42,884 nucleotides of DNA from Octopus sinensis. Lineage: Eukaryota. The stretch's first letter is position 1. Every line of letters starts with the position of its first letter. Shown piece by piece: positions 1-42,884 of the stretch. A program made the translations under genes and the position numbers. The stretch spans positions 1 to 42,884 of the forward strand of contig NW_021831901.1 in the NCBI RefSeq assembly GCF_006345805.1, given 5' to 3'. The notes under the pieces were generated by a model. It was not told the DNA's origin. It was given only the letters and a program-made list of their open reading frames with translations, and ran no database searches.

Positions 1-9822: not shown

Positions 9823-11760
9823 CATCATTATCATCATCATCATTTAACGTCCATTTTCCATTCTGGCATGGGTTGGACGGTTTGACTGAGAACTGGTAAG
9901 CCAAAGAGCTGCACCAGATTTCAGTCTGATTTGGCATAGTTTCTACGGCTGGATGCCCTTCCTAACACCAACCACTCCAAGACTGCAGTGCGTGCTTTTT
10001 ACGTGCCACTGGCACGGGTGCCAGTAACGTGACACCGGTAAAGGTTACAACTACGATCTCAATTGGCTTGACAGGTCTTCTCAAGTAGGTATATCTCCTG
10101 AGATCTCGGTTATGTCATTGCCTCCATTAGGTCCAACGTCCGAACGGTGCTTTTTACGTCCCACTGGCACCTGTACCAATCACACGACACTGACATCGAC
10201 CAGGACTGCGATATCACATAGCTTGACAGGTCTTTTCAAGCACAACATATTGCACAACGTTCGTAGGGAGCTATTTACGTACCAGTTACGCGACACTGGC
10301 ATCAGCCATGACTACGATTTCACTTGGCTTGACAGGTCTTCTGAAGCACAGCATATCGCCAAAGGTCTCGGTCACTTGCATCCGTGAAGCTCAATATTCG
10401 AAGTTCATGCTTCACCACCTCGTCCTATGTCTTCTTGGGTCTACCTCTTCCACAGGTTCCCTCCACCGTTAGAGCGTGGTACTTGTTCACACATCTCTCA
10501 TCGTCCATACGCATCACATGACCACATGAGTGCAGTCGTCTCTCTTGAACACTACATCTGATGCCACTTACGCCCAACTTTTCTCTCAAGACGTTTACAT
10601 TCAGTCCTGTATGCATACTGACATTATACATGAAGCAAAGCATACTGTCTTCATTTCTTAGAAGCCTATACCTATCATCGACGGTCATAGTTCATGTTTC
10701 ACTGCTGTATAGTATGGCTGTTTGCACACAGTCATCATACAATCTGTCTTTTACTCTGATGGAGAGGCCCTTTGTTATCAACAGAGGTAAGAGCTCTCTG
10801 AACTTTGCCCAGCCTATTCTCGCTACTGACTTTGTCACCTAGCTAATGGAAGCTATCAACTACTTCTAGTTTTTTTCCCTTGGCATTTTATGGAGTTTAT
10901 TTTCTGTACACTTTTAATGTTAATTGTACCTGTGCACCTTTCACAAACAAAAACTATATTTCCTGTTAACTTTCCTCTGATAATTCTGCACCTATTACAT
11001 GTCCATAGCTTACACCGGTTATATTTTATGGAGTTTTTTCTGTACACTTTTAATGTTAATTGTACCTGTGCACCTTTCACAAACAAAAACTATATTTCCT
11101 GTTAACTTTCCTCTGATAATTCTGCACCTATTACATGTCCATAGCTTACACCGGTTATATTTTATGGAGTTTCTACCTACGCCTTTACCACAGATCGAGC
11201 AGGGCCATCTACCGGAAGGGATTTGTGATTTGTTTGCTCTCGTGCTTACTAAGGCTTTGGCTTTTGCTAGATTAACTCTAAGGCCCTCTGATTCTAGAGC
11301 TTGCTTCCTCGTCTGAAATTTCTTCTTTAGTTCTGATAGCCATTCAGCAATAAAAACAATGTCATCAGCATAGAGGAGCTCCCAGGAGCAGCTCGTCTTA
11401 AATTCTTGTTATTGCCTGGAGGATTATGTTAAATAAGATGGGGATGAGGACTGATTCTTGGCGAGCCCCTACTTGCATCCTAAATTCATCGCTATACTTG
11501 TTGCTAACCTTCAGCTTACTGACAGCATTCCTGTACATGGCTTGTACAGCACTCACCAATCACTCGTCTTTCCCTAGCTACATATTGATCACCAGATAAA
11601 GGAGCGAGGAACGCTGTCAAAGGCTTTCTCCATGTCGACAAAAGCCAGGTACAGGGGTTTATCTTTGGCTAGATATTTCTCCCGTCGTTGCCTAATCAGG
11701 AATATATTATCAGTCGTGCTCCTGTCTGGCACAAATCCGAAATGCTTCTCATTTACACTA
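9823..11760 (-). mobile_element. 5'-truncated RTE-clade LINE: RT domain, Cys-finger, C-terminus, 3'UTR and (GAT)n tail
   Basis: HFGFVPDRSTTDNIFLIRQRREKYLAKDKPLYLAFVDMEKAFDSVPR (RT), VSAVQAMYRNAVSK, WKQALESKGLRVNLAK, ERRLHSCGHVMRMDD..VEGTCGRGRPKKT*DEVVKHELR (RTE C-terminus). The 3'UTR contains ggttggtgttaggaagggcatccagccgtagaaac and ends in (GAT)n. Many stops. Confidence 0.93.
10885..11172. repeat. Near-perfect ~137-bp tandem duplication inside the RTE
   Basis: attttatggagttt recurs at 10885, 11023 and 11159. The two units are identical except for a short T-run difference. Confidence 0.95.
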
Positions 11761-12068
11761 TTCGGCGTATTCGAGCGGTTCCAAGCAGTGCTGTTTTCTG
11801 CAAGTGCTTGACCCTTATTGCAGCCCATATTTCTTCCACGTACTTCTCGACATTTTTGCTCGCTGTTCCCAGGGCTCCGTCTATTATTGGTACTACTGCT
11901 ACCTTTTTCATCGACCACAACTTCTTAACTTCCCAGGCTAACCTGTCATATCTCTCAACTTTTCTTTCTTCTTTATAGCATACCTTCTTATCAGTTGGGA
12001 TTGCTATATTTATGAACTAGCATAGTTTGTTTTCTTTATCAATTAAGACTGTCTGACTTTCTATTCTC
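11755..12068 (-). mobile_element. R4/Dong-type LINE fragment 1 (restriction-like endonuclease C-terminus)
   Basis: NRKSD...INIAIPTDKKVCYKEERKVERYDRLAWEVKKLWSMKKVAVVPIIDGALGT...LQKTALLGTARI matches the RKPD..IDIAxP.D..KE.K..Y..L..E..LW..VVPIxIGALG..LQKxALLGTAR RLE signature. The 5' truncation abuts (AAT)n. Confidence 0.88.
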
Positions 12069-12088
12069 TATTATTATTATTATTATTA

Positions 12089-12150
<62 letters not shown>
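12069..12150. repeat. (ATT)n microsatellite
   Basis: Direct; further tracts at 12708-12777, 14531-14589, 15230-15303, 37915-37964 and 38519-38620. Confidence 0.97.
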
Positions 12151-12705
12151 GAGTGAGAGAGCAGTTCATGTCATCAAAGTGACACTGGGGTAAAATATAC
12201 GAAGCCCAATATACCCATCATTACTACCCGTCTGATAAGGGTACACCAGGCACATGCATCACAACCATATGTGCGCGACATGGTGATCTTATATCAAGAT
12301 AAACAGCACATGACCTTGCAGGTGGGGCCCAGTTAGATTTTTCTTCAGGTTGAGTAGCCCATCCCGCTCAAAAGGTCCCCTGAATAAGGGTTGTTTAAGG
12401 ATGTTGAAAGAACCACCCATGTTTCCAGAGGTGAATTATTCAAACCCCAAAGAATCCCTCTCAACACATGGCTATGATGCTCCCCCACTACTTCTGCTCG
12501 TGATCAGAGATGCACATATCGTCAGCCACTAAGGGACATGCTCAACTGGTTAAGGTCAAACAACTGACAAGCAAATCTGTGGTATTGAGCAGAATATTTG
12601 CTGTAGCCCATCTTTTATACCAAAACAAAACAATGTACATGATAACACTTCCAATCAGTTAAGATCAGAAGCCATGAGAGCCACTGCCTGGTACTGCATC
12701 AGGGC

Positions 12706-12707
<2 letters not shown>
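12151..12707. mobile_element. Element Y copy 1: ~555-bp non-coding interspersed element embedded in (ATT)n
   Basis: Begins gagtgagagagcag and ends gtactgcatcagggca. Colinear copies at 14590-15126 and 37965-38518, all flanked by (ATT)n on both sides. Confidence 0.9.
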
Positions 12708-12772
<65 letters not shown>

Positions 12773-12777
12773 GTTAT

Positions 12778-13810
12778 AATATGAAAACTCACAGCTTATT
12801 TTGCTGGGCATGATGGAAAGTGTCAGCTGCTCACGGCCAGCAGACTAGGGTGACATTTGTTTACTGGTCATGCTTCAAGAAACCTGCAAAGAATTCTTGC
12901 AGCTCCAAGCAATTCTGATTTTGTTCAGCTGATCTTTTTCAGCCATGTTGAGTGCTGATACTTCCAAGTGCACCAATTACTATTGATATCACGTATACTC
13001 TTTTCATTGATCACAGCTTTTGTATTACCCACTTCAAATCATTATAGTTGTTTATTTTTTTCTTCTTTCACATTGATCCTGTTGTCGCTGGGGCATGTTA
13101 TGTCGATTATCATATATGCTCTTTCTTTTCTTTTCACTACAAGAATGTCCAGTTTCCGATGTCTGGTCGGATGAACACACTGGATCATTGCATCCCACAG
13201 GATTTTGCAATTCTCATTTTCACTGACTCCTTCTTGAGTTTGCTCATACCACGCGTCTCTGCTCTTTGTAGGCGGTGATTTCCACAGAGATCTCAATGGA
13301 TCGTTCTTGCCACTTTGTCATGGTGTCTTTTGCATTCGTATTGTGCTAATTTCGGGCATTCACTAACGATGTGCCATGCTGTTTCACCCCTCTCACCACA
13401 CATTCTGCATTTGTCACTATCGGTAGTATTGTCTATTCTGCATTTCATATAGTTGGTCCTTAACGCCTGTTCCTGAGCTGCGCATATGAGTGCTTCTGTC
13501 TCTCTCTTCAGGTCACACCTTCTCGTCCTCCTCCTCGTCTTCCTCCTTCTCCTTCACCTCTTCCATAATCACCCGCCCTCTTTATCCGTCTTGGCGTGCA
13601 CATCTCTTGCAAACTGACCGTACATTGTTTTATGTTCATGCTTTTTTTGTTTGTTTATTTCTTGTTTAAACTTTTCTTTCGTCACATTACTTTTAGTTTT
13701 GATTATGCAATGGCTCCAGGTCTTCAACAATGGCTCCACGGCATTTTTAATATACCACCCTAAGCTGTTTTTCTCTCCTTCGATACAGACCTGGCACATT
13801 TTTGTAACAA
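12778..13810 (-). mobile_element. R4/Dong-type LINE fragment 2 (CCHC finger, RLE, 3'UTR, (AAT)n tail)
   Basis: EKNSLGWYIKNAVEPLL..MYGQFARD, LKRETEALICAAQEQALRTN, CRMCGERGETAWHIVSEC (CCHC), WYEQTQEGVSENENCKILWD..RHRKLDI..IIDITCPSD, IVIGALG. The 3' end runs into (AAT)n. Confidence 0.92.
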
Positions 13811-14528
13811 TCCTTGCCGAGACACTCTCAACATCCTAGGGCGCGTGAAGGATAAGATATATTACTGTATGACTGAGAGCTTGGGGAGGCGAAGTGGCAG
13901 GACCAGAAGCGAAATATCTTCATGTAATACAAAACAGGCTTTTAAATGGTTAGGTCTTTTCCTAGAGTGTAGGCAGTACTTGTCAGCACAATCTTTTGGA
14001 TTTGTCCGTGACATTGTTCTCCTGGGATCTTATCTAGATGTTTCTGAATTCCCTTTTTATCACATCTAGAGTATCTACAATAGCAGGAACAGTTCCCGCT
14101 TTAAAATGCCACATCTTTTGTATTTCAATTTCAAGGTCTTTATTTTTGCTAATTTATCAAATTCCTTTACAGATATATTTTTATCAGTGGGAACACGTTT
14201 AGCTATTAATCTACAAGTATTTAATAATTATGTCTGCTCGATTAACCTGGATCGTTCTGTAGTATAGACTGGAAAATCTCAGAAGATAATGACATTCTTA
14301 CCTTCAACGACTAGCTCAGGATGATGTTCATAGCAGTAAGCAGGAGTGTTGATTTTGTAGTGTTTACATATTTTTCAATGTAAATACTGTCCTATCCCAT
14401 TGTGGCGATTTTTGTATTCGTTTGGTGTCTGCAAAGGACACCCCGAGACAAGATGGACTATTGTTTCGTAAAAGGTATCGCATAATCCGCATTTAAAGCC
14501 AGAACCGTTTTGAAGAACGTTAGCCTGG

Positions 14529-14530
<2 letters not shown>
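13811..14530 (-). mobile_element. R4/Dong-type LINE fragment 3, a different subfamily (CCHC, RLE, partial 3'UTR)
   Basis: QANVLQNGSGFKCGLCDTFYETIVHLVSGC (CCHC), EYKNRHNGIGQYLH, YEHHPELVVEGKNVI..DFPV, KDLEIEIQKMWH..TVPAIV. The 5' truncation abuts (AAT)n at 14530. Confidence 0.88.
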
Positions 14531-14589
<59 letters not shown>

Positions 14590-15126
14590 GAGTGAGAGAG
14601 CAGCGCATGCCATCAAAGTAACACTGGGGTAAAATATACGAAGCCCAGTATACCCATAAGGGAACATCAGGCACATGCATCACAACCATATGTGCGCGAC
14701 ATGGTGATCTTATATCAAGATAAACAGCGCATGACCTTGCTGGTGGGGGTCCAGTTAGAATTTTCTTCAGGTAGAGTAGCCTATTCCGCTGAAAAGGTCC
14801 CTGAATAAGGATTGTTTAAGGATGTTGAACGAAATGCCTGTTTCCGAAAGTGAATTATCCAAACCTCCGAGACCTCCCCTCAACACATGGCTATGATGCT
14901 CTCCCACTATTTCTGCTCGTGATCAGAGATGCACATATCGTCAGCCAATAAGGGACATGCTCAGCTGGTTTAAGGTCAAGCAACTGACAAGCAACTCTGA
15001 GGTATTGAACAGAATATTTGCTGAAACCAATCTTTTATACCAAGACAAAATAATATACATGATAATACTTGCAACCAGTTAAGATCAGAAGCCACGAGAT
15101 CCACTGCCTGGTACTGCATCAGAGCA
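14590..15126. mobile_element. Element Y copy 2 (small internal deletion near 14655)
   Basis: Same termini and internal sequence as 12151-12707; flanked by (ATT)n. Confidence 0.9.
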
Positions 15127-15251
15127 TATTATTATTGTTGTTGTTTTTGTTGTTTTTGTTGTTGTTGTTGTTGTTGTTGCTGCTGTTATTGTCATCATCA
15201 TCAACAACAAATAGAACAACAACAACAATAATAATAATAATATTAATATTC

Positions 15252-15304
<53 letters not shown>

Positions 15305-15508
15305 CCTTTCTACTATAGGCACAAAATTTTCGGGAAGGGGACTAGTCACTTATATCGACTCCAGTGTTCCGAACACTGGTAGTTGATTTAGCAATCCTAA
15401 AAGGATGAAAGGCAAATTCGACCTCGACGGAATTCGAACTCAGAACATGACGACGGAGGAAATGCCGCCAAACATTATATGCCCGGCGTGCTAACGATTC
15501 GTCAGCTC
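15305..15508 (-). mobile_element. tRNA-derived SINE family B
   Basis: Reverse of gagctgacgaatcgttagcacgccgggc...ttctgagttcgaattccgtcgagg (B-box-like GAGTTCGAATTCC)...gcctttcatcc...gtgcctatagtagaaagga(tta)n. Confidence 0.8.
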
Positions 15509-15683
15509 AATAATAATGAATATTGCACACAGTATAAACGCGCTGTTTTTATATTTGTCTTTATAATGTCTCCATCTGTTTCTCCTGCAGAAATAGGAGT
15601 GCCTATTTAACAGCAGTTATTTATGATCTTATTGTAAAGTAATCATTTTAATGTTTTCTTTCGGTTCGCTTTTTGTCGTATAG

Positions 15684-15884
15684 ATGGAAACATCTGGCAA
15701 GAACTTAGTAACAAAGTTAATGGTATACAATGTTTAGTTTTGTTTCTTTGAAGTTCTGAGTTTACAATCCTACGAAGGACCACTTTATCTTTCATCATTT
15801 CCTGTTCGATAAAATAGTTCGAGTGAAGCAGCAGAATCAATATGAATGACTATATTTAACCACGTGGCTATAATGGAAATGGAG
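15684..15884 (+). other. Candidate spliced exon (mostly UTR-like; possible start MTIFNHVAIMEME at 15846)
   Basis: Pyrimidine-rich acceptor ttttctttcggttcgctttttgtcgtatag| at 15683, a second acceptor tgtttctcctgcag| at 15590, and a consensus donor gag|gtgagt at 15884/15885, all in non-repetitive sequence. No homology evidence. Confidence 0.25.
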
Positions 15885-16021
15885 GTGAGTATAGCACGGT
15901 GACGTATTACATCCTTTGCTATATTAGTTTGTATTTCTTGCCGTTGTCCAAAGCTAGATTTCCCTTTCATTCATTCGAAAATATACCTTTCATTCATTCG
16001 TAGATATACCATTCGGGAATG

Positions 16022-16105
16022 TGAGGGTGCGTGGAATGATGGCTAGAGTATTCGATCCACGACTGTAAGGTCGTGATTTCGATTCCTGGCCTCGCGTTAT
16101 GTCCG
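16022..16105 (+). mobile_element. Degenerate tRNA-like SINE head (family D type)
   Basis: gagggtgcgtggaatgatggctagagtattcg...gtaaggtcgtgatttcgattcctgg resembles the head at 36991. Confidence 0.55.
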
Positions 16106-16874
16106 TGCACAAAAAAGTTCATACATACGTATATATACGCACATGCACAAGAACGTGTGTGTGTGTGCGTATATAGACGCGTACGGGTATGCGCGTGTGT
16201 GTGTGCGTGCATACAGGTATGTGCGTATATAGACGTGTTTTTTCTCTTATTGCTTATTTTTTTATACTTCTTTACACTTTCTGTATTGTTGCCTTTAGCC
16301 CTCTTTTTTCTTGTGCTTGTGCGTATATAGACGTGTGTATGAACCTTTTTGGTGCGCGTGTGTGTGGGGGGATGGTATATATATATATATATATTTGTTG
16401 TTTTTTTGGTGAATGGTGTGGGTGAGAATGTATATGTTTCAAGTGAGGGTGGATGTGAGTATACTTATAGGCGCATGTACGTGGGTGTGCGGGCGCGCAT
16501 GTGTAGGTGTAGACATGCGTGCTTACGCGGATATTATGTTCATATTTACCCGCTTACTTTTACTCCCCCGCCTCACTTAGCGGTCATTCAAATAGCCCTT
16601 TTGTCTTAATAACGGTCAATCACACAGTAATTTCCCTTTGCTTAACGGTCATTTTCATAGCATTTTTTCCGATGACCGGATAGCTGAAGAGTTGGCGGCG
16701 TGGATTTCCACCCCGATATTCGAAACTCGGAGTTATATCATGGCTACAGAATAATTGTCACTTATTACATTTTCAGATAAATTCCCCTATTTACATATCA
16801 AGGTCTCTTTCATTCTTTTGTTGCCTTCCCATTTCTATCAATATATATATATATAATATATATATATGTATATA

Positions 16875-16913
<39 letters not shown>

Positions 16914-16916
16914 TAT

Positions 16917-16948
<32 letters not shown>

Positions 16949-17029
16949 ATACATATATATATATATAATACATATATATATGTACAAATATATATGTATA
17001 TATATACATATATATATATATAATATATA

Positions 17030-17120
<91 letters not shown>

Positions 17121-17163
17121 ATATAGGCGTAGGCGTGGGAAGTAGGCGCAGTCGAGGCATATA

Positions 17164-17562
17164 GTTGCAGGCTTGTCTGTGTGGTAAGAAGTATTCTTCG
17201 CAACCACATGGTATCGGGTTCAGTCCCACTGCGTGGTACCTTGGGCAAGGTGTCTTCCACTATAGTTTCGGGCCGACCAAAGTCTTGTTAATGGATTTGG
17301 CTAAGGGAAACTGAAAGAAGCCTGTCGTATATATGTGTGTGTGTGTATGTGTGTGTGTCTGTGTTTGTCCCCCTAGCATTGCTTGACAACCGATGCTGGT
17401 GTGTTTACGTTCCCGTCACTTAGCGGTTCGGCAAAAGAGACCGATAGAATAAGTACTGGGCTTACAAAGAATAAGTACCGGGGTCGATTTGCTCGACTAA
17501 AGGCGGTGCTCCAGCATGGCCGTAGTCAAATGACTGAAACAAGTAAAAAGAGAAAGAGAAAA
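17164..17562 (+). mobile_element. tRNA-derived SINE family A, near full length with an internal (TG)n tract
   Basis: A-box-like tgtctgtgtggtaag, B-box-like ggttcagtccc, accttgggcaag, an internal GT repeat, and a 3' end ccagcatggccgtagtcaaatgactgaaacaagtaaaaagag. Fragments elsewhere in the window match. Confidence 0.88.
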
Positions 17563-17565
17563 AAG

Positions 17566-17598
<33 letters not shown>

Positions 17599-17661
17599 TA
17601 TGTGTATACACATATGAATATGTAGATAAATGGTTACGTTGTTATAAACATAAAATGCATA

Positions 17662-17724
17662 GCAGTGGTGCCCCAGCATGGCCGCGGCCTTCGGGCTAAA
17701 ACATTTTTAAGGATTTAAGGATTT
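17662..17724 (+). mobile_element. SINE 3' fragment with an alternative (TTTAAGGA)n tail
   Basis: gtggtgccccagcatggccgcggccttcgggctaaaacatttttaaggatttaagg shares ccagcatggccgc with family A. Confidence 0.55.
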
Positions 17725-17976
17725 ATATGTTTATACACTCACAAAAACCTAGATATGTATAAATGTTTATACATATGCTTAAATATATACACATTCTTGT
17801 GTGTGTATGTGTGTGCCTGTGTGTTGTTGTGTATGTATACGTGCCACTGTGTATAAATATTGATGGAGATGGTGATTTTACTGCATATCTCTTCCTATGT
17901 ACTGCGTAGTCTATTTTAAAAATAAGTATATTTTCATATAGCCCAGCAACTTCATACGTACATAGCCCCCTGCCTC

Positions 17977-18033
<57 letters not shown>

Positions 18034-18052
18034 TGTGTGTGTGTGTGTGTGT

Positions 18053-19055
18053 ATCAGGCTGAGTAAAAATGAAGCAACCATGAAGAATTTCTACCGAATT
18101 TTTGCAGAGTTCTGAATATTTAAAACATTTTTTTGCAATTGTCTGATAAAGCTGATATAAGCTTGCCTAAATGCATCAATAAATTAACGTTGATGCTTTT
18201 TTCACTGTTGTTACAATCATCTGAAATGGAACTGTTAAAGCGCGATATTCGAGCAATTTTGCTATTCAACTTTCGGTCCGCTCGAAAATGGCTTAAACGA
18301 TTTCGCAGTGAAGACCTGAGCCTTGAAGATTGTGAGTGTAGTGTACTCCCATCTGTCATCGATAACGGTCAATTAAAGACCGTCATTGAGAAAGATTCAC
18401 TCAAAACCACTCGAGAACTTCAAGTTACCCAGAAAACTGCCTGCAACCATTTACATGCGATCGGAAAATCAAAAAGCTCGACAAATGGGTATCACACGTT
18501 TTGAATGAAAATCAGAAAATGTGCAGATATGATATTTGATGGTCACTTCTTCCTTCGTCGTAACCACGCCGATCCCTTTCTCTATCGTACAGTAACTTGT
18601 GATGAAAAGCGGATTCTGTATAATAGTAAAAAACGTTCTTCGTAGTGGTTGGACCAAAATGAAGCACCGAAAACCTTTCCTAAACTCGAGCTCTTCAAAA
18701 GGAAGTTATAGTGACTGTTTGGCCGTGTACAGCTGGACGTGTCCACTATAACTTCTTAAAACCCAGAAAAACCACTATTGCAGACAGTTTGCCATTGAAA
18801 TTGCCAAAATGAACGAAAAACTACTACACCTCCGTCACAGACTGGTCACCAGAATAGGGTCAATCATTCTTCATTATAATGCTCGACCACACTTTCCACT
18901 AATGACACTCCAGAAGTTGAGGGAACTTAGCTACGAAATTTTGTCCCGAACCAACTCATTTCCCATACTTTTCCCCTACCGACTACCACTTTTTCAAACT
19001 CCGTGATGGTTTCCTGCGAGAGAAAGAGTTCAAAAATCAAACATATGTCTGAAAA
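18053..19055 (+). mobile_element. Decayed mariner (DD34D-type) transposon
   Basis: KRDIRAILLFNF..ARKWLKRFRSEDLSLED..KTTREL..NHLHAIGK..KLDKWV; VTCDEK (first D); HYNARPH (cf. HDNARPH); FSPTDYHFF (cf. SPDLAPSDYHLF). Many frameshifts. The left end tatcaggctgagtaaaaa is TIR-like; no matching right TIR was seen. Confidence 0.9.
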
Positions 19056-19409
19056 TTAGAACTTTTATATTAAATGCCCAGAGTGTATTTGGTCAGAGCG
19101 TACATTGGGCATAACAAATTTTAATTAGAAAAAGTTCAAAACTTTTGGTCATGACTGTGTATATATATATATATATATATATGTATTTGTATGTATGTAT
19201 GTATGTATGTATGTATGTATGTATGTATGCATGTATGTATATATACTTTATTTAAAAGGACCAGAAAAATAACAAAAGCTGTTACTCATAGATTCACGTT
19301 CCCATACGTCAGACAGTTTTGTTATATTGTTATATTTCTGCTGCTTTTAAATAAAGTATATCACTCTACCTCTGGTATTTGAGTACTCTTTTTTCCACCT
19401 TGTTTCACA

Positions 19410-20620
19410 TTTATTTGCCTACTCATGGGGAGAATTCACAAAAAAGAAAAGACGAAGACAGGTGTTGTAAACAGCACAGAGATGTTTTAGTTTAACGATC
19501 GGAAAGTGAAAAATCTTTAACGTTTCGAGCCTACGCTCTTCCACAGAAAGGAACACAGACAGAAACAAGGAGAGAAAATAAAGAATGTGTAGTGGCCAGC
19601 GATCTATCATGGCGAATGCCGGAAAGAAGGGTCACACAAGAGGGCTAAGGAGAAGGGGAGATAATAAAGTAATGGTGATACCAAAACGAAGGTGCGCATG
19701 CGTGTATATAAGAGAGTTTGTATGTGCGTGTGGAAGAGGGCTGGTAATCTTGACGTGTGCGTGTGTGTATGTGTAGGTGTGAAAACGTGGGGCTGGGAAG
19801 TGGTCATTGCTGGTGTGTGCGTGGTGGTGTGTTGTGATGTGATGTGCTGTGTGGTATGGTGGTGTATGTAGTGCTGTGTGCTGTGGTATGATGGTGTTGC
19901 GAGGTAGGGGAGGCGAGAGTGGGGAAAGCAAGTGTGGGGTATGTGTCAAGCTGCGGGTGGGAATAGAGGTGGGGTATGTGGGTAGGCGGAGGGTGGGGTA
20001 GAGGTGGAGTATGTGGGAGTGGGTGTAATGGGTGGGGTGGGATGGGAAGGATAGGGAAGATGGGGTTGGAATGTGTAGAGGTGGGTGGGCTTACAAGGGA
20101 GGAGTGACGATGAAGGGAGTAGGAAAGGAGGGTAGGAGTGAAGAGAAGAGAGAAGGAAATTAGGAGTGAAGAGAAGAAGTAGGAGTCGGAGCAAGGGAGG
20201 AGAGGTGGGTGGGAAAAAGTAGGTTTGGGGGAGAGTCGAGGGGAGGAGAGTTGATCCTATATGGCGCAAAGGAGCGAAGAGAGAAGATTAATCATTGTTC
20301 ACGGCACAAACGGGAGTCCGGATGGCCCCTGTGCAAGGACAATCCGAACACGAACAGGTGTTGCAAAGAGTGACCGGTAGAACAGAAATGGCGCGATACC
20401 GGGGTGTCATTGCTGAGTCGGATATCTCGGAGGTGTTCCGCGAACCGGTCAGCCAAGCGGCGTCCCGTTTCTCGATGTATAGAGAAGAGCAGAGAGAGCA
20501 GGAGATGCAGGAAATGATATTGGTGAGGAGGACGGTGTTGGAGAGATAAGCATGGGCGGGAGCAGGGGAACGAGCCGGGTTGGGAGTTTGGGTTATGGAA
20601 GAAGCTGTTGACCAAGAGGA
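19410..20620 (-). mobile_element. 3' part of a Penelope-like element: GIY-YIG endonuclease remnant, pyrimidine-rich 3'UTR and hammerhead-like terminus
   Basis: [26 protein letters not shown](G)[42 protein letters not shown] (GIY-YIG). The downstream terminus ctgtggaagagcgtaggctcgaaacgttaaagatttttcactt... is shared with 32760-32915 and 27990-28060. Confidence 0.85.
19514..19550 (-). ncRNA. Minimal hammerhead-like motif (Penelope terminus type), non-canonical core
   Basis: CUUU-CUGUGGA-A-GAGC(GUAG)GCUC-GAAAC-GU-U-AAAG: 4-bp stem I, 4-bp stem II, loop-less palindromic stem III. A6 is replaced by U. Confidence 0.45.
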
Positions 20621-20671
20621 TAGACAGACAGACAGACAGACAGACAGATATATAGATAGATAGATTGATAA

Positions 20672-20716
<45 letters not shown>

Positions 20717-20721
20717 CAGAC

Positions 20722-20793
<72 letters not shown>
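20620..20793. repeat. (GATA)n/(GACA)n microsatellite
   Basis: Direct; (TCTA)n then (CATA)n also at 25630-25935. Confidence 0.97.
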
Positions 20794-21060
20794 GGTAAAT
20801 ATAGGACGGAAGATGGAATATACGACAATTTATTATTAATCAAGACAAGTGCTTGGACACATCTAGCATCGATCCCTCACGAGAGTGACACTTGACGATT
20901 GGTTCAGGAGCATCCGGCGGGACAGATGTCTCTCATCGGGTGATAAATAGACACACTTCGTTAAAATAACAGTTCCACAATGTATCTTCTTATTTCGTAA
21001 AACGAAAAGCAGCAAAAGAAAGGAAAAATCACAACTGCACAAAAAGAATATAGATATAGA

Positions 21061-21931
21061 CTAGCTTAAGGTGACCCGTTCTACGCGCGGGTAAGAGTGT
21101 GGTTGTTACTTTCTGTTGCTTCCTTTCTGTTGTTTATCACCACATTCTCCCTCTTTATTTCTCTCTCCTTTCTCTCCCACTTTCCCACTCTCATACTCTT
21201 CTTTTTTCTCGGACTTTCCCTAGCTTTCACTTACTCTCTATCTTTCTCTATCTATCTCTCCCCCATTTATAAACAACAAAAGAGCTTGAATAAGTTGAGA
21301 AAGATAATATTTTGAAAGATCAATCATAAATATCAGGCAGTGACAACGGAAAGGTCTGCTTCAAGGCAGACAGCAAAATACTAACATTTAAAAGGAACAG
21401 ACGAACTTGCGAGCTGAATAAAATTTTTTTTAAATATTGGAAACCAAAGTTTGAAGGGATAAAATCTGAAGATAGTAGACTCACCATGGCCGGCATTTCT
21501 TAACGACGGACAGCAACGTAAAATGTTGAACTTGATGTAAAAGAAAATTCCTAAACACCAAGTTTTGAAGTGATTCTTTCTCACGACAGTAGACTCACCA
21601 ATGCAAGCATTTAAAACTTCATCATGGACGGCAACACATTGAAGATTTAAAGGCTGGCGCAAACGTTTTAGCTTGATGTAACAGAGAATTCCTAAACACC
21701 CGCTCCTGTAAATTTTAATCCCCTTCCAGCGCCATTTAGACCCCTTTTGACATTTTGGTTAACATAACCCGATTTCATTCAGGTCTACTCGGGCCACATT
21801 TTATAAGATGAGGAATTTTGTCCTAGAGATCACGCCTTTCATTTGGGGAAAAAAATAGTTGCCATGCAAACTCGCCAGCACTTTTAACATAGTGTGCATA
21901 TTTTCAGCTCAACCGACCGCATAATGCACAC

Positions 21932-21940
<9 letters not shown>
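21061..21940 (-). mobile_element. Non-autonomous Helitron (family H2); 3' end at 21061, 5' boundary uncertain
   Basis: Minus strand ends CCCG-cgcgtagaa-CGGG (hairpin)-tcaccttaag-CTAG|T, the canonical Helitron 3' signature. The same terminus occurs at 23483. Confidence 0.65.
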
Positions 21941-21992
<52 letters not shown>

Positions 21993-22076
21993 CATATATA
22001 CGCATTATATATATATGTGTGTGTACACATTTATATACAAATGTATACAAATTATATATATAGATATATACATATA

Positions 22077-22939
<863 letters not shown>

Positions 22940-23067
22940 TATATATATATTACAGATATATACACTTTGTATATATACATTATATATACATATTTATATA
23001 TAGAACACACACACACACACACACACATATATAAATTAACCCAATAAATATCTGATTCATAATATTT

Positions 23068-23482
23068 GTTCTCATGATTGTGTGGTAGTGGTGGCGATAA
23101 TAATTCTCTCTATGAATTCAGACAGAGGTAGAGAGAGAGAGAGGAAGAGAGAGAGAGAGAGAATGTGGGAGAAAGAGTGAAGGCAGCGGGGGAAAGATAA
23201 TATACGCTGTCAAACGACGTTATAGAGAGAATGTGAAAGGGAGAGAGGAAAGAGAGAGAGAGACGGAGGAAGACAGGCAGAGAATGAGAGAAGACTTGTC
23301 AATGTGTGCGTTTTTTGCCCTAGTAACCACACCTTTTAACCTAGCCCACTCACACCCTCACCTTATTTAACATGTCCCTATAAAATCTGGAGCCAATCCG
23401 ACGGGATCTAGTGCCCTTTAACCCGTTCCAATGCCAAAACCAGACAAACAAACTTTTCGCATTTCAGATTTATGGATATTGA
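23068..23482 (-). mobile_element. 5' portion of a second H2 Helitron copy, joined directly to the 3' end of the 23483-25604 copy
   Basis: Colinear with 25028-25604. The minus strand starts TCAATATCCATAAATCTGAAATGC, immediately after the CTAG of the neighbouring copy. Confidence 0.7.
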
Positions 23483-25219
23483 CTAGCTTAGGGTGACCCG
23501 CTCTACGCGTGGGTGATGTTTTGGCTGTTGGACCGATGTATTAATGTAGCATTGTTTTATTGTTTTAAAACGAAAGAGGCAATGCGTTTATTTAAAAAAA
23601 AAAGACAAACGTCCGCCAATGGGAAGACAGTTCATATTCGATTAGAGCACTCTGGGTATAATCATAAAATTGAAAAATGGAATTTCGGTGGCGAATATTG
23701 TAGAGGACTCTAAAAAAAAGTTTTTTAACCTGCAGGAAGATAGTTTAAACCAAAGTAGGCAGACTGTAAACTCACATCTGCAAGAATTCACACCCAGCTC
23801 AGTTTTGTAGAAAGACTATCGTGACGTGAACGCATGAGTTGGGAGTTTGACTGACAGAGGTTATATGGTGACACATGCCAGTCCTTTCGACACCACCTAA
23901 ACAATGGAACAGTGTATAAAATGTAATTAACAACTCATTCACTTTATGAATGTCTTATGTTGGCGAAGAAACAATAACTTGACAAAACCGTTCAATGGAG
24001 ATGTAGAAGGAATCGGAAAATGAGGAATAAAGAGACGAATAAGTTGGATCAAATGTTTGCAAACATCTTAACCCAATCTTCTTTATGAACCATGTTCTTT
24101 CTAATGTCTTTACTTTCAAGAATGAAGAGATAATCAAGACGTGCAGAAGAAACGACAATCATACAGTGAGAAGGGTGGTGGAAGAAAGAATAACAGACGT
24201 TATCAAACGACGTTATAGAGAGAACGTGAAAGGAAGGGAGGAAAGAGAGAGAGAGATGCAGGAAGAAAAGGTCATGTATGAAAGAGAGAAGACTTGTAAA
24301 AGTGTGCGTTTTTTGCCCTAGTAACCACATATTTTAAGATAGGGATTTCTAACCTAGCCCACTCGCATCCTCACCTCATTTTACATGTCCATGTAAATTT
24401 TGGAAGAAAGAGTAACAGAGAGACGGCGAAGCTGTCAAATGTAGTTATAGAAAAAGTGAAGGGAAGGGGGAAAAGAGAGAGATCGAGGAAGAAAAGGTGG
24501 TATATGAAAGAGAGGACTGAAAAATAAAATATTTTGAAACATAAAGATGATTTGGTTTACAATGAGAAAACGAATGAAATAGTAAAGAGGTAAATATTTC
24601 AAAACTGGAAAGTTTTTCAAATTTACCGACAAATTTTTGTTAACGACGGTCGCCTTGAGCATACAAATACATTCTTTAAATCTTTTATCCACGCAAAATA
24701 ATAACATATCTTCTGATAAATAATATCTGTTATAATTGTGCGGTGGTGGTGAGAGATAATGATTCAACCTTTCTGAAAGACCTGTGGTGGGAATATTTAA
24801 ACTTTTGCGGCTGTCACGTTTCGTCTTTATAGATACAAACAGAAATACATTGAGAGACACGTTGGAGAAGAAAGAGAGACGGCGGAGGTGTCAAACGTCG
24901 TTATAGAGAGAGAAATTGTAGGGAATGGGGAAAAGAGAGAGATCGAGGAAGAAAAGGTGATATATGAAAGACAGGACTGAAAAATGAAATATTTTGAGAC
25001 CTAAAGATGATTTGTTTTAAGAGAAAGATTCTCATGATTGTGTGGTGGTGGTGGTGGTGGTGGTGGTTGTGGTGGTGGTGGTGGTGGTGGCGATAATAAT
25101 TCTCTCTATGAATGCAAACAGACGTAGAGAGAGAGAAAGAGTGACAGCGCAAGCGAAGGCAGCGGAGGAAAGATAGACGCTATCAAACGACGTTATAGAG
25201 AGTAAATGAAAGGAAGGGA

Positions 25220-25259
<40 letters not shown>

Positions 25260-25604
25260 GAAGACAGGCAGATAATAGAACGCGATGGCGGCGGGGGAAA
25301 GATAATAGACGCTGTGAAACGACGTTATAGAAAGAAAGTGAAGGGAAGGGAGGAAAGAGAGAGAGATGGAGAAAGAGAGACGCATAAAAGAATGAGAGGA
25401 GACTAGTCAAAGTGTGCGTTTTTGGCCCTAGCAACCACACCTTTTAAGATGGGGATTTCTAAGCTAGCCCACTGACATCCTCACCTCATTTTACATGTCC
25501 CTGTAAATTTTGGAGTCAACCCGACGGGATCTAGTAGCCTTTAACCCGTTCTAATGCCAAAACCAGACAAACAAACTTTTTGCATTTCAGAATTATAATA
25601 TAGA
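23483..25604 (-). mobile_element. Non-autonomous Helitron (family H2), ~2.1 kb, with internal GA-rich modular repeats
   Basis: 5' TCTATATTATAATTCTGAAATGC at ~25604; 3' CCCA-cgcgtagag-CGGG-tcaccctaag-CTAG at 23483. Internal units anchored on tcaaacgacgttatag. Confidence 0.7.
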
Positions 25605-25629
25605 GATAGAAGATAGATAGATATATAAA

Positions 25630-25706
<77 letters not shown>

Positions 25707-25722
25707 CTATCTATCTATCTAC

Positions 25723-25760
<38 letters not shown>

Positions 25761-25947
25761 CTCTCTCTCTCACTATATATATATATATAGATAGATACAT
25801 ACATACATACATACATACATACATACATACATGCATGCATACATACATGCATACATACATACATACATACATACATACATACATACATACATACATACAT
25901 ACATACATACATACATACATACATACATACATGAACATATTTATTTA

Positions 25948-26013
25948 CATGTGTCTGATGATGTAGCGTCGCTGATATAACCAGTTACAGACTACGAAAC
26001 AGCTGTGAACATT
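25948..26013 (+). ncRNA. Degenerate minimal hammerhead-like motif (Penelope type)
   Basis: CUGAUGA-U-GUAG...CUAC-GAAAC-AGCU-GU-G: intact core and palindromic AGCU loop, but the cleavage triplet is GUG and stem I is weak. Confidence 0.4.
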
Positions 26014-26240
26014 CATTCTCTCACTTCTTGTATCATGTGAATTTATTCATGCATTATACTTAGATACATGTATAATATTCTGGATTACGAAATTTGAACT
26101 TTAAGCTTAAAGTATATACTTTCGCTCGATATATTCAGAAATGAGAACTGACGCTTCTATTTCTTTATATTGAAGCATTCACACCACACGCGCGCGCGCG
26201 CACACACATACACACTCACGCGCACACACACACACACATA

Positions 26241-26294
<54 letters not shown>

Positions 26295-26419
26295 AACAGA
26301 CACAAACATACACGCAAGTGCCAGTACGCTTGCACAAGCTCTCTATATAATGCCTGTGTGTTCCTATACATTGTCTATCTTTGCTTTTGTGTGTATGTTT
26401 ATACTTTGTGTATTGAAGT

Positions 26420-26585
26420 GATGTAAGTAATATGTGTGCTTTGGGTTATAAAACCTCGCCTCTATTCAGTATTTTGTGTTAGATTTATATCAAGCGAAGT
26501 AACAATTAATTCGGATATTGAGGCAATGAGGCGTATTATATGGGTTTACATATACAACAAACCTATTCTTGGACGAGGACATATG
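26420..26585 (+). repeat. Old dispersed repeat; diverged second copy at ~30520-30690
   Basis: Shared order of blocks: ...aaagt/aagcg..agt.acaatta..t...atatt.aggcaatgaggc.ta.ta.atgg.t..acata.acaaca..cc.t.ttgg.cgaggacata. Confidence 0.6.
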
Positions 26586-26624
26586 TATTATAAGGATACA
26601 GATGTAGAACTAACTATCCATGGC

Positions 26625-26659
<35 letters not shown>

Positions 26660-26756
26660 GTATAAATATATGTGTATATATATATATACATATACGCACA
26701 TATATATACATATATATATACATATATATACACACACACATATTTATGTAAGTGTA

Positions 26757-27966
26757 CAGGGGTTGGACAAAATAATGGAAACACCTTAAAATTTCAAACA
26801 AATTTATTTTAATATGGGGTAGGACCACCTTTGGCAATAATTACAGCTTGAATTCTACGAGGTATGGACTCGTACAAAGTTTGAATTGTTTCCAAAGGAA
26901 TTTTTGTCCATTCTTCAGCTAAAATAGTCTCCAGTTCTTTTAGTGATGATGGTGGAGGATATTGACTCCTTACTTGTTTTTCTAAAATGCACCATAAATG
27001 TTCAATAATATTAAGATCTTGGGACTGCGGTGGCCAGATAAGATATTCAACTTAACTAGTATGTTCCTCGTACCGTTCAGTAATAACTTTAGCTGTGTTT
27101 CCCTCCGAAAACTGTTCCGCAACCAATAGGATGAATTTGATCAGATAAAATGCTTAAATAATCTTGACTGTCATAAAGGGAAGCGGATTTCCAAGATATA
27201 CCCCCCACACCCCACTCAGATCATCACAGATCCTCCTCCATGTTTAACAGTTGGAAGAAGGCAGTCTGGGTTAAATGCTTCTTTTGGCTGTCTCCACACG
27301 TATACTCGGCGGGTGGTCGGAAAGAATGCAAAGGATGACACGTCCGAGAAAATAACTTTCTTCTACTGCTCTAGGGACCAATTCTGTAGGTTTTTACTCC
27401 ACTCTAAACGCTTTTCAACGCTTGTTTTTGGAAGTAGTGGTTTTCTGATTGCAGCCCGCTTGTGAAATCCGGTTTTGTTCAGCTCCCGGCGGACAGTCGT
27501 TGTGGAAACTGGGTTCACGATGTGTTCATTAAGCTCTGCAGTACTTTTGGGGACTGTACTTTTTAACAATTCGCGTCAGAGACCGACAGTCCCCATCTGA
27601 AAGTTTTATTTCTCTTCCGGAGTTTTGTTTCGACGAGGAGGGTTTTCCCTCTTTCTCAAAGGCTGTCATTACTTTCGAGACAGTACTACTTGATACACTA
27701 AAGATTTCGGCTGTTTGCGTTACGCTAGCGCCTGCCATACGAGCACCAACAAGTTGACCTCTTTGAAAGTCCGATAGATCTGTCATATTGATGAATTTAT
27801 TTACCTTTTTCTGATGATATCTGAAAAGAAACAGCAATTTTAGCAAAACATATTAAGCAACACTAATAATAAATAAAAAAAAACAAAACTAAGCAAGCTT
27901 TTGACGGTTTTATAGATATTTCAAAATTATGATGCTAGGTGTCTCCATCATTTTGACCAACCCCTG
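26757..27966 (-). mobile_element. Tc1-family transposon, both TIRs and TA TSD present, transposase decayed with an internal deletion
   Basis: TA|CAGGGGTTGGACAAAATAATGGAAACACCT ... AGGTGTCTCCATCATTTTGACCAACCCCTG|TA. Translation: MTDLSDFQRGQLVGAR (paired-like HTH), TVRRELNKTGFHKRAAIRKPLL, KVIFSD, PTVKHGGGSVM, WPPQSQDLNIIEHLW, RRIQAVIIAKGGPTPY*. The segment around the second catalytic D is missing. Confidence 0.95.
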
Positions 27967-27989
27967 TATATATATATATATATATGAGC

Positions 27990-28060
27990 GTTATACTAAT
28001 ACATCTGTTTGTTTTGTACACCACCTATCTTCATCTTTTTTTTTCGTAAACTCTCCCTAT
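27990..28060 (+). repeat. Penelope-type terminal fragment
   Basis: gagcgttatactaatacatctgtttgttttgtacaccacctatcttcatc...gtaaactctccc matches the tail of 32760-32915. Confidence 0.6.
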
Positions 28061-28075
28061 ATATATATATATATA

Positions 28076-28290
28076 TCTATATATATATAAAACTGAGAAT
28101 GTGTGTCTGTCTGTCTGTGTGTTTCCCTAAAACTTGTAGCCCAAAGACTTGCCCTTTTTGTATGAGCTCCATGAGAGAGATTAACTTCACATGGAAAACT
28201 CGGGCGTTGAGATTCAGATTCGAATGTAAGGCAGGTTTGTAAGTGTTCCCAACAGTTATTAGTTGCAGTAGTAGAGTGTTTATGCCGAAT
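28076..28290 (+). mobile_element. 5' part of an H1-like Helitron
   Basis: A|TCTATATATATATAAAACTGAGAATGTGTGTCTGTCTGTC resembles the 22077 terminus. The 3' end was not located. Confidence 0.55.
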
Positions 28291-28344
28291 ATGTACGTAT
28301 GCATGTATATATATATGTATGTATGCCTGTATATATGTACAAAA

Positions 28345-28475
28345 TCCACTGAGAAGGCTTTTGTTGGTCTGAGGCTAAAGCAGAAGACACATGCCAAGTC
28401 GCCACACAGTGGGACTGAACCCAGGACCATGTGTTTGGAACGTAGTTTGTTACCACACACCCACACCTGCCCCTA
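28345..28475 (-). mobile_element. SINE family A, 5' (tRNA-like) portion
   Basis: Reverse of ggggcaggtgtgggtgtgtggtaacaaac...cacatggtcctgggttcagtcccactgtgtggcgacttggcatgtgtcttctgc. Confidence 0.75.
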
Positions 28476-29119
28476 TGTATGTGTGTGTTTGTGCGTATGT
28501 GTGTATGGGTAGATATATTATGCATGTATATATGTGTATATATATGTGTACATATTACACGCACATCTATATATATATACATCTACACATAAAATACAAA
28601 ATACTAAGTTATATCTTGATATCGCTAGTGATAACAATACTCAAAATATATAACAGACTGGAATTGTAGGCCCGTCTCTTGCAATTTCAATCAATTGGAT
28701 CTTGTCCTCCCTCTTGTATAGAAGTGTACGGCTGCAGCGAAATTCATTTTTGGACTTTCTTCTATCGAAGGCATTTTAACAAAAACAGGGACAGAATTCA
28801 ATTTTTAAACAATAACCAAAAAGGGTGGGGGGTTACGGTTTACAATTATTTAACAAATGCAACACAACAACGTTTCCCTGACGAGGAACCAAAAAACGTG
28901 ATTGCAATAGTCAAACAGTAATAATAATAACAATAAACCTTTTTAATTTATCCGCATTTATGTGAAACTTCTTATTCAAGTTCAAGTAATTGATGCAATT
29001 TTATACGAATTGCTAATACACACACACACACACACACAATAAGGGTAAAAAATTGAATATTAATTTGATTAATATGAATTGAAAACCAGTGGTGTAGCAT
29101 ATAAGACCATAGCGGATCT

Positions 29120-29267
29120 TCTTCTAGCAAAATGGATGACCACTTGTTAATGGTATAAGTACTAGGCTCACAAAGAACAAGTCCTGGAGTTGATTTGCTC
29201 GACTAAAATGGTGGTGCTCCAGCATGGCCGCAGTCAAAATGACTGAAACAAGTAAAAGAATAAAAGA

Positions 29268-29270
<3 letters not shown>
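29120..29270 (+). mobile_element. SINE family A, 3' portion
   Basis: ataagtactaggctcacaaagaacaagtcctggagttgatttgctcgactaaa...ccagcatggccgcagtcaaaatgactgaaacaagtaaaaga. Confidence 0.8.
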
Positions 29271-29352
<82 letters not shown>

Positions 29353-29418
29353 TAGATAGATAGATAGATATGGAAAAAGTGAAAGGGTACAATGTACTTG
29401 CAGTGAGGAGTGGAATAT

Positions 29419-29449
29419 CCAACGTTTCGGATTGAATCTTTCGTCAGGG
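29419..29449 (-). ncRNA. Minimal hammerhead-like motif with canonical core (Penelope type)
   Basis: CC-CUGACGA-A-AGAUUCAAUCC-GAAAC-GU-U-GG: full CUGANGA/GAAA core, short stems I and II, loop-less palindromic stem III. Confidence 0.45.
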
Positions 29450-29529
29450 GTAGAGAACAAGAGAAGAAAAGGAGAAAAATGTCAGAATTTACATCCTCCC
29501 AGCTTAGATAGCTAGATATACGTATATAC

Positions 29530-29814
29530 AAATAAGCTTGCTGAAGCATGCTCAATGTCCTTGAAGTAAACTTCCCAAGTTTAACGCAAAATTTCATATT
29601 GTCTCTTTGTTCCTCTCCATGACAAAATCGCAGACTACAGCACAAACATGATCACAAAAACGCAGATTTCATAACTTGCAAAGTAAACACAGCGATGCCA
29701 CTCGACACAGTGCCTCATGAAGATCGCTGCTAGCTGTCTCTGCACACACAACCGTGTACTGCGATCTGTTGGCGCGCTACAGAATTAGTCCGGAAGCGTT
29801 TTGATAACACCTCG
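29530..29814 (-). mobile_element. Mariner left end: TIR, 5'UTR and transposase N-terminus
   Basis: TA|CGAGGTGTTATCAAAACGCTTCCGGACT (mariner-type TIR), then EEQRDNMKFCVKLGKFTSRTLSMLQQAY (cf. EQRxxIKFCVKLGKSxTETxxMLQQAYG). Confidence 0.85.
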
Positions 29815-32156
29815 TAATCTAGTTTCGACTAAAGTCTATTTAGCTTCTTCATTATTGTATTATCTCTCATCTTCATCTGTCACCTTCTCCTTCTCTCATA
29901 CTCTCCATCTCTATACTACAGTCCTTACTGATTACTACAATCATTTGATATACCTAACTACATATTTCTGTCGGCTACCATGGCTGAGAATTCCAATGTA
30001 GCTGTTGAACTACGGACATTGAATTACATCTGTCGTACATTTAAATTAGATTATCGTTTTAAGAATACTAGTACCTCTTCACCTTTGACATTTATACAAC
30101 AATACATTAATCGCACAATTTCCTGACCACAGAAGTAAATATATTGTAAAAATATATTTACACACAATGGTAACAAAATGGCAACAGAAAATTATATATC
30201 ATGTAAATGCAAAAGTAACTTTCCAATCATTTTGTAAACACACACACACTCACACACACACATATTCACATATATGTATATATGTTTGTCTATATAATGG
30301 ATATATGTATGCATGTACATATACATGTACATATATTTAGCCATGCTCATGCCCACACATAAAAACTCTATCTATCACTATTATGCATACAAAAATGTAC
30401 ACATAAAAATGTATGTACACGCACACACACTCACACATGGCTATTTATAATAGGTGTGTGTTCTTGTTACTGTATTTCGTTGCTTTTGTTAATAGATGTA
30501 TTGTTTATTGTTTGCATACTGAAGTTATGCAAGAAATATGTATGTATCTGGTTATGAAATATGTCTCAATTCACAATTATGTGTTTGCTCTATATAAAGT
30601 GGAGTGACAATTACTTTCAATATTAAGGCAATGAGGCATAATACATGGATACACATACACAACAAGCCATTTTTGGGCGAGGACATACAAATATATATGC
30701 ATAGGTGTGTGTTTGCATGTATTTATAGATGTATGTCCATATGTATATGCATTGATATGTGTGTGCGCGTGTAAGTTTGTGTCTGTATGTAAATATATTA
30801 CTGTAATTATATGTATGTGTACACATACATACATGCTTACCTTCACCCACCTGCGCACATGCACATACTCGCACACATATGTGTATACAGGAAAGGTAAA
30901 GCAGCGTTCGATCTTTTTCAATCGTTATGGCCAGGCTATAGGAATTTTTCGACCTGTCGCGCAGCACCAGATTCTACACTTACTCAAGTGCTGGAATTAT
31001 ACTCGTTAGTCAATTATTCACCTCCTCTTTAATATCTGTGCATTCTGTTTCCACTAAAATTCCCTTACATCACGTTAAACAAGCTCACAAACCACACTAC
31101 TTACTCCTATCTCAAGCACAAATTTCTCCACCCACATCCTATTGTTATTTTTTTTTCTTTTTTGCTCTTGTTGCAATCTTTGCGTAAGCTTCACTCATAA
31201 TGAAGGTGTCCCTTGGTACACATTTACTTGGTACTGCCGTGATCTAACAAGGAAGGCAATTTGTCTTCGCGCGAACCGCTAGAGTTAAATGACAAACATA
31301 GTCACGTGACAAACATATTACATGATGTGGTAACTCGGACCACCGAAAACACCCCAATTTAAACGACAGGAATTATTTCAGTTATGAATCAGTTTGGTTA
31401 TGTCATACTACGAACTAAACAACAACAATAAATCTTTATATCTTTAAGTCCATAATGATGAAAAACAAATTCGACATTGGTTGGTTTTGAACTCAGTACA
31501 GTAAACGACATAATTATATTCCACTTGACATTTTATCTGATGCTCGCTCACAGACACACAAATTTCAAATTTTAGGCCCATAAACGATTGTTACACAGCC
31601 TAAGTTTGAGGTGGTGACATTCCACCTACTTCACATCTTGTTTCATAGTGTGTGTATATATACACGCACACACACAAAGAGGGAGAGACAGAGAGAGGGG
31701 CCGAGAGATATAGATAAAATTGCATTTACTAACGTAATGCATCTGTGTGTATGTATATATATATATATGTTTGTATATATATATATGTATGTATATATGA
31801 ATATATGTACGTGTGAATGAGTCTCTAGTAGCTTCAGTCATTGGACAGCGTCCCACCCCCATATGTACGGAACTGCGTGGTTTAGCAGGACAAATTCACT
31901 CCAGTAATTATGTCTTATAGCCTGTCATAATTTTGGTGACGACGTGACTGGAACGCAAACACAATTCTCGCCCGCTAAATTCACTCGAAAACATTCGTTG
32001 ATTCGAGACTAAAGCAAAAAAAAACAACAAAACAACCTTGTTCTGGCATCAGAACCTTGTTCTGTTTATTGGCACAGAACCCGGAAACACGCAATCACAA
32101 AGCAAGCTTCTTAGGTACACCTTAATGCCTGTCTCTACACATACATATATAAAAGG

Positions 32157-32655
32157 TACAGTGAATATATTGTCGTCTAAATTACACAAAAAAGAAAATA
32201 ACACAGACATCTCGTTTTAACAAGATGAAATACTAACAGTAAATTTATTCAATAAAATCACCATTGCCTTCATCCCGATGGAATTCGGAAACTCCTGCAA
32301 CTCTTCTGGGCGGTCTTCTTGTTTATGTTGGTGAATGCTGCTATAATTCTTGCCTTCAGTTCCTCTTTGGTGTTACAAGGATTCTTCTTGGTCTCTCACT
32401 CAACTTCTCCCACACATAATATTCAAGGGGATTGCAGTTTGGGGAGTTAGGTGGCCAGATGTTAGGGGTGATGTGGTCGCAGAAATTGTCTGACAGCCAT
32501 GACTAGGTTCTCCTGCTTGTGTGATATGACGCAGAGTCTTCCAGCAGGGACTTCAAGCAGTCTTGTTTTTGCCCCAGGGCAGCACTACCTCTTCTAGGCA
32601 CTTGATGTAGACCTCCGTGTTTAGCCTAGCATGAGGCCGTGTGGAAAGTTGAAAG
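32157..32655 (-). mobile_element. 3' fragment of a maT/DD37D-type Tc1-mariner transposon
   Basis: LNTEVYIKCLEEVVLPW, EDSASYHTSRRT*SWLSDNFCDHITPNIWPPNSPNCNPLEYYVW (cf. QQDSAPxH...WPPNSPDCNPLDYxVW), NTKEELKARIIAAF, EGNGDFIE*. Terminal sequence near 32157. Confidence 0.85.
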
Positions 32656-32759
32656 ATGACTATATGCATATAAATAAATAAATAAATAAATAAATATATG
32701 TATTATGTATGTATGTATTCTTATGTATGTATATGAGTACATATACACATTTATACTTT

Positions 32760-32915
32760 CGCTCTCTGCTTATTTCTGTGTTCCTTTCTGTTGAAGAGCG
32801 TACGCTCGAAACGTAAAAGACTTTCTCACTTCCCGAGCGTTAAACTAATTCATATCTTTGTTATTTACACACCAGTCTTCGTCTTTTGTTTCTTTTTTGT
32901 AAATTCCAACTACAC
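32760..32915 (+). repeat. Penelope-type terminal repeat fragment containing a hammerhead-like motif at 32784-32819
   Basis: CUUU-CUGUUGA-A-GAGC(GUAC)GCUC-GAAAC-GU-A-AAAG; same family as 19410-19580. Confidence 0.7.
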
Positions 32916-33016
32916 CCCCCCACACACACACACGTATCCATACATATTTATACATGCACAAATATATGTACAAATGTAGATATAAACTTATAAATACATA
33001 CACATACACACATATA

Positions 33017-33233
33017 CGGAAGTGTGCTGAAAAGTTCATGGCTTTTGCGTAAAAGAAAATACGGGAGGACCAGTTGATTATGATTTTATTCAACATATTT
33101 CTCTTTGAGATTCACCCACATATTACAGCAGTCCTTTAGTTTTCCTAAGCCATGTAAAAGAACTCGGATGGTTGGGTCTCCAAGCAGGCCCTTCACGATA
33201 CTCTTAAAGTCGGGAACTTTTCAGCCCCACTCG
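33017..33233. mobile_element. Mariner-derived MITE (~217 bp)
   Basis: TA|CGGAAGTGTGCTGAAAAGTTCATGGCTTT ... AAAGTCGGGAACTTTTCAGCCCCACTCG: imperfect ~29-bp TIRs of the CGAGGGGxTGCTGAAAAGTT type. No ORF. Confidence 0.8.
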
Positions 33234-33283
33234 GATACACACACACACACACACATATTTATATATATATATATACACACACT

Positions 33284-33339
<56 letters not shown>

Positions 33340-33410
33340 CATATATATATATTATATATATATATATATATAATATATATATATATATAATATATATAAT
33401 ATATATATAC

Positions 33411-33452
<42 letters not shown>

Positions 33453-33544
33453 TATACGTATATATATTCTGTAATTTACTTTCTGTATAGGGATAACTAT
33501 TTTTACCTTCTGTCACTCCATATACTGACATACATATATATATC

Positions 33545-33659
33545 ACGAGATCACGTGACCGACCAGACCATCAGATGTTGTTACACATCGCTGGTCACAA
33601 TGCGTTCGCATTGTTTTAGCCTTCGAATGACGCCACCCCGCTGGCTAAGCGAGCAGGTC

Positions 33660-33660
<1 letters not shown>
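33545..33660 (+). repeat. Short element Z (~115 bp) bounded by (TA)n; inverted copy at 42771-42878
   Basis: cgtgaccgaccagaccatcagatgttgttacacatcgctggtcacaatgcg...ccccgctggctaagcgagcaggtca matches the reverse complement of the last ~110 bp of the window. Confidence 0.88.
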
Positions 33661-33691
<31 letters not shown>

Positions 33692-33725
33692 ATATATATA
33701 TATTATATATATATATATATATATA

Positions 33726-33775
<50 letters not shown>

Positions 33776-34074
33776 ATATATATATTATATATCCACACTA
33801 ATATATATATATATTATATATATATATGATATATTTATCGTCATATACTTCAGTGTATGTGTATAGTTTGGCGTCAACCGGTTTGTCGGTCCATGTTTAT
33901 GAAAAATAAAAACGCATATGAGACAATGCATATATAAGTAGGTAGAGACAGAGTAGAGAAAAGTTTACATACACGTTCACACACATGACAACCACGTACA
34001 CGCCCCAACATGAACATGCAGACACACACATACATGTGTGTGCATGCATATATGTACATATATATTTTTTTACA

Positions 34075-34330
34075 TTTTATCCTTGACCTTTAACTAGCTT
34101 CAGTCATTTGCCTGCGGCCATACTAGAATACTGCCTAGAAGGGTTTTAGTTTTTGAAAAATCAACCTCAGATCTTAGCTTTAAAGCTTAGTACTTATTGT
34201 TTCGGCCTACTTTGCTGGTAACCAAAGTTACCAAAAGTTTCGATAAAAGAGAGCAGCAGAATAAGAATTAGGCTTTAAAAAATAAGCCCTGGGGTGGATT
34301 TCTTCAAAAATGACGGAAATAAATAAAAGA
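34075..34330. mobile_element. Two oppositely oriented degenerate SINE family A 3' fragments
   Basis: Minus-strand piece ttcagtcatttgcctgcggccatactagaatactgcc...agtacttatt, then plus-strand piece agaataagaattaggctttaaaaaataagccctggggtggattt. Confidence 0.55.
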
Positions 34331-34409
34331 TACATATACTTATGCATACATGTTCACTTCTATACATGAGCATGTATTAAGCACACACGCACAAATATAA
34401 TAATTTTTT

Positions 34410-34600
34410 TTTTCTACTCTAGGCACAAGGCTCCAAATTTTTTGGGGAGGGGACCTGTTGATTAGATAGACCCCAGCACGCAATTGGTACTTAATTTATC
34501 GACCATCGGCGGAATTTGAATTCAGAACATAAAGACAGACGAAATACCGCTAAGAATTTCGCCCGGCGTGCTAACGTTTCTGCTGCCAGCCGCCGCCTTA
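34410..34600 (-). mobile_element. SINE family B with an internal deletion
   Basis: Reverse of aaggcggcggctggcagcagaaacgttagcacgccgggcgaaattcttagcggtatttcgtctg...gtcgataaattaagtacc...ggagccttgtgcctagagtagaaa. Confidence 0.8.
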
Positions 34601-34626
34601 TATACATTTTATTATATCTATCTATC

Positions 34627-34686
<60 letters not shown>

Positions 34687-34802
34687 ATATATATATTATT
34701 ATATGTATTATAATTATATGCATAAATATATATCATATATTTTATGTACATGTAAACCAATATTTTATATAGATATCTATACACACACACACAGGGACAC
34801 GG

Positions 34803-34834
<32 letters not shown>

Positions 34835-34841
34835 GCATATA

Positions 34842-34934
<93 letters not shown>

Positions 34935-34935
<1 letters not shown>

Positions 34936-35272
34936 GGTATGTATGTAGGTATGTATGTCATTATTCAGTTCAAGATTTCTTACTAATAGAGAAAGTCCCG
35001 GTCTCTAACCTAGATCCAATGTTCCTTTATAGGAATCTCAACATCGATAGCAGGTTATTTTTGTTTGTATGTATGTATGTACGTATGTATGCACGTATAT
35101 GTGCAGATTTATATGTTTTATATATGTATTATCATGCATATAGTTGCATGCTTATATAAATGATAAAATTTTGGAATGTTTTACAGATTTCTACAGTTCC
35201 AGTGATGAACTGGATCTGTTGTCTTCGAATTCGCTTTCTCCTTTCTGGTTTCAAGAAACCTAATTTCTCAAG
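34935..35272 (-). repeat. Element X, uninterrupted copy
   Basis: Reverse complement of 4130-4275 and 4885-5030. Confidence 0.8.
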
Positions 35273-35430
35273 ACTGGTATTTACACAGTGTGTTACATAT
35301 CCCAGGGCCCCCAAAATTACATGTATGTATGTATGCATTTATGTATGTATAAATTTATGTATGTATGTAATCTCCATCTATATACGTACATAAATATATA
35401 CATAGATAGACTAATACATAGACAGACAGA

Positions 35431-35806
35431 CAGTGTGTTAATTTGATGTACACCCATGGTTGAAGAGTGTAACGTTCTAGATACTGTCTCTGGAGTTAAG
35501 ACTGACAGCAAAACAGGATTTCATAACCTAAAGAGTATAACATGGGATGTTTCAGCATAATGATATTTCTCAAGCGAGTGAAAAATCGCTGAGAGCAGTG
35601 ATAAAATAAGAAATTTTACGAGTAATCACTGCTCTTAGCGATTTTTCATTCGCTTGAGTAATATCAATATGATGAAACATCTCATATTACGCTCATTATG
35701 TTATGAAACCCTGTTTACAGTCCGTCTTAACTCCAGAGGCAGTAGCTAAAGCGTTACACACTTTAAAATGTAGGCAACCATGTGTGTACATCGAATTGAC
35801 ACACTG
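35431..35806. repeat. 376-bp foldback (long imperfect palindrome), MITE-like
   Basis: The left arm cagtgtgttaatttgatgtacacccatggttg...ctcaagcgagtgaaaaatcgctgagagcagtgat pairs with the right arm atcactgctcttagcgatttttcattcgcttgag...caaccatgtgtgtacatcgaattgacacactg around a 22-nt spacer (35603-35624). Confidence 0.92.
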
Positions 35807-35827
35807 TCTATCCGGCTGTCTATCTAT

Positions 35828-35913
<86 letters not shown>

Positions 35914-35956
35914 AGTGTGTGTGTATATGAATATAAATATATGTACATGCATGCAC

Positions 35957-35992
<36 letters not shown>

Positions 35993-36006
35993 TATATGTA
36001 TGTATA

Positions 36007-36052
<46 letters not shown>

Positions 36053-36378
36053 CTTATTTGGAAATAGATGCGTGGCGTTCAATTAGATAACAACAACAAC
36101 AACAATAATAATAATGATAATAATAATAATAATATACATATACACATACATATATGTGTGTGCGTGTGTGTGTGTGTGTGTGTATGTGTGTGCATATATG
36201 GGTACAAGACGTCACTAACTGTGCGAACAACATGAAATACGCGAACAAGCGAGTTTAATACGCCAACAACGAGAGAAAAAATGGCAAACAGGACAAGTAA
36301 ACACAAAGAAACGACCCTTTATCAGTTGTCGGCTACCTACTTCTCAGATTGTATGTATATGTGTATGTACACCACACA

Positions 36379-36474
<96 letters not shown>

Positions 36475-36990
36475 CGTATATATATGTGTGTGTGTATATA
36501 CTTAAATATATATGTATGTATGTATATATAATGAAGACAGAGTTGGTTAAGTATGAAATGGCAAAAGGCAAAATGTTAAGGAAAATCTGAAAAACAAGTG
36601 TCGATAAAAATTTGAACGAGAGAGGATATTCCCTTCCACCTTGTGGCTTAATAGAAACGCCTGCCTCAGATAGTAAGTATCCTTATAATAATCGTGTGTA
36701 TGCAAATAGCAATTTGATTTCACACTTACCCTGGCCGCTGTTGCTACTACTGTTGTTGCTACTGTTGTTGCTGTTGCTGCTGCTGCTGCTGTTGGTCTAT
36801 TGTGTTGGTCTCTTTATTTTCACTTTGCAGTTTATGTTGTTGCTGTACTTGTTTGTGTGCCAGCTGTTGATTTAGATTTTGTGCTCATTGTGCACTACAA
36901 ATGTTATTATTGTTATTATTCTGCTATTTTCATTCCCGTTGTTATTAAGGAAGTATTATTTTTCTTATGTATTACTATCATTACAATTAT

Positions 36991-37180
36991 GGAGGCGCGT
37001 GGCTTAGTGGTTAGAGTATCAACATCATGATCGTAAGATAGTGGTTTCGATTCCTAGACCGGGCGACGCGTTGTGTTCTTGAGCAAAACACTTAATTTCA
37101 CGTCGCTCCAGTCCACTCAGCTGGCAAAAATGAGTAACGCTGCGATGGACTGGCGTCCCGTCCAGCTGGGGAACACATAC
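36991..37180 (+). mobile_element. tRNA-derived SINE family D with a CORE-like segment
   Basis: A box TGGCTTAGTGG, B-box-like GTTTCGATTCC, then tgtgttcttgagcaaaacacttaatttcacgtcgctccagtccactcagctggcaaaaatgag, which resembles the MIR CORE tgtgaccttgggcaagtcacttaacc..cctcagtttcctcatctgtaaaatggg. Confidence 0.82.
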
Positions 37181-37910
37181 CCCAATTATAATTATAATTA
37201 TAATAATGATAATAATTCATATTACTATAATTAGAATGAGGTGAGCTGGCAGAATCGTTAGCACGCTGGACGAAACGCTTAGCTGTATTTCGCCTGTCAC
37301 TACATTCTGAGTTCACATTCGGCCGAGATCGATTTAGCCTTTCATCCCTTCGAAGTCGATAAATTAAGTACCAGTGAATCGCTAGGATCGATGTTATCAA
37401 CTAATTCCCTCCCCAAAAGTTTCAGGCCTTGTTCCTTTAGTAGTAAGGATCATTATTATAATAAAAAAGGCGGCGAGCTGACAGAATCGTTAGCACGCTG
37501 GAGGAAATGCTTCGCTACATTCTGAGTTCAAATTCGGCCGTGGTCGACTTTGCCTTTCATCCTTTCGGTGTCGATAAAATAAGTACCAGTTTGGTATTAG
37601 TGTCGATCTAATCGACTGGCCCCACTCCCTCAAAATTTCATGCCCTGAGGCTATAGTAGACAGGATTATTATTATCATTAGAAGGCGGCGAGCTGGCAGG
37701 TTCGTTAGCTGGCCGGGTGGAAAGCTTAGCAGTATTCCGTCTCTCTTCGTGTTCTGAGTTCAAATTCGGCCGAGGTCGACTTTGCATTTCATCCTTCCGA
37801 GGCCGATAAATTAAGTACCAGTGAAACATGGGAGTCAATGAATTTTCGACTAGTTCCTACTAATAATAATTCTAATAATAATAATAATCTTTTCTACCTT
37901 TGTAGAAAAG

Positions 37911-37944
<34 letters not shown>

Positions 37945-37964
37945 TATTATTATTATTATTATTA

Positions 37965-38518
37965 GAGTGAGAGAGCAGTGCATGTCACCAACGTAACACT
38001 GGGGTAAAATATTCGAAGCCCAGTATACCCATCATGACTATACGTCTGATAAGGGAACACCAGGCAGATGCATCACAACCATATGTGCGCGACATGGTGA
38101 TCTCATATCAAGATAAACAGCGCATGACCTTGCAGGTGGGGGCCCAGTTAGACTTTTCTTCTGGTCGAGTAGCCCATCCCGCTCAAAAGGTCCCTGAATA
38201 AGGATTGTTTAAGGATGTTGAACGAGCCACCCATGTTTCCAAATGTGAACTATCCAAACCTCCAAGAATTCCTTTCAACACATGGCTATGATGCTCCCCC
38301 ACTGCTTCTGCTTGTGATCAGAGATGAACATATCGTCAGCCACTGAAGGACATGGTCAACTGGTTAAGATCAAACAACTGACAAGCAAATCTGTGGTATT
38401 GAGCAGAATATTTGCTGTAGCCCATCTTTTATACCAAGACAAAACAATGTACATAATACTTCCAATCTGTTAAGATCATGAGCCATGAGAGCCACTGTCT
38501 GTTACTGCATCGAGGCGA
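37965..38518. mobile_element. Element Y copy 3
   Basis: Same termini (gagtgagagagcag ... tactgcatcgaggc) and (ATT)n flanks as copies 1 and 2. Confidence 0.9.
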
Positions 38519-38519
38519 C

Positions 38520-38568
<49 letters not shown>

Positions 38569-39399
38569 CATCATCATCATCATCATTATCATCATCATTA
38601 TCATTATTATTATTATTTAGATGGCAAGCTGTCAGAATCGTTAGCCCTGAAAGAAATGGTTGGCGGTATTTCGCCTGTCGCTACATCCTGAGTTCAAATT
38701 CTGCCGAGGTCGACTTTGCCATTTATCTTTTTGTGGTTGATAAAAAAAGTACCAGTTGATGTAATCGACTCATCTCCTACCCCCCCCCCCCAAATTGCTG
38801 CCCTTGTGGTAAATTATGAAACCATTATAAGGCAGCGTTAGCATGCTGGGCGAAATGCTTAGCGGTTTCTCGTCTCCTAATACGTTCTGAGTTCATATTC
38901 GTCCGAAGTCGACGTTGTCTTTCACCCTTCGGGGTCGATAAATTAAGTACCAGTTGCATACTGGGGTCGATCTAATCGACTGGTCCATTCCCCACCAAAC
39001 ATAATGACAGTGTGGATGGTATGGGTTGTTGTGAAGTTAGTGATTACTGAGAGGATGGTATTTGTGTAAGGGTTTGGGACTGGATCTCACAGAGGCAATG
39101 AGAGGAGACCGAGACCTTTGGACATCTGCTGGCAGAAACGTTAGCACGCCGGGCGAAATACTTAGCGGTATTTCATGTCTTTACGTTCTGAGTTCAAATT
39201 CCGCTGACGTTGACTTTGCCTTTCATCCTTTCGGAGGGGTGGGGGGGTCGATAAATTAAGTACCAGTTGCATACTGGGTCGATCGAATCGACTGGCACCC
39301 TCCCCGCCAAAAACATTGACAATGAATATGGTATGGGTTGTTGTGAAGTTAGTGATTATTGACGGGATGGTATTTGTGTAAGTGTTTGAGATGGTAGTG

Positions 39400-39545
39400 T
39401 TGGGATGAGTTGGGGAAGCATGAGTTTCGAGCATTGGATCTCACAGAGGCAATGTCAGAAGACCGAGGCCTTTGGAGATATGCTGTGATTGAGAAGACTC
39501 GGCAACTAAAGTTAGATCGCAACCCAGAGTACCCCTGATGCGTCG
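39400..39545 (+). mobile_element. RTE C-terminal remnant (shorter copy at ~39080-39130)
   Basis: WDELGKHEFRALDLTEAMSEDRGLWRYAVIEKTRQ, homologous to the ORF2 end of the RTE at ~10330-10430. Confidence 0.75.
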
Positions 39546-39999
39546 GGCGATATATGCTTGTGAAGACTAGCAAAATGCCTCGGAACATTTATTGTACTCT
39601 TTACAATTTACGTCCAGTATACCACCGTAGTCAACTTTTCTTTTAATTCCTCTCGAGTTTAGTACTAGTCAAGCGATGGGGCGGGGTGATTTAATCGAGT
39701 CACTTCACCACCCCAATATTTTGCTGAGTGTAAGGCGGCGAACTGACAGAAACGTTAGCACGCCGGGTGAAATGCGTAGCGGTATTTCATCTGCCGTCAC
39801 GTTCTGAGTTCAAATTCCGCCGAGGTCGACATTGCCTTTCATCCTTTCGGGGTCGATAAATTAAGTACCAGCTGCATACTAGGGTCGATCTAATCGACTG
39901 GCCCCCTCCCCGCAAAAACAACATTTCGGGCCTTGTGCCTCGAGTAGAAAAAAAATATTTTGCTGAGTGTGTATGTTCGAAACGTTTATTAATAATAGT

Positions 40000-40594
40000 A
40001 TCAGCTGTAGTAACAGTACTAGTAGTACTAATAGTAGTTCTGTTATCGTAGTTATAGTGGTTGTGGTGTTAGCTATGAGATTAATAGTAGTAGCTTTGAT
40101 TATTATTACTGTAGTAGTCGTTGTCGGCGTTTGTGTCGTTGGTCTTGTAGCCATAGTTACTGTTGCTGTTATTGTTACGTTATTTTACCGACGTTGTTGA
40201 TTGTAGCTCTAATTATTCTTCGTTCAACGAAGCTGTTGACAGCGAGGATAGTATGGGTTGTTGTGAAGTTAGTGGATTACTGACGGGATTGTATTTGTGT
40301 AAGTGTTTGGGATGGTAGTGTTGGTAACTAAGACTCATTGTTGTCATGACGGTGGTGATAGTGATGACGTTGTTGTTGTTGGTGGTGGTGGTGTTAGTGG
40401 TGTTTGTGATGGTGTTTTTGTTGGTGGTGATGGTGGTTGTGGTGGTGGTGCTGCTGCTACTAGTGTTGTTGTTGCTGGTGGTGGTGGTGGTGGTGGTGAG
40501 TGCATGTTGTTTCGTTTACGTACTAACAAAATTTGGTATAGGGATATCTCCATTAACCCATTCAAGATTTCCACCGCATGATTTACGTAATATA

Positions 40595-40634
<40 letters not shown>

Positions 40635-41152
40635 GTGAGGATGATGATGATGATGATGGTGAGGATGATGATGATGATGACAACGACGACGACGATGACG
40701 ACAACGACGACGACAATGATGGTAGTAATGATGTCATTTATACTGATATTTTTATACATGCACAAGGACACAATTTGGTTTAAAGTAATCGTCGATTGTA
40801 GAGTTCACAGTACTTTAATGGTACTTCATTATACAGGTTTCAAATTTTGGTTTAAGGCCAACAAATTTGGACCCGAAAGGATAAAAGACAAAGTCGACTT
40901 CGGCAGAATTTGAGGTCATTTTATGATATTGCCTCCGAATGACTGGCAGTCAATACGGATTTCGGTAAAATTTGAACTCAGAATGAAGAGACGAGACAAA
41001 TACCTGAATGTATTTTGTACGACGCACTTGTCATTTATTCTCACTCCTTATCTCTTTCATTGTTTCGTCATCATCATCATCATCGTCATCATCATTGTCG
41101 TCGTCGTTGTTATCGTCGTCGTCAGCAGCAGCAGCACTACTATTACCGCAAG

Positions 41153-41216
<64 letters not shown>

Positions 41217-41295
41217 AAACTGCCACAAACATGATAATGATAATGATCATCATCATCACACCGCTAGCACCACCACCACAACTACCATCACCACC
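40000..41295. repeat. Mosaic of trinucleotide simple repeats (TAG, GTT, GGT, GAT, GAC, CAT, CTA, CAC), with SINE B fragments at ~40865-41000
   Basis: Direct; generates the poly-V/M/D/T/Y/H ORFs. Confidence 0.9.
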
Positions 41296-41296
41296 A

Positions 41297-41634
41297 AGGG
41301 TAAAGACCCCCTTCGGTCATGATTGACCATGGGATTGCACCTAGAAAGTTACCCTCCTAGACACAAGTCCGGACAAGGTTGTTTATGGAAGACCAGCAGT
41401 CGCCCATGCATACCAGCCTCCCCTCTCCACGCCACCAATGTTATCCAAGGGAAAGGCTAAGGTTGATACAGCTTGGCACCAGTGACGTCGCAACTCATTT
41501 CTACAGGTGAGTGAACTGGAGCAACGTGAAATAAAGTGCCTTGCTCAAGAACACAACACGCAGCCCGATTCGGGATTCGAGCTCACAACCTCACGATCGT
41601 AAGCTCGATGCTCTAACCACTGAGCCATGCGCCC
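41297..41634 (-). mobile_element. tRNA-derived SINE family D variant, full length
   Basis: Minus strand gggcgcatggctcagtggttagagc (A box TGGCTCAGTGG)...gagctcgaatccc (B-box-like), the same CORE-like segment as 36991, then a different 3' half ending atgaccgaagggggtctttacc. Confidence 0.88.
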
Positions 41635-41829
41635 TACACAATATACACGTTCCTTCCTGCCCTCATTATTCCTCCCCCTAAGGTTAATTAAACTTATTTC
41701 ATTTTTATTTCATTTTGAGGTTCTTTTCTCACCTGTACAAACACAACACATGCTCACATATACGCGCTAGAGTAAATCCAACCATTCATCAAGACATCCA
41801 CCCGTCCCTACGCAAACGCACATGCTCTC

Positions 41830-42170
41830 ACACATACGTACATACATACATACATACATACAAGCATGCATGCATACATACATGCATGCATACATACCTA
41901 CATATATACATGCATACATGCATACATACATGCGTACATGCATACATACATGCATGCACACATATATATACATGTGTACATGCATGAATGCTTGCAAACG
42001 TACAAACATGCAAACATGCATACATGCATACATATATGCATACATACATACATGCATTCATGCATGCATACAACGATACAAACATATATACATGCATACA
42101 TACATACATACATACATACATACTTACATACATAGATGCATACATGCACACACATATAACGCATACATAC
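41830..42170. repeat. Degenerate (CATA/CATG)n tract
   Basis: Direct. Confidence 0.9.
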
Positions 42171-42445
42171 AAAGGCATATAAAGAGATAAAAACACGCGT
42201 CTATGCAAGTACTGATACCAACTCTCATACACAAACATATACGCACCAGTGCACATAACATTCACGCACATTAACAATCATGCGCATAGGTGCGCACAGG
42301 TACAGACATGAAAGCTGTTGAGATGCATGGATAAATAGACTACTATGCCGACAGGTACACATATACACCTATACCCATGTACTCGAATTATAGGATTATA
42401 GATAAATGTGTGTGTCTATATATCTATATATATATATATAATATA

Positions 42446-42489
<44 letters not shown>

Positions 42490-42517
42490 ATAATATATAT
42501 ATATATATATGTATGTA

Positions 42518-42594
<77 letters not shown>

Positions 42595-42609
42595 TTATAT
42601 ATATATATG

Positions 42610-42648
<39 letters not shown>

Positions 42649-42731
42649 ATATATATATTATATATATAATATATATATATATATTATATATATGTATGTA
42701 TATATCTATATAATATATATATATATATATG

Positions 42732-42770
<39 letters not shown>

Positions 42771-42773
<3 letters not shown>

Positions 42774-42878
42774 CCAGCTCGCTTAGCCAGCGGGGTGGCG
42801 TCATTTGAAGGCTAAAACAATGCAAAGCGCATTGTGACCAGCGATGTGTGCAACATCAGATAGCTGGTCGGTCACGGT
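42771..42878 (-). repeat. Short element Z, second copy
   Basis: Reverse complement of 33555-33660; begins directly after (TA)n. Confidence 0.85.
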
Positions 42879-42884
42879 GTATAA

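What the first reader, a model, noticed from the sequence alone, without database searches (positions are those of the whole stretch)
12151..12707. Element Y: a fixed-length, non-coding, (TAA)n-specific element, candidate non-autonomous partner of Dong-like LINEs
Seen: three full-length copies (12151, 14590, 37965) have the same two termini and (ATT)n on both sides, with the same polarity to the microsatellite. Two alternate with Dong fragments. There is no tRNA A/B box, TIR, ORF or Helitron end. Several local stems occur (CTGGG/CCCAG, TACCC/GGGTA, GCACAT/ATGTGC). The minus-strand 3' end (gtgtcactttgatggcatgcactgc) weakly resembles the Dong fragment 2 3'UTR (ctgacactttccatcatgcccagc). Inference: a site-specific SINE-like element of unknown promoter type mobilised by the RLE machinery. 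The absence of 5' truncation suggests a defined, possibly self-processed, RNA end. This is my best candidate for an uncharacterised system here, though it may already sit unnamed in repeat libraries.
Basis: partly seen in the sequence, partly recalled or inferred. Interest (0 to 1): 0.7.

Follow-up and report, generated by a model that had tools for sequence, protein, structure and literature searches.

The report
TAA-repeat-specific non-coding octopus retroposon
Element Y is a real, about 555-bp non-coding mobile repeat of octopus genomes that always sits, full length and in one polarity, inside (TAA)n microsatellites; it is probably copied by the TAA-specific Dong-like LINEs that share those sites, but no sequence link to them was found.

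Summary
Three copies (12151-12707, 14590-15127, 37965-38513; 87-92% identical) share both termini, lie in one polarity and have (TAA)n on both sides. A fourth full-length copy lies in an Octopus bimaculoides intron, and a fifth is inferred from a spurious O. bimaculoides protein model. No fragment was found in about 128 kb of octopus DNA, and nothing in two other cephalopod loci.

Y has no conserved ORF, tRNA or Rfam match, or terminal inverted repeat. The neighbouring "Dong" fragments are true restriction-like-endonuclease LINEs (profile match to the R2 CCHC + RLE domain, E = 2.7e-7). They end on (TAA)n in the same polarity and phase as Y.

The minus-strand RNA folds better than shuffles in 3 of 4 copies (z -2.7 to -3.7). 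The plus strand does not.

The 3'-end resemblance to Dong fragment 2 is at chance level. No ribozyme, HDV-like or other, is detectable at the 5' end, although Bombyx Dong has one.

Best reading, confidence about 0.5: a non-autonomous, TAA-specific retroposon mobilised in trans by a Dong-type LINE. Main rival: the opposite strand is the RNA, with an (ATT)n tail like the octopus tRNA-SINE. Moderately interesting; probably sits unnamed among "Unknown" repeats.

The parts
12151..12707 (-). Y copy 1, full length (557 bp). It is the copy closest to all the others, so probably the youngest.
   Evidence: pairwise identities
14590..15127 (-). Y copy 2, full length apart from an 18-bp internal deletion that removes the tip of a predicted hairpin
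37965..38513 (-). Y copy 3, full length. It is inserted in the (ATT)n tail that follows a plus-strand tRNA-derived SINE.
12708..12777 (-). (TAA)n array. It forms the 5' flank of Y1 and the 3' tail or target of Dong-like fragment 2.
12069..12150 (-). (TAA)n array, 27 units. It forms the 3' flank of Y1 and the 5' junction of Dong-like fragment 3.
14530..14589 (-). (TAA)n array, 20 units. It forms the 3' flank of Y2 and the 5' junction of Dong-like fragment A.
15128..15200 (-). Degenerate (TAA/CAA)n array forming the 5' flank of Y2
37911..37964 (-). (TAA)n array, 18 units, forming the 3' flank of Y3. On the plus strand it is the (ATT)n tail of a SINE.
38514..38617 (-). (TAA)n/(TGA)n array forming the 5' flank of Y3
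12778..13883 (-). Dong-like (RLE LINE) fragment 2. It is 5'-truncated and decayed, carries a CCHC + RLE remnant and an intact 3' end abutting (TAA)n.
14096..14530 (-). Dong-like fragment A. It is 5'-truncated and starts in the CCHC region directly after (TAA)n.
11750..12068 (-). Dong-like fragment 3. It is 5'-truncated and has 87 aa of the RLE C-terminus without stops. Its 3' part abuts an RTE-type LINE.

Best explanation
Y is a family of short (about 555 bp) non-coding, non-autonomous retroposons of Octopus genomes.

Proposed mechanism:
1. An RNA corresponding to the window's minus strand, 5' GCCCUGAUGCAG ... CUCUCUCACUC 3', is made. It is highly structured. It is probably not a Pol III product.
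2. The RNA is copied into the genome by target-primed reverse transcription at nicks inside (TAA)n.(TTA)n microsatellites, always in one polarity.
3. The enzyme is supplied in trans by the TAA-specific LINEs of the Dong/R4 kind, which carry a restriction-like endonuclease and occupy the same arrays.

Many of the target arrays are themselves the (ATT)n tails of the abundant tRNA-derived SINE.

Shown: the family exists; its length and termini are fixed; all copies seen are embedded in TAA arrays in one polarity; it co-occurs with true RLE LINEs and has the same junction phase; RNA structure is asymmetric between the strands.

Inferred: retroposition by TPRT, the sense strand, and above all the identity of the partner.
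For: Copies and termini:
- Three window copies plus one O. bimaculoides copy are all full length with identical termini. There are no fragments in about 128 kb of octopus DNA.
- A fifth copy with the same 5' terminus and at least 7 TAA units is inferred from the UniRef model P0070.
- Flanks beyond the microsatellites are unrelated between copies, so this is transposition and not segmental duplication.

Target and junctions:
- TAA arrays make up only 0.5-1.5% of the DNA.
- The GCCC-side junction is variable (AA|AT, AAT|AT, TAA|GTC). The CACTC-side junction is nearly constant (C|AATAAT in 3 of 4). This is what TPRT predicts for 5' versus 3' junctions.
- The O. bimaculoides copy has 3 TAA units on the GCCC side and at least 10 on the CACTC side.

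RNA structure:
- Minus-strand RNA gives z = -3.16, -2.73 and -3.7 in 3 of 4 copies. The plus strand gives +0.49, +0.49 and -1.72.
- A 17-bp long-range helix contains 3 G.U pairs, which would be C.A mismatches on the other strand.

Link to Dong-like LINEs:
- The neighbouring LINE fragments carry CCHC + RLE (R2 protein, 9nl3_A, E = 2.7e-7).
- They end C|AATAAT on (TAA)n in the same polarity.
- Dong elements, including one from a snail, are known TAA-specific LINEs (PMC3812793). Dong-R4 LINEs are abundant in octopus (PMC8967140, PMC9115989).
- The other LINE type in the window (RTE-like) ends in (ATG)n, not TAA.
Against: - There is no sequence similarity between Y and the only intact Dong-like 3' end available. 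tblastn of 69 Dong-like proteins against Y finds only chance-level matches (best E 0.36).
- No HDV-like or other ribozyme is found at the 5' end, although B. mori Dong has one that cleaves at the TAA/Dong junction (PMC3774820).
- The way the RNA is made is unknown. No Pol III head is present and there are three TTTT runs in the sense strand.
- Covariation is not significant with four close copies.
- Only five copies were seen. No full-length octopus Dong could be fetched.
Confidence: 0.5

Rival explanations
1. Opposite orientation. The RNA is the window's plus strand (5' GAGUGAGAGAGCAG ... CAUCAGGGCAU 3') and carries an (AUU)n tail like the local tRNA-derived SINE. Y is mobilised by that SINE's unidentified LINE partner. 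The TAA/ATT association comes from annealing of the microsatellite tail to existing (ATT)n tails, not from an RLE endonuclease.
For: - The tRNA-SINE copies end in '...tagtagaaagg' + (ATT)n on their own sense strand. About half of their heads are preceded by (ATT)n.
- On this reading Y3 lies head-to-tail between two SINEs in one (ATT)n array.
- Because both flanks are the same repeat, the flanks alone do not fix the orientation.
- The relaxed ribozyme descriptor gave somewhat more hits on this strand (9 against 3.1 expected; 10% of shuffles reach it).
Against: - Plus-strand RNA shows no excess structure, while the minus strand does.
- The O. bimaculoides copy would have a tail of only 3 units and a 5' flank of more than 10 units.
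- The putative 3' junction would be the more variable one.
- There is no similarity between the plus-sense 3' end of Y and SINE 3' ends.
Confidence: 0.2
2. Y is a SIDE in the strict sense: an internally deleted Dong whose 5' part is the Dong 5' UTR or ribozyme and whose 3' part is the Dong 3' UTR, derived from a Dong family that is not present in the window.
For: - It has the same target, polarity and junction phase as the Dong-like fragments.
- There is precedent in R2 SIDEs (PMC3414825) and in the Dong 5' ribozyme that cleaves at the TAA junction (PMC3774820).
- A defined 5' end is seen in 5 of 5 copies.
Against: - No HDV-like fold above chance and no Rfam ribozyme.
- No similarity to the available Dong-like 3' UTR.
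- No element sharing only one Y terminus in any locus held.
Confidence: 0.12
3. Y is not an element of its own. It is a piece (a UTR, a solo terminal repeat or an internal module) of a longer or composite repeat, or a DNA-level duplicate of a microsatellite-flanked segment.
For: Only five copies were examined, and 'Unknown' repeats are plentiful in cephalopod libraries (PMC8967140).
Against: - Both ends abut (TAA)n in every copy and the flanks beyond are unrelated.
- The sharp termini are the same in two genomic contexts and in the O. bimaculoides locus.
- No TIR, no TG...CA ends with TSD, and no Helitron ends.
- No partial copies.
Confidence: 0.05

Closest known systems
R2 SIDEs (Short Internally Deleted Elements) of Drosophila (Eickbush & Eickbush 2012, PMC3414825)
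   Same: Both are short, non-coding and non-autonomous. Both are found only at the specific target of an RLE-type LINE, in the LINE's orientation, with 5' junction variation typical of TPRT.
   Different: SIDEs are recognisably made of the R2 5' ribozyme plus the R2 3' UTR. Y shows no ribozyme and no similarity to the Dong-like 3' end available. The SIDE target is the 28S gene and they are co-transcribed with rRNA. Y sits in dispersed microsatellites.
Dong / R4-clade LINEs (B. mori Dong, DongAg, DongBg of the snail Biomphalaria; PMC3812793, PMC3774820)
   Same: Insertion into (TAA)n in a fixed polarity. The window's own Dong-like fragments end C|AATAAT, as Y does.
   Different: Dong encodes RT + CCHC + RLE and, in Bombyx, has an active HDV-like ribozyme at its 5' end. 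Y encodes nothing and has no detectable ribozyme. Dong copies in the window are all 5'-truncated, whereas Y copies are all full length.
Classical SINEs, including the octopus tRNA-derived SINE present in the window
   Same: Short, non-coding and full length, dependent on a LINE, with a simple-repeat tail.
   Different: Y has no tRNA, 7SL, 5S or snRNA head and has internal TTTT runs. The octopus SINE carries (ATT)n on its sense strand and is not confined to microsatellites. All Y copies seen have the repeat on both sides.
Microsatellite-associated interspersed repeats of insects (for example mini-me in Diptera and the RTE-linked microsatellite families of Lepidoptera, PMC2887409); the comparison partly rests on my own knowledge
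   Same: Short non-coding repeats that make the flanks of many microsatellite loci alike.
   Different: Those elements generate or carry the microsatellite. Y appears to be inserted into pre-existing arrays in a fixed polarity.

Membership tests
Classical SINE | 5' head derived from a Pol III-transcribed RNA (tRNA, 7SL, 5S, snRNA) with an internal promoter | tested here: not met
   ARAGORN finds no tRNA. Rfam finds nothing at gathering score, and at E<=10 only low-complexity noise.
Classical SINE | Transcript compatible with Pol III (no internal T4+ terminators) | tested here: not met
   The minus-sense consensus has TTTT at positions 78, 334 and 512. The other strand has two such runs.
Classical SINE | 3' tail shared with a partner LINE | tested here: inconclusive
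   No similarity to the one intact Dong-like 3' end or to SINE 3' ends. No other octopus LINE 3' ends could be obtained.
SIDE-type derivative of an RLE LINE | Same target site and orientation as the autonomous LINE | tested here: met
   Five of 5 copies lie in (TAA)n in one polarity. The Dong-like fragments have the same polarity and 3' junction phase.
SIDE-type derivative of an RLE LINE | 5' end is the LINE's HDV-like ribozyme | tested here: not met
   Rfam is negative. The strict topology scan gives 0 hits in Y1-Y3. The relaxed scan gives 2 hits against 4.3 expected on the minus strand. No wet test was possible.
SIDE-type derivative of an RLE LINE | 3' end is the LINE's 3' UTR | tested here: inconclusive
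   Not similar to the fragment 2 3' UTR. The 3' ends of fragments A and 3 are missing, and no full-length octopus Dong was reachable.
Dong/R4-clade LINE (the neighbouring fragments) | C-terminal CCHC finger plus PD-(D/E)xK restriction-like endonuclease | tested here: met
   A profile of 20 homologues hits R2 proteins 9nl3_A and 9dou_A over CCHC + RLE, E = 2.7e-7 and 5.3e-7. The window fragments align to these proteins.
Dong/R4-clade LINE (Y itself) | Encodes RT/RLE | tested here: not met
   No conserved ORF. tblastn of 69 Dong-like proteins against Y finds only chance-level matches (best E 0.36).
MITE / Helitron / solo LTR | Terminal inverted repeats, or TC...CTRR ends, or TG...CA ends with TSD | tested here: not met
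   No terminal inverted repeat. The termini and flanks read directly show none of these.
SINE superfamilies with conserved cores (Ceph, Meta, Deu, V, and so on) | Shared central domain | not testable with these tools

The most novel reading that the evidence does not exclude
Y is a new kind of LINE parasite: a structured RNA with no Pol III head. It hijacks a microsatellite-specific RLE LINE without sharing its 3' UTR sequence, either by structural mimicry or through the TAA tail alone. Its uniform 5' end would be set by a promoter or processing signal of a type not yet described for non-autonomous retroposons.
Probability: 0.15. Interest if true: 0.65.

Novelty: new variant of a known kind. 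Interest (0 to 1): 0.4.

Why it matters
If Y is mobilised by a Dong-type enzyme, it would be the first non-autonomous partner described for the R4/Dong clade, to my knowledge and within the papers searched. It would also be a natural "minimal RNA" for TAA-directed target-primed reverse transcription. That is of interest now that R2-type enzymes are studied structurally and as site-specific integration tools (PMC10499050).

It would also help to explain why many octopus TAA microsatellite loci share flanking sequence. It shows how SINE tails, Dong LINEs and Y build compound arrays.

If it is only another tail-annealing retroposon, it is an ordinary unnamed repeat.

Tried and rejected
1. Rfam at gathering score on the whole window, and at E<=10 on Y1. 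Only low-complexity noise came back.
2. Strict and relaxed HDV-like topology scans on both strands. They gave none or chance-level hits.
3. Local alignment with shuffles of the Y 3' end against the Dong fragment 2 3' UTR, and a motif count. Both were at chance level. The same was true against SINE 3' ends.
4. tblastn of 69 Dong-like proteins against Y: only chance-level matches (best E 0.36).
5. Consensus folding and pair counts on four copies. There is no significant covariation and too little divergence to expect any.
6. Two metagenome scans with Y motifs gave 0 hits. The second pattern was badly chosen, because it carried an extra W.
7. Getting more octopus DNA:
- The look-up of P0072 worked and gave L002.
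- P0070, P0071 and P0200 are not on record.
- The O. vulgaris and O. sinensis orthologue gene is over 100 kb, so no DNA was returned.
- A search of representatives with an RT fragment gave only UniRef-only octopus proteins.
- As a result, no empty-site comparison and no full-length octopus Dong could be obtained.
8. L001 (an unrelated ENA contig), L003 (an unnamed cephalopod) and L004 (cuttlefish) hold no Y.
9. Segmental duplication is rejected, because the flanks are unrelated.
10. MITE, Helitron and LTR readings are rejected.

Full report
**What is there.** The window is repeat-rich, AT-rich animal DNA full of microsatellites, tRNA-derived SINEs and LINE debris. blastn with 12151-12707 finds three full-length copies on one strand and nothing else: 12151-12707, 37965-38511 (91.7%) and 14590-15127 (86.8%, one 18-bp internal deletion). 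Aligned on the minus strand, they share the termini (A)TGCCCTGATGCAG ... GCACTGCTCTCTCACTC, and each is embedded in (TAA)n of the same polarity. TAA arrays cover 1.5% of the window, so the association is far beyond chance.

**Organism and further copies.**
- Y has no protein, so I used the spurious peptides of its six frames as a query.
- The only hits among 5.8 billion proteins were three Octopus bimaculoides models. Two are UniRef models that read Y antisense. One is an NCBI PP2A-B55 isoform that reads the last 130 nt of Y and its (AAT)n as an exon.
- The PP2A-B55 locus (L002, CM046622.1) holds one full-length copy, 89% identical. It has 'aaataataatat' on the GCCC side and at least 10 AAT units on the CACTC side.
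- P0070 implies a fifth copy with the same GCCC terminus next to at least 7 TAA units.
- A profile of the four copies finds no partial or diverged copy in the window or L002. It finds nothing in an unrelated contig (L001), an unnamed cephalopod locus (L003) or the cuttlefish orthologous locus (L004).
- Pairwise identities are 84-92%. Y1 is the closest to all the others, so the family was active over some time.
- Flanks beyond the microsatellites are unrelated between copies, which excludes segmental duplication.

**The neighbours.**
- Three minus-strand fragments (11750-12068, 12778-13883, 14096-14530) match C-terminal parts of LINE proteins.
- A profile of 20 homologues hits solved R2 proteins over the CCHC finger and the restriction-like endonuclease domain (9nl3_A, E = 2.7e-7). 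They are therefore RLE LINEs.
- All three are 5'-truncated, and each starts or ends on (TAA)n in the same polarity as Y. The one intact 3' end reads ...TATAAC|AATAAT, the same junction phase as ...CACTC|AATAAT in Y.
- TAA-specific Dong elements are known from insects and a snail (PMC3812793). Dong-R4 LINEs are abundant in octopus, and a full-length consensus exists in the O. bimaculoides library (PMC8967140, PMC9115989).
- The other LINE at this spot is RTE-like (RVT_1) and ends in (ATG)n.
- The tRNA-derived SINE ends in (ATT)n on its own sense strand, so many arrays are SINE tails. Y3 sits in one.

**Anatomy of Y.**
- No ORF is conserved between copies.
- There is no tRNA and no Rfam family even at E<=10.
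- There is no terminal inverted repeat.
- tblastn of Dong-like proteins against Y gives only chance-level matches (best E 0.36).
- The minus-sense consensus has three TTTT runs and the plus sense has two, so a 550-nt Pol III transcript is unlikely on either strand.
- Minus-strand RNA folds much better than dinucleotide shuffles in three of four copies (z -3.16, -2.73, -3.7; the deleted, most diverged copy gives -0.44). The plus strand does not (+0.49, +0.49, -1.72, -0.17).
- Part of this asymmetry comes from a 17-bp long-range helix with three G.U pairs, both arms of which are almost invariant.
- With four close copies, covariation is not significant. The structure is a pointer to the RNA strand, not a proven fold.
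- The GCCC-side junction varies (three types in five copies), while the CACTC-side junction is nearly constant.
- Together with the short GCCC-side array in L002, these points favour the minus strand as the RNA.

**Tests of the Dong link.**
The alignment scores 12-14 against 14.4 +/- 2.3 for shuffles, and the motif occurs twice against 0.87 expected.
- No element in any locus held shares just one Y terminus.
- The 'self-processed end' idea has a real precedent. Bombyx Dong carries an HDV-like ribozyme that cleaves exactly at the (TAA)n/Dong junction (PMC3774820), and R2 SIDEs keep the R2 ribozyme (PMC3414825).
- In Y, however, a strict topology scan finds nothing in the window copies. A relaxed scan modelled on the published R2 and Dong tolerances gives 2 candidates against 4.3 expected on the minus strand and 9 against 3.1 on the plus strand (10% of shuffles reach it).
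- Full length in all copies is in any case normal for a 550-nt retroposon RNA.

**Reading.**
- The best-supported account is a non-autonomous retroposon that enters (TAA)n by target-primed reverse transcription in a fixed polarity, most likely using the Dong-type RLE LINE that shares the arrays.
- That partnership is inferred from target, polarity and junction phase only. I give it a confidence of 0.5.
- The main rival (0.2) is that the plus strand is the RNA, with an (AUU)n tail like the tRNA-SINE, moved by that SINE's partner.
- A strict SIDE origin from an unseen Dong family (0.12) is a sub-variant of the main reading.
- A fragment of a longer repeat (0.05) is unlikely.

**Comparison and novelty.**
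- Y works like an R2 SIDE or a stringent SINE. It fails the defining tests of both that could be run: no Pol III head, no LINE ribozyme, and no shared 3' end with the LINE in hand.
- I therefore file it as a new variant of a known kind (LINE-dependent, target-specific non-autonomous retroposon).
- It very probably already sits among the 'Unknown' repeats of cephalopod libraries, which published surveys discard (PMC8967140).
- Interest is moderate. The decisive work, a genome-wide census and comparison with full-length octopus Dong ends, is easy for anyone with the assemblies but could not be done with the tools at hand.

Noticed in passing
window 37233-37378, 37520-37667, 37680-37910, 38623-38756 (+), 15305-15497 (-); L002 several: The octopus tRNA-derived SINE ends '...tagtagaaagg' followed by (ATT)n on its own sense strand. 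This is the opposite microsatellite polarity to the Dong fragments and Y. About half of the SINE heads are preceded by another (ATT)n, so SINE tails seed many of the TAA arrays that Dong and Y then occupy.
   Followed up: partly
L002:70970-71160 (O. bimaculoides CM046622.1): The NCBI PP2A B55 isoform model (P0072) translates the 3' part of a Y copy and its (AAT)n (…CTALSLNNNNNNNNNNNDNND…) as coding sequence joined to a real exon. This is probably a retained-intron or annotation artefact. Two UniRef models (P0070, P0071) also contain Y antisense peptides.
   Followed up: partly
window ~9700-11747 (-): An RTE-type LINE fragment (RVT_1 plus a PHD-like Cys cluster) has a 136-bp tandem duplication at 10885-11172 and an (ATG)n-type 3' tail. 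It abuts the truncated 3' side of Dong-like fragment 3. Its closest relatives are O. bimaculoides UniRef proteins at 57-65% identity.
   Followed up: partly
window 15135-15304: The microsatellite polarity switches. (TTA/TTG)n runs into (CAA/TAA)n near 15195-15226. The second array is the tail of a minus-strand SINE, and the first is the 5' flank of Y2.
   Followed up: no
window 18133-18504 (+), 27529-27846 (-), 20292-20843 (-): ORF remnants that look like mariner/Tc1-type transposase N-termini and a GIY-YIG (Penelope-like) domain. This was judged by eye from the translations only.
   Followed up: no
L001:7533-7673 and 10001-10780: In an unrelated ENA contig, a Dong-like LINE (70% nt identity to window fragment 2) also has a (TAA)n/(TGA)n array at its truncated 5' side. 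This is consistent with TAA targeting in that lineage too.
   Followed up: no
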